A DNA stretch of 64,000 nt from a virus. Position numbers and translations under genes: made by a program. The notes beneath the pieces are model-generated. The model searched no databases. It was not told the DNA's origin and was given only the letters and a program-made list of their open reading frames with translations. Location: positions 1 through 64,000 of the IMG/VR virus record IMGVR_UViG_3300029309_000010; one strand, written 5' to 3'. This document shows, one piece after another, positions 1-64,000 of the stretch. Positions within the stretch are counted from its first letter, which is position 1. The number at the start of each line of letters is the position of its first letter.

Positions 1-29
1 TAAGCTTTTGGGTGTCTTCTTCACTCATA

Positions 30-242
30 CTAATCACCCTCTTTGCTAGTATAAATCCTGATGTCAGGCTGATTGGAACCCTTCTCTTTAAAAGAGTTTG
101 GGAAACACACAATCTTAATTTCTTCTCCACTGGAATCTTTAATAGACCCGCTGTAGAAGGATTGTTTTTTGCCGTCAACTCTCCAAAGCGCTCCTAATTC
201 GCGCTTTTTCCATTCGTCATTTAGTTTGGTATTATCACTCAT
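30..242 (-). CDS. DUF736-like small protein
   Basis: ELGALW..G....FYSG.I...PN..K....PD.RIY pattern resembles DUF736-type phage proteins; co-oriented with the operon. Confidence 0.5.
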   Translation of the reverse strand: MSDNTKLNDEWKKRELGALWRVDGKKQSFYSGSIKDSSGEEIKIVCFPNSFKEKGSNQPDIRIYTSKEGD

Positions 243-399
243 TGTTGAATCTTAATTTAACACTTTCCCAAAACTTATCGGGATCAGTAGAAGAGTATCG
301 CTTTTTCAGCTTATTGTAAAGCTTTTTGTGGATTGGATTTGGATTTTTTTTATCATATCCAATTAACTGTCTGAGTCTTTTGGCGGCAGATCCACTCAT
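235..399 (-). CDS. Hypothetical basic protein (54 aa, not in ORF track)
   Basis: Hand translation MSGSAAKRLRQLIGYDKKNPNPIHKKLYNKLKKRYSSTDPDKFWESVKLRFNNE; ATGA overlap with the Clp stop; fills the gap exactly. Confidence 0.7.
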   Translation of the reverse strand: MSGSAAKRLRQLIGYDKKNPNPIHKKLYNKLKKRYSSTDPDKFWESVKLRFNNE

Positions 400-2738
400 G
401 ATTTATGATCGTCATGAATACGATGTTTTTCAATTAAAAGTTGGATTTTTTTATTGCCGTCTAATATAGAACTAGAAACATAAGGCGTTATTTCTGAAAG
501 TATTTTTTTGTTCAGAGCCTCTATCTTAACTTTTTCATTAGATAAGCTATCTATGATTGATTTTATGTATTTAAAATCAAAATTAAGTTCTATGTCACTG
601 TCTTTGAGTCTGTTCTTAAGTCTCTTAAGTTTCATCCAAAGTATTCTCCTAAGACCTCTTTCATCTATTTCCTTCAACGGAAAGCACTCATCAACGTGCT
701 TCAATATATCTGGATGAATCATGAGATTATCTTTGTCTGATTTGGCTTCTTGAAAGCCCATAGATGATTGGCTATTAGACAGATCACTTGTTAGAAAGAT
801 AATGCAATTAGTGAAATCAGCCATATCACCATTGTTCATCTGAAACCTACCATCCTTAAATATTTGATTAAATAAGGGTATAGAAGAGTTATCTACTTTG
901 TGAAAATCATCTATGATAATGACACTATTTGGAGTAATTAAAACTTTCTCGCAAAGAGATGTATTATTACCCTGAGAGGTTGCTATCTTGTGAGGGGCAT
1001 ACAAATCAGCAAAATGCACACCACTGTATGAAAGAACATTTACTCCATGTTTTTGTAACGTATCTTTGAATATATCGAGGAAGTAAGACTTGCCACTGAA
1101 CTTAGATCCGCTAACAACATAACAGTCAGGAGAAGAGAAATTGTCTGTTTTTCTAATACCAAGAGAAGATAAAGTTATTTTCTCTTTTAGGTTTTTGAGG
1201 AGTTCTTTTTGTCCGACTATTGACTTCTCAATGCACTTAAAGCACTTGTCTATGAGGACCGTATTACTCAATGGGTTTCTTTTTTTAGAGAAGAAGTCCT
1301 TTAAATGTGAAAGCTTTACTTCTGGTTTTTCTTCTGGGACACCCTCTGTCCATTTCTCTAGGCTATCATTAAGTCTTTCTAAAAGCTCTGTGTGATCTTT
1401 TTCTGGATCTAGGGCAGCTTGCATTGTCTCCACCTGTATCTCTTTTATAGATGGTGTAACATGCCAAAAATTAACTTTAGCCTGTGCTCCGCAGTGATCT
1501 ATTATGTCAATCGCTTTGTCAGGATAAAATTTGTTAGGTATATACTTTTCACAGTAGTCTATAATATTATCCAAGAAAGAATCAGTATATTTGACTGTGT
1601 GAAATTTTTCGTAATATGAAGCAATAGTGGGAAGAATTTCCTCCATCTCAAATCTAGAGGGTTCTCTGATGATAATTCTCTCAAATCTACGATCTAAAGC
1701 AGTATCTCTCTTGATAGTATTTGTATATTCGTTGATTGTAGTAGCGCCAATGCAACTAATTGTTCCTCTGGCAAGTTCTGGTTTAAGTATGTTAGAAGCT
1801 TCTAGAGAATTGCTAGTAGCTCCTCCAGCACCTATCAACGTGTGGACCTCATCAATAAATAAAATTAGATTAGTATATTTCTTTGCTTCATTTACAAAGT
1901 CCTCTAAGCGTTTTTCAAACTGACCTCTGTATTCTGTGCCAGCTACCATGCTAGATAAGCTAACAGAATATATAACTTTATTAGCTATAAGCTCTGGAGC
2001 ATCACCCATAACTATTTTATTAGCTAACCCCTCTACGAGAGACGTTTTTCCAGTCCCCGCTGGACCAACTAAAAGTGCATTTGGCTTTTTCTTTCTACAA
2101 AGAGTTGTAGACAGCTCATCCATCTTGCCATCAAAATCAACTATCTTGTCAAACTCTCCCTCTAAAGCTTTTAAGTTTAAATTTTCAGCAAATTGAGAAA
2201 GAATCTCGTTCTTATCAAACATGTCGATCCAGTCATCAGGCTTGTCAAGTGATAATCTATTTATATCATCTGATAATTCAAAATCCTTAGCTGTTAGAGA
2301 GCACTCGGTTATAAAGCCCAAAATAATGCAATCCGCTTCTTCGTTACCTTGTGGATAAAGTTTTTTAACAACCTTTGGCGCATGTTTTTCATCAAAAAAC
2401 ATCATCAGTGCTACCTCTGGAGGTATATAATCTAATTCAAAATTTTCTTTAGATATCTGCTCCGCTTCTTTTAATAACTTGCGTATATCTGTTTTAAGAG
2501 ATTTTGTAGAATTTTTATTTTTGCGCTTCTTGTTAAGAACTTCTCTAGATTCTTTTAATAAATCTCTAGGGTCAACATTTACTTTTTTAAATATGGTCGC
2601 ACAAGATTGACTCAAATCATTTAAGAAGCAGTGAAAAAATAAATCTATGTCTGCTCCATTTCTGTGCAAAATAGCCGAAAGCTCTCTGGTTTTTTCAAGA
2701 ACTCCTTCAATATGTGGAGTTAGGGGTAAACTAGGCAT
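396..2738 (-). CDS. ClpA/ClpC-like Hsp100 AAA+ ATPase
   Basis: Clp N-domain-like start; NBD1 Walker A GPAGTGKT, pore loop AGTEYRGQFE, Walker B LFIDE, GATT, DTALDRRF; degenerate NBD2 (GSKFSGKS, IIIDD). Confidence 0.92.
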   Translation of the reverse strand: MPSLPLTPHIEGVLEKTRELSAILHRNGADIDLFFHCFLNDLSQSCATIFKKVNVDPRDLLKESREVLNKKRKNKNSTKSLKTDIRKLLKEAEQISKENFELDYIPPEVALMMFFDEKHAPKVVKKLYPQGNEEADCIILGFITECSLTAKDFELSDDINRLSLDKPDDWIDMFDKNEILSQFAENLNLKALEGEFDKIVDFDGKMDELSTTLCRKKKPNALLVGPAGTGKTSLVEGLANKIVMGDAPELIANKVIYSVSLSSMVAGTEYRGQFEKRLEDFVNEAKKYTNLILFIDEVHTLIGAGGATSNSLEASNILKPELARGTISCIGATTINEYTNTIKRDTALDRRFERIIIREPSRFEMEEILPTIASYYEKFHTVKYTDSFLDNIIDYCEKYIPNKFYPDKAIDIIDHCGAQAKVNFWHVTPSIKEIQVETMQAALDPEKDHTELLERLNDSLEKWTEGVPEEKPEVKLSHLKDFFSKKRNPLSNTVLIDKCFKCIEKSIVGQKELLKNLKEKITLSSLGIRKTDNFSSPDCYVVSGSKFSGKSYFLDIFKDTLQKHGVNVLSYSGVHFADLYAPHKIATSQGNNTSLCEKVLITPNSVIIIDDFHKVDNSSIPLFNQIFKDGRFQMNNGDMADFTNCIIFLTSDLSNSQSSMGFQEAKSDKDNLMIHPDILKHVDECFPLKEIDERGLRRILWMKLKRLKNRLKDSDIELNFDFKYIKSIIDSLSNEKVKIEALNKKILSEITPYVSSSILDGNKKIQLLIEKHRIHDDHKS

Positions 2739-5292
2739 CTTTCACCTCCCTCAATTTCATATATACATCTGTTTCTACTGGATTCACATTATCTACAAAA
2801 AATGTATTATTACTCTTAGATCCTGATATAACAATTACTTTACTTTTAGCGAGCTTATATTTGCTATCTAGAAAGTTTGTTAATCTAGCTTCTCTTTGAT
2901 TATCCATGAATAAGAATGTCTTTGTTGCTGTATTATCAGAGACTGATAGCATCATATATTTATTACCATTTTGAGATGTTCTTGTAAAGAAATCTTTTAC
3001 CTCACCAACAACTTGAAAGTTTTGCCGATCCACTAAATCTTCAACTTCTTTTAAATCAATCAGCGATGAAAACCTATCTTGGAAACATTCTCTAAGATTA
3101 TGAGAGTAACTATAACCAAGAAGAGAACTTTCATATCTCCATTTAGCAAACATTTCATGTTTCTTATTTTGATTATAAATCTTTTTATATTTATCAAACT
3201 TGGCTCTAAATGTTTTAAATCTTTTGTGAGACATTATAGGCTTATTGTCATCTCCAAGAGTTTGTTTTTCCAAAACCTCTGATATAGCATTTAGTATATC
3301 ATAGCCAAACCTTTCTCCTATTTTAGAGAAGTTTCTTTTTTCTCTGTCTGTTAGTAAGTTGAATGATTGAGCTTCTAGAACCATTCTGGTTCTATTAGTC
3401 TTGGTGTGATCCATAGTCCCAGCTTGAATTAGTGCTGATAAAACAGATATGTTTATACCACATTGCTTGGCAGCTACGAATACTTCGTATTTATTATTGA
3501 ATTCCATACCTCGGAAATCAATCAGGCTTTTTATTGATTTTAAAGATATGCCCTTGATACTGTTTAAGCCATATCTGATATTACCTTCCTCAATTGTAAA
3601 ATCAAAATCAGATTTAAAAAGGCATGGAGGCAACATACGCATGCCAAAATCAGATAGCTCTTCATTTACTCCAGATACTGTCTGCAAGGGTTCTGGGTCA
3701 AACTCGGCGCACTCTAAAATGGATAGGAAAAACTCCTGTGGATACTTGTGTTTTAAGTAAACGGTCTTAGCAGCAAGATCAGCATAAGCAAAGCTATGAG
3801 ATTTATTAAATGAGTAGTGAGACGCAGCAACCAGTGAGTTCCAATAGAAGTCACTGATTTCCTCATCAAGATTATTTTCTCTCCCCGCCTCATAAATCCT
3901 ATCTTTCCACTTGGGCATTTCATCAACCTTCTTTTTCCCTACGATCCTTCTCAATATCTCTGCTTCTTCAAGGGTAAGACCAAAAACTTTATGAGCAATC
4001 TGCATCAGCTGCTCTTGATATAGAATGACGTTTTTAGACCAAGAAAGTATGGTATCGAGTTCTTCGTTTAAATTAAGTTGAGATGGAAACTCTTTTTGTG
4101 TTTTATAAACACTAACAAATTCTAAAGCTGCTGGTCTAGCTAGAGCAACAACATCTGAAAGTTCATTTATATCAGCTGGCTTTATATCTTTACAAACTTT
4201 AAAGTTTGTTTCAGCAGAAATCTGAAAAAGACCTATTGGATGTTTGAAGTCCTGCAATATCTCATAGATCATCTTGTCATTTGGATCTATGTCTTCAATA
4301 TCTATGCCGACTTTCTCGCAAGTCTTGTGAGCTATCGTTAAAGTTCTTAGACCTAATATATCAAACTTAACCATTAGGTCTGCCACATCAGACATATCAT
4401 ATCCTGTAACTAAGTCTCCATCTTTTGTTTTTTGTAGTGGAACTACATTTCCTATATCCTCTGAGCAGATAGCAATTCCAGAGGGATGGACTCCTGTGTT
4501 TTTAGGAAGGTTTTCTATCTTCAGTGCATTTTTGTAAGTCTTTTCATGTTTTTTTACCCATGATCTAAATTTATCTGACTCTTCTTTTGCTTGTGACAAA
4601 GGGAATACTTTACCATGCAGTTTTGGTATCATATCTGACACCTGATTAGCCTCGTCTTCTTTAGCCTCATCAAAATATTTAGTAGCCTCTCGTATGCAGA
4701 GTTTAGAGCTAAAAGTATTGAATGTAAGAATCTTGGCTGTTCTACCTTCATGTTTTCTTTCAATATATTCTATGACCTTATGTCTTTGATCATAAGATAT
4801 ATCCGAGTCAACATCAGGAAGTAAGCTGCCGACTAAGAATTCCTTACCTCGTTTATCGGTCACAGTCTTTGCCCTAGATTTAGATACAAATCTTTCAAAG
4901 AATAGATCGTGAGGTATGGGATCAATATTTGTTACTCCAAGGAGATATAATACAAGAGAGCCAGCAGCAGAACCCCTGCCAGCACCAGTTGGAATGTTAT
5001 TGTCATGACAAAAATTTAGAACGTCCCAGTTAAGTAAAATGTAGTCCGTGAATCCAAGCTCCTCAAAAGTCTCAAGCTCTTGTTTTGCTCTTTGATAGTA
5101 ATCGTTTTTATTTTCATATTTAGTTATGCCTTTATCTCTCAAGCCTTTTCTGGCTAGTTCATATAATATATCTTTAGTTGAGCTATCTGGACCAAGCCCG
5201 ATCTCTTTTAGCTTTTTAAGATCAACAATTGTTTTAGGTAGCTCTACACCCGCAGGTTCACAATCGTCATATATTGTAAAGTCTTCAAACAT
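2731..5292 (-). CDS. dnaE: DNA polymerase III alpha (DnaE) catalytic part, lacking the PHP domain
   Basis: GRGSAAGSL, LFFERF, PDVDSD, HPSG, KFDILGL, YSFNKSH, C-terminal OB fold; start moved to ATG 5292 (TAATG overlap with the exonuclease stop). Confidence 0.95.
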   Translation of the reverse strand: MFEDFTIYDDCEPAGVELPKTIVDLKKLKEIGLGPDSSTKDILYELARKGLRDKGITKYENKNDYYQRAKQELETFEELGFTDYILLNWDVLNFCHDNNIPTGAGRGSAAGSLVLYLLGVTNIDPIPHDLFFERFVSKSRAKTVTDKRGKEFLVGSLLPDVDSDISYDQRHKVIEYIERKHEGRTAKILTFNTFSSKLCIREATKYFDEAKEDEANQVSDMIPKLHGKVFPLSQAKEESDKFRSWVKKHEKTYKNALKIENLPKNTGVHPSGIAICSEDIGNVVPLQKTKDGDLVTGYDMSDVADLMVKFDILGLRTLTIAHKTCEKVGIDIEDIDPNDKMIYEILQDFKHPIGLFQISAETNFKVCKDIKPADINELSDVVALARPAALEFVSVYKTQKEFPSQLNLNEELDTILSWSKNVILYQEQLMQIAHKVFGLTLEEAEILRRIVGKKKVDEMPKWKDRIYEAGRENNLDEEISDFYWNSLVAASHYSFNKSHSFAYADLAAKTVYLKHKYPQEFFLSILECAEFDPEPLQTVSGVNEELSDFGMRMLPPCLFKSDFDFTIEEGNIRYGLNSIKGISLKSIKSLIDFRGMEFNNKYEVFVAAKQCGINISVLSALIQAGTMDHTKTNRTRMVLEAQSFNLLTDREKRNFSKIGERFGYDILNAISEVLEKQTLGDDNKPIMSHKRFKTFRAKFDKYKKIYNQNKKHEMFAKWRYESSLLGYSYSHNLRECFQDRFSSLIDLKEVEDLVDRQNFQVVGEVKDFFTRTSQNGNKYMMLSVSDNTATKTFLFMDNQREARLTNFLDSKYKLAKSKVIVISGSKSNNTFFVDNVNPVETDVYMKLREVKDA

Positions 5293-5906
5293 TACAGGTC
5301 CATGTGTTTCTTTAGTTTTAAGAAGATTTGGTAACACATTTTTATATCATAAAGAGCATCATGAAGTTTATCTTCATCAAAATCTATATCGAAAAATTTC
5401 AATAGTTGATTTTGAGAAACTTTAGCCTTAAGTGTCCTATCATTTATGATTTTGTATTGCCAGCTAAGGAGATTGCCCTTCGGTCTATCAAGCTCCTCCC
5501 TGTATGCCTTAGCTAAAGCCCTTGTGTCGTATATTCTAGGCAAGTAAGAATAGTCTGGGGTTTGACCAAGCATCCGTTGCAGAGCTGCAATCATATATAC
5601 ATCAAAACCCAACAAGTTTTGACCAACTACAATGTATTGAGGGTCAAATATATACTTCTCAAACTTAGACCAAACTTGTGATAAAGATTTACTCTTTTTG
5701 CTATATGTCTCCCAATTAAATCCTGTTACTCTTTTTGCCCCCTCTGAAACATTTAGATGCTTGTGAGCTATAAACTCATCGTGAGTTTCTAAGATTTTTG
5801 ACCCCTGACAAATTATCCAAGACAACTGCCAAGTCTTTGACGAGTGTAGATTTAAGCCCTCTGTCTCTGTATCAAAGACAAGATATTTTTGATTACTTGG
5901 CAACAT
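5292..5906 (-). CDS. DEDDh 3'-5' exonuclease (DnaQ-like)
   Basis: ExoI VFDTET, ExoII GQNLLGFD, ExoIII HDALYD. Confidence 0.9.
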   Translation of the reverse strand: MLPSNQKYLVFDTETEGLNLHSSKTWQLSWIICQGSKILETHDEFIAHKHLNVSEGAKRVTGFNWETYSKKSKSLSQVWSKFEKYIFDPQYIVVGQNLLGFDVYMIAALQRMLGQTPDYSYLPRIYDTRALAKAYREELDRPKGNLLSWQYKIINDRTLKAKVSQNQLLKFFDIDFDEDKLHDALYDIKMCYQIFLKLKKHMDL

Positions 5907-6591
5907 TTTCTAAAAAAGATTCGTAACTAAATTCATTAGAGCAAAAGTCATTGAGTCTTGGATTGCTGTAACTTGGGACTCTTCCTTGTTTTCTGGAGCA
6001 CACAGCCTTATACATTTGAAATGCCTCAAAGTCATCTTTATCTCTGTAATATATGCTTTTTGCCCTCTCTGTTTTTACTTTCATTTTTTTAAGCACAGCA
6101 CTGATTTGAAAATCAAAAGGATGGTTGTTAGATTCCTCTATGTAAAAGTGATCATACTTTTTTAAAGACAGGTCACACATGCCAAAATGAAAAATGTTAT
6201 TGTAAACATAAGAGTCATAAAACGGAACTCCAATGCTAATTTCTTCTAGCTCATCATCTTGTATTTTAGAAAGATTTAAACAGTCGCCCTCACTAGCATA
6301 ACATTTAGTATATAGTTTTCTAGCATTATTTACTCCTTTGTTGTTTTTGGGGAAAAATATCAATTTACTAGCTTGTTCAGATAAATTTGATTGAACAACA
6401 GGAAGCTTAACACCGTAGACTAGGGGAACCCCAATATTAAGAAAGGCTTTGTTGACAACTCTAAATCCATAGAAGTTATCCTCTACTAAGATCATTCTCT
6501 TTACATCTCCAGACTGAGCTATATCAACTAGATCCTCAACCCTCAACAGAGACCTGCCTATGCTAAAAGTGCTCTTAAATAATGGTATCAC
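5893..6591 (-). CDS. Stand-alone degenerate PHP domain of DnaE
   Basis: FKSTFSIGRS..LRVEDL, LVEDNFYG, YGVKL, FFPKNNKG align with the DnaE N-terminal PHP pattern, with His ligands lost. Confidence 0.75.
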   Translation of the reverse strand: MIPLFKSTFSIGRSLLRVEDLVDIAQSGDVKRMILVEDNFYGFRVVNKAFLNIGVPLVYGVKLPVVQSNLSEQASKLIFFPKNNKGVNNARKLYTKCYASEGDCLNLSKIQDDELEEISIGVPFYDSYVYNNIFHFGMCDLSLKKYDHFYIEESNNHPFDFQISAVLKKMKVKTERAKSIYYRDKDDFEAFQMYKAVCSRKQGRVPSYSNPRLNDFCSNEFSYESFLENVAK

Positions 6592-6597
6592 CCCCTG

Positions 6598-6626
6598 AAA
6601 TTACAGAAGTTCTATACGCTTGTCAA
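6598..6626 (-). promoter_or_regulatory. Sigma70-type promoter, leaderless geometry
   Basis: TTGACA-17-TAATTT-6 nt-GTG(6591). Confidence 0.6.
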
Positions 6627-7641
6627 ATGAAAATGCAGGACATCCCTCATATTTTGCCTTCTCTATTGTTAAGCCATTTTTTACCCTATCAGCAAGAGTT
6701 TCTCGTTCATCGGCAGAGGCTACCCAGTCTCCTTTTTCATTGACTAAAACATAGTAGTCTCTGGGGAACTTAAATGGACAATGCCACATTGGAGTGCCAT
6801 CTTTTTTTAACTGTCCAGCATAGTCTGCTCTCCCACACACAACCCTACCCGCAAACCCAGCATCTCTGTCCATGTAACCCTTATCATACGCTAGATTTTT
6901 AGAAGCTATTTTTACATTATAATTATTAATAATTTGCTGAACCTCTGTAAGAAAATATTCAAACCCTTCTAGTTCATCATTATCTAACGGTTCCATGCTG
7001 CAACAACCGTCATTGTTACAATCAAACTTAAGAAACAAAAACTCCATCTTTCGTTTCATGAACTCTGGATAAAGATGCTTGACTGCAAGGCAATACATCA
7101 GATTTTGCATATTGTCTGTGTATTCTTTGCCTGAAAAAATCTGCTTAGATGTCTTAAAATCCCTAATTATTGCGACCTTTTTTCTCTTAAATAGGAATAA
7201 TTTATCAATAAAACCCAATATTCTGTAGTTTTTACCATCTTCTGTCACAGATATGTCGAAATCTTTCTCGCTTATTGACTCAGTAGGTTTGCCATCTTTG
7301 TCGCCAAAAAAGTCATAATTTAAACCTTCTACTGTCATCTGATTTATGAGGTCCATGTTCTCAAAATCATCTATTTGATGCTTTTTGGCATAAGCCTCCA
7401 CCATTCTCTTGATAGGTGGAGAGGCGTAAGTGTTTTGGGTTTTTACAATCCTAGTATAATGCTTCTTGTGTCTAGGATTACCAAGATTTTCAAATATAGC
7501 ATGACATATAGTGCCTCTTAAGCTACCCTCATTTGATTTATCAGGTAGCTTAAGATGATATTTGCACCAATATTGCCAAGAGCAGGTCTGTAGGGTTTTT
7601 ATCCGTGATGCAGAAAGAGGTTTATTATCAGAATTCTGCAT
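6601..7641 (-). CDS. PD-(D/E)xK RecB/AddB/Cas4-like exonuclease
   Basis: LSASRI..C, GTICH, GFIDKL, DFKTSK, QNLMY motifs; several C-terminal Cys. Confidence 0.85.
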   Translation of the reverse strand: MQNSDNKPLSASRIKTLQTCSWQYWCKYHLKLPDKSNEGSLRGTICHAIFENLGNPRHKKHYTRIVKTQNTYASPPIKRMVEAYAKKHQIDDFENMDLINQMTVEGLNYDFFGDKDGKPTESISEKDFDISVTEDGKNYRILGFIDKLFLFKRKKVAIIRDFKTSKQIFSGKEYTDNMQNLMYCLAVKHLYPEFMKRKMEFLFLKFDCNNDGCCSMEPLDNDELEGFEYFLTEVQQIINNYNVKIASKNLAYDKGYMDRDAGFAGRVVCGRADYAGQLKKDGTPMWHCPFKFPRDYYVLVNEKGDWVASADERETLADRVKNGLTIEKAKYEGCPAFSFDKRIELL

Positions 7642-8674
7642 AATGGAATTTGTTTTTCTTCACAAGTTTTGCAAAAGATGAGGAAAAACTCTTATTGACA
7701 CCCCTATCATTCATTTTTTTGGCTATACTAATAATATTATCCATAGAATCACTATGCTTCATATTATAACACTCAGAGCTGTATTTTTCTATTTGCTCTG
7801 CGCTCATCTCTCCAAAGTCATTTTTTTCTGGTGGACTAAAATAAATTTTATCAAAGTCAATTGAATCAACCAACTTAAAAACAGATTTAATAGCTCCTTC
7901 AAAACCTCTATTTACAGAGGATGAATGATCATTATTGAATGATATAAATATCTTGCTCACTGGGAGCATAGATAGCCTTGATATGAATTTAGGAGATATA
8001 TTCAAGCCAAATGAAACTAAAACATTTTTTACCCCACTGTTGTATAGAGATAAGCAGTCACCAACAGACTCGACTATATGAACGGATTGCTTCTCTAGTA
8101 TAGATTCTTGAACACGCTTTATGTTGTAGTATGGGTAAAACCAGTTAGATGATTTGCCCATATGCAACCATTTTGGTCTATCATCATCTGTAACCTTTCT
8201 TCCTGAAAAACCGTGAATTCTACCGTCTTTCCTGAATATAGGAAAGATGACACGCTGATACATCTTCCCTGACATGGCTAAACCGCATTTAAAATCCTGT
8301 AATGTCTCTTTAGACATGCCTTTACCAATGTAAAAATCATGATGAGGCAGTAACTTTTGTAAGACATTAGGTGGGTATGTTTTTTCCTCTTTCAATAAGT
8401 GCTTTTGCTTTATTCTTGCACCTATATTTACACCATTATCCTTTAAATAGTGCTTTACCGCATTAGGATCTTTTGTATTTAGAGTCTTTTGAAGAAGCGC
8501 TTCAAAAGGCATGAAAGATGAGTCTTCTACATAGTCTTTCCAGACCCCTGTATCTTTATATATTTGCAATGCTGTAGAGTTATCACCAGATCTATATACT
8601 GCGTTTGTTCTCCAGTATGATCCATGATCTTTAAGGCGATAACCAAGATTTTCTAAAACCTCTTTATAGTTCAT
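7628..8674 (-). CDS. DnaG-like DNA primase (TOPRIM)
   Basis: RVIFPI...GFSGR, PKW, IVESVGD, FNND, KNDFG; adjacent to helicase. Confidence 0.85.
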   Translation of the reverse strand: MNYKEVLENLGYRLKDHGSYWRTNAVYRSGDNSTALQIYKDTGVWKDYVEDSSFMPFEALLQKTLNTKDPNAVKHYLKDNGVNIGARIKQKHLLKEEKTYPPNVLQKLLPHHDFYIGKGMSKETLQDFKCGLAMSGKMYQRVIFPIFRKDGRIHGFSGRKVTDDDRPKWLHMGKSSNWFYPYYNIKRVQESILEKQSVHIVESVGDCLSLYNSGVKNVLVSFGLNISPKFISRLSMLPVSKIFISFNNDHSSSVNRGFEGAIKSVFKLVDSIDFDKIYFSPPEKNDFGEMSAEQIEKYSSECYNMKHSDSMDNIISIAKKMNDRGVNKSFSSSFAKLVKKNKFHYAEF

Positions 8675-10212
8675 TAAGCTCTGAGATTTATAGGTATTTC
8701 ATCTGAGTCGTTTGTATGAACTTCAATACCCCCTCCATTAAATGCGTTGACTATATCTTGAAGATCTCCACACTCAGTGATTCTAAAGTTTTCAACATTT
8801 AAATTAATAAAATTCTGTCTCTTGGAACCATCTGGCATTTCTACTGGGTGAATAGCTCGTAATGCATCTCGACCTAGATGTCTAGCCTTTAAGTTTATCA
8901 GCTTATGTGTTCCAAAGTTAGCGCCCTCTTCATGTATCTCATCAGCAACCTTTCTTCTAAGCAGGAAAAGGTGGGAGCAAAACTGTGTGATCCCGTCAGA
9001 AAGTGACACAACACTTTCATCGTCCACAATTGAACCAGCAGCTCTGTTGTTTGTAATTCCAAGTCTGTTAGATTGCACAGAGGTCAACATTGATACACAA
9101 GGCTTGCCGTCAAACGACAAGTCTCTTTGTATGGTTTGCTTGAATTTATGAACCAAATAAGAAACTTGCTGCCACCCATCCACTTTCCCGATACTACCAA
9201 AGTCACTCTTAATATAATCAAAACTAAAAATAAGTTCGTTGCCCCTACCTATTTTTGAAAAGTAAAATCTTTTAAGCAGGGAACACATTTCATCAGGAGA
9301 AAGACCAGCCACATTCTCATAATAAAATTTCATGTTTTTGATTTTATTCCATGCAGACCTAACCTTGGCTACAACCTGCTCTGAGGTCCAGTCTTTGTAA
9401 GAAGTTGTTCTCCACTTGCCAGTTTGCAAAAGCCAAACAGGTATTCCAGTCATAGCAGAGCACTGCCTAAAGATAAGTTCCTCTTCACTCATCTCTCCAT
9501 TGTCAAAATGAAGAACTGGGACTCCATGTTCAGCAGAAACTTTAGTCGTAAAATCCATGCAGAAGTTCGTCTTACCGACTCCTGATCTAGCAACGATAAC
9601 AGAGATGTTCCCAGCAAGCAATAAAGACCCATACATCTCGTTGATGCGCTTGTGAGGACCAAGCATGCCAAAGTCCTCAACTGGATTGTTACCACGCTCT
9701 TCAACAACCTCTTCCATCATATCAAAAAGATTGACTGGTCCAGCCTCAGTCATTTCAAAATCTTTTATGTTCTTATTATATATCTGGTCAGACTGCTCAA
9801 TAATATCGCCATATTTAAGATTTGGGTCGGCGCTCTTTACAAAAGAGGCAACCTTTTTGCAGCTTGTGTATATTTCTCTACGAGCACTATACTTTTTAAG
9901 TTCTTTGACTGAGCTTATGAATATGTCCTCCGTTATTTTGTAAAATGCTAACGAAAACACATACTCAGCGATATCGACACTATCGGGGAAGCTAGCTTTT
10001 AGCTGCTGTATCCTTTGAACTAGAATAGTTTCGTCGATTGTCTCTGCATTATCTAGTGCGTTTTTGAGAAGCTTGAATATAGAGACGTTTACCTTTGAGT
10101 CCTCAGAGTAGAAGTCACTGTCATTTAGATAGATAGAGATTTCCTCCCACTTATGCTGATGTTGTAATATGCCACTAAGAACCTTTTTTTCTAAATCAAA
10201 CGAGTAAATCAT
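8674..10212 (-). CDS. dnaB: DnaB-like replicative helicase
   Basis: Walker A ARSGVGKT, GEMS, FDYI, Q.NR, KARH; N-terminal DnaB-like domain. Confidence 0.92.
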   Translation of the reverse strand: MIYSFDLEKKVLSGILQHQHKWEEISIYLNDSDFYSEDSKVNVSIFKLLKNALDNAETIDETILVQRIQQLKASFPDSVDIAEYVFSLAFYKITEDIFISSVKELKKYSARREIYTSCKKVASFVKSADPNLKYGDIIEQSDQIYNKNIKDFEMTEAGPVNLFDMMEEVVEERGNNPVEDFGMLGPHKRINEMYGSLLLAGNISVIVARSGVGKTNFCMDFTTKVSAEHGVPVLHFDNGEMSEEELIFRQCSAMTGIPVWLLQTGKWRTTSYKDWTSEQVVAKVRSAWNKIKNMKFYYENVAGLSPDEMCSLLKRFYFSKIGRGNELIFSFDYIKSDFGSIGKVDGWQQVSYLVHKFKQTIQRDLSFDGKPCVSMLTSVQSNRLGITNNRAAGSIVDDESVVSLSDGITQFCSHLFLLRRKVADEIHEEGANFGTHKLINLKARHLGRDALRAIHPVEMPDGSKRQNFINLNVENFRITECGDLQDIVNAFNGGGIEVHTNDSDEIPINLRA

Positions 10213-10442
10213 AAGTTTATGTCATCTTCTTTCTTATTCATCGCCAGCTCTATCAGCTTGCCTAATGCCATGTCAACACAAGGGTTTTCAGTCTTACTTG
10301 TCATACTCGGACACCCATCTTTATTTACATAGAATAACATAAATCCTTTGTTACCACCACTTGATGATCCAGATGAGTCGTATATTTTATCAAGCAAGGA
10401 TTGTGGCAATCCTCCTGATGAATCTTCTTGCTCTAATCGCAT
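10209..10442 (-). CDS. Hypothetical protein
   Basis: Overlaps both neighbours in the operon. Confidence 0.65.
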   Translation of the reverse strand: MRLEQEDSSGGLPQSLLDKIYDSSGSSSGGNKGFMLFYVNKDGCPSMTSKTENPCVDMALGKLIELAMNKKEDDINL

Positions 10443-10855
10443 GTTAAATTTTCAATAAGGTCTTTGGGGTATTTATCAGAATCAATTACATCTGATTCTA
10501 AAACTCTGATAAGCTTAATATTATTGATCTCACAAAAATACTCTTTTTTCTCATCTCTCTTGAGTTGCTCAAGAAAGTTTTGCCTAGAGTTGCTGTGAAA
10601 GAATTTATTAAACCTATAATGTTGATTTCCATCAACTTCTATAGCGACCTTAGTGGTAGCATTGTAGAAGTCAAGAGTCATTCTTGTCCCAGCAACAGGA
10701 AACTCTTCAAAGACAACATCAGCAAACCAATAAGGTTTTATTTGTTGTTTTACATCTTTTTGTATCCCGCTTTTGCAACCACCCTCCCAGTCAATCAAGT
10801 ATTTGCTGACGCTCTTTATTTTTCTCTCTCGACCATTAGCACACAGAAATGTCAT
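10433..10855 (-). CDS. DUF559/Vsr-like endonuclease
   Basis: LDFY...AIEVDGNQH, RDEKK..FC....IKLIRV. Confidence 0.8.
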   Translation of the reverse strand: MTFLCANGRERKIKSVSKYLIDWEGGCKSGIQKDVKQQIKPYWFADVVFEEFPVAGTRMTLDFYNATTKVAIEVDGNQHYRFNKFFHSNSRQNFLEQLKRDEKKEYFCEINNIKLIRVLESDVIDSDKYPKDLIENLTCD

Positions 10856-11975
10856 TACTTAAAATATTTTCTTTTACAAAATCAACGAGCATAGAGGTGA
10901 TTTTTTCATCTGATTCCAGAAGATCATAAACTGCATTAATTCCTTGATAAGAGTCTTTTATTTCTATGTTGTTATCTCGCAGGTAGCTTTTTACCTTGTC
11001 ATCAACTTTAATCCAAGCTCCAGATTTATCTAAATAACCCCACATCAAGAGCATGTCAACAACTTCTCTTTCTACCCAGATAGATCTGCCGTTTTTTCTA
11101 CCATGTTTTATTGGATAAAAAACAAGTCTACCTGTAGACTCATTTGTTGATTTTAGGATGGCGACTTTCGCATTATGACCATAGATCTTGTTATCAGCAT
11201 GGATTTGCTCTTTAGGCTTCTCTAGGATTTTGTCGCTTTTATTTTGTTTCTTAAACTCTATGATCCAGTCTGGATAATGTAAGATAGCATTACCACCACT
11301 ACTGTTTGTTTGGTTGTTTGGGTCTTGCTTGGCATACATACTCGTGGAAATAGTTGATCTTACTTGAGAGATCATGATGCACATGTGACCAAATTTACTC
11401 ATACCCAAACTAATCCTTCTCAGAAAGTCTGAGCACATCAAAGCTCCTCCTGCCACTTTTCTAGCATCAGAAGTTCCTTTTTCTAAATCTTCTTTTGTAA
11501 TCAAGCCATCCATGCTGTCAATTACAATACAGAACTTTTCTTTATCTGGATTATTTTTCACTAAGCCTCTCAAGAAATCTATCATGGTATCCATAATGTG
11601 ACACTCAAGAACCAAACATGTGCCTATAACCCAATCTTCTGCCGAATAGACAAATTTAATCCCTGCCCTATCTTTGATTTGTTTGCTTAGTCTGCCTTCA
11701 GCCATTACAAAAAGACCTTTGGAATTTTCTATTGTCTTGAGCATGTTATGCATAACATGCAGAGCTTCATTTGTTTTGCCTCCTTCATTAGCTCCAAGGA
11801 ATCTGTGTAACCCAGATCCAAAACCACCACCCAAAACGTGATCCAGAATCATGGACCCACTGGAGACTAGATATGGTTCTGCTGTCTCTTGTAAATTGTA
11901 GTGATAATCTTTGTTTGATTTAAGGAATGCTTCTGTATATTCTATTGAACCGCTTTTTTTCTTCATCTTATTCAT
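10836..11975 (-). CDS. RecA/UvsX-like recombinase
   Basis: SSGS..LD..LGGG, Walker A GANEGGKT, IVIDS, ISQVR, SGGNA, GAW. Confidence 0.9.
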   Translation of the reverse strand: MNKMKKKSGSIEYTEAFLKSNKDYHYNLQETAEPYLVSSGSMILDHVLGGGFGSGLHRFLGANEGGKTNEALHVMHNMLKTIENSKGLFVMAEGRLSKQIKDRAGIKFVYSAEDWVIGTCLVLECHIMDTMIDFLRGLVKNNPDKEKFCIVIDSMDGLITKEDLEKGTSDARKVAGGALMCSDFLRRISLGMSKFGHMCIMISQVRSTISTSMYAKQDPNNQTNSSGGNAILHYPDWIIEFKKQNKSDKILEKPKEQIHADNKIYGHNAKVAILKSTNESTGRLVFYPIKHGRKNGRSIWVEREVVDMLLMWGYLDKSGAWIKVDDKVKSYLRDNNIEIKDSYQGINAVYDLLESDEKITSMLVDFVKENILSNDISVC

Positions 11976-12462
11976 CTAAAAATTCTTTTAATGTTTTTAT
12001 ATTTTTACTCAATATATCTTCTCCAGATTTAACGCCTTTGTCAACAAATTTATCAGGACTAGGTGGTTTATAATAAAATTCTCTATATTTTTTTATTAAA
12101 TATTGTCTCCCATCTTGTGTTAAGAAATATCCAAGAGTCGGATATTTGAATTTAAATGGAGGCTTTACTTTAGATAAAAAATCTAAATCATTATTAAATT
12201 TTTCAAATATTTTTTTAACGATAGACATTTGGAAAGGAAAGTTTTCGGGATACCTGTTATCTATCATTCTGCCTAAAAAATCTTTTTTAGCATCTGCAAG
12301 CTGCCTTTTGCTGGTTACATCAATTTCGAAGAGTTCAGCAATCTTTTTTTGTTTAGAGCCATCTAGCTTTGAATTAGAAAATACAAAGCTACAAGAGCAA
12401 ATTTTTGTAGAAGCTCCAACCTTTTTTGAGCATTTTGGGCATTGTTTATAACCCCTTGGCAT
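11968..12462 (-). CDS. Hypothetical protein with N-terminal zinc ribbon
   Basis: CPKC...CSC; start moved to ATG 12462 by promoter geometry. Confidence 0.7.
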   Translation of the reverse strand: MPRGYKQCPKCSKKVGASTKICSCSFVFSNSKLDGSKQKKIAELFEIDVTSKRQLADAKKDFLGRMIDNRYPENFPFQMSIVKKIFEKFNNDLDFLSKVKPPFKFKYPTLGYFLTQDGRQYLIKKYREFYYKPPSPDKFVDKGVKSGEDILSKNIKTLKEFLDE

Positions 12463-12468
12463 ATACAG

Positions 12469-12496
12469 AATATACACCTATGACTCTATGTGTCAA
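12469..12496 (-). promoter_or_regulatory. Sigma70-type promoter, leaderless geometry
   Basis: TTGACA-16-TATATT-6 nt-ATG(12462). Confidence 0.65.
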
Positions 12497-13533
12497 CCCA
12501 ATATTTCGATGTCATTTCTGACCATTTTTTCTACAAGCTGAATAAAACTTGTCTTCGGGTGCCACCCCAAATACTCGCGAGCTTTAGTCGAATCTCCTAA
12601 CAGTAAATCAACTTCAGCTGGACGATAAAAATCTTTATTAATTTCTACAAAACAGTCTTTGCCATGAAAATACTTTTCCTCTAATCCTTCGCCCCTCCAT
12701 TCAGAAACACTTCGATGAAAGCCAGCAAAATTAAAAGCTTCAACCACAAACTCTCTAATTGTATGTGTTTCGTTAGAAGACAATACATAGTCTTTTGGAT
12801 TCTTCCTATCTTGATTTAGCATCAACCAAACACCTTTAACAAAATCCTCTGCATCGCTCCAATCTCTTTTAGCATCAACATTGCCGAGTTGTAGAGGCTT
12901 GATTGTCTTGCCTTGCTCAAAGTCTTTTAATATTCTAGCAACATTTTTTGTTATCTTTCTAGTAACAAACTCTTCTCCTCTTCTAACGCCTTCATGGTTG
13001 AAAAGCCAACCTTGAACAGCATACAAGTCATATGAATCCCTGTAAACTTTGACAAGATGTCTAGCAGCACACTTAGCTGCTCCATATGGGCTTCTAGGGC
13101 GCAGTGGGTGAGTTTCATCCTGTGGCGTAGATACCACATCACCAAACTCCTCAGATGAGCCAGCGTTGTAATATCGACAATGTGGAGCGTGTTTTCTAAT
13201 AGCCTCTAATTGATGCAAAACTGCCATAGCGTTTGTCTGCATATGGTTGACAGGCATCTCCCAACTACTGCCTACAAAAGAATTAGCAGCAAAGTTAATA
13301 AAATAATCAGGCTTCTCTTTGGCTATTACTCTATCTGTGTTCTCTGGGTCTGCTATATCCAAATCAATAAGATAAAATCTGTCATTGCCCTCTAAATGCT
13401 TAATGTTTTTATGATTCTTAACACTTAGTCTTCTAGCGCCGCCAATAATTGTATGATCTGTATACTTTAGAAGATAATCAACCATGTGACTGCCATCTTG
13501 CCCTGTAATGCCTGTAATAATTATCTTCTTCAT
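12493..13533 (-). CDS. gmd: GDP-mannose 4,6-dehydratase
   Basis: ITGITGQDG, SSEEFG, PRSPYGAAK, LFNHE, FVTRKIT, RDW, RPAEVDLLLGD. Confidence 0.95.
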   Translation of the reverse strand: MKKIIITGITGQDGSHMVDYLLKYTDHTIIGGARRLSVKNHKNIKHLEGNDRFYLIDLDIADPENTDRVIAKEKPDYFINFAANSFVGSSWEMPVNHMQTNAMAVLHQLEAIRKHAPHCRYYNAGSSEEFGDVVSTPQDETHPLRPRSPYGAAKCAARHLVKVYRDSYDLYAVQGWLFNHEGVRRGEEFVTRKITKNVARILKDFEQGKTIKPLQLGNVDAKRDWSDAEDFVKGVWLMLNQDRKNPKDYVLSSNETHTIREFVVEAFNFAGFHRSVSEWRGEGLEEKYFHGKDCFVEINKDFYRPAEVDLLLGDSTKAREYLGWHPKTSFIQLVEKMVRNDIEILG

Positions 13534-14228
13534 TATTGATATATAATATTTAGATTTTTAAAAGAATTAAGATATTGAGTTATTTCTTCTTTATTAGACT
13601 CATAATCATTATTTATGTTATGAAATTCAAGACAAAAATGTTCAACACGTTCGAAAAAATTAGAACTAGAATCTATTAACTTTCTAAAAATTGAAAATTC
13701 AGATCCCTCAATATCCATTTTCAAATATTTTATTTTATCATAACAAGACATTGCTGTTTCAAACTCAACGATTAAAGTATTAACTTTCATGTTATTTTCA
13801 GACTCCTCTTTAAAAAAAGAAGAACCGCCTGAATTAGAAAATTCAATATTAAAAGATTTAGTCTTGGTTTCTGAACCAATCCCAAATGAGTGTAGATTAA
13901 TATTTGTAGATAAATTGTCTACTATTGAAAAATTCAATAATTTTAATAGTAGTTTATTACATTCATAACTATTAACTTGTATAAATGGAAATTTTTTAGA
14001 TACATAGAATGATAACAAACCAGTGTTTGCGCCTAAATCAATAAAAACATCTCCTTTATCAAATTTTATATCTTCAAAACCATATTCATTTTTTAAGATA
14101 GTGATTTCTGTTCCGAATGAGCTATTACTATTATAAAAATCATATATTTTTAAATCTATGTCATTTATATTTAAATTTCTTTGAACTATAGGATATTCTG
14201 TCCCTTCAATATCTATTTTATAAAACAT
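13533..14228 (-). CDS. FkbM-family SAM-dependent methyltransferase
   Basis: FIDLGANTG, YE, LKMDIEGSE, LEFH. Confidence 0.9.
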   Translation of the reverse strand: MFYKIDIEGTEYPIVQRNLNINDIDLKIYDFYNSNSSFGTEITILKNEYGFEDIKFDKGDVFIDLGANTGLLSFYVSKKFPFIQVNSYECNKLLLKLLNFSIVDNLSTNINLHSFGIGSETKTKSFNIEFSNSGGSSFFKEESENNMKVNTLIVEFETAMSCYDKIKYLKMDIEGSEFSIFRKLIDSSSNFFERVEHFCLEFHNINNDYESNKEEITQYLNSFKNLNIIYQ

Positions 14229-14236
14229 AGTTGTGG

Positions 14237-14998
14237 TTATATTTTTTTAACCTCTGGTTTTTCCAAATTAAATTTTGTGTAATGGTCGTCATCAAAAATT
14301 AATTTATCATTTTCATGATCCCATTTATATGAACAAATTCCATTGTATCTTTTTAGTTGATACTTAACCTTAGCTTTTAAGAATTCTTTATCCCCAACCC
14401 AAGAAAAATGATCTGGAAAACATTTATCTTTAGGTATTTCACAAATTTTTAGATTTTTGTAATCTACAATTTTGTTGTTTATATTGTATGCTACATCGTT
14501 TTCATAATAAAAATAACTCAAGGTTTTTTTACCTTCGTAGTTAACAGAGAAAATTCTAGGGGCTATAAAATTTTCAATATATTCTTTTTCTGAAAATACA
14601 AAGTTTTTAAAATTTATTTTATACGTTGCAAAATCTTGATTGTTACTTACGAACTCAATAACATTTTTAATTTGATCTTCTGTATAAAATTCATCTTGGT
14701 CTAACATCCAAATATAATCTAAATCATGAGAGAGTAAATGTTGCAGTGGGACGTTTCTAGAAAAAGAATCATCGCCATCAGATCCTATGCAAATGTAATT
14801 AACAAATCCCCTGTAATCTTCTAGCAATTGTTTGGGTGTTTCAATATCATCATAATCCCAACCACATTTAACATAATCGGAATATTTATAGCTAGAAACT
14901 GCCACTTGTTTTACTTCAGGTATATTAACCCAAGGCCGTAAGGCTTTGTGCGTATATTGAGGAAATCCATAAAAATTACATAATAATCCTATCTTCAT
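14237..14998 (-). CDS. Putative GT-A (GT2-like) glycosyltransferase
   Basis: SRN..L...DYIWMLDQDEF (DxD), PRIF, HFSW. Confidence 0.75.
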   Translation of the reverse strand: MKIGLLCNFYGFPQYTHKALRPWVNIPEVKQVAVSSYKYSDYVKCGWDYDDIETPKQLLEDYRGFVNYICIGSDGDDSFSRNVPLQHLLSHDLDYIWMLDQDEFYTEDQIKNVIEFVSNNQDFATYKINFKNFVFSEKEYIENFIAPRIFSVNYEGKKTLSYFYYENDVAYNINNKIVDYKNLKICEIPKDKCFPDHFSWVGDKEFLKAKVKYQLKRYNGICSYKWDHENDKLIFDDDHYTKFNLEKPEVKKI

Positions 14999-15789
14999 AA
15001 TTTATTCCAAAGTTGTAAGTTGTGTTTCTGTCTTTCTCTACTTTTTAACTCTTCTTCGTCTAAAGAATGATTATTAGAATCGCCACCAGTTGCCTTTTCC
15101 CAAAAATCTTTCCAGAATTCATTTCTTGTTACCCTCTCTTCTAGATCAACATATCCTAAATGGTAAACAAAAGGATTTTTGTTAGAGCAATATTCTAAAG
15201 CGCCCTCTGTATTTGCTATATCACATAAAGGATAAGTTTGTAAAAGATTGCCTTTGTGATCTATTAATTCATCTGTGCTTGTTTTATGATAATCTGGCCT
15301 ACCATTTTCTTTTATTCCAAAATTAACTGGACCTCTATTTAGTCCTTTTTTATGTATATACCATTTTGCACCGAAATCTATGAAATGTTCATAATCACCA
15401 TACAGATTTATTACAGGAACAAAGAAAGATGCAAATTCATGATTATCTAATAATTGTCTACCTAAACTTTTTATTAATTCTTTTTCACCACCGAGTCTTT
15501 CATCTAGATTTTGCTGGATCATTAAATCACCAGAGCAAATTTGAAGAGCACAGTTTTCTGTTTTGCCATAACAAAATGGATCACTATAAGGAATGTCAAC
15601 GGGTATCACCTTTAAGTTATACCCTTTTTTCAGGCCATATTTTCTTATGACATTTTCTGTGTCATCTAAACTTTTATTAACAGCTATGCAAACTTCATCA
15701 GCATAATAAAACCAATTATCTAATGCATCCTCATGATTAAAGCCCTTGCCTATAATATTGAATGCAGTTGAGTAAATACTAATTTTCAT
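14995..15789 (-). CDS. Putative GT2-like glycosyltransferase
   Basis: MKISIY, ADEVCI, S.DDT, NLDE, YHLGY. Confidence 0.75.
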   Translation of the reverse strand: MKISIYSTAFNIIGKGFNHEDALDNWFYYADEVCIAVNKSLDDTENVIRKYGLKKGYNLKVIPVDIPYSDPFCYGKTENCALQICSGDLMIQQNLDERLGGEKELIKSLGRQLLDNHEFASFFVPVINLYGDYEHFIDFGAKWYIHKKGLNRGPVNFGIKENGRPDYHKTSTDELIDHKGNLLQTYPLCDIANTEGALEYCSNKNPFVYHLGYVDLEERVTRNEFWKDFWEKATGGDSNNHSLDEEELKSRERQKHNLQLWNKL

Positions 15790-16628
15790 TAAAATTTAAT
15801 TTTTTTCATGTGTTTAAAATCGTGACTATTAACTATTCCCACTTTTTGTTTTAAAATTTTGTATCTATACCAATCGTTTAAAAATTTTTCAAAATTTAAG
15901 CACTCTCTTAATATAGGAGTTAATTTATTTCTAAAACATTCCTCCATTGATTTTATGTCATAGGCATAAAATCCAAGTCTATTAACCTCATTTATTAACT
16001 TTTGTCTGAACTCATACCTTTTATTGATAAGGTCTGGTTTGTCTTCAACGCAAAGAACCAAGTGATTACTATTTGGAAATAAATAATATTTCATATTATG
16101 CTCGATAAAATAGTATGGGTCTTTTCTTTTTTGATCTCTAACATTTGATTGATAAGTTTCATCCCAGAATGTTTGTTTACTAAGCTCTATTGTTTTAGAA
16201 CAGCCCGTTATTCCTTCATGTGGATTGTTTATAAAAGATGTATTTTCTTTTAATTTAAATAGTAATCTTTTATTGTGTAAAAAAACTCCATCAATATCTA
16301 AATCATTCAAATCAGCACAAAGTTTTTTTAAAAATTTAGTAAACTTTGGAGACAATCTTTCCAGTGTATCTATTGTTAGAAACCAGTCCCCAAATCTCAT
16401 GGGACCTTGATATAAACTATGATTTCTACTAAAATCTAATCTACTACACCATTTAGTATAAATTATTTCACCATCACCCTTTACTGACTCTAAGTAATCT
16501 GATCCTTCGTCCTTCGGATAATGAAATGTCCAAACTAATCCATCAAAATCGTTTTTAATGGGTTCGATTAATTCTTTAAGGTCTTGTTCATGACCTTTTG
16601 TAGTGACTCCTGTAAGCCAGAGTTTCAT
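15789..16628 (-). CDS. Putative GT-A-like glycosyltransferase
   Basis: DFSRN, DWFLTIDTLE, PHE motifs typical of GT2-like proteins; cluster context. Confidence 0.6.
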   Translation of the reverse strand: MKLWLTGVTTKGHEQDLKELIEPIKNDFDGLVWTFHYPKDEGSDYLESVKGDGEIIYTKWCSRLDFSRNHSLYQGPMRFGDWFLTIDTLERLSPKFTKFLKKLCADLNDLDIDGVFLHNKRLLFKLKENTSFINNPHEGITGCSKTIELSKQTFWDETYQSNVRDQKRKDPYYFIEHNMKYYLFPNSNHLVLCVEDKPDLINKRYEFRQKLINEVNRLGFYAYDIKSMEECFRNKLTPILRECLNFEKFLNDWYRYKILKQKVGIVNSHDFKHMKKIKF

Positions 16629-17362
16629 CCTATTGTTTTAGAATATGCTTTGTTTGTATTAAAAAAAGAAAAAGGGGTATCTGAATTTGTTAATTTTTTT
16701 AAGATAAATCCAGAAACTATTTCACAATGAACTTCGCCAAGTTTATCTAAATGATCTTGTGCTTGTTTCCAAGCTATAAATATTTCATTTGTCCTGCTAA
16801 TGTTAGGCTGGAAGGTAAAAGTAGGACCATACTGAGAGTAAATAATAGACTGTGTGAATATATTTTCATTTTCTATTAAAAATTCTCCATCAGGATCTTT
16901 AAATTCTTCAGCTCTATTAAATCTTACGCAAAGCTGATCTGGATTATTATCTAAAAAATCAATAGATTTTTTTAGTGCGTCCTCTAGTGAGATAGAAGAT
17001 AATTGTAATAATTCATCGTCTTCTAGCCAAAAAGAATATTTTTGTTTTCTAATATCTAAGTCTGAATATGCTTTATATATATCTTTGAAATATCCAGCAG
17101 AATGAGTGAGGTGATCTTCTGAGTGATGAACTATATTTTCCTTTGTCTCCATAACCCTTATATCTAGATGAGAGCAAAAAGATTTTATTTCATCTGCTAT
17201 GTTCTCTTCTCCATCTCTTGATTTTAGGTGAAGAAGTTTGTTAGAAAAAATTGACAGGTCTATCTTATTTTGAAGATTATTAAGACAGTCCTGATAAGTA
17301 TGTCTGCCACCATGCCCCATAGTGGTGCAAAATACTATTAGATTTAAGGGGAGTGTAGACAT
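16625..17362 (-). CDS. Putative GT-A-like glycosyltransferase
   Basis: KYSFWLEDDE, FTFQP; cluster context. Confidence 0.55.
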   Translation of the reverse strand: MSTLPLNLIVFCTTMGHGGRHTYQDCLNNLQNKIDLSIFSNKLLHLKSRDGEENIADEIKSFCSHLDIRVMETKENIVHHSEDHLTHSAGYFKDIYKAYSDLDIRKQKYSFWLEDDELLQLSSISLEDALKKSIDFLDNNPDQLCVRFNRAEEFKDPDGEFLIENENIFTQSIIYSQYGPTFTFQPNISRTNEIFIAWKQAQDHLDKLGEVHCEIVSGFILKKLTNSDTPFSFFNTNKAYSKTIG

Positions 17363-17365
17363 AGA

Positions 17366-17396
17366 AACCTCTGGGTCTAGGGGCGACCCAGAGGTT
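17366..17396 (-). promoter_or_regulatory. 12-bp hairpin in the leader of the glycan operon
   Basis: AACCTCTGGGTC/GACCCAGAGGTT, ending 3 nt before ATG 17362. Confidence 0.6.
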
Positions 17397-17434
17397 CACT
17401 ATGACCTCAAGGAAATAAATCCTCGACCAACCGT

Positions 17435-17463
17435 ATTGTAAGATAGAGACCTTATTATGTCAA
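17435..17463 (-). promoter_or_regulatory. Near-consensus sigma70 promoter for the glycan operon
   Basis: TTGACA-17-TACAAT. Confidence 0.7.
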
Positions 17464-17577
17464 CTATTCTTCAATAATCTCTTCACTAATTTTGCCTAAT
17501 ATGTAGGCTAGGGTTTCATCAGTGTTTGTGTCAGGAGTTATTAGATCCTCTTCTATTATCGTGTCTAGGTCAGTCAT
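17464..17577 (-). CDS. Small acidic protein (37 aa, not in ORF track)
   Basis: MTDLDTIIEEDLITPDTNTDETLAYILGKISEEIIEE; GTGTAG motif just upstream (17589-17594). Confidence 0.5.
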   Translation of the reverse strand: MTDLDTIIEEDLITPDTNTDETLAYILGKISEEIIEE

Positions 17578-17614
17578 AGTATGACTTTCTACACACAAAT
17601 TTTAAAAAAGGGAA

Positions 17615-19261
17615 TTAACCCTCACAAGAAGAGCAATTTAAAATGGATCTAGCTAGCTCTTGACTAGGATTAGCACTTCTTTGATAATAAAAACTCTTGA
17701 TGCCTTGTTCCCATCCAAATATAAGTAACTCACTAACTTGTTTTGCTGGACACTTAGGTGAAATCATTACGTTTAGGCTCTGACCCTGATCAATATATTT
17801 TTGCCTTTGAGCAGCTTGTATCACAATTTCTTTTTGAGATATCTCGCCAAAAGTCTTAAATACATCTTTCTCTTGATCAGAAAGAAAATCTAGATGTTGA
17901 ACAGATCCACCCTTAACTAATATAGATTTCCAAGTAGTGGCATTGTTTTTACCCTTATCTTCCAGAAGATTCTCTAGATAAGGATTTTTATATGTAAATT
18001 TACCCTTAGCTAGATCTTTAGTAAAGTAATTACTATTTAACGGTTCAATAGAAGGAGAAACTTGACCCAAAATAAAAGAGCTAGAGGTAGTGGGAGCTAT
18101 AGCCATTGTAGTCATGTTCCTCCTGCCATATCCTCTAAGATACTCTGGCTCGCCAAACTCTTCTGCTAGTTTATGTGTGGCTCTATCACATCTCTCTCTA
18201 ATGATATTGTGAACTTCTGCATTAAGAAACTGAGCTTCTAATCCTTCAAATGGAATCATTTTGGATTGTAAGAGTGAGTGCCAGCCAAGAACGCCAACTC
18301 CGATAGCTCTTTGTCTTTTAGCAAAATTATGGCAAGACTTCATGAACGGTATGTTTTCTGTCTTGTAGATATACTCTTCCATAACAGCATCTAAGAACTG
18401 AACTAAAGTCTCAACGGCATCAGTTTCTTTTATTTCATCCCATCTAAGCAAATTAAGGGAAGAAAGACAGCAGACAAAGGACTCATCCTCTGAAGAGTGC
18501 AATGATATTTCACTGCAAAGATTAGAGGCATGGATTTTGAGTCCCTTGTCTTTATATGCCTGTGGAGCATTGTTGTTGGCGTTGTCTGTAAAAAATATAT
18601 ACGGGTATCCTGTTTCAAATCTCTTTTTTATGATGTTGGCCCAAACTTTACGCTTGTCTTTATCTCCATCGACCATCGACTGCATCCATTTGTCATCAAT
18701 GCAAACAGCAAATGACATTTGTTGAATTGGATTGCCTTCACTCCTAATCATTAGGAACTCATCAATATCAGGATGATCGACAGGGAGATATGCGGCAAAA
18801 GATCCTCTCCTTACATGGCCTTGAGATACTATAGATGCAACTTTATCAAAAAGCTCCATAAAGTAAACAGCCCCAGCAGAAGTCCCGCCAACACTGATAG
18901 ACTTTCCTCTAGCTCTAAGATCACCAAAATAACCAGAGGTTCCAGAACCGTGCTTGGTCTGCATACCAACTTCAGCCTGTTTCCTTAGAATAGAGTCCAT
19001 CTTGTCATTGATGAAAACCCCATTGCAGGATATTGGAAGACCTCTATCTCTTCCAAAATTAGACCAAACAGGACTAGCTAGGGAGTAGAACCCACGCTTC
19101 ATGTAGTCCTCAAATTTATCTGCAAAGCCTCCCTGTCTGAGATATTTCTCAGCAGCCTCTGCTATGCTCCTAATCCTCTTTTTAGCTGTTTCTCCTTTTC
19201 TAAGGTATCCTCTTTCAAGAAATTGTTTTGAATCGTCGTTTAGCCAATAATAGTCTTTCAT
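17615..19261 (-). CDS. nrdA: Class I ribonucleotide reductase alpha subunit (short, no ATP cone)
   Basis: PISC, RRG, SNLCSEI, CCLSS, APTTSSS, DQGQS, YYQR, C-terminal CSSCEG. Confidence 0.95.
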   Translation of the reverse strand: MKDYYWLNDDSKQFLERGYLRKGETAKKRIRSIAEAAEKYLRQGGFADKFEDYMKRGFYSLASPVWSNFGRDRGLPISCNGVFINDKMDSILRKQAEVGMQTKHGSGTSGYFGDLRARGKSISVGGTSAGAVYFMELFDKVASIVSQGHVRRGSFAAYLPVDHPDIDEFLMIRSEGNPIQQMSFAVCIDDKWMQSMVDGDKDKRKVWANIIKKRFETGYPYIFFTDNANNNAPQAYKDKGLKIHASNLCSEISLHSSEDESFVCCLSSLNLLRWDEIKETDAVETLVQFLDAVMEEYIYKTENIPFMKSCHNFAKRQRAIGVGVLGWHSLLQSKMIPFEGLEAQFLNAEVHNIIRERCDRATHKLAEEFGEPEYLRGYGRRNMTTMAIAPTTSSSFILGQVSPSIEPLNSNYFTKDLAKGKFTYKNPYLENLLEDKGKNNATTWKSILVKGGSVQHLDFLSDQEKDVFKTFGEISQKEIVIQAAQRQKYIDQGQSLNVMISPKCPAKQVSELLIFGWEQGIKSFYYQRSANPSQELARSILNCSSCEG

Positions 19262-20232
19262 TAGAATAGATCGTCTGCGTCAAATGTTTGCGAGTTTTTC
19301 GCGTATTCTACGGGTCGAGTATGGAAAAAGTCTGTAGCGTTATTGCCAAGCAATTCTTCCTCAAACCAGATTGTATTGACCAAGATTTTTTTGTCAACAT
19401 CAAATGCTGGTCTAAATCCAATTTGTTCTAATGACTCATTGATTCTGTTCTTGATAAATTCTTTTAAAATAGGCGCACTTATGCCTTTTTCATTATATCC
19501 GTTAACCATCCAATCAACAATTTGAGACTCTGCTTTAAATGCAGCATGAGACTCCTTGATTATCCTCTCCTCTAACTCCTCGTTAAAAAGCTCTGGATGC
19601 TCATTTCTGATAGTATTGATAATCTTAATGCCAGCCAAAGCATGAATATTTTCCTCGTTCCTAGTATATTTAACCTGCTGACCAGTATCTTTTAGCACGT
19701 TTCTATATCGATTGAACCAGTTGATTACATAAAATTGGCTAAATAGAGAGACATTCTCCACAAAAAGAGTAAATAAAATCAGAGAGTAAACATACTGCTG
19801 CTTTGAGTCCTTGTAGAATTTATGGTTATATTTTCTTAAATAGTTAACCCTGCCTTCAATAAAGTCTAGCTTAAGGTTCTGCTCAAATACATCCTCCAAG
19901 CCTAAAACCTTGAGGAGTCTCTCATAAGCGTTATTGTGAATAACCTCAACATTAGCCATAACAAACCCAAGGTCTGAAAGGCTGGGATGAGGCAAATTAT
20001 CTCCCAATTTACTCCAGAACTTCTTAACAGCGACCTCAATCTGCCCTATTGCAGATAACGTCCTGATAATCATTTCCCTCTCCGTGTCATTCAGCTCAAC
20101 AGCGAAATCTTGAACATCGCTGGTAAAGCTAAACTCCTTATCTGTCCAAAACCCATTATGCATAGCCTCAATAAACTCCTGCGCCCAAGGGTAGTGGTCA
20201 GGCTTCCTAGATACTTGTTCTTCAAAAATCAT
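19261..20232 (-). CDS. nrdB: Class I ribonucleotide reductase beta subunit
   Basis: FW, EVIH..AY, VENVSLF, EENIH, DFF..RPVEY. Confidence 0.95.
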   Translation of the reverse strand: MIFEEQVSRKPDHYPWAQEFIEAMHNGFWTDKEFSFTSDVQDFAVELNDTEREMIIRTLSAIGQIEVAVKKFWSKLGDNLPHPSLSDLGFVMANVEVIHNNAYERLLKVLGLEDVFEQNLKLDFIEGRVNYLRKYNHKFYKDSKQQYVYSLILFTLFVENVSLFSQFYVINWFNRYRNVLKDTGQQVKYTRNEENIHALAGIKIINTIRNEHPELFNEELEERIIKESHAAFKAESQIVDWMVNGYNEKGISAPILKEFIKNRINESLEQIGFRPAFDVDKKILVNTIWFEEELLGNNATDFFHTRPVEYAKNSQTFDADDLF

Positions 20233-20241
20233 TTCGTAAAG

Positions 20242-20276
20242 TTACACATGTTAGATCGCCCAAAGAACTAAGTCAA
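20242..20276 (-). promoter_or_regulatory. nrdB promoter(s)
   Basis: TTGACT-17-TAACAT, immediately followed by a GTGTAA motif. Confidence 0.55.
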
Positions 20277-20321
20277 TGTCTTTTTAAGAAAAAATCGTCG
20301 AAGACGTTAAATTAATATGAA

Positions 20322-20382
20322 CGTATCCTTTACGTATGGAATATTTATTTAACTCGTATCCAATACGTTCGTATCCCATACG
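20322..20382. repeat. Three 13-bp pseudo-palindromes CGTATCCnnTACG
   Basis: 20322-20334, 20355-20367, 20370-20382, in the divergent intergenic region. Confidence 0.7.
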
Positions 20383-20475
20383 TTCTAAAGAGTAGGGTAA
20401 ATTCTTCTTTTTAGGTGTCAAGAAAAAAATTTCACTTGATATTTTCATATTTAATTGTATATTAATAAAACCTAG

Positions 20476-21072
20476 TTGATAGAAGACCTTACAGATTCAG
20501 CCCTAACAGAGATGATTAGGTCAGAAAATAACGAAAAAGCTCTAAATGAGCTTATTTCTAGGCATTCTGGCATATATGTGGATATGATAAAGAGATTTGG
20601 CTCAAACTGCCTAACTCAAAATCAAATCCAAGACATAATGAAGGATAAAGATTACACTATCTACAGGGCAGCATTAGAATATGATGAAAACAAAGCTAAG
20701 TTTTCTACCCATTTAGCTAATAAGACAAAATACATGTGTTTAACACAGAAGACTAAAAACAAAAATAACAAGGTCTTTAATAACTTTGAAGAAGTTAAAT
20801 TTTGTCAAAAAGACAAATCAGCGACTCCAGATGAGTCTTGTAGACTAAACGATTCTTTTTCTAGGATTCTAAATCTCATTAATAAACATAAAGATCAGAG
20901 ATTAAAAGTAATATTTCATGAACGATATTTTTGTGGAGAACGAGGTAAGTTAAAGCCTTGGAAAGATGTAGCTAAAAAAATAAATCTTTCTGCTCAAGGA
21001 TGCATTAATATACATGATAAAGCCATAAAAGAATTCAATTACAAGATTGAAAATGAAAAAATTAAATTTTGA
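20476..21072 (+). CDS. Sigma70-family (regions 2 and 4) phage sigma factor
   Basis: ALNELI, AALEYDENKAKFSTHL (region 2), WKDVAKKINLS.QG..NIH.KA (region 4 HTH). Confidence 0.8.
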   Translation: MIEDLTDSALTEMIRSENNEKALNELISRHSGIYVDMIKRFGSNCLTQNQIQDIMKDKDYTIYRAALEYDENKAKFSTHLANKTKYMCLTQKTKNKNNKVFNNFEEVKFCQKDKSATPDESCRLNDSFSRILNLINKHKDQRLKVIFHERYFCGERGKLKPWKDVAKKINLSAQGCINIHDKAIKEFNYKIENEKIKF

Positions 21073-22141
21073 TGGACCAATAAACTCTCTTAGCTTGGGA
21101 AATGTAAGTATAAATTTTCTAAGAGAAATTCAAAAAAGAGATCTAGAAGTATCTTTATATCCTGTCGGAGATCAAGGTAACTTTGATGCATATGATAAGA
21201 TTGGTGAAGAATTCAAGCAGTGGGTGGCTAATATAGCTACAAATAGATTAAAAAATCTTAGTCCATCTTCAAAATCATTAAAGGTTTGGCACATCAATGG
21301 ATCAGAAAAGGTTTTGCCAAATCAATATTTATACACCTTTTATGAAACAGACTCTCCGACAGAAGAGGAGGTGAATATTGTTAATCTTCAGAAACACACA
21401 TTCTTTTCTTGTTCTGAAGCAGCAGAAATTTTTAAAGATAAAGGGTGTGATAATGTATCATACGTCCCTTTAGGGTTTGATGAGGATTTTCACGTTACAG
21501 ACAAAAAGTATCTAGAAGATACGATACACTTTGGTCTAGTTGGAAAATTTGAAAGAAGGAAAAATACACAAGCTATCATTCAACTCTGGACAGATAAGTT
21601 TGGGAACAACCCCAAGTATCAGCTTTCTTGTTTAGTTCATAATCCATTTCTTAATGAAGATCAGATGAATCAAGCAATACAGTCTTCTCTTAGGGGTCAA
21701 AATTGGTCAAATGTTAATTTTTTGCCTCATTTGAAGACAAATTCTGAAATGAATGACTTCATAAACTCTATAGATATTGATCTCTCTGGTCTTTCTAATG
21801 GAGAGGGATGGAATCTACCTTCTTTTAACGCTACAGCTTTAGGAAAATGGTCAATAGTTAGTAACTGTTCTGCCCATAAAGATTGGGCCACAGAACAAAA
21901 CTCTATCCTTGTTGACCCAGTAGGCAAGCAACCATGTTATGATAATTTCTTTTTCAAAGAGGGTAATACATTTAATCAAGGTCAGTATTATAAATTGAAT
22001 GGAGATTCTATACTAGAATCCTTTGATAAAGCTATTGATAAAGTGGGTCAAATCAACACAGAAGGGACAAAACTTCGTGACAGTTTTACATACTCAAAGA
22101 CTATGGATGCGATTTTTTCACACATGTATAGCGATTCTTGA
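21047..22141 (+). CDS. GT4 (GT-B) glycosyltransferase
   Basis: VGKFERRKN, S.GEGWNLP..A.A.GK, SAH. Confidence 0.85.
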   Translation: MKMKKLNFDGPINSLSLGNVSINFLREIQKRDLEVSLYPVGDQGNFDAYDKIGEEFKQWVANIATNRLKNLSPSSKSLKVWHINGSEKVLPNQYLYTFYETDSPTEEEVNIVNLQKHTFFSCSEAAEIFKDKGCDNVSYVPLGFDEDFHVTDKKYLEDTIHFGLVGKFERRKNTQAIIQLWTDKFGNNPKYQLSCLVHNPFLNEDQMNQAIQSSLRGQNWSNVNFLPHLKTNSEMNDFINSIDIDLSGLSNGEGWNLPSFNATALGKWSIVSNCSAHKDWATEQNSILVDPVGKQPCYDNFFFKEGNTFNQGQYYKLNGDSILESFDKAIDKVGQINTEGTKLRDSFTYSKTMDAIFSHMYSDS

Positions 22142-22169
22142 TTGGTATAAAAATTGATAATAGATTATT

Positions 22170-22493
22170 ATGTATTATAAACTTAATAAAAAATTCATGG
22201 ACTACTTTGATCAATTTGAAACTACTAAACACGCTAAAGTTAAAGATAGCGGTGATGTTTACGTTGGTGAATTTGAACTAGCTGGCTTCTCAAAAGATGA
22301 TATTGAAATTTTAGCTACTGATGAAGAACTAAAAATTCATGCAAAGAATGAAAAAAGAGAAAAAAGATTTAATTTAACATTGTATAGCGCTGTATCTATC
22401 TCTGATATCTCCTCCGAGACAAAAGATGGATTACTTACAGTTACCATGCCTAAAAAATGTGTTAGTGAGCGAATAAAAATTAAAGTAAAATAA
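22170..22493 (+). CDS. Hsp20 small heat-shock protein
   Basis: ELAGFSKDDI, DGLLTVTMPK alpha-crystallin motifs. Confidence 0.88.
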   Translation: MYYKLNKKFMDYFDQFETTKHAKVKDSGDVYVGEFELAGFSKDDIEILATDEELKIHAKNEKREKRFNLTLYSAVSISDISSETKDGLLTVTMPKKCVSERIKIKVK

Positions 22494-22873
22494 TGCCAAT
22501 TTACGTCTACAAACACCCAACTGAGGAGAGATATGAGGAAATCATTCAGACTATGAGTGAGCCTCATGTCTTCTCCAAAGACGGGGTAGAGTGGAAAAGA
22601 GTATTTTTACCAACTCGTTGTTCAATATCAGCAAATGCTGATCCATTTAATTCAAACTCTTTTGTAGAAAAAACTGCAAACATGAAAGGCACGTTTGGAG
22701 ATATGATGGATTATTCAAAAGAACTTAGCGAAAAGAGGGCTGAGAAAGCTGGGGGAGAAGATCCTATTAAGAGACAACACTTCAATAGGTATGAGAAAGA
22801 AGTTGGCAAAAAACACATTGCCGATAAAAAGACTTCTTACGAAAATAAATCAGTTAAGATTGATTTTGATTGA
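22493..22873 (+). CDS. FmdB-like small protein (Cys-less)
   Basis: MPIYVYK..E...Q.MSE..W.RVF resembles the FmdB zinc-ribbon family without the cysteines. Confidence 0.5.
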   Translation: MPIYVYKHPTEERYEEIIQTMSEPHVFSKDGVEWKRVFLPTRCSISANADPFNSNSFVEKTANMKGTFGDMMDYSKELSEKRAEKAGGEDPIKRQHFNRYEKEVGKKHIADKKTSYENKSVKIDFD

Positions 22874-23662
22874 TTATGCTGGAGAGGTTCCTATTCCAAT
22901 ATAACCCCATAGATGAGTTCCAGTTTGAACTACTAAATTTTTTCCAGATATAGCTAAGGCTCCTATAGCAAAATTTTGTGCTGTATTAGATTCAGGAGCT
23001 AATCCTGTCCATATTGGAAGTGCGAAGCCTGTTTTAAAGGTGACTGTATCAGTGAAAATTGATGATCCTATAACATCTAAATTACCACTAAAAATACCAG
23101 AGCTATTAAAACTGGTATTGTCGCCAAAATAACTTTCGCCACCATTAAAAAAGTGACCGTTTGAAAAACTTGTTATTAAAGAATCTTGTAAACTGACCGA
23201 TAAAGCAGATGAATCATTAAAATCTTTAATTACAGTGTTCCCAGTCGCAGTTTTTGTAAAAGTAACAGTGTCTCCAGCTACTAATGTATTATTTTGACCA
23301 CTTCTTGATACTTCTACTGAACCAGCATTGAACAGCGCGTTTCCAATACCACTTATGTTACTATCATTAGCTCTAATCGCTATATTATCTCCATCAATTG
23401 GACCAGAGGCCAAAGTTGTATTATTGCCTAAAAATAGAAAATTTCCATCATTAGGGTCAAAACTATTATTACCACTATCAGCTAAACCAAAAACAGTTCT
23501 ACCCCCTATTTTTAGGCTACCAGTAAATGCAAAATCTCCTGTTAATCCTCTGGATAAATTTAATTTAACACCAGTATCAGTTTGAGTAACAGATATGTCT
23601 CCAGAATCACTAAAAAAAGTAGCTAACTGTATCTGTTCAGGTTGAATTTTGTTAAATGACAT
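22874..23662 (-). CDS. Putative virion/tail fibre-like protein
   Basis: Gly/Ser/Thr/Asn-rich beta-type sequence; GTGTAA motif upstream; 15 [ST]G dipeptides. Confidence 0.55.
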   Translation of the reverse strand: MSFNKIQPEQIQLATFFSDSGDISVTQTDTGVKLNLSRGLTGDFAFTGSLKIGGRTVFGLADSGNNSFDPNDGNFLFLGNNTTLASGPIDGDNIAIRANDSNISGIGNALFNAGSVEVSRSGQNNTLVAGDTVTFTKTATGNTVIKDFNDSSALSVSLQDSLITSFSNGHFFNGGESYFGDNTSFNSSGIFSGNLDVIGSSIFTDTVTFKTGFALPIWTGLAPESNTAQNFAIGALAISGKNLVVQTGTHLWGYIGIGTSPA

Positions 23663-23700
23663 AATACAATAGATTATCTTTTATAAATTACACGAATTCA

Positions 23701-24261
23701 ATGAAATTTACTCTTTATAAGCCAAACTCTAAAAATACAGGGGCTGCTTTCAGTTTTGATCTAGCTAAGGACAAGAAGGGGAATGCAGTTATGTATGTCT
23801 CTATGATTCAGCAACACAGCTGGAACGATAAGACAAAAAGTGGCTCTTTTAAGGAAAATGCTAAGAATCCTGAAAAATCTGGCACAATCAAACTATCAGC
23901 AAATGAAGCTGGAGAAGTCCTTTCGTCATTTAAGACTAGAATCCCTTTTGTCGCTTTTCACAGAAGGAATGACGATACAACTATAATAAAATTCACCCCT
24001 TGGGATAAGAAAAGAAAAATCATGGGCAAGGATGGAGATACTTGGCATGAAACTCCTGCATTTGGAGTCAGCGTTACACGAAATTCATCTATGACATTTA
24101 AGCTTCCTTTGGAAGCTGGAGAAACGGAGGTCTTATCAGAGTTACTAAAAAAATATATTTTAGAATCCTTTATTGTGGCAGACGCATATAAACCTCAAGC
24201 TCCCAAAGAAGAAACTCAAGAAGATACCTTAGATACTGAAGATTCAGATGTCCCATTCTAA
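23701..24261 (+). CDS. Putative ssDNA-binding protein with SSB-type C-terminal tail
   Basis: Aromatic/basic beta-type body; acidic tail ending DTEDSDVPF. Confidence 0.55.
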   Translation: MKFTLYKPNSKNTGAAFSFDLAKDKKGNAVMYVSMIQQHSWNDKTKSGSFKENAKNPEKSGTIKLSANEAGEVLSSFKTRIPFVAFHRRNDDTTIIKFTPWDKKRKIMGKDGDTWHETPAFGVSVTRNSSMTFKLPLEAGETEVLSELLKKYILESFIVADAYKPQAPKEETQEDTLDTEDSDVPF

Positions 24262-25960
24262 AAAAATAAAGGTATTATTCCACTCTAACCATAGTAGATT
24301 GGTTACTGGATTTGGTAAAAATACTAGAAATATTATGATGGGTCTTCATAATGACCCAGATATAGAGGTTATTGAGGCTGCTAATGGAGCTAAGTTTGGA
24401 GCAGATCTTTTGACACCTTGGAAATCTTATGGAACTCACCCTAGCGATGCAGCCACCCTTCAAGCTATACAGGGAGATGGCCCAAAAGAAAGAATGGCTC
24501 AGTATGGATTTTATACAATAGATAAAATAATAGAAGAATGTAAACCCGACATATATCTTGGAGTCGAAGATATATGGGCTTTTACAGAATATGAAAATAA
24601 ACCTTGGTGGAATAAGATAAATAAAATTCTTTGGACTACATTAGATAGCTTGCCAATCTTAGATCAGGCCATCAAAATGGAACCTCTTTGTGATAAGATG
24701 CTTGTGTGGGCTTCTTTTGCAGAGAAAGAAATGAATAGACTTGGGCACAATAACATAGAGACTATACACGGAGCTGTTGATTACACAAATTTTCGTCCTC
24801 TTGAAAATAGGATTCAAATAAGAAAGAAATTTGGAATAAATGACGATTTTGTAATCGGTTTTGTATTTAAAAACCAGCTCAGAAAATCTGTCCCAAATCT
24901 GCTACAGGGATTTAAAATATTCAAAGAGCAAAATCCAGATGTAAAAACCAAGCTATTGCTACACACCGATTGGGGTGAAGTGGGACAAGGGTGGGATATC
25001 CCTAGATATATCAATGAAATGGGGATTGCCCCTGAAGATGTATTGTCCACATATGTTTGTCATGCTTGTGATTTTTACTTTGTATCTCACTATCAAGGAG
25101 AAGAAAAAAACTGTCCCAAATGTAAGGCTGAAAAAACATTTAAAACAAAAAACAGCAACAAGGGTATTGGTGAAGTTGAGTTAAATGAGCTTTATAATTG
25201 CATGGATGTATACTGCCATCCTTTTACTAGTGGTGGTCAAGAGCTTCCTATTCAAGAGGCTAAATCAGCTGGTTTAGTAACTTTAGTTACAGAGTATTCC
25301 TGCGGGACTGACTCTTGTTATGAACACCAAGGCGGTATCCCATTAAAATGGAATGAGTATAGAGAACCTCACACTCAATTCATTAAGGCGTCTACATGCC
25401 CAGAAGATATAGCAGATAAACTTAAAAAAGTTTACAGGATGGATGACATAGAAAAACTTTCTATAATTTCATCTGGAATTAAATATGTAAAAGATTCTTA
25501 CTCTATTAGTAGCATTTGCAAAAAACTTAAAAAGGTCTTCTTTAGTTTAGATAAACCAAAATTTGAAGAAAAAGAAGAAGATAAAAATACACAGAATCTA
25601 ATTAGTCTAGATGATGTTTTAGATGATGAAGGGCCTACAAATAGAATAGCAGTAGTGTTGCCAGAATCTGCTGGAGATATTCTCATATTGAATTCTTTAA
25701 TGGAAAACTTGAAATCTTTGTATCCAGAAAAAAATATCTATATCTTCACTAAACCAGAATACTATCAAATGATTGAGGATAATCCCGCAATACACAAACT
25801 TCTTCCATATAACCCTCAAGTAGAAAATCTTTTATTCTTAGAGGGTAGAGGTGATCACGAAGGATATTTTGAAATGGCCTTTCTACCTAACATTGGAACA
25901 CAAAGACATTTGAATTATCTTCACAACGGAAAAGATAAAACACAATTTGAATTAAGATGA
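24248..25960 (+). CDS. GT4 glycosyltransferase with Zn-ribbon insert and C-terminal GT9-like segment
   Basis: TGFG, KNQLRK, SGGQELPIQEA; CHAC..CPKC insert; ESAGDIL. Confidence 0.8.
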   Translation: MSHSKKIKVLFHSNHSRLVTGFGKNTRNIMMGLHNDPDIEVIEAANGAKFGADLLTPWKSYGTHPSDAATLQAIQGDGPKERMAQYGFYTIDKIIEECKPDIYLGVEDIWAFTEYENKPWWNKINKILWTTLDSLPILDQAIKMEPLCDKMLVWASFAEKEMNRLGHNNIETIHGAVDYTNFRPLENRIQIRKKFGINDDFVIGFVFKNQLRKSVPNLLQGFKIFKEQNPDVKTKLLLHTDWGEVGQGWDIPRYINEMGIAPEDVLSTYVCHACDFYFVSHYQGEEKNCPKCKAEKTFKTKNSNKGIGEVELNELYNCMDVYCHPFTSGGQELPIQEAKSAGLVTLVTEYSCGTDSCYEHQGGIPLKWNEYREPHTQFIKASTCPEDIADKLKKVYRMDDIEKLSIISSGIKYVKDSYSISSICKKLKKVFFSLDKPKFEEKEEDKNTQNLISLDDVLDDEGPTNRIAVVLPESAGDILILNSLMENLKSLYPEKNIYIFTKPEYYQMIEDNPAIHKLLPYNPQVENLLFLEGRGDHEGYFEMAFLPNIGTQRHLNYLHNGKDKTQFELR

Positions 25961-27081
25961 GTCACCTAGCAGAAGAATATGCAAAATCATGTGGTGTCAA
26001 AATAGGAAATCCTGTTTTAAAACCCCACTACTTTCCGATTATGTATGACAAATACATAACTATCCATAATGACAAAAAAGTTCAATCTAAAGAATATAAC
26101 ATGTGGCCCGATGTTATAGAGTTACTTAAATCTAAATTAAATGACATAAAGATTATACAGATTGGATCTCACGGAGAAGAAAGAATACAGGGTGTAGATG
26201 ATCATGTCCCAACAAACTCATTAAAACAATGCTCTTACATTATAAATAATTCTTTAGGTCATGTAGGTATTGATAGCGTCCCCGTGCATATAGCATCTGC
26301 ACTAGATAAACCTGTTGTTAGTATATATGCTCATACCTATGCTGATACCTGCAATCCCTTGTGGAATAAAAATTCTAAATTCATAACCATTGAATCTGAT
26401 CGAGGCGGTAAAAAGCCATCCTTTTCATTGGAAGAGCATCCTAAAACAATTAATTTTATTAAACCAGAAACTATAGCTCAAGCTGTGCTTGATGTATTAG
26501 ACATAAATAAAACAATAAAACACAAAACGATATACATCGGAGATAGATATACGAGTAATTTTGTAGAAGTGATACCCACAATTCAAACAAACGTAATAGC
26601 TCCCTTGATAGATGTTAGAATGGATTACGCTCATAACGAAAGCGTATTAGAAGGAATCCTACAGAAAAATGAAGTCGAGGTTACTACCAAAAAACCTATA
26701 AACGAAAATATTATAAGGTCTGGTAGAATTAAAAAAATTGTTTATCAGGCAGATTCTTTTGATCAAGATTTTTTAAAATTAATAAAGTCTTCTGGAATAT
26801 CTCACGTTATAATCTGCACATCTCAAAAAAATCTTGCAGAAGAAAGATCTAAAAATTTTGATACTTTGATAAACCATCTTGATCTGAAACATTTAATCAA
26901 CACTAATAAAAGTAAAGTAAATCATAAAGATCCAAGCTCTCTTAAAATAAAAAGCAATAAAAAAGTTGTTTGCGGAAACAAGATTTACGACAGTTTCTTT
27001 GATTTAAACAGCAGGAAAAACTTAGATCATTTTTTCATTGACCTAGAGTTCTTTAGGGTTTATACTGATTCAAATGAGTAA
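25957..27081 (+). CDS. GT9-like glycosyltransferase
   Basis: IIQIG, HVGIDSVPVHIASALDKP (GT9 DS.P.H.A motif). Confidence 0.75.
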   Translation: MSHLAEEYAKSCGVKIGNPVLKPHYFPIMYDKYITIHNDKKVQSKEYNMWPDVIELLKSKLNDIKIIQIGSHGEERIQGVDDHVPTNSLKQCSYIINNSLGHVGIDSVPVHIASALDKPVVSIYAHTYADTCNPLWNKNSKFITIESDRGGKKPSFSLEEHPKTINFIKPETIAQAVLDVLDINKTIKHKTIYIGDRYTSNFVEVIPTIQTNVIAPLIDVRMDYAHNESVLEGILQKNEVEVTTKKPINENIIRSGRIKKIVYQADSFDQDFLKLIKSSGISHVIICTSQKNLAEERSKNFDTLINHLDLKHLINTNKSKVNHKDPSSLKIKSNKKVVCGNKIYDSFFDLNSRKNLDHFFIDLEFFRVYTDSNE

Positions 27082-27844
27082 GAAAAAGATCTACGGACCA
27101 GATATCTACAAGCGTAACGAGCACGGATTGCTTGAGAATGTAGACTACGAATTTAATGAAGATGGCTCTGTAAACTGGAGAGCTATGATCAAGGAGGAGT
27201 TCTTATATCCAAACAAAGACTGGTTTGTCTCAAGAAAAAAAGATGTTCCTAATTCTGTAGAGGGCCTTTCTGATAAACAGCTTCTTATCATGCTTGGAGG
27301 CATCAAAGAGTTAGCTAAAATGAGAGGATACTCCACGGTAGCTTTTGATGTGACTCAGCCTTCAGATGGATATGTAACTGCTAAATGCACGATAAATTGG
27401 TATAAGAATTATGAGACACAAGATGAAGTCGCATACCAAGACTATGCTAATGCTACTCTTGCAAATACAGACAACTTCTGCGCTAAGTTCTTAGAAACAA
27501 TAGCTTGTAACCGAGCTTTTGTGCGTTGTGTTCGTAATTATCTAAATATCCACATTGTGGGTGCAGATGAGATTGATAAGTCAAAAGGCGCTAATAATTC
27601 AAACACCGTAGAACATGACTCTTCTAGTGATGCAGTAATGCTCCCTCTGACTCCTTCAGGGGCGCTACAGAAGGCTTTGGGAGATAAGTTGGGTGACAGC
27701 TCATTTGATAGCTTCAAGACGTTTCTGAGGCAACTGTGGAAGGATGATTCCTACAGGAATGAAGACGCAAAGGATTGGTCTTCTTATGAGGATCTACCCG
27801 CAAAAGAATGTAGAAAAATAATTTCTATAATAAAGAAATTATAA
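27074..27844 (+). CDS. Putative single-strand annealing protein (RecT/Rad52-like)
   Basis: GGIKELA..RG, A.CTI, IACNRAFVRCVR..LNI..GADEI. Confidence 0.55.
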   Translation: MSKKKIYGPDIYKRNEHGLLENVDYEFNEDGSVNWRAMIKEEFLYPNKDWFVSRKKDVPNSVEGLSDKQLLIMLGGIKELAKMRGYSTVAFDVTQPSDGYVTAKCTINWYKNYETQDEVAYQDYANATLANTDNFCAKFLETIACNRAFVRCVRNYLNIHIVGADEIDKSKGANNSNTVEHDSSSDAVMLPLTPSGALQKALGDKLGDSSFDSFKTFLRQLWKDDSYRNEDAKDWSSYEDLPAKECRKIISIIKKL

Positions 27845-30442
27845 TCCCAGTCTATTTCTCTGAGAGGCTGACAATAGAGTTGGTATACTAGATTTTGGAG
27901 TAAGTGCCTCCATACCCTGAACCAATAAGAAATTTTGGTCTGGTGGTATAATCTTTATTGTAGACTCATCTATAGTTGTTCTAACCCCATTAGAGGTAAT
28001 AGATATGGATATTCCATTTATAGTCGGTTTAAATTTAGGAATTTGAAGACCGTAAACTGTCCTGCTTGATGATTTTGGAATATCTAAAACATCATTAAAT
28101 TTTCCTCTAATAGATTGCAACACTTTCATCTCTGCGGTTGAACCAGACAAACTAGATAGTGTTAATTTATTTAAAATACTGTGAGGTGGTGATTCTACAG
28201 ATTTAAATATTAAATCAAACCTGTCACTAAGGTCGATATTTTGTTGTGCTCCAGTTGAAGATGCTGCTATATCATCATCTTCTTTTTCTTCTCCTTCTTC
28301 ATCATCTTTAACAACTCTTGTTTTGCTTCTTCTAAAATTTAACTTTATTGTATTTTTTGTCTCAGTGGCTTTTTTGTAGTAACCGTTAGATTTTAATACC
28401 AGAGCCATTATAGCATCCACCATATCTTTTTCTTTTTCAAATCCCAATTCTCCACCAGTTGCAATAGGGCCTCCTAAAAATAAATCATTATGGTGTTCAA
28501 AAAATTCAAAACTTTGAGTTATGAATGTATTGTAATCAACCTTATCTTGAACTTTAGCTCTATCATTGACTGGATTTGCTTTTTTAAGCTTAGGCAATGC
28601 TCTTATACCTATAAAATAATTATTATGGACACTCACAGCTGGAGTAACTCCCTTTTTTCCTTGTGTTAATTCAGCGAGCTTGTTAATTTTTGGATCTAAA
28701 TCTTTATCTAAAAGCTTAAACATACTGGATATAGGTTCCAATTCATCATGGTTTGATATTTTATCATCTCCATTAAAAGGCCCTAAAACATCAATACCAT
28801 TTTTGTTATCAAAGCTCATTCTATCAGCTTTGTATTTAGAGTAACCATTTGATATATAAATACCACCAGCTATTGAAAAGTAAGTTTCTAGAAAAGGATG
28901 TAGTGCTGTTTCCTTTGCTTTAGGCATGGGTTTGGTGGCTCTATTTTTTAAATGGAAATATTTAAACTTATTGGTTATTCTGTTAGCTGGCACTTTTTTA
29001 TTTTCATCATTTTCGTCAATTACTTTTAGCTTTGTTTTTAACGCTTGGTCTTTTGCAGCTTGTTTAGTAGGGTCATCATATATAGTTAATAGTCTCGCAA
29101 AATCCTCTAGATCAAGTCTTGCATATGGCCTCAACTCAACTATGTCTTCTGCGCCTTTGCGGACTAGTGCTATTAGTCCTTTGTCATCTTCAAATTCTTC
29201 AAGATATAAATTATTTACATTAAATGGGCCATTTTCCTCTAAATCATTTTCTTCGAAATAATCTTCGAACTTCGCCTCTGGGTAATCACCTGATGCAAAA
29301 ATAGACATCAAATATGTAAATTTGTTAAAGACTTCTTCGCTTTCATTTTGATCAAAAATGCTGAAGTAAGCACCCATAACAATTCTACTGCACTTTTGTT
29401 GTAATAAAGGTTTAGCATTATCATCATCCTCTTCTCCCTCTTTTTTAAGTCTTTCAAATCTAACTCTTTTTAAAAATACTGATTTTAAACGATCATCCCC
29501 ATCAGATGATTCTGAACCCCGATCTTTTTCAGAGGTTCCACTGTAGCTATTTACAATCTTGTTAGATAATTTGCTTTCTGAGAAAGAAGCGTTAAGAATA
29601 TTAGGGTCATTGGTTTCTGTGAAATTTTCTATTTCAAGCTGGCTAGCTATACTGGTATTTATAAATTTTATAATTCCAGTGTCAGGGTCAGTAAACCAAA
29701 AGTAACCTAGATAACTAGCTATTGTTGAAACTACACTATTTAAAGTCCCGCTTGCTTCAAATAACACATCCTTTTCATTTTCATCTGGCAAACCCTCTAT
29801 TCCAAGACCAGCCAAATTAATTATTTTTTTAAAGTCTCCTAAATTATATCCGAACTTTAAATCATACTGTGATAAATCAGGCTGGCTTTTGTATTGCGCT
29901 GAAACAAAATCTGTATTCAAAGATAGTTTTTCTATCAGCTCTTTGTTATTATAAACTAAATTCATTTTAACGCCTTTTTCAGTCGATGCTGACTCTGCAT
30001 TAAATATTCTACCAGCTTCTATTATTGATCCATTTCTTTTTGGTTCCAAAACTTGAAACGAATCTAAGGGACTATTTGAAACTTCTGAATAAAAAGGCAT
30101 CCCTCCTTCGAAATTCAGACCTCCCTCTGGTCCTAAATGCATTCCCCTTAAAAGAACTATATAAGAATTTAAAATTAAAGATGTCCTATCTACATACTTT
30201 CTAGATATTGTTTTTTTAGTTGGATCAGAAGATTTTGTGATTTGAGTGCATATGAATCTACTCATCATTTTTGAAATATTTTCATTAGAAAAATCATTTA
30301 CCTCTCCTAGATCTCCAATGACTATTCCTAAATCTTCTCCAGTTTGAATTTTTTTAGGATTTAAAACTGACCTAATTGATGCTGAATGACCACCTCCAGA
30401 ATTAGTAAAATTTAATTCTATATTTGTTATAGACTCACTCAT
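27839..30442 (-). CDS. Tail tip/baseplate hub-like protein
   Basis: Last gene of the tail operon, large; position-based call. Confidence 0.5.
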   Translation of the reverse strand: MSESITNIELNFTNSGGGHSASIRSVLNPKKIQTGEDLGIVIGDLGEVNDFSNENISKMMSRFICTQITKSSDPTKKTISRKYVDRTSLILNSYIVLLRGMHLGPEGGLNFEGGMPFYSEVSNSPLDSFQVLEPKRNGSIIEAGRIFNAESASTEKGVKMNLVYNNKELIEKLSLNTDFVSAQYKSQPDLSQYDLKFGYNLGDFKKIINLAGLGIEGLPDENEKDVLFEASGTLNSVVSTIASYLGYFWFTDPDTGIIKFINTSIASQLEIENFTETNDPNILNASFSESKLSNKIVNSYSGTSEKDRGSESSDGDDRLKSVFLKRVRFERLKKEGEEDDDNAKPLLQQKCSRIVMGAYFSIFDQNESEEVFNKFTYLMSIFASGDYPEAKFEDYFEENDLEENGPFNVNNLYLEEFEDDKGLIALVRKGAEDIVELRPYARLDLEDFARLLTIYDDPTKQAAKDQALKTKLKVIDENDENKKVPANRITNKFKYFHLKNRATKPMPKAKETALHPFLETYFSIAGGIYISNGYSKYKADRMSFDNKNGIDVLGPFNGDDKISNHDELEPISSMFKLLDKDLDPKINKLAELTQGKKGVTPAVSVHNNYFIGIRALPKLKKANPVNDRAKVQDKVDYNTFITQSFEFFEHHNDLFLGGPIATGGELGFEKEKDMVDAIMALVLKSNGYYKKATETKNTIKLNFRRSKTRVVKDDEEGEEKEDDDIAASSTGAQQNIDLSDRFDLIFKSVESPPHSILNKLTLSSLSGSTAEMKVLQSIRGKFNDVLDIPKSSSRTVYGLQIPKFKPTINGISISITSNGVRTTIDESTIKIIPPDQNFLLVQGMEALTPKSSIPTLLSASQRNRLGL

Positions 30443-31284
30443 AATATTAGATTTTCTACTTTTGATGTAACTTCAAAGTTTGGTCCAGCTATTCCTCCAC
30501 TAATTAAACATGGTTTTCCTTCTTGTATAATATTTACACCTGTATACAGCTCTAGATAACTAGATGGAAGTTCAACCATTCCATTTATATAGAAATTAGT
30601 TCTACCCTCTATAAAACCTGATCCAGTTAGATCAGGCGATGAACCTGTTATTGAGTTAGATCTAAATCGTTTCTTGTAAGCTGTGTAAACAAAATTTGAT
30701 TTGTTATCTGCTGTGACAATACCATTAGCCGTAGCAGAATTATTAAACAAGGGAGTTTTAACAGTGGCGGCTTCAACCCCAACACCATCACCAGAGTAAA
30801 CTTTTTGACCATTTAAAAAATAGTCCATGTCTTCAAATATATAGTCACTGCCTATGGCAGAGTTAATGCTAGCTACTAAAGTTTGTCCAAAATCACCACG
30901 CGCAGCTATCATCGCAGATCCTGAAATTATATTATATAAAATATTTGAAGTAGATTTCGCAGGGACAGTGTTGTGAAAAAATACTCTATTAATATCAATT
31001 ATGTCTGCTTCTGTTCCTTTCACAAAATAATCACCAGTATTAATTTGATAGGATATTTCATTTGCAGCTTGTCCAGTTATAGGGACTTCTTGTAAAAGAG
31101 TTTGTGAGTTCAGGCTTAATTGCAATCTTTTGTCACCCGTAGAATTTGCCCTATCATAATAAAATAAACCAGCGCTACCAACAGCTTCTCTGTTTAGCTC
31201 TAAAAAATTATCTGTGTGGAAAAAATCAGAGGAACATCCTGATAAACTACTCTCTCCAGTAAAAATTACAGAATCATATATCAT
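30439..31284 (-). CDS. Putative tail protein
   Basis: Tail operon position; repeated (Y/F).NG motifs; [ST]G-rich. Confidence 0.55.
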   Translation of the reverse strand: MIYDSVIFTGESSLSGCSSDFFHTDNFLELNREAVGSAGLFYYDRANSTGDKRLQLSLNSQTLLQEVPITGQAANEISYQINTGDYFVKGTEADIIDINRVFFHNTVPAKSTSNILYNIISGSAMIAARGDFGQTLVASINSAIGSDYIFEDMDYFLNGQKVYSGDGVGVEAATVKTPLFNNSATANGIVTADNKSNFVYTAYKKRFRSNSITGSSPDLTGSGFIEGRTNFYINGMVELPSSYLELYTGVNIIQEGKPCLISGGIAGPNFEVTSKVENLIL

Positions 31285-32705
31285 GGCCTACCTCCTAAGT
31301 AATAAATATAGTCTTTTTTAAACTTTTCAGAATTTACACCGAGAACTATTCCAGAGCTACTAATCGCAGGTGTATTTACTATGGTTTCATACAAAGGTTC
31401 TTGCAAAACCCCGCTAACCCTACTTAAAGCACCCACCTGCATTTTTGAACCAAATAGCTTTACAGCTATGCTCTCCGACCCAGATATTCCTCTATGCTCT
31501 GAAAATTCTTGAACTGCTCCATCTACATCTCTTAATCCTAAAGTTGCAAATGCATCGTCTCCAGTAGGTAGATATTGAAGTGTTCCATCTGGTTTCAAAT
31601 ATCCCACCTCTTCTTTTACAAATGTCTTAATACCACTAGCTGATAAATTGTTATCAAAAGATCTATATATAAAATACCTATCTCCTTCTCCAGTGTTTAC
31701 ACTGCTGGAGTTAAAGAAGTTTCCTGTTAACATATCTCTACCCGTAGCAAAATCAATGTCTCCTGTTATTTCATATCTATATCCTGTTATGCCAGTTTGA
31801 TATACTGTTGTTTGGCTATATCCAGTTATTCTCTTTTCTGTCTGCTCAGATGTAGATGACTCAGAGTAATCTCCTATCATTCCACTACCCAAAGCAAACA
31901 TTGCTGATGGTGACGCATATCCAGAAACTAAAGCAAAAGAATTCAAACTAACATTTGATGCTCCAGATTTAAAATATTGCGCCTGATCAACTTCAAGTGT
32001 GCCATTATTAGATGGCCTTTCTATAGGCGACCCACCTAGATAAAATCCTGTATTACTTGAGATAGCGGAGGTGTCTACAAAGAACTCATCTTTTTGTATT
32101 TTGTTATTTAAGTAATCATACCTACACATTGAAAGCTGATTTGATCCAATAGAAAAAGATACCAAGTTTCTCTTAGATAACTCTAAAGAACTAGATGTAT
32201 ATATAAAATCACCCTGCTGATTAAATCCTTGATAAAAAAGCTTGCCTCTATCTGTTACTCCAAAATTATAACCTTTTGCTCCAGTTATAACATTTCCATT
32301 TATGGAAGTTGATGTTTTTTCTAATGATCCAAATAAAACACAGTTTTCTACGTTTGTATTAAAATCAAAATCAATAATAACAGATTGATTTGAATACGGC
32401 AAATTACTTGTTCCTGTTACTTTTATATTAGAACCAGTTAAATTTGCGCTATCTTCTTTTAATATAGTTCCAGTTGCAAATTTTTTAGATGAAGCTGGCG
32501 TTGATCCAAAAGCAATAAATATACCACTATATAATCCAGTATCTTTTGATGGCTCAGAATTTTCTATAACACTAAAATTTAATGTGCTTATCTGCCTGTT
32601 TCCCAAGTGTCTTCCACTCATTCCAGAAAATTCATAATGAATCAAGAGTCTTTCACTGCCTCCGAAAGACTCCTGCATTGCATATTGTATACCTGACTGA
32701 CTCAT
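31281..32705 (-). CDS. Putative tail protein, possible LamG/ConA-like domain
   Basis: Tail operon; beta-sandwich-like pattern ending FYLGG; start likely ATG 32705. Confidence 0.55.
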   Translation of the reverse strand: MSQSGIQYAMQESFGGSERLLIHYEFSGMSGRHLGNRQISTLNFSVIENSEPSKDTGLYSGIFIAFGSTPASSKKFATGTILKEDSANLTGSNIKVTGTSNLPYSNQSVIIDFDFNTNVENCVLFGSLEKTSTSINGNVITGAKGYNFGVTDRGKLFYQGFNQQGDFIYTSSSLELSKRNLVSFSIGSNQLSMCRYDYLNNKIQKDEFFVDTSAISSNTGFYLGGSPIERPSNNGTLEVDQAQYFKSGASNVSLNSFALVSGYASPSAMFALGSGMIGDYSESSTSEQTEKRITGYSQTTVYQTGITGYRYEITGDIDFATGRDMLTGNFFNSSSVNTGEGDRYFIYRSFDNNLSASGIKTFVKEEVGYLKPDGTLQYLPTGDDAFATLGLRDVDGAVQEFSEHRGISGSESIAVKLFGSKMQVGALSRVSGVLQEPLYETIVNTPAISSSGIVLGVNSEKFKKDYIYYLGGRP

Positions 32706-32706
32706 A

Positions 32707-34296
32707 TTAATAATATCTACTTGTGTTAAATGATATAGTATCATCATTTAGAGTGCTGCTTTCACTAAAGGTAAATATCCCCGTCAGATGACCGCTTATT
32801 ACTTCTTTCAACTTATCTAAATTGCCAGTATCACCTTCACAATTTGCGGATACTTGAAATTCACCAGCTGTCCTATTGTTTATTTTTTGTTTAGCGAAAC
32901 CACCTAAACTTGGAACAATCCCGCTTAACTCAAGTGGTTTTTTGTCAGTTATAGAAACTTTAAGTCCAGATAATGTTCCAGAAGACAAATCAACTCTATT
33001 GTCAAACTGAACTTCATATGTTATAGAGCTTTGGCTAGGTTTTTTATTTATACTTCTAGATAAAGGCTCTGGATTAATATAGTCTCCACTAATGTGATAT
33101 CCAGTAGCATCTCCAGTAAAGTCTTGTAAAGCCTCTACTGCTAAATTTAAAAATCCAGAACCCACAGATAACCCACTAAATTGTTCGTCTACTTGTAAAA
33201 ATCTACTACCAGTAGCTGGATCACCAGTTCCTAATACATCAAAAGGAGAATTGTATATAAATTCACCATTTACTGTTACATTTACTTTTGAGCTATCTTT
33301 GCTCGCTGAAACAGAAGAAGATCTCTTATGTAATACGTTCCCAACTTGATCAATATTTTCTGGATCAGAAAAAACATAATTAAAATCAACTTTATTCGCT
33401 CCGCTGTCTATTGTAAAAGATGCTGTTTTAGGTCCTCTCTCTATAAAGGTATAAGCACCACTTTCATAATTTGATAAAGATGAAGCTACAGAATTTATCG
33501 CTAATTCTGTTGCTTGAGTTGCTGTGAAAGCCCCTGTATCTATTAACCCATCGTTTTTGACAGCTCCCATGTTCCCCTGAACACTCGCTGTAACATTAAC
33601 AGTTATACCATTTTCTTTCTCAAATGCTATTTGAGTATTTGAAGTTAAAATACCCTCTGCACCACTTCTAGTGTTGTATTTATATACTTCTGATATCTCA
33701 TATGAGCTTTGAGCCTTATCTATATTCTCTGATCTAGAAGTTAAATAACCTGTTTGCCCAGTCAAAAATAAAGATAAATTTTGATATCCTCCAATTCTTG
33801 AGTTTACAAAATTTCTAGCATTCAAAAGGGCATCATTTCCATCTACCTTCAATCCTTTTGCTGACACCCTATGAGAAGCTTCAACTACATTTCCATCAGA
33901 CTCACTGAATGACCAAGTATCAATTGGGTCTGATATTCCAAAAAACTCAGAAAATGTTCCAGAACTATATGATTGAAAATTAACAGAATAAGGTAATACG
34001 GTTGTTAAGTCTGAATCTGAAAAAGAAATTGATTGAGGTTTTGATTTTAAAAAAACTTTATCTTCTACTGAGTTTGATATTGTTAATGTTTCAAAAGTTG
34101 ATAAAAGACCACTAATCATTTGCATTTTTTGCAAATCTAATGCTTTTAAATCTTCACCAGTTAAATTTCCAACTAATTCTATCGAGTCAACAAAGTTGTC
34201 TACTTTTCCTTTGGCATAGACAGGCTCTACTCCCTGACCAACAAATGGAATTGGCTTTGGGAAACTATAAGATCCATATGTAATTGATTCAGACAT
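32707..34296 (-). CDS. Putative tail/baseplate protein
   Basis: Second gene after the TMP; beta-rich. Confidence 0.6.
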   Translation of the reverse strand: MSESITYGSYSFPKPIPFVGQGVEPVYAKGKVDNFVDSIELVGNLTGEDLKALDLQKMQMISGLLSTFETLTISNSVEDKVFLKSKPQSISFSDSDLTTVLPYSVNFQSYSSGTFSEFFGISDPIDTWSFSESDGNVVEASHRVSAKGLKVDGNDALLNARNFVNSRIGGYQNLSLFLTGQTGYLTSRSENIDKAQSSYEISEVYKYNTRSGAEGILTSNTQIAFEKENGITVNVTASVQGNMGAVKNDGLIDTGAFTATQATELAINSVASSLSNYESGAYTFIERGPKTASFTIDSGANKVDFNYVFSDPENIDQVGNVLHKRSSSVSASKDSSKVNVTVNGEFIYNSPFDVLGTGDPATGSRFLQVDEQFSGLSVGSGFLNLAVEALQDFTGDATGYHISGDYINPEPLSRSINKKPSQSSITYEVQFDNRVDLSSGTLSGLKVSITDKKPLELSGIVPSLGGFAKQKINNRTAGEFQVSANCEGDTGNLDKLKEVISGHLTGIFTFSESSTLNDDTISFNTSRYY

Positions 34297-35843
34297 TATG
34301 CATCTAAAAATAAATAATTTATAGTTCTAGTAGCAGAACCCTCTCCTAAATTAACCGAAAAAACATCTGAAGTTATATGAATAATGTTTTCATCTACTAA
34401 TTCATTTAAAGATGATGTTTTTGATTCTAATATTTCTTTCGCTCTATTTATTCCAGCAGTTTGACTAACAACTGCATCTGCCCTAACGGTCGCTTTTCCT
34501 ACAGTTTTTAAATTACTCTGGACTATTTGATCTTCAAGAGTTTCCAAAGCAAGGAATTTATCTATTCTTTTTATTTGGTGATTTTTAGTTAAAGTCTTTT
34601 TTAATTTCAGCAAGCCATCATCTGTAGAATTATATGAATCATCAGTAGTAAATACAACTGACTCATTTATTTTCCCATCTGATTTTAAAAAACTAGTTTG
34701 TCTGCTTTTTTCAAAATATGGAACTGTAGGGTGGAATAGTCTTTGTATCTTATCTATGTAGGTAGTATTTTCATTTATCCAAGACTGCCTAGAGTTTTTA
34801 AATTTTTCCAAAATATTTTTTCCATTAGAATTATATTCTACACTTAAAGTAAACTCATTAAATTTTCCTTTCTTTACTTTTTGACCAGAATAATCAATAA
34901 TATCTGATTGAGATTTTCTTGGGTCAGTAGAAAATGAAATGCTTAAATTAGCTTTGGTGTTATCTCTAGAGATACCTTTTGTTATAGAAAACGGAGTTCC
35001 AAATTCAGCTTCTTCTTCTGATATTTTTAGATCAATGATTGCAGATATGGCTTTAGATAAAATATTTTCAGAATCTAATCTAAGAGCTGTTAAATCTATA
35101 TTAAATATTTTTGTTAAAAATCCTTTATCATCAATTTGCAAATTTACAGTTTCTTTTTTTCCTACATTTAGAGTCTGATTAATAAAGGAAGTGTCTATTT
35201 TCTCAGATAAAGAAACACTTAAATTAATAAGATCATAAGTTTCTGTAATTATTCCTCTAAAGTCTTTATCTATTGTTGCATTTTCTGATATACCATCTTG
35301 CTGAAATCCAAAGTTTGGTCTATTAGCAAAATAATAATTAGTTAAAAATGTTTTAGCATTATTTAAAAATTGATCTCCAGCCTCTTGTTTATATTGTATA
35401 CTAATATTTCTATTGGAGCTGTAATCTGGCCCACTCCTAGAAAAATCATACGATTCAGAAAAGTTTTCTAAAGCATGTGGGTTTGGTATGAATTTAGCGA
35501 ATTGAGTCCCTGCATATCCATCTAACCTTCTAGATTCTTCTATAGAAATATTAACATTCTCTGATCCGACTAAAGATCCTGCCTCAAAATTGTAAGATGT
35601 TATTCTCCCATTTAAATATTCATCTGCTCCTATTCTGGCTGTTATGTTTTGTCTGTTGTAAACACTTGAAATAGCGTCTCTTCCTTTTAATAATGTCGTA
35701 TCATTTTTTACTACATTAATGTCAGATATATTAATTACATAATTACCTACTACATTATAAGAAAACAATTCCTCTGTATTTAAATAATTGTAACTTATCT
35801 CAACAGATGAGGATAATACATTTGTTACTATTAGTGAGGACAT
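34296..35843 (-). CDS. Putative distal tail/hub protein
   Basis: Immediately follows the TMP; shares local patterns with 32707-34296 (ESYDFS/DTWSFS, LNNAKTF/LLNARNF). Confidence 0.6.
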   Translation of the reverse strand: MSSLIVTNVLSSSVEISYNYLNTEELFSYNVVGNYVINISDINVVKNDTTLLKGRDAISSVYNRQNITARIGADEYLNGRITSYNFEAGSLVGSENVNISIEESRRLDGYAGTQFAKFIPNPHALENFSESYDFSRSGPDYSSNRNISIQYKQEAGDQFLNNAKTFLTNYYFANRPNFGFQQDGISENATIDKDFRGIITETYDLINLSVSLSEKIDTSFINQTLNVGKKETVNLQIDDKGFLTKIFNIDLTALRLDSENILSKAISAIIDLKISEEEAEFGTPFSITKGISRDNTKANLSISFSTDPRKSQSDIIDYSGQKVKKGKFNEFTLSVEYNSNGKNILEKFKNSRQSWINENTTYIDKIQRLFHPTVPYFEKSRQTSFLKSDGKINESVVFTTDDSYNSTDDGLLKLKKTLTKNHQIKRIDKFLALETLEDQIVQSNLKTVGKATVRADAVVSQTAGINRAKEILESKTSSLNELVDENIIHITSDVFSVNLGEGSATRTINYLFLDA

Positions 35844-35857
35844 TTTTATTTATGATA

Positions 35858-38800
35858 TTATTCTTTCTCAACTAAAGCCATTCTAGCTTCAAGGTCAGAT
35901 ATTTTACCTTCTATGTTATTTATCATAGTCTCTTGTCTACCTACAAATTGTTGCTGTGTATCAATTAATGTATTAGTATCTTTTATAGTATCTGTGATAT
36001 TTGTGCTAAAGTTTTTAAATGTAGCTAAACCTTTTGATGCAGTTTGTAATTCTTTTGTTAATTCTAATACAATTGTAGTAACATTACCTGCGTCTTCATC
36101 TCCCTTGAACATTTTATTTAGATTTGCAAAATTGCTTTTCGCCTCTCTCATCTCTGCACCCAAATTCTTCTGTGCTTCTTCTAACTGATCTATAGACTCT
36201 GTATCTCTTCCCGATTGAAGATTTTGCAATTCAGTAATAGCGCCTCCACCAGCTTGACTTCCAATTATATCTCTTGAAGATTGTGTCCCTATTAACGACC
36301 TCTCTATAGTTTGGTCTATTCCCTGTAAAACTTCTGCCAACCCTTCATCTAGAACCCTTAAACCATCTAATACGTTTACTTTATCAAAACCTCCTTCAGC
36401 TAGTGCAGCTTTAACTTTTTCTAGTTCTCTAGCTATGCCAAGCGCCTCTTCTTCTGTGAAATCTTCTGAACCTCTCGCCTTTCTTTTGTTTTCTGCGCCA
36501 CCAATAGCTGAACGTAGTGCTTCAACAGATGGCATTATGTTAGATATGTTTGTCCCTCTTTCTCCTTTCGCAATAGCACTGATTTCAGATAGTGTTCCCT
36601 TAGTATTACCAGTTCTTATTTCGGCGATTCTTTTTCTATTCTTCTCCATTTCATCACTGGCCTTAACAACTCTGTTAGCGAAGTTCACCGCCGCATTTTC
36701 AACTTTTGCTTTTAAGTTGTCACCAGCTTTATTTATATCTTGTTGAAGTTTTTCTAATTCACCCTCATCTGCGCCCCTCCTTTCTGCTCTATCGAATTCA
36801 AGTTGAGCATCAGCTCTGGCTTGTTTAGCCACGTTTACGTCTGCTAACATTGCCTTTTGCTCAGAAGCTGCTCTAACAGCATCTCCCATAGGCCCAGTTG
36901 CAAAATCTCCCAACTGGGACCTCATTGTTGCTTTAGACAATTGATCTGCTGTAATTTGAACCATATCTTTTCTACCATTAGCCAAATCACTTGTTGCCCT
37001 TTGTAATTCTAAATTTGCTCTAAATATTTGTTCCTTAAGAGGGTTTACTCTTGCATTATACTTTCTTTCAGCTTCTGCACTGCTAAACATTTCTCCTGAT
37101 GCAGCCTTAGCTGCGTCTATTAAAGCTTTTTGTGCATCTTTTATTTTTTTAAGACCTACTGTTTCTCCTTTAGCCTGTGCATCAATTTGATCTGCCCTAT
37201 TTTGCAAAGCTTTATTATATCTATCTAATAAACCTTGAGCTTGCTCATTTCCTTCGGCAGCAGCTACTTTATTTAAATTCTCTACAACTGATCTATTGAA
37301 ATCACCCACCGACATCCCAAGGCTTCCTTCTTCTCTAGCTTTTGTCTTACTTTCTATTTTTCTATTATCGACTTCTATGTCTGCCATGTCAGCAGAACCT
37401 TGAAAGACTTTATCTCCAGCAAAGGCACCAATAGCTCCACCTATCAAAGCTCCAACAATAGGTATAGGAATAGCAGCCTGACCTATAAGTGCGCCAGCTG
37501 CTGCCCCGCCCATAGTCGTTGCTGATTCCTTAATTCTACCGCTCTTTTGTTTGCCCTCTAAATCTTTGTCAAGCAATGTGCTCCCTATTTGAAAAGCTCC
37601 AACACCTAGAGTTCCAGCAACTCCCAGTCTTCCAGCTAGCTTGCCTCCTCCTTGCATTAAAAGTTTGTTCCGTGCGGCTTTCCCCCCGATGCCCTTTTTG
37701 CCACTCATAGCACCCGCTCTCTTGGCAGCGCTTAATTTTTTTAGATTTCCTTTACCAGCAATCAAATTCCCTGCAAAACCTCCCACTTTTCCTCCAGTAA
37801 GCATATTTAAAGTAGCAAATGCTGATAAAGCAATAAATGCCTTATTAGCACCATCAGCTAATTTAACTATAGCGTCTGCTCCCCTTTTTTCTTGCTCTGT
37901 TTTACGCTCTATTGATTTTATATTATTTTGCAATGCACTAAAGCTAGTCTTGTCAATCGCAGCTCTTTCTTTTAGTGATTGTATTCTTGATTCAGATTCG
38001 TCCTGAATCACATTGTCACTTTGCTCAACACTCGAAGTAAAAGTATTTAACGCTCCCTGTAATAAACCAATCCCCATAAAAAGTCCAATTCCAGCTCCAC
38101 CTCCACTTCCAGACCCACTCCCGCTTTTACTTGTAGCGCCTTTAGCAAACTTCGGCATAAATCCTCCAGCAAAACCTTTTTTACCTGCTGTAAGTCTCCT
38201 CCTTGGTTGTATAGTAAATTTTTTATCATTAGCTAATTTTTTAGCAAAGCTAGCTACACTATTAGCTCCAGCGTTTTCTTTATAATCAAATATGTTTGCC
38301 GATTTAGGCGTGACCCCAAAAAGTTTTACTGTATCTGCTCTTTTTTCAGCAGAAACTCTTTTTATATCAAAATCTCCACCATCTACTTTTCTTGCTGGAC
38401 TTATGCCAAGACCAACATTAACAGCAGCTTCAAAAGCAGCACCAACAGCCCCTCTTAACGCGCCCTTCCCCCCTCCTTGCCTTTGCAGCATTCTTCTTAT
38501 TTCAGAAGGTTTTGGCTTGCCCAAAAGAGGACGCAATAATCCTGCATAATTTGCTGCACTTTTACTTATGCTATCTGTTACGTTTTTTCTTAATCTTTCA
38601 TCTTGAGGATCAGCTGCTTGATCAACAGCTTTAGGAACTTTTGGCCCAAATACACCTAATTTTTTACCATACTCAAAGCCCATTGGCTTCCCCCTAAATT
38701 TAAATCTTCCGCGAGTTCCAGCAGGTATGCTTCCACTAAATCCAATGCTTGGCACAAGCATCGCAGAGTTTTGTGGGTTAACTACAGCCACATCTTCCAT

Positions 38801-40756
38801 GTCTTGTCCTTTAAGAGATCTTTGTCTTCTTAAAGCAGCAGCTTTCGCATCTCTATCCGACTGTGCAGAACCTCTTCCTATGCCAGCGAATTTTTTAGTG
38901 CCCATAAAACCCTTCAAGGCAGAGCCGCTCATTTGACTAATTTGAGCAGGATTTTTTCCTAACATTCCCCCTATAGCATATCTAGGCAAATTTCCTCCTG
39001 CATACATAGGTATAACGGCAGAGTTCCCACCAGCAAAGTTGGGTATCTCCATCTCTGCGTTATTCATAACGAATCTTTGCCCGTTTATTCTGCCTTTTCC
39101 AAAATGAGCCTGAACATTAGGTGGCGCTCCAAGCATCCTAGCCGTTGCTTCTTCTTCTAAAAATCCTGTTGCAAAAGCCCTGCCTCTTCTACCTCTAGTA
39201 AAAACACCTGAAGCAGATACTCCACTAACCCCTCTTGAAGCAGCAGCTGCGGCCAAAGATCGCATTAAAGTAGCTTGAGTTTGCAGAAGAGCATTTTCTC
39301 TCTGTATAGCTTGTATAACAGCTTGTTCTTTTTGAGCTTGACTGGCTGTCGTGCTTGCGATCTGCTTCCTTAAGTTTCCATCTCTTTGCAAAAGCCCAAC
39401 TATTCCAGTTTCAATATTTTTTATTCTTTCGCTTTGTGTTCCTATAGTGAACAAAGATTTAAGGCCATCTCCAGCAAACTTAGCTACTAATTTAAATATT
39501 TTAATAAAAGCTCCAGTAAATATAACAATAGCAGGACCACTTAAAAATGATCCTATAGTTTTAAATAAACCTTTTACAAATACATTTCCCTTCTCTGGAT
39601 CTAGAGCAGAGTCTAAGGCTTCTGTGATCTTGCTGGCTATGCCGACTAAACCCTCAACAACAGGACCGAATGTTATGCTACCTATTTTTTCAGATAAGCT
39701 AGTAAGCCCTTGAACTAATGAATTTATTTGAGCCGAAATTGTTTTGTTTAGTGCCGCATTTTTTTCAAAAGCTTCATTCGTTGCATTTGCAGCAGTTTGA
39801 GCCGCACCTTTAAATATAGAGGTCTCACTACTTAAATCTTTTAAGGCAGCACTGACTACGTTAATTTGAAAAACCCCACCAGCTAGCTCTTTTATTTTAG
39901 ATACAACAGTTGGATCTGATATTCCCTCTATGGCTTTTGAAAGAGCATTTAGCTTTTGAATTCCTGTCTGACTAGCATCAATCGCAACTCCTAATTCTTT
40001 TAATTCTTCAATTGTTGTTCCGCGCTGTAATCTTGTAAAAATTGATTTAAATGCGTTACCAATAACAGCACCACCTCTGGCCGTCTTCTGTTCAACAGCT
40101 GTAACAAGACCAAGCAATTGGTCAAAACTTACTCCCGCATCCTCTGCCGTAGATCCAGCCCGACTAAATGCCTCTGCCAAATCTTGAGCAGAGACAGCAA
40201 ATGCTGTATCAACAGCAACTAATTTATTTACAATTTGATTAGCACTCAGTCCAGCGGAAGCAAATCCATTGATGGCAGCAGTTAAAGCTTTAACAGATTT
40301 TTCTGCATCTAATCCAGATATTCTTGTTAATACCAAAGACGCTTTTAATCTTTTAGCTGTTTCCTCTGCACTTAAACCCTGCCTAGCTAATTCAGCAGCA
40401 CCATCAGCTACAGTCCCAAAAGCTTGACCAGTTTCCTTGGCTACTGCAAAAATAGAGTTTCTAAATTTGTTAAACTGAACATCAGTTGCTTGGAATATAG
40501 AGTTTATCTCTACCAGCTTTTTTTCTACCTCAATAGTGGTCGAAACTAATTTTTTAAATGATTGGGTGACACTGTTCAGAACAGCGGTTGTTGCTCCGAA
40601 AGCAAAAACACGCGCAGTAGAGGCGTCTAGAGATTTTTGAAACTCAGAAGCCTGTCCTGTAATTCTTCCTAGAGCTTGCTGAACCTGCTTTGTAGAGGCG
40701 TTTAAACTCTGTGGATTAAGACTTACATTTAAAGAAGCATTTAAACTAGTGGGCAT
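35858..40756 (-). CDS. Tail tape measure protein (TP901-like core)
   Basis: 1632 aa; ELARQGL, DLAEA.SRAGS.A..AGVS, IGNAFKSIF.RL core; Ala/Gly-rich, coiled-coil and hydrophobic segments. Confidence 0.92.
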   Translation of the reverse strand: MPTSLNASLNVSLNPQSLNASTKQVQQALGRITGQASEFQKSLDASTARVFAFGATTAVLNSVTQSFKKLVSTTIEVEKKLVEINSIFQATDVQFNKFRNSIFAVAKETGQAFGTVADGAAELARQGLSAEETAKRLKASLVLTRISGLDAEKSVKALTAAINGFASAGLSANQIVNKLVAVDTAFAVSAQDLAEAFSRAGSTAEDAGVSFDQLLGLVTAVEQKTARGGAVIGNAFKSIFTRLQRGTTIEELKELGVAIDASQTGIQKLNALSKAIEGISDPTVVSKIKELAGGVFQINVVSAALKDLSSETSIFKGAAQTAANATNEAFEKNAALNKTISAQINSLVQGLTSLSEKIGSITFGPVVEGLVGIASKITEALDSALDPEKGNVFVKGLFKTIGSFLSGPAIVIFTGAFIKIFKLVAKFAGDGLKSLFTIGTQSERIKNIETGIVGLLQRDGNLRKQIASTTASQAQKEQAVIQAIQRENALLQTQATLMRSLAAAAASRGVSGVSASGVFTRGRRGRAFATGFLEEEATARMLGAPPNVQAHFGKGRINGQRFVMNNAEMEIPNFAGGNSAVIPMYAGGNLPRYAIGGMLGKNPAQISQMSGSALKGFMGTKKFAGIGRGSAQSDRDAKAAALRRQRSLKGQDMEDVAVVNPQNSAMLVPSIGFSGSIPAGTRGRFKFRGKPMGFEYGKKLGVFGPKVPKAVDQAADPQDERLRKNVTDSISKSAANYAGLLRPLLGKPKPSEIRRMLQRQGGGKGALRGAVGAAFEAAVNVGLGISPARKVDGGDFDIKRVSAEKRADTVKLFGVTPKSANIFDYKENAGANSVASFAKKLANDKKFTIQPRRRLTAGKKGFAGGFMPKFAKGATSKSGSGSGSGGGAGIGLFMGIGLLQGALNTFTSSVEQSDNVIQDESESRIQSLKERAAIDKTSFSALQNNIKSIERKTEQEKRGADAIVKLADGANKAFIALSAFATLNMLTGGKVGGFAGNLIAGKGNLKKLSAAKRAGAMSGKKGIGGKAARNKLLMQGGGKLAGRLGVAGTLGVGAFQIGSTLLDKDLEGKQKSGRIKESATTMGGAAAGALIGQAAIPIPIVGALIGGAIGAFAGDKVFQGSADMADIEVDNRKIESKTKAREEGSLGMSVGDFNRSVVENLNKVAAAEGNEQAQGLLDRYNKALQNRADQIDAQAKGETVGLKKIKDAQKALIDAAKAASGEMFSSAEAERKYNARVNPLKEQIFRANLELQRATSDLANGRKDMVQITADQLSKATMRSQLGDFATGPMGDAVRAASEQKAMLADVNVAKQARADAQLEFDRAERRGADEGELEKLQQDINKAGDNLKAKVENAAVNFANRVVKASDEMEKNRKRIAEIRTGNTKGTLSEISAIAKGERGTNISNIMPSVEALRSAIGGAENKRKARGSEDFTEEEALGIARELEKVKAALAEGGFDKVNVLDGLRVLDEGLAEVLQGIDQTIERSLIGTQSSRDIIGSQAGGGAITELQNLQSGRDTESIDQLEEAQKNLGAEMREAKSNFANLNKMFKGDEDAGNVTTIVLELTKELQTASKGLATFKNFSTNITDTIKDTNTLIDTQQQFVGRQETMINNIEGKISDLEARMALVEKE

Positions 40757-40775
40757 ATAGTGTATTTTACACCTA

Positions 40776-41648
40776 TCAGCTTAAAAAGTCCTCTGCTTTC
40801 AGTTCGCCACCCCTAGCTTTTGCTTTTGCTTTTAAATCACTTACTCCATGACTAACTTTTGCATCATTATGCTCTTTTTCCTCATAATCAATCATTTTTA
40901 CAGGGTCTCCATATATTTCATCTGGAATCCTAGTATTTTTCATCTTTTGAAATAATGCGTTGCTCAATATTAATAAATTTTTTTGAAAAGATGTAATTGT
41001 TGAAAAATTCTTACCTATCATTTTCATGCCCCCACTTTTTTCAGCAACAAATAAATCAAAAAACCCCCCGTGATAAGATGCATTTAGTATGCATTCTTTA
41101 CTATTGAGTTCGTTGTATTTTTTAAACAATTGTATTGTAATCAAAACCTCATGATCTTCATCATATTCTTTTTTAGTCAAAGACTCGTTAGAATAAACAG
41201 AAGAATCAACCATTCTTTTTATTTTTTTTACTTCTGCTGCATGTTCCGCACTATATGAAGTTATTTTAGACCTATCTTCTTTTATGCTCTTGAGTTCATC
41301 TTCTTGATTTTTAATCTGCTGCAAAAAGAACTTTTTCTGATTTACATCTTGTATTTTAGATAAAGCACTATTGGATTTTTTTAAAGTCCAACTCAAAGAC
41401 TTTAATTTCTCTTCTTTGTTTATTGACCAAAATCCTTTTTTTATAGCATGGTCAATTAATTCTTTCTCTGATTTAATTCCAGAATTAATAGATTTTTTTA
41501 TATCTATCTCAGAAAGATACTCTAATTCAAGCATCCTAACAACTGTAAAATGCTCAAAATAATAGTTTTTATCTTTACATTCTAGGATGCTTTTTCCTTC
41601 TATTATTTCAAATAGATTTCTTGAGTGACTAAGATCATTGGCCTTCAT
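40776..41648 (-). CDS. Putative tail assembly chaperone 2
   Basis: Directly upstream of the TMP; charged and helical. Confidence 0.5.
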   Translation of the reverse strand: MKANDLSHSRNLFEIIEGKSILECKDKNYYFEHFTVVRMLELEYLSEIDIKKSINSGIKSEKELIDHAIKKGFWSINKEEKLKSLSWTLKKSNSALSKIQDVNQKKFFLQQIKNQEDELKSIKEDRSKITSYSAEHAAEVKKIKRMVDSSVYSNESLTKKEYDEDHEVLITIQLFKKYNELNSKECILNASYHGGFFDLFVAEKSGGMKMIGKNFSTITSFQKNLLILSNALFQKMKNTRIPDEIYGDPVKMIDYEEKEHNDAKVSHGVSDLKAKAKARGGELKAEDFLS

Positions 41649-42444
41649 CTAAAGACTTTTCGTTATCTACATCAAATAAATCTTTCATAGCTTTATCAAT
41701 AGATTCCTGATCAGTCCCTAGTTTATTATAGTATATGCTAGCGACCTTAATTAATGTATCAAAACAGTCTTCATACAATTTTTGAGACCTAACAAAAATT
41801 GCATCTTCAAGCTGATCGTCAGAAGGGTCTTGCAGACTTATCATATACCTTCTTTTTTGCTCGTAGGAGTCTCCTTCAAATATAGGGAATAATTCTTTTT
41901 TTTCATTCAAGGTTTGCTCAAAAAAAGAAAAGTTAAGAACAATCCACTCTATTACTTTAACTTCTGCTTTTGCATCTGCTGTTTGACTAAACTGTGCCCT
42001 CATGTTAGTCTCATAATCATGTATAGCAGTCTTTGTAGCAGCGAATATTGCTTTTGCCTCTTTTAGTTGCTCTTCTTGTGCTTCGGTTAAATCTTTAGCT
42101 CCTGCAAAAAACTCTATGGTTCTAGAAGCCTCGATATTATCCATAACAGTTTGTTCCATGCCCTCTTGTGTTGTTTTTGAAGTGATACCTCCTATATCAC
42201 CCATTTTTTTAGACAACATTGCTTTTGTTAAAAAACCAGCATTTATAAATTCATTGAATTTTTGACCGTAGAAAAATTCAGCATCTTCTAAATCCATGAT
42301 GGAAGGCTTTAAAAAAACAATCTTGTTTTTAAGGGTTTCCTTAACTATTTTGGTTGTTTCTACTGAACCTTTTTTAGTTTTTTTTATATGAGGAACCTCT
42401 TTTTCTATAGTCCTTTCGGAGTCGAATGAATACAATTCTTTCAT
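41635..42444 (-). CDS. Putative tail assembly chaperone 1
   Basis: Between tail tube genes and the TMP; charged and helical. Confidence 0.5.
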   Translation of the reverse strand: MKELYSFDSERTIEKEVPHIKKTKKGSVETTKIVKETLKNKIVFLKPSIMDLEDAEFFYGQKFNEFINAGFLTKAMLSKKMGDIGGITSKTTQEGMEQTVMDNIEASRTIEFFAGAKDLTEAQEEQLKEAKAIFAATKTAIHDYETNMRAQFSQTADAKAEVKVIEWIVLNFSFFEQTLNEKKELFPIFEGDSYEQKRRYMISLQDPSDDQLEDAIFVRSQKLYEDCFDTLIKVASIYYNKLGTDQESIDKAMKDLFDVDNEKSLDEGQ

Positions 42445-42450
42445 TTATAT

Positions 42451-42478
42451 ATTATATAAATAAAAGCATAAATGTCAA
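42451..42478 (-). promoter_or_regulatory. Consensus sigma70 promoter, leaderless geometry
   Basis: TTGACA-16-TATAAT-6 nt-ATG(42444). Confidence 0.7.
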
Positions 42479-42879
42479 CTTATAGAGCCACTAGCGTTTA
42501 GAGATAAAATTGAGTTCCCATGCTTTGTAAAAGAAATGTGGCTTATCTTATTATGATCTAAGTCTATACCAGTGGTATCGAGACTATTTGCGATGAGTAT
42601 TTTATCTGAATAGTAAGAGAATGTTTTATTTGTAAAATCATGATGGATCTCTAAATTGAATGGTTCTCCACTTCTATAGCCACCAAAAAAATTTCCACTT
42701 TGATCAAATAAATAACCCTCTTTACCAGAAAAAGATATTAAATTAGATGTTTTTAAAGTAGAGCTGTCCAGACCAGTGCTCAATATACTAAATTCAAAAC
42801 CACTCTCAGGTGAATCCACAGTCAAATCAATATTGTAGATACAGTTTTCATATTCTGGCAGATTTCCAGTTGTAATCAT
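42475..42879 (-). CDS. Small putative virion protein
   Basis: Tail operon; 8 of 12 Gly are preceded by Ser/Thr. Confidence 0.55.
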   Translation of the reverse strand: MITTGNLPEYENCIYNIDLTVDSPESGFEFSILSTGLDSSTLKTSNLISFSGKEGYLFDQSGNFFGGYRSGEPFNLEIHHDFTNKTFSYYSDKILIANSLDTTGIDLDHNKISHISFTKHGNSILSLNASGSIS

Positions 42880-43727
42880 GTTATTATCGGGAAATAGTAA
42901 GAAAAACTAACTACTGTATTATCGTCTAAAGATGTTGATTCATCAACTGATTCTAAACAGCAGCCGCTTGTAACGAAGTCTATGACAGATTCATCATCTG
43001 TATTTTTCAAATCAATTGTGATTACCCCGCTTTCACAAATTAAACTAGAGATATCCACACCTGTAACTTTATTCTTTACCACATCAAAATTTAAACTTCC
43101 TTGAGCTGGCATAATAGGATATCTAAATCTAGGAGTTCTTGTTCCCATTCTTGTGACAGGTTCTCTTTCTATAGAGGTCGAAATGCTAAAGCTCTGTATA
43201 TTTAAACTAGATGAAGAAATTCCTTCTTTTCCATTTGTAGATGTCGTTATTTCTATATCTTCAGGTCTAAAAAAACCATCAAAGTCATCTGTCGATTGAT
43301 CATCTTGTGTTAAAGCGCCAGCGTCTGTAAAGGATGCTGCATCACCCTCATATGTAGTTGAACCTCTAACTAAATCTCCAACTGATCCATTTATTTCATA
43401 AGAAGTTAATGAAGCTTTAGGTATTGTTGTTACTCCAACATTATCTTTTATTTTAAATTCAAAAAAACCTGTAGATAAAAAACCTGAATCTTGATTTTGA
43501 TAGGAATATGTTGGGTCAATACCAGTAGCTCCAGTTGATACAATTAAATCATAACTTAATGTAGTTGATTGATTAGAAGTAAGAACTCTATCTACAATAT
43601 GAGCAGCTCCCAGTCTAGGTATATCAACTAAAGATTTATTAGTAGAAATATTAGCTGATGAAATTGCGGGTATTCGCTGATCATTTACGAAAAGCTGAAT
43701 ATCACTGGAATGAACCCTATCTGCCAT
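42876..43727 (-). CDS. Tail-tube-like minor tail protein
   Basis: Resembles 43795-45168 (DIPRLG/DIREFG, RPEDI/RPEDV, IQSFSI/VQSASI, LDDN). Confidence 0.65.
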   Translation of the reverse strand: MADRVHSSDIQLFVNDQRIPAISSANISTNKSLVDIPRLGAAHIVDRVLTSNQSTTLSYDLIVSTGATGIDPTYSYQNQDSGFLSTGFFEFKIKDNVGVTTIPKASLTSYEINGSVGDLVRGSTTYEGDAASFTDAGALTQDDQSTDDFDGFFRPEDIEITTSTNGKEGISSSSLNIQSFSISTSIEREPVTRMGTRTPRFRYPIMPAQGSLNFDVVKNKVTGVDISSLICESGVITIDLKNTDDESVIDFVTSGCCLESVDESTSLDDNTVVSFSYYFPIIT

Positions 43728-43738
43728 ACTTTACTTTA

Positions 43739-43775
43739 CACAAAAAAGCCCCGCATTTCTGCGAGGCTTTTTGTG
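43739..43775 (-). terminator. Rho-independent terminator after the major tail gene
   Basis: GC stem AAGCCCCGCA-TTTC-TGCGAGGCTT flanked by A and T tracts. Confidence 0.85.
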
Positions 43776-43794
43776 AGATACATTAGATTCAATA

Positions 43795-45168
43795 CTAGCT
43801 GCCATCGGCAGAAGAGTATTGACCCTTGCTAGGATCATCAGCAGCTTGATTTTTGACATAGTAATATCCTCTTTCGAAGTTCTTACCTCCAAAGCTACCT
43901 CCTGCTGTTGTGCCATAATGATCAGGAAGAGTAGTAGCTCCCCCATTGGTGCAAGCACCTGAATAAAAGAATCCTTGATCAGTTTGGTTATCTCCACCAA
44001 TTTGAGTAGAGAAGGTAAGTTCAATAGTTTCATTATCATCAAGACCTTGAGCGAATCCTTGTGAATCCATAACAGCTTTTTGCATAATATACCTATGCTT
44101 ATCAGCTCCATCTTCGCCTTTGACATTTAATGTAATATTGGTTGTCTCGTTTCCAGCAGCACCTGTCAAAATTTTATCAACTTGTCCTTCACTGAAATTT
44201 TTCAGTAATGCGCTAACTGACATTGTAACATTGATTGGAAAGTCCAGAGGCTTGGCTACAGCTTTAGCAGAACCAAGAGCTTCAATTGGAGTCCTTGAAA
44301 GAGGGACTTCGATAGAAGCACTTTGAACATGCATGTCGCCTAAATCAGTTCCACCAAAAGTAAACTCTTCATCACTGAAGCTAAGAGTCACATCTTCTGG
44401 ACGAAGAACTAAAACATTCATATTACCAGTGCTGGGGACACCAAGCAAAAGCTGACCAGTATCAGCCCTACCACCACCTTTATTTAAGGATGGGTTGTAA
44501 ATTCCAGAGTTTCCAGTTTGAAAGGCGATGTTTTCAGCTGTTCCTTCAATATCAACTCTTGGGATTTCTCCAACAGCAAAATTGACCGTATAACTCTCAA
44601 AGTTGCAGTTTCCTAAAGCAACAACGTCTTGAGAACGCATTTCCGCAGTTGTGAATACTCCAGTAGGATCATTAATAAAAGATCCATTACAAACACCTTC
44701 ATTACCCAGAGGCCCACTCTGGGTGGTTCCTGCTGTCGCAAAGGCGTCTTTTCCTTCTGCGTTTGTCAGAACAAACAAATTCTTTTCTCTTTTGTCTGGA
44801 TCTTCCGCAAGAATACCAGAAATAAACTGATCTGCTAAGACATTCGCTCCTGCAATTCCCTCTGTATTGAACCCTAAATTGAATTCATTTTCCCCATCAC
44901 CTAAGAAATAGCCAAGTGAAAAAGAAGGATTTAAATCACCAAGCGTGATTGTTCCGATTCGTGCTAACTGACCAAATTCTCTTATATCTTGCCGTCCACC
45001 AGCAATATCAATATCAAAAGAAAAATTGTCTACACGATGAAGTTGAGGCGGTTTAACTCCCGATTGAGCTTGGAGGCCCGCAGGTAAGTCACCAATTAGG
45101 CCAGTGTTTGAGACATATACCGCTTTGCTTTGAGAGATTACTCTCGTTCTAGATTGATTAGAAGCCAT
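43795..45168 (-). CDS. Major tail tube protein
   Basis: Position, own tandem GTGTAA motifs and terminator, tail-tube-like motifs. Confidence 0.75.
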   Translation of the reverse strand: MASNQSRTRVISQSKAVYVSNTGLIGDLPAGLQAQSGVKPPQLHRVDNFSFDIDIAGGRQDIREFGQLARIGTITLGDLNPSFSLGYFLGDGENEFNLGFNTEGIAGANVLADQFISGILAEDPDKREKNLFVLTNAEGKDAFATAGTTQSGPLGNEGVCNGSFINDPTGVFTTAEMRSQDVVALGNCNFESYTVNFAVGEIPRVDIEGTAENIAFQTGNSGIYNPSLNKGGGRADTGQLLLGVPSTGNMNVLVLRPEDVTLSFSDEEFTFGGTDLGDMHVQSASIEVPLSRTPIEALGSAKAVAKPLDFPINVTMSVSALLKNFSEGQVDKILTGAAGNETTNITLNVKGEDGADKHRYIMQKAVMDSQGFAQGLDDNETIELTFSTQIGGDNQTDQGFFYSGACTNGGATTLPDHYGTTAGGSFGGKNFERGYYYVKNQAADDPSKGQYSSADGS

Positions 45169-45214
45169 ATTAATTTATGTTTAAAGTGAAATGTTTACAC
45201 TTTCTTACACAAAT

Positions 45215-46099
45215 TTAAAGTCTAGGGAAACGATAAGTGCATAATTCAAAGTCTAAATATCCTATTGAAATGTTCTTATTTAGATTTTCTCTAATTCTTT
45301 CTGATACTATTTTTGAAGCATCAACTCTTTTAATATGAGATTTTGTTGGGCTTGCCTGATTTGAAACCAAAGTGTCATAACTGTAAGGATAGTCTTTTAT
45401 AGAAAAAGAAAATCCATATGGAAAACTCTCATAGGGGATATGGGTCATATCTTCCCTAACCGTATCTCTAAATAATGACAAAACTGAATCTAGAGTATAA
45501 TTATCGAAAGATAAAACCATTACTCTAACCATTGTTCTAGTATCTTCCTCTCCTCCAAAAGAAAATTCAGTATTATCTGAAGATGCTAAAGATATAAAAC
45601 AAGCAGGTAAAAAATACGTTGTTTCATCATATTCACTTGTTTTACCATATTGATATGGCAAAGCTGTAGCACTATCTTTAAAATCAGAGTGAATTATGAT
45701 TTGTGCATCAGTGTCATTTGTTATGTAAGTATTAACTTCTTTTACAGTAGAATTAGCTGTTAAAGGATTGCTTGCAATATCAACACCTGATTCTTGTGGG
45801 AATATTAATCTTCCGTTTTCATAATCCGTCAAGACTCCTCCATTAGAATCAGAGTCTCCTGTAATAAAATGGTCGCCTAGAAAAAATCCAGAATTTGGGT
45901 TATCGACATTATATTCACCAACTAAAGATCTATATTTACCCTGAAACGCAATATGACTTGATGGTATGTCAGGAAACGAACCAGAAGTAAAAGCATTATC
46001 TAAATTAATCTCATAGGCTTTTGACCTATCATTTAGTAGTTTGTTTTCAAACCATAGATAAAAGCTTGATAAAATATTTTGATCAAATTGTGATTTCAT
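45215..46099 (-). CDS. Tail terminator/completion-like protein
   Basis: Position before the tail tube; LPACFI...F.FGG motif. Confidence 0.55.
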   Translation of the reverse strand: MKSQFDQNILSSFYLWFENKLLNDRSKAYEINLDNAFTSGSFPDIPSSHIAFQGKYRSLVGEYNVDNPNSGFFLGDHFITGDSDSNGGVLTDYENGRLIFPQESGVDIASNPLTANSTVKEVNTYITNDTDAQIIIHSDFKDSATALPYQYGKTSEYDETTYFLPACFISLASSDNTEFSFGGEEDTRTMVRVMVLSFDNYTLDSVLSLFRDTVREDMTHIPYESFPYGFSFSIKDYPYSYDTLVSNQASPTKSHIKRVDASKIVSERIRENLNKNISIGYLDFELCTYRFPRL

Positions 46100-46737
46100 C
46101 TATCCAACTTTAGCAATTTAGTTTTAAACTCTTTTAATAATTTATTAATATATGGAGTTCTAGTAAAAGTTACACCAGAAGACCTACTTTTGACTTGTAT
46201 ACCTGTTCCAGCTCTTGATTGACCGAAACCAGTAGAACTAAATAAGTATTGTCCTAAGTTTGTCAATCCCCCATCCTCAACACTTTTAACCCAACTTTTT
46301 CCTGTCATCCAAGGAATTGGAGTTAATCCATATATCTCTTCAATACTCGGAATAAAAAAAGTTACCACATATAGACCAGCATTGTTTCTCCTTCTGACTT
46401 TAAATCTTATTTTTTGATTAAATATTTCAGATATAACATTAGTTGGATCATCACTTGAGGAAAACCCTATGAAAGAAAAAAGGTTTCCATACCCACCCAA
46501 AGTTCCACTAGTATTGCTTGCTCTTGGCCCAGCGTTTAGCTCTACTGTTATAGGATGGGCTTTAAATTGCTGAACTAATTCTTTTTGTCTTTGTTCTATT
46601 TTAGGCTCTATGACTCCTCTAATAGCCATAGCCATGCTTCTACTATTCGGTGAATCAACAGTTAATTCTCTGAGAAGCTCTTTGGCATTAATTGTTACTA
46701 CTGGTCTTGATACAGATATAAAATTTTTTTTAGCCAT
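46096..46737 (-). CDS. Neck/tail completion protein (putative)
   Basis: Head-tail connector block; basic. Confidence 0.5.
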   Translation of the reverse strand: MAKKNFISVSRPVVTINAKELLRELTVDSPNSRSMAMAIRGVIEPKIEQRQKELVQQFKAHPITVELNAGPRASNTSGTLGGYGNLFSFIGFSSSDDPTNVISEIFNQKIRFKVRRRNNAGLYVVTFFIPSIEEIYGLTPIPWMTGKSWVKSVEDGGLTNLGQYLFSSTGFGQSRAGTGIQVKSRSSGVTFTRTPYINKLLKEFKTKLLKLDR

Positions 46738-47183
46738 TAGTTCTCACGTTTTAAAAATATAGAATAAAACTGAGCATCAAATGGGCCTATAACTTTAGCA
46801 TCTCCATCAACAATAAATAATTCTTCATCAACCTCTATTCTAGAACAAATTTTTATCTTTTCGTATGCGTCAGATTTTACTTTGATCCTTATTTGACCTT
46901 CTGACCCAATAAGATTCATTTGACCATTTCCATCAATAATATCCTCTTTTTGCTCATTTTTATAAAAAATACGAGCACTAAAAGAATGTCTTGTTAATGT
47001 TTCCTCTGAGGAAATCTTAGATACATTTTTATTTCTTCCGTAAAGTGGATTGAAATTTAACTCAGCTGGAACGCTACTAGCCTCCTTTACATAAACATAT
47101 ATTGTTCTTGCAAAAGTATCATGAACATCATTCAATGCTGCATTTATAGCTGTCTTTTCAGCATCTGTTAATAATGAAGCCAT
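46737..47183 (-). CDS. Head closure/stopper protein (putative)
   Basis: Position; beta-rich; start likely ATG 47183 (MASLL). Confidence 0.55.
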   Translation of the reverse strand: MASLLTDAEKTAINAALNDVHDTFARTIYVYVKEASSVPAELNFNPLYGRNKNVSKISSEETLTRHSFSARIFYKNEQKEDIIDGNGQMNLIGSEGQIRIKVKSDAYEKIKICSRIEVDEELFIVDGDAKVIGPFDAQFYSIFLKREN

Positions 47184-47184
47184 T

Positions 47185-47679
47185 TTATGTGAGCTTTCCT
47201 GACAAGGTAAATGTTCCGTCAATACCTGCTACTTGAACGGGGGAAGATTTTTGATAGTTATATTGAAATACAAGGCTATCTAATCTTTTCGAGGTTTCCT
47301 CAGATAACTCTCTATATGTCTTAGCAACAGAATTTTTATTTTGCCTTTGGATTGTAGTATCACCTTCTTTCAAGGTAACCCAGTCCACAGAATCAGAGTA
47401 AGTAAAAGATCTTAAAGATTCTCTAGCTGATTTTTGATAATACCACAGCTCATAAAGGGTAGTAAAAATATTCTTCTCTATAGGAGCCATGCCTGAATCT
47501 GTTCCCTCTAGAACTATAGCTCCAGTGCTATTTACCTGAAAATGTTCATGAGTTAATCCATTTAGCTCACCAATATTTGTTTCCAACCATCCTGATACAA
47601 AACCTATATTATAGTTTCCAGTATCATTAGGAAAATCAAATGTTACTATTTCATCAGCTAAACTACCCAAGTCATTCAT
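47185..47679 (-). CDS. Head-tail adaptor (putative)
   Basis: Position; helical with a beta-hairpin (LKEGDTTI). Confidence 0.55.
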   Translation of the reverse strand: MNDLGSLADEIVTFDFPNDTGNYNIGFVSGWLETNIGELNGLTHEHFQVNSTGAIVLEGTDSGMAPIEKNIFTTLYELWYYQKSARESLRSFTYSDSVDWVTLKEGDTTIQRQNKNSVAKTYRELSEETSKRLDSLVFQYNYQKSSPVQVAGIDGTFTLSGKLT

Positions 47680-47682
47680 TAT

Positions 47683-48120
47683 TTAAAAACCTTCTTTAAA
47701 TAACTTTACAGTAGATTCGTAATCTGGGGAACTTGGATCTAAAATTGGTTTAGCAGAACCCTGAACAGTGACGTTGTGTTTTTGCACATAAAAGTCAAAA
47801 GATTTCATTAAAGACTTCCTAAGTAGGTGCATATTCCTTTCTCTTGGAATACCTACTCTTGCAGCCAAATCTGTGAGATCTGAAGCCGCCATGCTCTCAA
47901 GCTTTGTCTTAAATATATCTCTATGTAATGTTCCATATGGGTTCATTCTAGGCATCCCCAAAAGATCTTCCAGCTCTTTAACTTTCTCAATTTCTTTCTC
48001 TTTTTTACTGCGATCCTTGCCATCAGTAACATCAAATTCTTCTAAATGCTTTTTTTCAACACCCTTTGATACTGGCATTTCAGGAGTTGCTTTTTTCTTT
48101 GATGGTTTCTTCTTACTCAT
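47683..48120 (-). CDS. Hypothetical protein after the capsid gene
   Basis: Co-oriented; upstream TTGATA-16-TATTAT-5 nt-ATG. Confidence 0.7.
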   Translation of the reverse strand: MSKKKPSKKKATPEMPVSKGVEKKHLEEFDVTDGKDRSKKEKEIEKVKELEDLLGMPRMNPYGTLHRDIFKTKLESMAASDLTDLAARVGIPRERNMHLLRKSLMKSFDFYVQKHNVTVQGSAKPILDPSSPDYESTVKLFKEGF

Positions 48121-48154
48121 ATTAGATAATATGTAAAAGTGTTAAAATATCAAT

Positions 48155-48187
48155 AAAAAAGAGCCGCCCCTTTCGAGGCGGCTCTCT
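48155..48187 (-). terminator. Rho-independent terminator after the major capsid gene
   Basis: Minus strand GAGCCGCC-TCGAAAGG-GGCGGCTC followed by TTTTTT. Confidence 0.9.
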
Positions 48188-48207
48188 TTATGAGTAGCGT
48201 AAGCTGA

Positions 48208-49344
48208 TTACACAGCCAAGCCAACCAGAGCCTTATTGTTGATACAAATACGACCCTCTTCGACTTTACCGTAGTAACCAATCTTGTTCTGACGAACAGA
48301 GAACTGATCATCGACAAGAACTTGCAGCTCAGAAGGCGATCCCTCGCCAACAACCACAGGACGGATAAGAGCTTCCTTAGCGCGATCAACACCGATGAGA
48401 ATCTCATCAGCTGCTTGCGAGAAGGTTCCGCCGCCACCACCAGCGACTGTAGCTCCCTCAGAAGTAACAACTGCTGCGAACAGCTTGTTGAACCTCTGGT
48501 TAACTCCCATTTCATTAACCTCAGTGATGTTAATTCCATAGAAGCTTGGAAGACCAGCTGCGCTGAAAAGCTCTTGACGAAGAGCCTCTGGTGCCATCTG
48601 CCCATCAGCAGGAGTTCCACCCGCAGGGGCAGCAGCCGTGTTGATTGGGTTGTAAGCCATTGCACGAAGCTCCTCAGTCATTTCTGGAGAGACCAGAAGG
48701 TCAGTAATTCCAGACTTGATGCCACCAACAGGGGTGCCACCGCTGAACGAGCTATTCATGCGCTTACTAAGCGTGATTAAGTTATTGAAGTCTGCAAGGA
48801 CAAAACGATTCTCCGTGTCAGAAGCGATAATGCTTCCACCAGCGGTAGATCCAGTTCCAGTTCCCTTGACCAGAGCGGTCGCAAGGACGTTGAAAGCGGT
48901 AGTCGTTTGCTTAAGTAAAACTTCTTGAGCCATCCGAGTAAAGGTCTTGCTAACAACGTCAAGACGCGCCTTACGGACATACTTGCGATCAAACGCAAGA
49001 GCACTGTCCAAGTTGTAAGTCGTGAACTTAAGCTCGTTGTGAGCAGGAAACACTTGACTGTAAGGAAGGCCACCAGCAACCTGCTGAGAATACACCTCGA
49101 TGTAGTCCTCATCAGTAATGTCGTGGAAAAGATCCAAAGGCAAGGATGGGTTATCATCTTCACCATAAGAAATCGTGGTATACAGATTTCCAATGGTAGG
49201 AGCGTTATTGATAACTTCAGACACTACAGGTCCAAGCAGTTCTGCAACTGCCGCCTGTGCCTCATAAGCCTCTTCACGATTATTAGATCCCATAGCTCTG
49301 ATAAGAGCCAACTGATCTTCAGTTCTTTTAATTGTGATTTTCAT
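48208..49344 (-). CDS. Major capsid protein
   Basis: 378 aa; follows scaffold and decoration genes; strong terminator; codon usage biased like a highly expressed gene. Confidence 0.8.
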   Translation of the reverse strand: MKITIKRTEDQLALIRAMGSNNREEAYEAQAAVAELLGPVVSEVINNAPTIGNLYTTISYGEDDNPSLPLDLFHDITDEDYIEVYSQQVAGGLPYSQVFPAHNELKFTTYNLDSALAFDRKYVRKARLDVVSKTFTRMAQEVLLKQTTTAFNVLATALVKGTGTGSTAGGSIIASDTENRFVLADFNNLITLSKRMNSSFSGGTPVGGIKSGITDLLVSPEMTEELRAMAYNPINTAAAPAGGTPADGQMAPEALRQELFSAAGLPSFYGINITEVNEMGVNQRFNKLFAAVVTSEGATVAGGGGGTFSQAADEILIGVDRAKEALIRPVVVGEGSPSELQVLVDDQFSVRQNKIGYYGKVEEGRICINNKALVGLAV

Positions 49345-49356
49345 GATCGTAAAATA

Positions 49357-49986
49357 TTAGCAGCGTAGTTTAAGAATTGCGTAAGCACCAGCGAATGCAT
49401 CAGTAGTGCCTCCTTGTGATTCCCTCAAGCCAGTGGCAATGAAGGTTCCAATAGAATGTGCGTGATGAACATGATGGTTTGCTGCTGTATCAGCAAGACC
49501 AGTGATAGTTCCGTCAACTGCTGGCATAGCATGAGAGTTGATCGCAGGAGCAACTCCGTTTGAAAGACCTTTTACGTTAATCGTAAACAGACCCCGAGTT
49601 GCCACGGGGACGGCCTCTCCAGATACAACAGCCTGAAGCTCTTCTTTTTTCTGAGGATAATACAAAAGATTCTCCCCATTTTCATCTTTGTTGCGAACAT
49701 CGCGCAACATGATTCCCAACGCCTTGACGCCAGCACCTGTATCATCACATTTGGTAACCTTATAGGGAACCTCTGGATACAGCGAAAGCGCTTTAGCTTG
49801 CACGTTAAGGAAGGAATCAGAATCCCCCCGCTCAACATACTTGACAGGATCATCAGTAAGATTAGCAGCACTAATCTTAACGACAGTTCCCGCCGCGCCC
49901 GTTTCATCATCGAGAGAATAGAAGTTGATAACATCATTCTCGTCGTATTGACGAAACGGCAGTAAACGTGTAATTTCGTTAGCCAT
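49357..49986 (-). CDS. Head decoration/cement protein (putative)
   Basis: Between scaffold and MCP; G.AVPVATRG motif. Confidence 0.6.
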   Translation of the reverse strand: MANEITRLLPFRQYDENDVINFYSLDDETGAAGTVVKISAANLTDDPVKYVERGDSDSFLNVQAKALSLYPEVPYKVTKCDDTGAGVKALGIMLRDVRNKDENGENLLYYPQKKEELQAVVSGEAVPVATRGLFTINVKGLSNGVAPAINSHAMPAVDGTITGLADTAANHHVHHAHSIGTFIATGLRESQGGTTDAFAGAYAILKLRC

Positions 49987-50002
49987 AATTTGTTTTAGTT
50001 AG

Positions 50003-51505
50003 TTAGTTAGTAACTTCTACAGAGAAGTTCTTCTTGAGTCTCTCGACAAAAGAAATCTGTTCGCTTGCGTCAGCATTGTTGTTGGGAATAGAGGCTTCTG
50101 CCTCCTCTGCCTCAACTTCAAGCTCTTCTTCACAACACTCTTCTTCTTCAGCTGCCTCTTCTTCGCCACCCTCTTCAGGATCACGGCTAGCTACAGCTTC
50201 ATCAATGCGAGCTTTAATCTCAGCCTCTTGAGCTTCGATATTGCTTTTAAGCTTATGTGCAAAAATGACCTCAAGCTTTTCCTTATAGGAATTAAAATCT
50301 TCTTCAGAAGAACCGAGTCCTTTCACTTCAGCAGTAACCAGAGCGAGTTCTTTCTCGTTCAGGTCGTAGTCGCTGTCGATGAAGTTCATGCGATCATTAA
50401 AGAGATCAACCGCAGCTTTAGCTTCGACTTCATTCTTAAGAGCATCTAGTTCTTCTTTTGTTTCCTTAAAAGAGCTTTTAAGCTCCTCAAGCTCTGCCTC
50501 GGCATTAGCCTTGGCTTCCTGCTCAACTTTAATCTTGGAGGTCCAAGACTCGTTGTGCTGGACGAGAGTATCACGAATGCTCTCGCCCACCGATTTAGCC
50601 TCAGAGTCCTCCTTCACAGCGGAAGCAACACTCTTAGTTAACTTAGTAATAAGTTCTTCGAATTGTTCGTTATCCATATTAAAAATGTTTTTTAATTTGT
50701 CTGACTTTACATTAATATTAGCGTTTCGGGAAATTTTTTCTAATTTTTTATTATTAGATTCATCTTCCTCAACATATATACCCTTCACAGCAGCAGCAGG
50801 GTTTCTAGTTAACGCTGCTCCTAGAGGGAATGTTTTGCCTACAATTAATCTGTTAACAGGGTTACCTTTAGGGTCTACGCCCTTACCACCTAAACCCCTG
50901 ATATATTGTTTTAGGTCTTCTTTTTCGGCACCCGTTGCAATGGTTGAATCTTCTAAAAACTTTGATCCAACGGCGACCTCAAATTCTTTGAATGCCAACT
51001 CCCAACTTGTCGATATGCTTTGATATGATTGATCGTCTTCTTCTGAAGCTGCAACAATCGCATCAGCAAGTTTTGGGTAAACAGATTTATAAATTAAACC
51101 TGCTGCATTCATAAAGAATGGCTCCTTCTTGTCGGCAAAGGATTCAATATCGTTATTTTTAAAGTCAAACTCTCGTTCTGAGAAGGACGCATTAATCATG
51201 TGGCCGACGATCTTATCTTTTTTATGCTCAATATTAATTGGCTTATTGATAAATCTTTTTATAGCAGCTATAGCAGTCTTTGCATCAATGCCATCGCCAT
51301 TTTTGTTGAACTCATTAACTTTTGCTAAGTTAAAAACAACTGGCAATACATCAATATTCTGATCTGGATCGAAATCATCTGGAAGCAAGTTAGCTGCCGT
51401 CTCTTGAATATTACCTTGAGACAGGCCAAATGATTCAAACTCCTCGTCTTTTATCTTTCTTACCGAGGCTTCAAATTGGCAAATTTTAAAATCATCCAAT
51501 GACAT
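50003..51505 (-). CDS. Prohead protease-scaffold fusion (putative)
   Basis: N-terminal N.NGD, INIEH..IVG, SWE (HK97-type protease-like); C-terminal acidic coiled coil. Confidence 0.75.
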   Translation of the reverse strand: MSLDDFKICQFEASVRKIKDEEFESFGLSQGNIQETAANLLPDDFDPDQNIDVLPVVFNLAKVNEFNKNGDGIDAKTAIAAIKRFINKPINIEHKKDKIVGHMINASFSEREFDFKNNDIESFADKKEPFFMNAAGLIYKSVYPKLADAIVAASEEDDQSYQSISTSWELAFKEFEVAVGSKFLEDSTIATGAEKEDLKQYIRGLGGKGVDPKGNPVNRLIVGKTFPLGAALTRNPAAAVKGIYVEEDESNNKKLEKISRNANINVKSDKLKNIFNMDNEQFEELITKLTKSVASAVKEDSEAKSVGESIRDTLVQHNESWTSKIKVEQEAKANAEAELEELKSSFKETKEELDALKNEVEAKAAVDLFNDRMNFIDSDYDLNEKELALVTAEVKGLGSSEEDFNSYKEKLEVIFAHKLKSNIEAQEAEIKARIDEAVASRDPEEGGEEEAAEEEECCEEELEVEAEEAEASIPNNNADASEQISFVERLKKNFSVEVTN

Positions 51506-51513
51506 ACTTTTTC

Positions 51514-53469
51514 TTACACAGAAATTTGAGTTGAATGATATAAAATTGCAGAAGATAGATCATCTAGTTGATGTTGACACCCTAGCTCAAGAACTTTGGA
51601 GTGAACTCCAAGCTCAGTAATTTTATCTAAATCACCTACAATCTCAGCTAAAGCTGGCTCCCATTCATCTTTTTCTTTTGCTATAACAATTGATTCACAA
51701 ACTTTTGTAACCATCTCTTTTTTCTGCTTGGACATTCTTTTAAGTCCAAACTTAGAAGCAAATTCTCTAAATGCTAAAAGCTCGAATTCACCTAGCATCT
51801 TGGTAGCCTCTACAATATTTTTCTTAGAGTAGGATGAGTTAGAGACTCCTATTGGCCTACCACCAGATGGCGATACAGGCTGATCTTGTTTTGGCTCTGG
51901 CGCATCATCATTTGCTTCGTTATAAAGGTTGATAGTATTAACTAAGGGCATGTAATGACCTTTTTCTCTATCATCTACAAATTTTGTTTGTGCTGCATCC
52001 ATGTCCTTAGACTCTGGGAACACGCCTGTATGAACGACCTGCATACCTTGCTCTGGAGTCAACACACCAAGCTCCATGAGCCTTGTGGCGAGCTTAGAAA
52101 GGTTGTTGTCATCCATTGTGTCAGTTTTAGCAAACCTAGCTTCAGGAAAGTTTCTAAGGCCAGCAGCCTTACAAACTCTTCTTATCTCTGGATTGATAAA
52201 ATCATTTAAGAACGCTCTACGAGATTCTTCTAAACGCTGAAAGAAAACTTTCATTTTAATTTGCGTATCAGAATATTTAGAGTCTCCAATAAGAACATTC
52301 TGCAAGCCCTCTTCGATATCTTTGTTAATTACAGCATACTTTTCAGGTCCAACAACCTTACGGATATCTGGAATGATAAAATCAGCTTTTGTTGTATAGT
52401 CAGATACAAGAACTCGACCCACACTTTGATTTTTAAATATTTGCTGCATTGCTGCCAAGTTCCTGTGGTTTACCCCACCCTTGTCTGGTTCGTTGCCCAT
52501 AGTCACAAGCAACACAACATTTTCAATGGATCTGCTAATAGCCTGATCAATATTTTTAAGCTCTATCTTTCTGTTAAGGTCATCAAGGACAGAGTATCCA
52601 ACTGGTATTGCTAAAGGCTCATAGTCTTGTTTCTTAGAGAATATTACATGAAGTAACTGTGGATCTAATTTTATTTGAATCCTAGTCATAGAATAGGAGT
52701 TCTTACCTGATTGTAGGGCCACTTGAATGTCTGGAGGCAATGACTCAAACATTTCTTGTTCATGCTCTGTCTCTGGCTTCTGTAGCCTAGAAATCTCAAA
52801 TGGAGTTAAGACCTTGAAATACTCATAACCACTAAACGATACAGACCCTTTTGTAGCAATGTCGGTGGGATTAATCAGTAGGTATCTGATTGGTATTTCT
52901 TTTCTGACACTAGCCCCGTAAGCCTCTAACATTTTTTGTGAGTTCTTCAGTGGGATCTTCCCGTCCATCCTGTAAAAGAAAACATTGCCAGACCTGTAAT
53001 ACTCTCTAAAGTATTGTTCTTTTAAGTTGTGTATTCTGATTCTTTTGAACCAAGCATCAATAAACCTTCTTGATTTGTCATTACCGCCCTCAAGATAAAT
53101 TTCAGAATCTGCGAACTCAGAGAGAAGATCTACAGTCCCTCTAAAAGATGAAATATTAAAGTAAGCTTTCTGACAAAGTTCTACCGCTTCTTTAGCATCG
53201 GCAGAATCTTTTTCATAATTAAACGGCAGGATTCCATTTTTAATATTTTCAAACTTATTCCCTAACCCATTAACTGCTACAGAGTTTGTTCTTGCTTGAG
53301 TCCTAGATGTAGGCCCATCTAATCTTGAAGCTTTGCTAGAGCTAAATATAGGCTCACCTATGAGTTCTGGGATGAATTCATCCTCTTGATTTAAAAGTCC
53401 TTCAATTGGAGATTCTTTCTTGTTGAACTTTTCCCAGTATTCTGATCTTTTGGTATATTTGCGAGCCAT
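51514..53469 (-). CDS. Portal protein
   Basis: Downstream of the terminase; EYYRSGNVF; start likely ATG 53469 (MARKY), after a GTGTAA motif. Confidence 0.8.
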   Translation of the reverse strand: MARKYTKRSEYWEKFNKKESPIEGLLNQEDEFIPELIGEPIFSSSKASRLDGPTSRTQARTNSVAVNGLGNKFENIKNGILPFNYEKDSADAKEAVELCQKAYFNISSFRGTVDLLSEFADSEIYLEGGNDKSRRFIDAWFKRIRIHNLKEQYFREYYRSGNVFFYRMDGKIPLKNSQKMLEAYGASVRKEIPIRYLLINPTDIATKGSVSFSGYEYFKVLTPFEISRLQKPETEHEQEMFESLPPDIQVALQSGKNSYSMTRIQIKLDPQLLHVIFSKKQDYEPLAIPVGYSVLDDLNRKIELKNIDQAISRSIENVVLLVTMGNEPDKGGVNHRNLAAMQQIFKNQSVGRVLVSDYTTKADFIIPDIRKVVGPEKYAVINKDIEEGLQNVLIGDSKYSDTQIKMKVFFQRLEESRRAFLNDFINPEIRRVCKAAGLRNFPEARFAKTDTMDDNNLSKLATRLMELGVLTPEQGMQVVHTGVFPESKDMDAAQTKFVDDREKGHYMPLVNTINLYNEANDDAPEPKQDQPVSPSGGRPIGVSNSSYSKKNIVEATKMLGEFELLAFREFASKFGLKRMSKQKKEMVTKVCESIVIAKEKDEWEPALAEIVGDLDKITELGVHSKVLELGCQHQLDDLSSAILYHSTQISV

Positions 53470-53512
53470 ATCAAAGTTTACACTAAAGTTATAAAAGTAA
53501 CTTTTAAACTTT

Positions 53513-55405
53513 TCAAATCGCAAATGGAATAAATGTTCCTTGAGGTTTTTCTTCTACCGAGGCGTTTTCTGAATCAAAAAATACTTTCGCATACCAATTG
53601 CCTAAAACCAAAGCAGAATAAGAGTCTTTTCTAGCTCTATTAGGCCCTTTCTGTCTTCTGAGATTTTGAGGCAAGTTAAATGACTGAGACCCCTGTGGGT
53701 TAGCTATGACTTCAATGTTGGCACATTCTGACTTTGTAAGTTCAACAACATACTTTTGATGGTCAAGCAGGTCTATCATCATTGCACCTTTAGAAGCTTT
53801 GGGCGCTTTTATGTCCCATTTTAATTTATCAATAGGTATATTCTTTTTTCTCTGCTCATCAAAGTGAGAGTCTATCGCTCTAGAGGCAAATAATATTCTT
53901 CTATGGTCTATCGCTGCTTGTAACATCTCATTAGCGTTTCTAATCCAGTTGGATGTAGGTTTTCTGAGTATGCAGTAATTTTTTTCTCTTACGTTATATT
54001 GATTCTTAAATGAGATAACATCTGAGTTCCAGTTTTCTGGTTTTTCTAAATCAGCCTCTATAACCCCTATCTTAACACTTTTGGATTTAAATAGTGCGCT
54101 TTCGTTACAGGAGTTTATAAACTGGACTCCTCCATTATAGTCACCGCATATACCAACAATATTAAAATGTTCTATTAGATATAGGAAATACTCCATGTGG
54201 TGCTTTAGAGAAACACCAGCTATAGCATAGCTGTGAACTAAGCAGATCTTTTGAGTGTCTCTGTCTAACTTGAAAACGTGCATCGCAAAATGATCAGCAC
54301 TTGTGTTACCCGCCCAGTTGGGGTCAAACGATAACAAATATTCATCACTAGGATTACCCACCACCTCCACTGCTGGAAGTTCCCCATCAGGTATCGTGCA
54401 AGCCGCCATCTTTGATAATCTAAAGTAGCCATCACTTTCATCAATAAATTGTGCTCCAAACTCACGCTTGAACTGCATCTCGCTCATTGTAGCCTTCGCC
54501 TGTTTAAGCAGGTTTTGATCATACAATCTTGGCGGGGCGCAGTCGTAACTAAGCTGCATTATTAGTCTATAAGCATCATCTTTAAATGAGTCCTCCTCTT
54601 CACCTTCTTTTACAGATAATCCATGAATTAAGTCCTCATATTTTTTATATAACTTATACATATACTCAAACTTAAATGATGGAGATGAAAGAATTATTAA
54701 CTTGTTGTTAGGCCAAATATACCGATCATCTTCTGTCATCTCGCCTTTGTCGATTAATTTGGATTCTAAATTATACAACTCTTCCCTTTCGATAGGATTC
54801 TCTACCACACCAAGGAAAGGTATGATAACTTCATTGAAAATCTTTTCAGGGATTGTCAAAAACTCATCCAAGACAATTCTGTTGAATCGAAATCCACGCA
54901 ACCTCTCACCGTTAGCTAACGGCAGAGCTATCGCTCTAGCTTTGCCTAAAGTTAATGTCCATTGGTCAGTTCCCTTCTGTATTTTAAATCCACACTCTTT
55001 AATTAGGCTGGCTTCGGGTTTGCTAACAATATCCTCCATCTTTTGGAAGATTTGCTTTGATTGCCTAAAGCTACCTGCAATAACACCTATATTTGAATTA
55101 GGATTGAGTAGACACTCCAGTAGGACATAGATCGCGGTAGAGAACGTCTTAGACATACCACGCGAGAAAACGAACATGGAATAGTCTGACACCATCATGC
55201 CCTTGATAGCCATCGCTTGAAATGGGAATAGCTTAACTCCTAAGAATAGCTCAGAAGTAAATGCTATGTTGTTGCGTAAGAATTTGTATAGCAAATACTT
55301 CGCTTCTTCTTCTTTGATACCGCCATCAATCTCTTTTAGAAAATTGTTAAGCTCTTGAGAAGAATGCTCAAGACGATATCCTTGTTTTCCTTTTGTCCAA
55401 GACAT
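53513..55405 (-). CDS. terL: Terminase large subunit
   Basis: LFPFQ, Walker A SRGMSKT, LRG.R, Walker B IVLDE, nuclease SFDP, KDSYSA. Confidence 0.92.
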   Translation of the reverse strand: MSWTKGKQGYRLEHSSQELNNFLKEIDGGIKEEEAKYLLYKFLRNNIAFTSELFLGVKLFPFQAMAIKGMMVSDYSMFVFSRGMSKTFSTAIYVLLECLLNPNSNIGVIAGSFRQSKQIFQKMEDIVSKPEASLIKECGFKIQKGTDQWTLTLGKARAIALPLANGERLRGFRFNRIVLDEFLTIPEKIFNEVIIPFLGVVENPIEREELYNLESKLIDKGEMTEDDRYIWPNNKLIILSSPSFKFEYMYKLYKKYEDLIHGLSVKEGEEEDSFKDDAYRLIMQLSYDCAPPRLYDQNLLKQAKATMSEMQFKREFGAQFIDESDGYFRLSKMAACTIPDGELPAVEVVGNPSDEYLLSFDPNWAGNTSADHFAMHVFKLDRDTQKICLVHSYAIAGVSLKHHMEYFLYLIEHFNIVGICGDYNGGVQFINSCNESALFKSKSVKIGVIEADLEKPENWNSDVISFKNQYNVREKNYCILRKPTSNWIRNANEMLQAAIDHRRILFASRAIDSHFDEQRKKNIPIDKLKWDIKAPKASKGAMMIDLLDHQKYVVELTKSECANIEVIANPQGSQSFNLPQNLRRQKGPNRARKDSYSALVLGNWYAKVFFDSENASVEEKPQGTFIPFAI

Positions 55406-56318
55406 TTATTCTATCGTTTATAAAAAATTGTAAATCAACATCCCATAGCTTATCGCCATGATATAAGATTCGCGGTATAATCTTCTTCGCGCCCGATCTA
55501 TTGTGCGCAAATATGATTTGTATGTTTTTGGGGTAGTCTATAATTAAGCTTCTTATGTTGTGCCATAGATAACCAAGATTAGACTTAAACTTGGAAGTCT
55601 TATTGTCTGTTTCTAGTTTGTCTATGGTTGTTTCTGCTACAACAAACATATATGACCCAAATTGAACACAACGATCCATCTCTCTCCTAAACCTCTCGAT
55701 GTCCTTGCCAAAGGTTTGCCTAAAGTCATCCTGTGACTTGCGGTCAACAAATGTTTTTGTATATAGGTCACCTCTGGCTGTATAATCGCCAAAGTCTAAC
55801 TTATTGGTAACAGAGTCCTTAAACTTGAGGGGAGCCTTCTCTCTAGTGTCTGTAAACAGAGGAATGGTAGAATAATCATACTTCCAGAAATCTTTTGGTA
55901 GATTTGACTTAAAGTAATTCTCTACTCCAATGTCATCCAAGAAACTAGAATAAGAACCCCAAATCTTCTTGTAGTCTGCTATGTTAGCCATATTGCACAA
56001 ATCATAATAAAGGTTCGGGGGCGATACCTTTATTTCTTTTAGCTCAAACTTTTCTTGCGCTTTCGCTTGTATGTATGTTTTGACATCCTCTCTTGGAGAC
56101 TCGTCAATCCAGAGCTTAAAATTACGGTGACTATTAAAGTCATCCCTAAAATACCTATCATAAGATTTGAAAGCAAGTTTTTCACCAGTGTATAAATCCT
56201 CCTTGTTATAATGCTTAACATAGTAATCACCTATGGTAAGCGTGTGAGCTTTTAGGTGCGCGTGGAAACTACGCTTGTTATCAAACTGTTTACCACATTC
56301 TAAACAAGTAAACTCCAT
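55368..56318 (-). CDS. C2H2 zinc-finger + ERCC4-like nuclease
   Basis: CLECGKQFDNKRSFHAHLKAH; DTREK, GDY, DRKS..DF. Confidence 0.75.
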   Translation of the reverse strand: MEFTCLECGKQFDNKRSFHAHLKAHTLTIGDYYVKHYNKEDLYTGEKLAFKSYDRYFRDDFNSHRNFKLWIDESPREDVKTYIQAKAQEKFELKEIKVSPPNLYYDLCNMANIADYKKIWGSYSSFLDDIGVENYFKSNLPKDFWKYDYSTIPLFTDTREKAPLKFKDSVTNKLDFGDYTARGDLYTKTFVDRKSQDDFRQTFGKDIERFRREMDRCVQFGSYMFVVAETTIDKLETDNKTSKFKSNLGYLWHNIRSLIIDYPKNIQIIFAHNRSGAKKIIPRILYHGDKLWDVDLQFFINDRINVLDKRKTRISS

Positions 56319-57379
56319 TACAGCATCTCCTTTTTAGATATTCCCAAAATACGAGCTTTGTATTCGTCCATAGACTCAAGACGGTCAGCTTCTTCCTCGA
56401 TCAGCTTGTTCTGCATCTCTGCCATCATAATCATGCGATCACGCTCTTCCTTCTCTTGGAATGCTTCAACTAACGCAGCGATACTCCCGTTCTGCTCTCC
56501 TCTTGCCTTTAAACGCGCCTGACGGCTTCCGTTGAGGTCTTTAGTCAAAGATTCGATTCTCTTCTCACATTGGTTCAGCTCCTCACTGGTGACCTTTATA
56601 AGCTCAGTAAGACGCAATGTCATATCACGCTCATTATCAGTGTCGTTGAGCATTGTGTTCAGTCTGTCTATTCTTTGTTGAATATGTTTCTGTCTAACAT
56701 AGTTTGTGCAGACAGTAATATACAAATTTAACTCATCATTAGTCAAATCAGGCTTATCCCAGATTGTTCTGACAAATTCACTCTCAAATAAGTCTCTGTC
56801 AGCTATTATTGAGTATTGATTTATAAAATGCACGAACCTCGGACTCTTCAGGTAGAAGAGCAACTTCTCACACATCTTTTTTTGTTTTGTTTGTATTGTT
56901 ATTTCATCGAAGGTTTGACCAGCCCAGTCATTTACCTTCTTAATAGCTCTAGAAAGCGATTTGGGAGGCGACCACTTGTCGTTGGTTATCATCTCATTGT
57001 CATCGACTATCTCGGGTCTGTATCGACGTAGGAACTCCATTACGGTCCTATGCTGTTGAGTAAGAGGTTGTATATCTCTGTCTTTAAATGTTAGCCTCGT
57101 AATCTCTAGAGCATTCATGCCTCGCTCTACGTTGTTACCCATCAAAAATTGTTTCTGTTCGGGTGTTAGATCAATTTCTTCGACTCTAGCTACTAAAGTA
57201 GTAGTAAAATCTAAATTATTTTTAATTAAAAACGCTCTAACAGCTCTTCCTTCTTTAGATCTGCCGTCTAACGACGAATTTTTAAACACAGTTTGCGTAA
57301 TGTGCTTCAAATCTGGATTTTTATCGAACTCATCGGCGATTTGCTCCTTCTGATCCTCTGTTAACTCAAAATCACTCAT
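56318..57379 (-). CDS. Coiled-coil protein, candidate terminase small subunit
   Basis: Upstream of terL; helical; position-based call. Confidence 0.45.
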   Translation of the reverse strand: MSDFELTEDQKEQIADEFDKNPDLKHITQTVFKNSSLDGRSKEGRAVRAFLIKNNLDFTTTLVARVEEIDLTPEQKQFLMGNNVERGMNALEITRLTFKDRDIQPLTQQHRTVMEFLRRYRPEIVDDNEMITNDKWSPPKSLSRAIKKVNDWAGQTFDEITIQTKQKKMCEKLLFYLKSPRFVHFINQYSIIADRDLFESEFVRTIWDKPDLTNDELNLYITVCTNYVRQKHIQQRIDRLNTMLNDTDNERDMTLRLTELIKVTSEELNQCEKRIESLTKDLNGSRQARLKARGEQNGSIAALVEAFQEKEERDRMIMMAEMQNKLIEEEADRLESMDEYKARILGISKKEML

Positions 57380-58056
57380 AATATATCGTTATCCTTCATT
57401 ATCTTAAGGGCGATTATATAAAATTTCTTTTTTAAATTCGCCATTTGTTTATATCTTGGTTTTTTTCTCTTGGAAGAGTCGGCTTTGAACCCAAATTTCT
57501 TTGCAACATCATTCTCATCAATGTTTTCGATGTATAACATAAAATATATCTTCTTGTGCTTTTCACTTAACTGATCCATAACAAGATTATGCAACTTCAT
57601 CGAAGAACCCTTATAATCTACAAAATCCTTTATTGTAGCAGTCCCCGTCGATACTCCTTCCTCTAAAGCAAGTGGTAACTTCAAATTGTAAGCTTTTTCT
57701 TTTTTCTTCTTCCACTTAGCGAATTCTGCACAAGTTTCATCTTGTTCCTCACTTTTTGTATAATCACAAAATGTTGCCCCCATATTATGAGGACATCTCA
57801 AACAAGGCTTGGCGAAACTAGAATAATTATTACGAATCAGATTCTTTATCTGATTTGATATAATCATCGAAGCCCAAGGCTTGAATGGTCGAGACTGATC
57901 CCAAAGGTGCCACTTCTTAAATATATGTAAGCGTATTATTTGACAGACATCATCATAGTCCATCCACGCCAAGGCGCTTAATTGCCACTTAGGTCTATAT
58001 TTTTTTAGAAGTTCTTCTAGATCATCACGTTGACTGTCAAAATTATGACTCATCAA
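57376..58056 (-). CDS. Second sigma-like factor with Cys-rich insert
   Basis: DDVCQ...WD.SRPFKPW....NQIKN.IR (region 2); CLRC..C..C; C-terminal HTH (ENDVAKKFG). Confidence 0.7.
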   Translation of the reverse strand: MMSHNFDSQRDDLEELLKKYRPKWQLSALAWMDYDDVCQIIRLHIFKKWHLWDQSRPFKPWASMIISNQIKNLIRNNYSSFAKPCLRCPHNMGATFCDYTKSEEQDETCAEFAKWKKKKEKAYNLKLPLALEEGVSTGTATIKDFVDYKGSSMKLHNLVMDQLSEKHKKIYFMLYIENIDENDVAKKFGFKADSSKRKKPRYKQMANLKKKFYIIALKIMKDNDIL

Positions 58057-58408
58057 TATCTCTCATACGAGATGAGGCACAATCCTGAATAGTTTTGTCT
58101 AACAGAGCTTGACCATCTGGATCTTTAGATGCTGGTCGCTTATAATCACCTCTAGGCATATTTGCCTCTGAAGAAGTAACGGAACTCCAAAGTTGTCCTA
58201 AATTAGTTTTCTGAGTGGACACTTCTGCCACAATCCCCCTCTTCAACTTATTTAAATCTAAATCCAACTCATTTTCCTCTTCAGGCTCTTGTTTTTTGGA
58301 AGAGGTCGATAATGAAGCTATGCCTTGCCCACAACTTGAGCAAAATTTTGGCTTCGTGACCTCATACAAGATTTTAAATCCACATGATACACAAAAAAGT
58401 TTGTTCAT
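58043..58408 (-). CDS. Zinc-ribbon protein
   Basis: CVSCG...PKFCSSCG. Confidence 0.7.
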   Translation of the reverse strand: MNKLFCVSCGFKILYEVTKPKFCSSCGQGIASLSTSSKKQEPEEENELDLDLNKLKRGIVAEVSTQKTNLGQLWSSVTSSEANMPRGDYKRPASKDPDGQALLDKTIQDCASSRMRDIDES

Positions 58409-58419
58409 GGCTAATTTTA

Positions 58420-59097
58420 TTAATATATATCGCTTTTTTCAATTTTATCTACTAAGTAGCTTATGATCTTATCTCTCATAACGTCATCCTTAGTAAACTT
58501 AAGATGATGAATGCCATATGAACGGCTTTCCTCATCATCGAACACCTTGCAGAATTTACTGAACCCAGTAGAGTATATATCACTCTGCATTGTATCCCCG
58601 CATACAAACAACGTAGTATTCGTGCTGATTCGCGTTAATACTGTTGTTAGTTCTTTTACTGTCATATTTTGCGCCTCATCAACTATAACAACCTTGTTCT
58701 TCCAAGTCGCACCCCTTAGAAAGTTAATCGGGGCCGCATCTACCGCATCCCGCTGGTCTAATTGATGTCTCTCATGGTCACTTAAAAGTTCACTCAACTT
58801 ATCTTCCAACGGACCAATATAAGGATTAAATTTATCATCCATGCTTCCTTTCAGAAAACCCATCCCCTTCTCCGCACTCTCAGCCAAACTCCTTAAATAT
58901 AGGATCTTAAGCAGAGTGTCCTGATTGTGTTTATATATTGCTGTATACACTGACAAAAATGTCTTAGCCGTCCCAGCTGGTCCACTAATAAATACTACCC
59001 GCGTATCGGGGTTCCTCATGATCTTATGGAATTGACTCTGTTTTTCTGTAAGTTCTATATGACCTAACAAAAAAGAGTTTTTATATTTATATGACAT
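58420..59097 (-). CDS. phoH: PhoH-like ATPase
   Basis: GPAGTAKT, FLRG.T, DEAQN, GD..QSD. Confidence 0.92.
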   Translation of the reverse strand: MSYKYKNSFLLGHIELTEKQSQFHKIMRNPDTRVVFISGPAGTAKTFLSVYTAIYKHNQDTLLKILYLRSLAESAEKGMGFLKGSMDDKFNPYIGPLEDKLSELLSDHERHQLDQRDAVDAAPINFLRGATWKNKVVIVDEAQNMTVKELTTVLTRISTNTTLFVCGDTMQSDIYSTGFSKFCKVFDDEESRSYGIHHLKFTKDDVMRDKIISYLVDKIEKSDIY

Positions 59098-59256
59098 ATA
59101 TGTTCTTTTTTACACGAATAACTGAATGGGTGCCTACTTGTTTATAGAATTCGCCACCCCCCTGCGCGTTGCGCGTCAAGTCAAAAAGTCAATATTCTAA
59201 AAAAACCCTACCCTGCCTGCCCTGCAAAAAAAAATCACTTTTTATGCGATTAGGGC

Positions 59257-59284
59257 TTGCGCTCAACAGGATCTGTAGTATAAT
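59257..59284 (+). promoter_or_regulatory. Early promoter (leaderless)
   Basis: TTGCGC-16-TATAAT-6 nt-ATG; A-tract upstream. Confidence 0.8.
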
Positions 59285-59290
59285 GCTCAC

Positions 59291-59557
59291 ATGACTAAGA
59301 CAAAGACCACCTACAGAACCACCATCGACTTCCTCAACGACTGCGACACAGTGATCTTCGAACACGAAGGTGTCGAGCACGAGGGAGAAGTCACCTTGCA
59401 CGATCCTGAGATCCACGAAGATGACTGCCCAGAGGGGCACGTTTACATTCTGTTTCCTGCCATCGCAGGACAAGAAGAGTATCCCTTCGGGATGCCAGTC
59501 CACGAGGACGACATAGTCGCTAAGATCGACGAGGACGGCGAGAGGATCGAGCTGTAG
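59291..59557 (+). CDS. Early hypothetical acidic protein
   Basis: Starts at the predicted +1; GC-rich codons. Confidence 0.75.
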   Translation: MTKTKTTYRTTIDFLNDCDTVIFEHEGVEHEGEVTLHDPEIHEDDCPEGHVYILFPAIAGQEEYPFGMPVHEDDIVAKIDEDGERIEL

Positions 59558-59592
59558 GCGCTAAAAAAAAAGAAAAAAAAGCGCGATTCCCC

Positions 59593-59620
59593 TTGCGCCC
59601 ACGCTAAAATCAGCTATAAT
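59593..59620 (+). promoter_or_regulatory. Early promoter (leaderless)
   Basis: TTGCGC-16-TATAAT-6 nt-ATG. Confidence 0.8.
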
Positions 59621-59626
59621 ATCCCC

Positions 59627-59875
59627 ATGACTCAGGAAGACATCATGACCCGCCCGACTGACAACTACTACGTGGTGACCGCTGCCTCACGCGCCGACTC
59701 TATGAGTCGCGTGCTGGTGGGTGGCACCGTGAACAAGCCGCTTGCCCTCGCTATCGGAGAGCAGCAGATCGCTGGGATGGTGAGCGGTTTCGCCTCCCGC
59801 GCCGAGGCACTTGAGACATACCCCGAGATGCGCGGCGACCTCATCCCTCGCCCTCTCCCTCTTCCTACCCTGTAA
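59627..59875 (+). CDS. Early hypothetical protein (FASRAEA motif)
   Basis: Promoter geometry; paralogous motif in 60439-60639. Confidence 0.75.
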   Translation: MTQEDIMTRPTDNYYVVTAASRADSMSRVLVGGTVNKPLALAIGEQQIAGMVSGFASRAEALETYPEMRGDLIPRPLPLPTL

Positions 59876-59893
59876 TCACTAACAAGTAATCAA

Positions 59894-60187
59894 ATGAAAC
59901 TCACATTCCAATACCTCAAACAGTTCACCATCACCGCCATCGTGTTCACTCAAGCCATCTCCCTCATCATACTTGGGTTGATCTGGTGGTTCAGTGGTTC
60001 AGCAGCAGCAGTCAACTACATCAAGACGCAATACGTGGGCGACTACATGAATCAGGAGGGCCTAGTTCTCTGGCTTACAGTGTTCGCGCTTCTTGGGTCG
60101 CTCTTCTGCGCCCCCATCGCTGCCTTTTTTCACTGGCGCTCTGATCTAGCCCCAATCCCTACCCACAAAAAAAAAGTGCGTGGCTAG
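59894..60187 (+). CDS. Small membrane protein (2 predicted TM helices)
   Basis: Two long hydrophobic stretches; basic C-terminus. Confidence 0.7.
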   Translation: MKLTFQYLKQFTITAIVFTQAISLIILGLIWWFSGSAAAVNYIKTQYVGDYMNQEGLVLWLTVFALLGSLFCAPIAAFFHWRSDLAPIPTHKKKVRG

Positions 60188-60289
60188 GTAAAAAAAATCT
60201 TGACATCCGTCTGTAGGGTGTCGCTGTCATGGGAGGCCCCGTTCCCCGCTTGGGGGGCGGGGCTAACCCGTTGCCTCAAGATCACAAGT

Positions 60290-60368
60290 CATAACTCGTT
60301 GACACTCAAGGACTTACGAGGGCGCGGCCCCCGCAAACTCGTAACTCGTTGACGCTCAGTCAGTTACG
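60290..60368. repeat. 79-bp double-palindrome element, copy 1
   Basis: CATAACTCGTTGACACTCAAGGACTTACG + 21-bp GC spacer + CGTAACTCGTTGACGCTCAGTCAGTTACG. Confidence 0.9.
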
Positions 60369-60404
60369 AGGGTAAAAAAAAGAAATAAAAAACGCATTTA
60401 GGGC

Positions 60405-60432
60405 TTGCGGTTAGGCGCAGCTGTGCTAGTAT
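60405..60432 (+). promoter_or_regulatory. Early promoter (leaderless)
   Basis: TTGCGG-16-TAGTAT-6 nt-ATG. Confidence 0.75.
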
Positions 60433-60438
60433 TCCCCC

Positions 60439-60639
60439 ATGACAGTAACTGAAACTACCCCTCGCCCCCGCCCGTTTTTCATGGTGATCCGCCCGAGCCG
60501 CGTTCACGCGGGCTTTTGCCTCCTCTGGTGTGGCGAGGACCGCCATGATGCCCCCTACGGCCACCCGATGGCTTTCGCTTCCCGCGCCGAGGCGGTCGAG
60601 GCGTATCCCGATTGGGAAGAGGAGATCATGACCTCCTAA
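60439..60639 (+). CDS. Early hypothetical protein (FASRAEA motif)
   Basis: Promoter geometry; stop codon lies inside repeat copy 2. Confidence 0.75.
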   Translation: MTVTETTPRPRPFFMVIRPSRVHAGFCLLWCGEDRHDAPYGHPMAFASRAEAVEAYPDWEEEIMTS

Positions 60640-60713
60640 GTCACTAAGCCTCAATGAGTTATGAGGCGCGGCCCCCCGCCGCCTCGTAACTCGTTGATAC
60701 TCAAAGAGTTATG
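60635..60713. repeat. 79-bp double-palindrome element, copy 2
   Basis: CCTAAGTCACTAAGCCTCAATGAGTTATG + 21 bp + CGTAACTCGTTGATACTCAAAGAGTTATG. Confidence 0.9.
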
Positions 60714-60832
60714 ACTTAAGTTCTAAAACCGCATCTTTTACTATAGGCTGTCAAGTCAAATATTTGGCTATTTGCTATTTGTTGTTCTAACCTGCAACCT
60801 GAATTAAAAATGATTTTTTAATGAAAAAAATG

Positions 60833-60860
60833 TTGCGTAGTCTGCGGTTCTGGCTATACT
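60833..60860 (+). promoter_or_regulatory. Early promoter (leaderless)
   Basis: TTGCGT-16-TATACT-6 nt-ATG(60867). Confidence 0.75.
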
Positions 60861-60866
60861 GTGGAC

Positions 60867-61076
60867 ATGACAGTTGATCAGGCACTAGCCAAACTAATGA
60901 AAGCAGAAGCTGCACTTGAGGTTGAGCGCAATAAGCACAACGCCCTTCGGATGGACATATCGGGAGTGCAAGGCCAGCTCAGTGTTGTTACTATGTTCTG
61001 CAAGGACGAGTCTGCTAAGTCAGACCTAAATGACTCCATCAAGAAAATCCAAACTGCATTAAACAATGATCAATAG
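60867..61076 (+). CDS. Early coiled-coil hypothetical protein
   Basis: Start moved to ATG 60867 by promoter geometry. Confidence 0.7.
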   Translation: MTVDQALAKLMKAEAALEVERNKHNALRMDISGVQGQLSVVTMFCKDESAKSDLNDSIKKIQTALNNDQ

Positions 61077-61257
61077 AATAGACCAGATTCTCTCGAATCT
61101 CCAGTGCGCCGCCGTCGATGGTGGCTTTAGCCTGTCCGTCAAAGACGGGGAAATCGTTGCCAAGGATCTGATCTCTGAGCAGCCTCTTGAGTTTATCGTC
61201 CGCTTCACTGGGGACGACATCTCTGATGTATCAGTAAAACCACTAACAAAAAAGTAA
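61066..61257 (+). CDS. Hypothetical protein
   Basis: Overlaps the previous gene; operon. Confidence 0.65.
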   Translation: MINRIDQILSNLQCAAVDGGFSLSVKDGEIVAKDLISEQPLEFIVRFTGDDISDVSVKPLTKK

Positions 61258-61258
61258 C

Positions 61259-61651
61259 ATGGGACTCGACCAATACGCCTACAAAGTAAAGCGCAAGTAT
61301 GCGCCTACCACTAAGACTTCAACCGTAAGAACTACAGAGTTCTTTTACTGGCGCAAGCACAACGCCTTGCACGGTTGGATGGAGAATCTATACAACGGAA
61401 AAAAACTAGAGGATGGCATCAACATAGACAGCGATGACTTCAATGGTGTCGCTGTTAAGCTGGAGGAGAAAGACTTGGATAAGCTGGAGCAGGATGTCAT
61501 GACCTTCAACTTGCCTCAGACCGCAGGTTTCTTTTTCGGTCGTGACAGTGTGGGTGATGAATACCAGAAAGAGCAGACTCTTGAGTTTCTCAAGAAAGCT
61601 AGGAAAGCACTTGCCGAGGGTTTCGAGGTTGAGTATAACAGTTGGTGGTAA
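61259..61651 (+). CDS. Conserved phage hypothetical (MGLD...YWRK.N family)
   Basis: MGLDQY, YWRKHNALHGW, LP...GFFFG, Y.SWW pattern common in phage early regions. Confidence 0.75.
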   Translation: MGLDQYAYKVKRKYAPTTKTSTVRTTEFFYWRKHNALHGWMENLYNGKKLEDGINIDSDDFNGVAVKLEEKDLDKLEQDVMTFNLPQTAGFFFGRDSVGDEYQKEQTLEFLKKARKALAEGFEVEYNSWW

Positions 61652-61827
61652 TGGAATCATTCAAAGTATACTTAAAAGAAGTCCACTGGCAGGAGGTGCA
61701 TGTTCACGCTACCAGTAGACAAGATGCAGTAAAACGTGCGCGTGATGGGGAGGGTGACTATGTTGGTGCTACAACATACGACCACACAATCGAAACAATA
61801 AGTGAACACAGGGTAGAAGAACTGTAG
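61651..61827 (+). CDS. Small hypothetical protein (DpnD/PcfM-like pattern)
   Basis: TAATG-coupled start; FKV.L.E....V.V.A.S..DA. Confidence 0.55.
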   Translation: MESFKVYLKEVHWQEVHVHATSRQDAVKRARDGEGDYVGATTYDHTIETISEHRVEEL

Positions 61828-61854
61828 AAACTCTCAACATCACTTTGACAAAAG

Positions 61855-62109
61855 ATGGAAAACCAATACAGTAGTATAACAAAGCAGGTAATCAGGTTCG
61901 GCCCAACCGACGAATTCCCCTTCCTCTTAAACTTAACTATAACTTCTAATGACAAGCGCACTTGTTCTTTTACTGTTCATACTTTGCAGTCCGATGATAC
62001 GTGGTCTGCTGCACTTCCCCAATGGCTCTTCACTGAGGCAAAGCAGAAAGAAATCAGGCTTCTGCTTAATCAGCTATGTCAGAAACATGCTCTGAAAAAG
62101 TTCTCGTAA
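61855..62109 (+). CDS. Hypothetical protein
   Basis: Stop codon inside repeat copy 3. Confidence 0.6.
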   Translation: MENQYSSITKQVIRFGPTDEFPFLLNLTITSNDKRTCSFTVHTLQSDDTWSAALPQWLFTEAKQKEIRLLLNQLCQKHALKKFS

Positions 62110-62183
62110 CTCACTGATACTTAGTGGGTTACGAGGCGGGGGCGGCGCCGCCCTCCTAACTCGCTGATACTCAACGAGTTATG
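62105..62183. repeat. 79-bp double-palindrome element, copy 3
   Basis: CGTAACTCACTGATACTTAGTGGGTTACG + 21 bp + CCTAACTCGCTGATACTCAACGAGTTATG. Confidence 0.9.
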
Positions 62184-62210
62184 AAAGTGAAAAAAAAAGA
62201 AAGAAAACGC

Positions 62211-62238
62211 TTGCACGGTTAGCTGACTGTGTTACTTT
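62211..62238 (+). promoter_or_regulatory. Early promoter (leaderless)
   Basis: TTGCAC-16-TACTTT-6 nt-ATG. Confidence 0.7.
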
Positions 62239-62244
62239 CCCCAC

Positions 62245-62469
62245 ATGACAGATCTACATGACTTCATCACCGTCCGCCCCGAAGAACTCATCGACTCCCT
62301 CGCGGACGGCCCCCGCGAAGGGCAGTTCAACCCGTCACCCGAGGAGGTGCAGGAGTTGTTCGCGCAGATTCACGCGGAGGAGCACCCCACCCAGTTCTCG
62401 ACTGACGATGACGAGCGCGACGAGATACCGATGCTCAACACGGAACTTGCAAAAAGATTCGTTCCGTAA
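62245..62469 (+). CDS. Early acidic hypothetical protein
   Basis: Promoter geometry; stop codon inside repeat copy 4. Confidence 0.75.
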   Translation: MTDLHDFITVRPEELIDSLADGPREGQFNPSPEEVQELFAQIHAEEHPTQFSTDDDERDEIPMLNTELAKRFVP

Positions 62470-62543
62470 GTGATTAATACTCAAGGGGTTACGAGCCGCG
62501 CCCCGCCGCCCCCTCGTAACTCCTTGATACTCAAGGGGTTACG
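62465..62543. repeat. 79-bp double-palindrome element, copy 4
   Basis: CGTAAGTGATTAATACTCAAGGGGTTACG + 21 bp + CGTAACTCCTTGATACTCAAGGGGTTACG. Confidence 0.9.
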
Positions 62544-62680
62544 ACTGAATAAAAAATAATAAAAAAGGTTTGCAGATCAGGCGTCTTGTGATAGTCTATT
62601 TGCAAGTTAGCTATTTGCTATTAGACCATATATCCTGTAACCTATGATCAAAAAAATGTTCAGATTCAGCAGAAAACCTC

Positions 62681-62708
62681 TTGCACTCACTGCAAAACCT
62701 GTTAAAAT
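62681..62708 (+). promoter_or_regulatory. Early promoter (leaderless)
   Basis: TTGCAC-16-TAAAAT-7 nt-ATG(62716). Confidence 0.7.
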
Positions 62709-62715
62709 CACACCC

Positions 62716-63009
62716 ATGCAACCAACCAATCTTACTAACGTAATCGTGGATGCTAACCAGCAGTTACCAAGCAATCCAGTTCACCTTGCCTCTGAGCTTA
62801 CAGGCAAGACCGTTTCCTACACTAACAAAGAGAAATCTTCTGTTGTGTCTGGCAAAACCAGAGTCTTCAAGATCAAAGCAGTTGAGGACATCACCGTCTC
62901 CAAAACCACGGGCAACGAGTATGTAACCGTGCAGGTCCAAGACTTGGACGATGGAGGCACCGTCAAGCATCGGAATCTCCTTGTGCAAGGAATCGACGTT
63001 GTTGTATAA
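62716..63009 (+). CDS. Early hypothetical protein (beta-rich)
   Basis: Start moved to ATG 62716 (MQPTN) by promoter geometry. Confidence 0.7.
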   Translation: MQPTNLTNVIVDANQQLPSNPVHLASELTGKTVSYTNKEKSSVVSGKTRVFKIKAVEDITVSKTTGNEYVTVQVQDLDDGGTVKHRNLLVQGIDVVV

Positions 63010-63026
63010 TTCTACCAAACAAAACT

Positions 63027-63251
63027 ATGGCATCTAAAACCAAAACAGAAACCGTTAGGATCGAAGTGAGAAACTCCGATCAAGCCGCCCTTGTAAGCTA
63101 TGGCCTCGGCCTAGTCCATCAGGAACTCTCTACCAAGCTAGTGGATGTGGCAGATGATAAGCTCGACACCTTTGTTGGGAACATCAAGTATCTTCGCAAG
63201 AATGCTAATCACTTAAACGAAAAGTTTTCTCTCCCCGTGAACGATCAATAA
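63027..63251 (+). CDS. Hypothetical protein
   Basis: Co-oriented; A-rich upstream. Confidence 0.7.
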   Translation: MASKTKTETVRIEVRNSDQAALVSYGLGLVHQELSTKLVDVADDKLDTFVGNIKYLRKNANHLNEKFSLPVNDQ

Positions 63252-63418
63252 TTTCTAGAAACCTCCCCTCCTGTTCTCTCTGATGGGTAGGTGGTTGTAA
63301 AACACAGTGAGGCTTTTAGCGGTGGGCGTATAACCGTAGGCTTAACGTAAGAGTAGCCGCCCCTCTCCCACTTTTCTAGACAGTGGGTGAGGGAACCACT
63401 TTCTGCATGGTGCTAACT

Positions 63419-63461
63419 GCCCCGTCCCCTATGTTTGCTCATGTTAGGGGGCGGGGTTTTT
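63419..63461 (+). terminator. GC hairpin with T tract before the tRNA
   Basis: GCCCCGTCCCCTA...TAGGGGGCGGGGT followed by TTTT. Confidence 0.55.
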
Positions 63462-63534
63462 GGGAGTGTAGCTCAATGGTTAGAGCACACGACTCATAAT
63501 CGTTAGGTTGCGGGTTCGAGTCCCGCCGCTCCCA
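63462..63534 (+). tRNA. tRNA with CAT anticodon (Ile2-like or elongator Met)
   Basis: Acceptor GGGAGTG/CGCTCCC, D arm GCTC/GAGC, loop CTCATAA, T arm GCGGG-TTCGAGT-CCCGC; no encoded CCA. Confidence 0.9.
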
Positions 63535-63611
63535 TAACTCACTAAGCCTCAAGGAGTTACGAGTCGCGCCCCGCCCCGCCCTCGTAACTCGTTGATACTC
63601 AACGACTTACG
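63533..63611. repeat. 79-bp double-palindrome element, copy 5
   Basis: CATAACTCACTAAGCCTCAAGGAGTTACG + 21 bp + CGTAACTCGTTGATACTCAACGACTTACG. Confidence 0.9.
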
Positions 63612-63646
63612 ACTGAAAAAAAAAGAAAGAAAAAGGCAAAATAGGG

Positions 63647-63674
63647 TTGCATCAAATCTCTCATGTGATACTCT
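63647..63674 (+). promoter_or_regulatory. Early promoter (leaderless)
   Basis: TTGCAT-16-TACTCT-6 nt-ATG. Confidence 0.7.
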
Positions 63675-63680
63675 CCTCCC

Positions 63681-64000
63681 ATGCTGATACTAGCTAAGAA
63701 CAAAGTTGATACCGAGCAGCTCGCAGAAGTTACCACCCCGTCTGCAACGGACACTCACACTCCAATCCCTCACGCGCTCCTCGCGGATCGCACTCGCACC
63801 GTCATTGATGCGGCTGGTTTGGAGATCGTCGAAGAGGAACACGCGATTGCGCGTGGTGGTCTTCGCTACTTTGGTGGCTTCGCCCTCAAGGGTGAGGCCA
63901 TCGACGGAGATGACCGCAAGCTGGTGCTTGGTCTCCGCAACGCGCACGACAAGTCTTTTGCGGCTTCCGTGTGCATCGGCAACCAGATGATGGTCTGCGA
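63681..64000 (+). CDS. DUF932-like protein (partial, runs off window; not in ORF track)
   Basis: Hand translation MLILAKNKVDTEQL...TDTHTPIPH...RYFG...LGLRNAHDKSFA...MMVC matches the DUF932-type RN.HD/VC pattern. Confidence 0.75.
   Translation, partial: MLILAKNKVDTEQLAEVTTPSATDTHTPIPHALLADRTRTVIDAAGLEIVEEEHAIARGGLRYFGGFALKGEAIDGDDRKLVLGLRNAHDKSFAASVCIGNQMMVC

Follow-up and report, generated by a model that had tools for sequence, protein, structure and literature searches.

The early genes of this phage are set apart by a 79-bp element, two 29-bp palindromes around a 21-bp spacer, which is a genuine, rigid divider of early transcription units and is coupled with an A-tract and a TTGC promoter. 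The window analysed here comprises the first 64,000 nucleotides of IMG/VR virus record IMGVR_UViG_3300029309_000010. The explanation we favour, at a probability of roughly 45%, is that the unit works as double-stranded DNA rather than as a selected hairpin and offers paired sites to a dimeric protein, likely a host DNA bender of the IHF/HU kind, upstream of early promoters. An earlier note on this sequence had listed a paired operator among its alternatives, and that proposal comes closest to what the data favour.

All five copies that the note had placed in the window are where it put them (Table 1), each with the 29 + 21 + 29 bp layout and the 50-bp offset it described. A 25-nt core pattern with at most three mismatches yields 5 matches in the window and 0 in 100 shuffles, and the genome scan that the note had proposed, run with a sequence-only profile, returned seven copies and no others in the 85-kb record; copies 6 and 7 lie beyond the window, at record positions 64522-64600 and 66547-66625. 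Each 29-mer consists of 13-bp arms flanking a 3-nt centre (TAC), and the spacer is a weak GC palindrome. Copies of one genome share 66-83% identity, and the half-site positions T3, A4, A5 and T11, with their mirror images, are constant, forming blocks as is typical for a protein site. The single orientation reported for the central 7-mer is real within the window and breaks down in copies 6 and 7 and in many relatives, where the centre is inverted; in gene orientation, TAC and GTA occur at 17:8 in the first palindrome and 25:4 in the second. Spacer ends of the form AG...CT are likewise not general among relatives. The element begins at the upstream stop codon or within ~10 nt of it: as had been noticed, the TAA within the first arm ends the preceding ORF at copies 2, 3 and 4, and copy 5 overlaps the tRNA-Met gene.

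Table 1. The 79-bp elements and neighbouring features, in window coordinates
Feature	Position	Strand	Description
Copy 1	60290..60368	+	Palindromes 60290-60318 and 60340-60368, GC spacer 60319-60339; profile 67.6 bits
Promoter after copy 1	60369..60441	+	A-tract, -35 TTGCGG 60405-60410 (TTG 36 nt past element), -10 TAGTAT 60427-60432, leaderless ATG 60439
Copy 2	60635..60713	+	TAA 60637-60639 ends ORF 60439-60639; profile 71.3 bits
Second conserved module after copy 2	60749..60869	+	TGTCAAG, CTATTTGCTATTTG, TAACCTGCAACCTG; 3' of these an A/T-rich stretch, -35 TTGCGT (60833), -10 TATACT, ATG 60867
Copy 3	62105..62183	+	TAA 62107-62109 ends ORF 61855-62109; spacer G-rich on this strand
Promoter after copy 3	62184..62247	+	A-tract, -35 TTGCAC 62211 (TTG 27 nt past element), extended -10, leaderless ATG 62245
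Copy 4	62465..62543	+	TAA 62467-62469 ends ORF 62245-62469
Terminator-like canonical GC hairpin and T run	63420..63461	+	5' of tRNA
tRNA-Met (CAT)	63461..63535	+	Abuts copy 5 directly
Copy 5	63533..63611	+	Shares last 3 nt of tRNA-Met; profile 72.2 bits
Promoter after copy 5	63612..63683	+	A-tract, -35 TTGCAT 63647 (TTG 35 nt past element), -10 GATACT, leaderless ATG 63681 (DUF932 gene)

More than 100 IMG/VR phage stretches have early regions filled with the element, and its bearers are a large family of uncultured marine phages. The phage studied here is unrelated to T4, with a DnaE-type polymerase and a terminase ~26% identical to Bacillus phage terminases. In 118 unique neighbouring pairs the palindromes repeat with a period of exactly 50 bp, and other lineages have periods of 41-43, 49, 51-53 or 58 bp; the pair architecture is conserved and the length of the spacer is lineage-specific. 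Since periods range from 42 to 58 bp across lineages, no single helical phase is kept between the two sites, which counts against a paired-site reading. Elements are confined to early-gene clusters, at 60-67 kb here and in two clusters in a complete relative, and even in the divergent lineage with a 42-bp period they enclose DUF932 and GP88, conserved early genes of unknown function. This confinement, the palindromic sites and their fixed geometry would also suit paired operators for a phage-encoded regulator, virion-borne, early or middle, that would turn the entire early block off or on. We hold such a regulator to be unlikely while granting it a real chance: the sites stand at about -75/-86 or farther upstream, clear of the -35 and -10, the proteins of the block yielded no recognisable DNA-binding family, and the presence of the palindrome near housekeeping genes in Fibrobacterota and some Verrucomicrobiota makes a host factor simpler.

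Selection for a hairpin, as the earlier note had read the arms, is not supported. Across 74 aligned elements, 77.9% of cells are paired, compared with 75.2% when partners are shuffled; this small excess was reached by 0 of 500 shuffles and sits mostly in the spacer. At variable stem positions, 35-50% of copies lack pairing (37, 28, 29 and 25 of the 74 at column pairs 9/21, 6/24, 2/28 and 10/20, respectively), and Watson-Crick counts match the independent-column expectation. Two copies of a single half-site consensus account for nearly all of the palindromy. Statistical support is lacking for the compensatory arm changes that had been pointed out (CACT/AGTG, CCTT/AAGG), and the supposed top-strand G-T wobbles amount to 75 G·T against 72 A·C on the sense strand of 51 gene-oriented elements.

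The palindromes and spacer might nevertheless fold in early transcripts and there terminate, attenuate or direct processing, for example as an RNase III-type hairpin. The start of the element at the upstream stop codon or within ~10 nt of it would fit such a role, as would a predicted RNA stability far above that of shuffles (z -2.7 to -8.6). One lineage (L015, L016 and L029) flanks the element with A5-7 upstream and T5-9 downstream, and in a 139-kb contig (L125) the spacer reads GACCCCGAAGGGGTC and is followed by a T run, giving a clean hairpin; both arrangements are terminator-like, and the stem-loops of T4 PeSLs do terminate transcription (PMC2839356). We nonetheless give an RNA-level action only a minor share of the probability. 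Compensatory variation and a sense-strand G·U excess are both missing, and a common fold sought among the five window copies did not emerge, their minimum-energy folds being different. A terminator scan called none of these five. In this phage the element is followed by an A-tract rather than a T-tract. Copies 5 and 6 each have an ordinary GC-hairpin and T-run terminator ahead of them, 5' of the tRNA and at record positions 64461-64501, respectively, and termination there can therefore do without the element. An Rfam covariance-model search with an E-value limit of 1 matched only the tRNA, leaving the element without a family. Finally, specific bases are conserved across phage lineages and bacterial chromosomes, which is unexpected for terminators, and some chromosomal sites lie where no transcript ends.

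The conserved bases suit a protein site of a particular kind. The IHF core consensus WATCARNNNNTTR (WATCAR-N4-TTR), taken from 10.1101/382655, is perfect in 72 of the 74 elements, always in the same palindrome register, and is matched by just 0.2% of shuffled 79-mers. One point goes against an IHF view: canonical IHF complexes have WATCAR placed between their two kinks (10.1101/382655), so the two consensus copies of each palindrome overlap and could not both be occupied.

The imperfect palindrome is also found in bacterial chromosomes: 18 of 61 Fibrobacterota genomes have it, at 1-8 sites each (0 for the reversed control), and it reaches 6 sites in one Akkermansia genome and 4 and 6 in two Lentisphaeria genomes; elsewhere in the sample, it is borne by 6 of 100 other Verrucomicrobiota, 1 of 100 other Bacteroidota and 0 of 100 other Pseudomonadota genomes. 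Two Fibrobacter genomes have 15 sites between them, every one intergenic; their neighbours are unrelated (glyA, fabD, purL, dnaA, surface proteins), and 4 of the 15 lie between divergent genes. Scattered sites of this sort, with none in the sampled other Pseudomonadota, point to a probable host nucleoid-associated protein. Motif-bearing Fibrobacterota genomes encode one HU-like and one IHF-like PF00216 protein; a search of the phage record and four relatives gave no PF00216 gene, and the predicted binding protein would hence need to be supplied by the host. No characterised precedent for a palindromic IHF-type site is known to us. A bolder proposal, which we think quite unlikely, would make the palindromes pads for an uncharacterised homodimeric IHF-like protein of SD-independent hosts (for example Fibrobacterota or the PVC group), on which a large group of marine phages would have founded a modular plug-in early-gene architecture. 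Were it true, the bent element would drive the next leaderless promoter, serve as a preferred joint for exchange of early units and additionally mark the host lineage of uncultured phages.

The element also keeps a measured distance from the promoters that follow it. The earlier claim that each copy is followed by an A-tract and a TTGC promoter needs correction for copy 2, where the promoter does not come directly: ~100 nt of another conserved module stand in between, a module that also follows elements in many relatives. In 23 of 59 detected cases, an A-tract, a TTGC -35, a 16-18 nt spacer and an extended -10 occur within 23-36 nt, with the TTG of the -35 either 23-29 nt (12 cases) or 35-36 nt (11 cases) past the element; about half of the elements stand 46-220 nt from the next recognisable promoter. 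The ATG follows the -10 by 4-9 nt, indicating that the genes are leaderless, and a Shine-Dalgarno-like motif precedes 7 of 64 long ORFs against a background of 7.7%.

On the favoured explanation, each 29-bp palindrome would be the binding site of a dimeric DNA-binding protein, most likely an IHF/HU-type host protein that associates with the nucleoid and bends DNA, and the stiff GC-rich spacer would hold the two sites at a fixed distance. The unit stands at the end of one early transcription unit and, where the next promoter comes directly after it, takes one of two helical phases, 24 nt or 35-36 nt 5' of the -35, so that the proximal site is centred at about -75 or -86. The bound protein would bend the DNA, and the bend may either deliver the upstream DNA and A-tract to the polymerase at the early promoter or insulate neighbouring units. 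As a secondary effect, because it is repeated many times, the unit could supply short homology for the exchange of gene blocks between related phages, as T4 PeSLs do, with no dedicated recombinase.

Genes are gained, lost and moved between related genomes in this region, and several homology breaks fall exactly at element edges. Homology to one relative (L012) stops at 60714, after copy 2, and restarts at 62107, in copy 3; an X6 contig also diverges at 60714, one diverges past the end of copy 4 (62543) and several at the end of copy 5 (63611/63612). At copy 5, variant contigs have 1129 bp inserted between 63535 and 63549. There are also contigs that fuse palindromes of two different copies via a new spacer. 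Comparison with relatives that are 80% identical or more gives 18 distinct homology ends, of which 5 lie at elements (60292, 60714, 62107, 62145 and 63615), about the same share as the 7 of roughly 18 gene boundaries in the block that are elements; of the 24 contig divergence points listed, 14 are element edges, a proportion likewise close to that of elements among gene boundaries. The breakpoint comparison that the note had suggested thus finds breaks often at elements and about as often at other gene boundaries, so a special shuffling role finds no support.

A selfish or neutral REP- or MITE-like repeat, spread or kept by recombination and serving solely as homology for cassette exchange, would likewise be repeated, palindromic and extragenic, and would explain the breaks at element edges and the contigs that link palindromes of different copies. 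We consider it improbable. Despite 66-83% identity within a genome, length and invariant positions are exact across more than 100 contigs, which implies purifying selection on the site itself; promoter phasing is unexpected for a neutral repeat, and no Y1 transposase was found in this record.

Still less probable, and largely refuted, is a site-specific recombination site bounding mobile cassettes, whether an integron attC or a tyrosine-recombinase core site. Stop codons within a TAAC...GTTA-type end, an 11-7-11 layout like that of a recombinase core site and cassette content that varies between relatives had made it attractive. The proposed search for a co-occurring recombinase came back empty: the 85-kb record has no PF00589, PF00239 or PF01797, and PF00589 is also missing from four relatives, one rated 100% complete by CheckV. 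Each cassette has its own promoter, unlike integron cassettes, the length of the element is rigid rather than variable, no strand-specific folding signature is present and most homology ends fall at ordinary gene boundaries. An integron- or tyrosine-recombinase-type system is accordingly not supported.

IHF sites upstream of phage early promoters are familiar from lambda pL and Mu Pe, where a single asymmetric site serves one promoter. The likeness is that a bender site, predicted in our case, lies ~70-90 bp 5' of an early promoter with an A/T-rich UP-like stretch; here, however, the sites come as a palindromic pair that recurs at almost all early units. With integron attC sites the element shares imperfect palindromes at cassette ends and a stop codon near a ...TAAC motif, and differs in having no integrase, own promoters, a rigid length, a conserved sequence and no single-strand folding signature. 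The comparison with T4 PeSLs drawn in the earlier note is apt, both being composite early-region units with a stop codon and a promoter. T4-type PeSLs are intergenic units of variable early-gene regions, repeated many times and found at indel or replacement junctions between relatives, and combine the stop codon of the upstream gene, a potential stem-loop (in many cases poly-G followed by poly-C), AT-rich DNA and a strong early promoter of the sigma-70-like type (PMC2839356, PMC4122927). The repeated unit here likewise contains a sigma-70-like early promoter preceded by AT-rich DNA. In PeSLs the sequence of the stem-loop and its position relative to the -35/-10 both vary (PMC2839356, PMC4122927), whereas our palindromes are fixed in sequence, length and spacing, lie upstream of the promoter and are foldable by prediction with no evidence of selection on stem pairing; the genes here are leaderless and lack the Shine-Dalgarno feature of PeSLs. 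The E. coli BIME/RIP and Neisseria Correia elements are also extragenic gene-end repeats that combine palindromes with an IHF consensus and are associated with recombination, and Correia units carry promoters (PMC3184786). Our element shares with REP/BIME sequences the IHF consensus inside an extragenic palindromic repeat, but belongs to a phage rather than a chromosome, comes with no RAYT (Y1) transposase in the record (PF01797 absent) and has neither terminal inverted repeats nor target duplications. A RIP places one IHF site between two GC-rich REP palindromes, whereas here two IHF-like palindromes flank one GC-rich spacer. It is T4 PeSLs and the IHF-carrying BIMEs, and not attC sites, that the element resembles.

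All five copies of the element reported in the earlier note were recovered in exact register, each consisting of two 29-bp palindromes with 21 bp of GC-rich spacer between them. A 25-nt core pattern (up to three mismatches) matched five times, compared with no match in 100 shuffles. The window covers the opening 64 kb of an IMG/VR virus record (85,136 bp; CheckV completeness 63%), and a sequence-only profile built from 74 elements, scanned against the rest of the genome, found exactly seven copies in the whole record and no further ones at E values up to 1. All seven lie within a single plus-strand block of small genes (59.1–66.65 kb), bordered on either side by minus-strand genes, with a G+C content of 48% compared with 36% for the remaining record. 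Single genes within the block range from 38% to 63% G+C, and genes of 54–63% alternate with genes of 38–47%, which suggests units drawn from phages of differing base composition. The conserved core of the block comprises a DUF932 protein and a member of the GP88 family whose N-terminal part is Cys-rich; their genes lie between elements even in a divergent lineage with a 42-bp period. Within the element, each 29-mer comprises two 13-bp arms around a 3-nt centre, CGTAACTCGTTGA-TAC-TCAACGAGTTACG; T3, A4, A5 and T11 and their mirror images are invariant, and an arm read from the centre outward gives TCA(A/G)-N4-TTA. The spacer, too, forms a weak GC palindrome, averaging 5.1 pairs out of 10 (4.4 when partners are shuffled).

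Features of the early block and its surroundings (L040, a part of the record that runs on past the window; L030 and L061, relatives)
Feature	Position	Remark
Early block	window 59100-64000, on to 66650 of the record (L040:1-3650)	alternating G+C
Element copies 1–5	starts 60290, 60635, 62105, 62465, 63533
Element copy 6	64522-64600 of the record	just past the window
Element copy 7	66547-66625 of the record	just past the window
Genes of 54–63% G+C	starts 59291, 59627, 60439, 62245, 63681
Leaderless early genes	window 59250-63683	also at related loci
Second non-coding module	window 60749-60801, 62610-62643; L040:3681-3714	between element and next promoter; also in many relatives
DUF932 and GP88 genes	L040:681-1439, L040:1964-2647; L061:1468-2277, 2718-3404
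HNH endonuclease and RuvB-like AAA+ protein	L040:4641-5219 (-), L040:8620-9576 (-)	just past the block
tRNA-Met	63461-63535	contig divergence at 63461/63467, 63528
Promoter swap	window 59627-59640 vs L030:6333	contig divergence at 59638/59639
Contig divergence at element edges	60284, 60367, 60376, 60711, 60714, 62543, 63549, 63580, 63583 (two runs), 63585, 63611, 63612 (two runs)

An exact pattern scan located the element in 31 IMG/VR stretches, and a looser pattern in at least 120. Across 104 viral loci holding 468 half-sites, unique neighbouring palindromes were offset by 50 bp in 118 pairs, the other offsets being 51 bp (9), 49 (4), 52 (5), 53 (5), 58 (5) and 41–43 (4); in the first 31 loci together with the present record, 93 of 97 pairs were exactly 50 bp apart. 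The same pair of palindromes recurs, with a different spacer, in further phage-like contigs binned into bacterial MAGs; variant spacers measure 13 nt (L061, L140), 24 nt (L084) and 28–29 nt (L125, a 139-kb contig whose spacer is a clean hairpin followed by a T run). A relative rated complete (147.7 kb) carries palindrome sites in two clusters of ~3 kb each. The phage is without a close cultured relative: its terminase is ~26% identical to Bacillus phage terminases, it carries a DnaE-type polymerase, and neither megablast of the 58–64 kb region nor blastn of the element found a match in 50,697 GenBank phage records. The stretch occurs in 20 metagenome runs, marine or aquatic, drawn from nine studies; no RNA run was listed among those containing it, and RNA runs exist for two of the samples. 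The element ranks among the most tightly constrained non-coding features of a widespread uncultured marine phage group of roughly 130–150 kb.

Selection for a hairpin, which the earlier note had proposed, is not borne out by the pairing statistics. When 74 elements were aligned without gaps, 77.9% of cells were paired, compared with 75.2% when 3′ partners were shuffled among sequences; observed pairing so barely above the shuffles indicates that nearly all the palindromy reflects two copies of one half-site consensus, and the small residual excess sits mostly in the spacer. At variable columns many of the 74 copies were unpaired (37 at 9/21, 29 at 2/28, 28 at 6/24 and 25 at 10/20). An independent count over 180 unique half-sites gave Watson–Crick numbers equal to the independent-column expectation, for example 111 observed versus 112 expected at position 6, alongside 37 C·C and 32 G·G. 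The arm changes previously read as compensatory are anecdotes. Top-strand G-T wobbles had also been taken as a sign of a hairpin, yet in 51 unique elements oriented by flanking-gene direction the sense strand carried 75 G·T and 72 A·C, an equality that leaves no wobble bias marking RNA or one particular single strand. Gene direction for this count came from the third-codon-position substitution excess between homologues, which replaced ORF-length calling as too noisy; orientation from spacer C-richness was unreliable, running 34:16 against gene direction. Predicted RNA folds vary by copy, with copies 1, 2 and 4 forming a central hairpin from arms 2 and 3 and copies 3 and 5 forming three local hairpins. 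The tRNA was the sole Rfam match.

Downstream of elements we recognised 59 leaderless promoters, with a TTGC-type −35, a 15–18-nt spacer, a TAnnnT-type −10 (often with TG upstream) and an ATG 4–9 nt on. The −35 TTG lies 23–29 nt past the element (mode 24) at 12 promoters and 35–36 nt past it at 11, two classes that differ by about one helical turn; in the remaining promoters the distance is 46–220 nt, and a second conserved non-coding module often intervenes. This module consists of TGTCAAG, then CTATTTGCTATTTG, then AACCTGCAACCT, with TAACCTGCAACCTG or CCTGTAACCT as its third part. TGTCAAG was considered as a bottom-strand TTGACA promoter and rejected because no usable −10 follows it. Early genes of the present block likewise start at an ATG 4–9 nt past an extended −10, behind an A-tract and a TTGC −35, and the element would be coupled to such leaderless early promoters.

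Ordinary terminators, GC hairpins with a T run, stand apart from the element, before the tRNA upstream of copy 5 and before copy 6, and copy 1 is preceded by a GC hairpin that lacks a T run. In the present phage the element has an A-tract, not a T-tract, on its downstream side. Some relatives have an A run before the element and a T run after it, which makes a terminator role possible in those lineages.

The proposal that gene cassettes are shuffled at the elements holds in part: gene content varies among relatives and some breaks fall exactly at element edges. Compared with the relative L012, homology stops at 60714, just past the last base of copy 2 (60713), and restarts at 62107, two bases into copy 3 (start 62105); a different insert occupies the interval. 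When assembled contigs of four metagenomes were compared with 58500–64000, 14 of the 24 listed contig divergence points lay at element edges, although such joints are suggestive only, given their short sides (28–57 nt) and their origin in metagenome assemblies. One contig joined the end of copy 2 straight to sequence downstream of copy 6, two runs contained a variant in which 1129 additional bases separate the tRNA end from copy 5, and several contigs combined a palindrome of one copy, a new spacer and the second palindrome of another copy. A clear preference for the elements did not emerge. When relatives at or above 80% identity were compared with the present record, only 5 of the 18 distinct ends of homology fell in elements; within the block, elements occupy 7 of about 18 gene boundaries and so are not clearly preferred over other boundaries; the remaining ends lay at ordinary gene starts or ends, at a leaderless ATG or before the tRNA. 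Over all loci, homology breaks were enriched 1.5- to 3-fold at elements over random positions. A homologue of the gene at 61259-61651 occupies three different positions among relatives, with at least one junction lacking an element. The repeated element may also be one among several kinds of joint for modular exchange.

Other joints were seen in the block. A promoter swap occurs at a start codon, where in L030 a homologue of the 59627 gene has been joined to a copy-1-type element, its promoter and codons 1–3 of the 60439 gene, and metagenome contigs diverge at the same place. The tRNA-Met gene is a mosaic joint, several metagenome contigs matching the tRNA only; in L152, a contig of a Spartobacteria bin, the 3′ end of a tRNA borders directly on a similar palindrome.

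An integron-like or tyrosine-recombinase-type system is not supported. In the 85-kb record no tyrosine recombinase (PF00589), serine recombinase (PF00239) or Y1 transposase (PF01797) was found, and PF00589 is also absent from four relatives, including the complete one. ParB (PF02195) is absent from the record and three relatives.

CIRCE, HAIR, Fur, FNR, LacI-type, parS and KorB-type sites were set aside by eye because their half-sites or spacing are wrong. The IHF core consensus WATCARNNNNTTR (10.1101/382655) is perfectly matched in 72 of 74 elements in a constant register within the palindrome, compared with 0.2% of shuffled 79-mers. In the promoter-proximal palindrome the perfect match lies on the bottom strand in 45 of 74 elements and on the top strand in 19, a bias that corresponds to the predominance of the TAC centre in gene orientation (TAC:GTA, 25:4). 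In the IHF co-crystal WATCAR is located between two kinks (10.1101/382655), so the two consensus copies of a single palindrome overlap, and by its sequence the palindrome is one candidate IHF-type site usable in either orientation, not two sites. Neither the phage record nor four relatives encode a protein of the IHF/HU family (PF00216), and any such protein used would therefore be the host's. Pfam and PHROGs recognised no DNA-binding regulator among the small proteins of the block, only DUF932 and GP88; the HNH endonuclease and RuvB-like protein lie outside it.

The same imperfect palindrome is present in bacterial chromosomes. A scan with the 25-nt pattern, run over a single genome for each species, showed Fibrobacter to be strikingly over-represented among the matches listed, and its sites agree in features beyond those the pattern specified: CGTAAC...GTTACG ends, a TAC or GTA centre and identical imperfect positions. 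With at most one mismatch allowed and the reversed pattern as control, 18 of 61 Fibrobacterota genomes matched (1–8 sites each; control 0), compared with 6 of 100 other genomes in Verrucomicrobiota (control 0), 1 of 100 in Bacteroidota (control 2) and 0 of 100 in Pseudomonadota (control 0). Among Verrucomicrobiota, an Akkermansia MAG (G273) has six sites and two Lentisphaeria MAGs (G270, G271) four and six. The chromosomal site is an imperfect 25–29-bp palindrome, TAA(C/G)TC..TGA...TCA..GA(G/C)TTA, found 3–8 times per genome in Fibrobacter, Akkermansia and Lentisphaeria examples; we know of no description of this site family of Fibrobacterota and some Verrucomicrobiota. In two Fibrobacter genomes (L162-L176) all 15 sites were intergenic, and Fibrobacter sites adjoin unrelated genes (glyA, fabD, purL, dnaA, large Ig/cadherin surface proteins and a TPR protein), as expected for a nucleoid-associated or architectural protein rather than for a pathway regulator. 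Each of five motif-bearing Fibrobacterota genomes checked has two PF00216 genes; when the pair from one genome and a single gene from another were scored against NCBIfam, one was closest to HU and the other closest to IHF subunits, scoring below their cut-offs. A lone IHF-like protein would act as a homodimer, which could favour a symmetric site.

Bacteroidota matches were rejected as a host clue, since they are perfect A4-hairpin-T4 terminators in a phylum that is not enriched. One perfect hairpin, AAAATAACTCCTTGAAAATCAAGGAGTTATAAA, occurs 3–4 times within ~10 kb of Ca. Arcticimaribacter forsetii (G008, 1937907-1948276) and is identical in several Flavobacteriaceae (also L070, L053, L095); this hairpin probably represents a conserved terminator that belongs to a repeated locus and has no relation to the phage element. 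A Shine–Dalgarno motif precedes 7 of 64 long phage ORFs, against a background of 7.7%, and a phage with leaderless early genes and without Shine–Dalgarno use fits a host outside the classical SD-using phyla.

Collectively, the sequence evidence is best read as a double-stranded regulatory and architectural boundary, in which two predicted protein-binding, IHF-like palindromes flank a stiff GC spacer. Should a host architectural protein bind these sites, they would reveal how the first minutes of transcription of these phages are wired, and a non-coding motif of this kind could help to guess the host lineage of uncultured phages; were the element only a terminator variant, its interest would be modest. 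The boundary reading would also extend past T4-like phages the idea behind their promoter/stem-loop (PeSL) early cassettes, that regulatory cassettes double as recombination joints. The element may work as PeSL cassettes do, yet it is no member of that family; it resembles the IHF-bearing BIME and Correia repeats of bacteria but belongs to neither, and it is unlike an integron.
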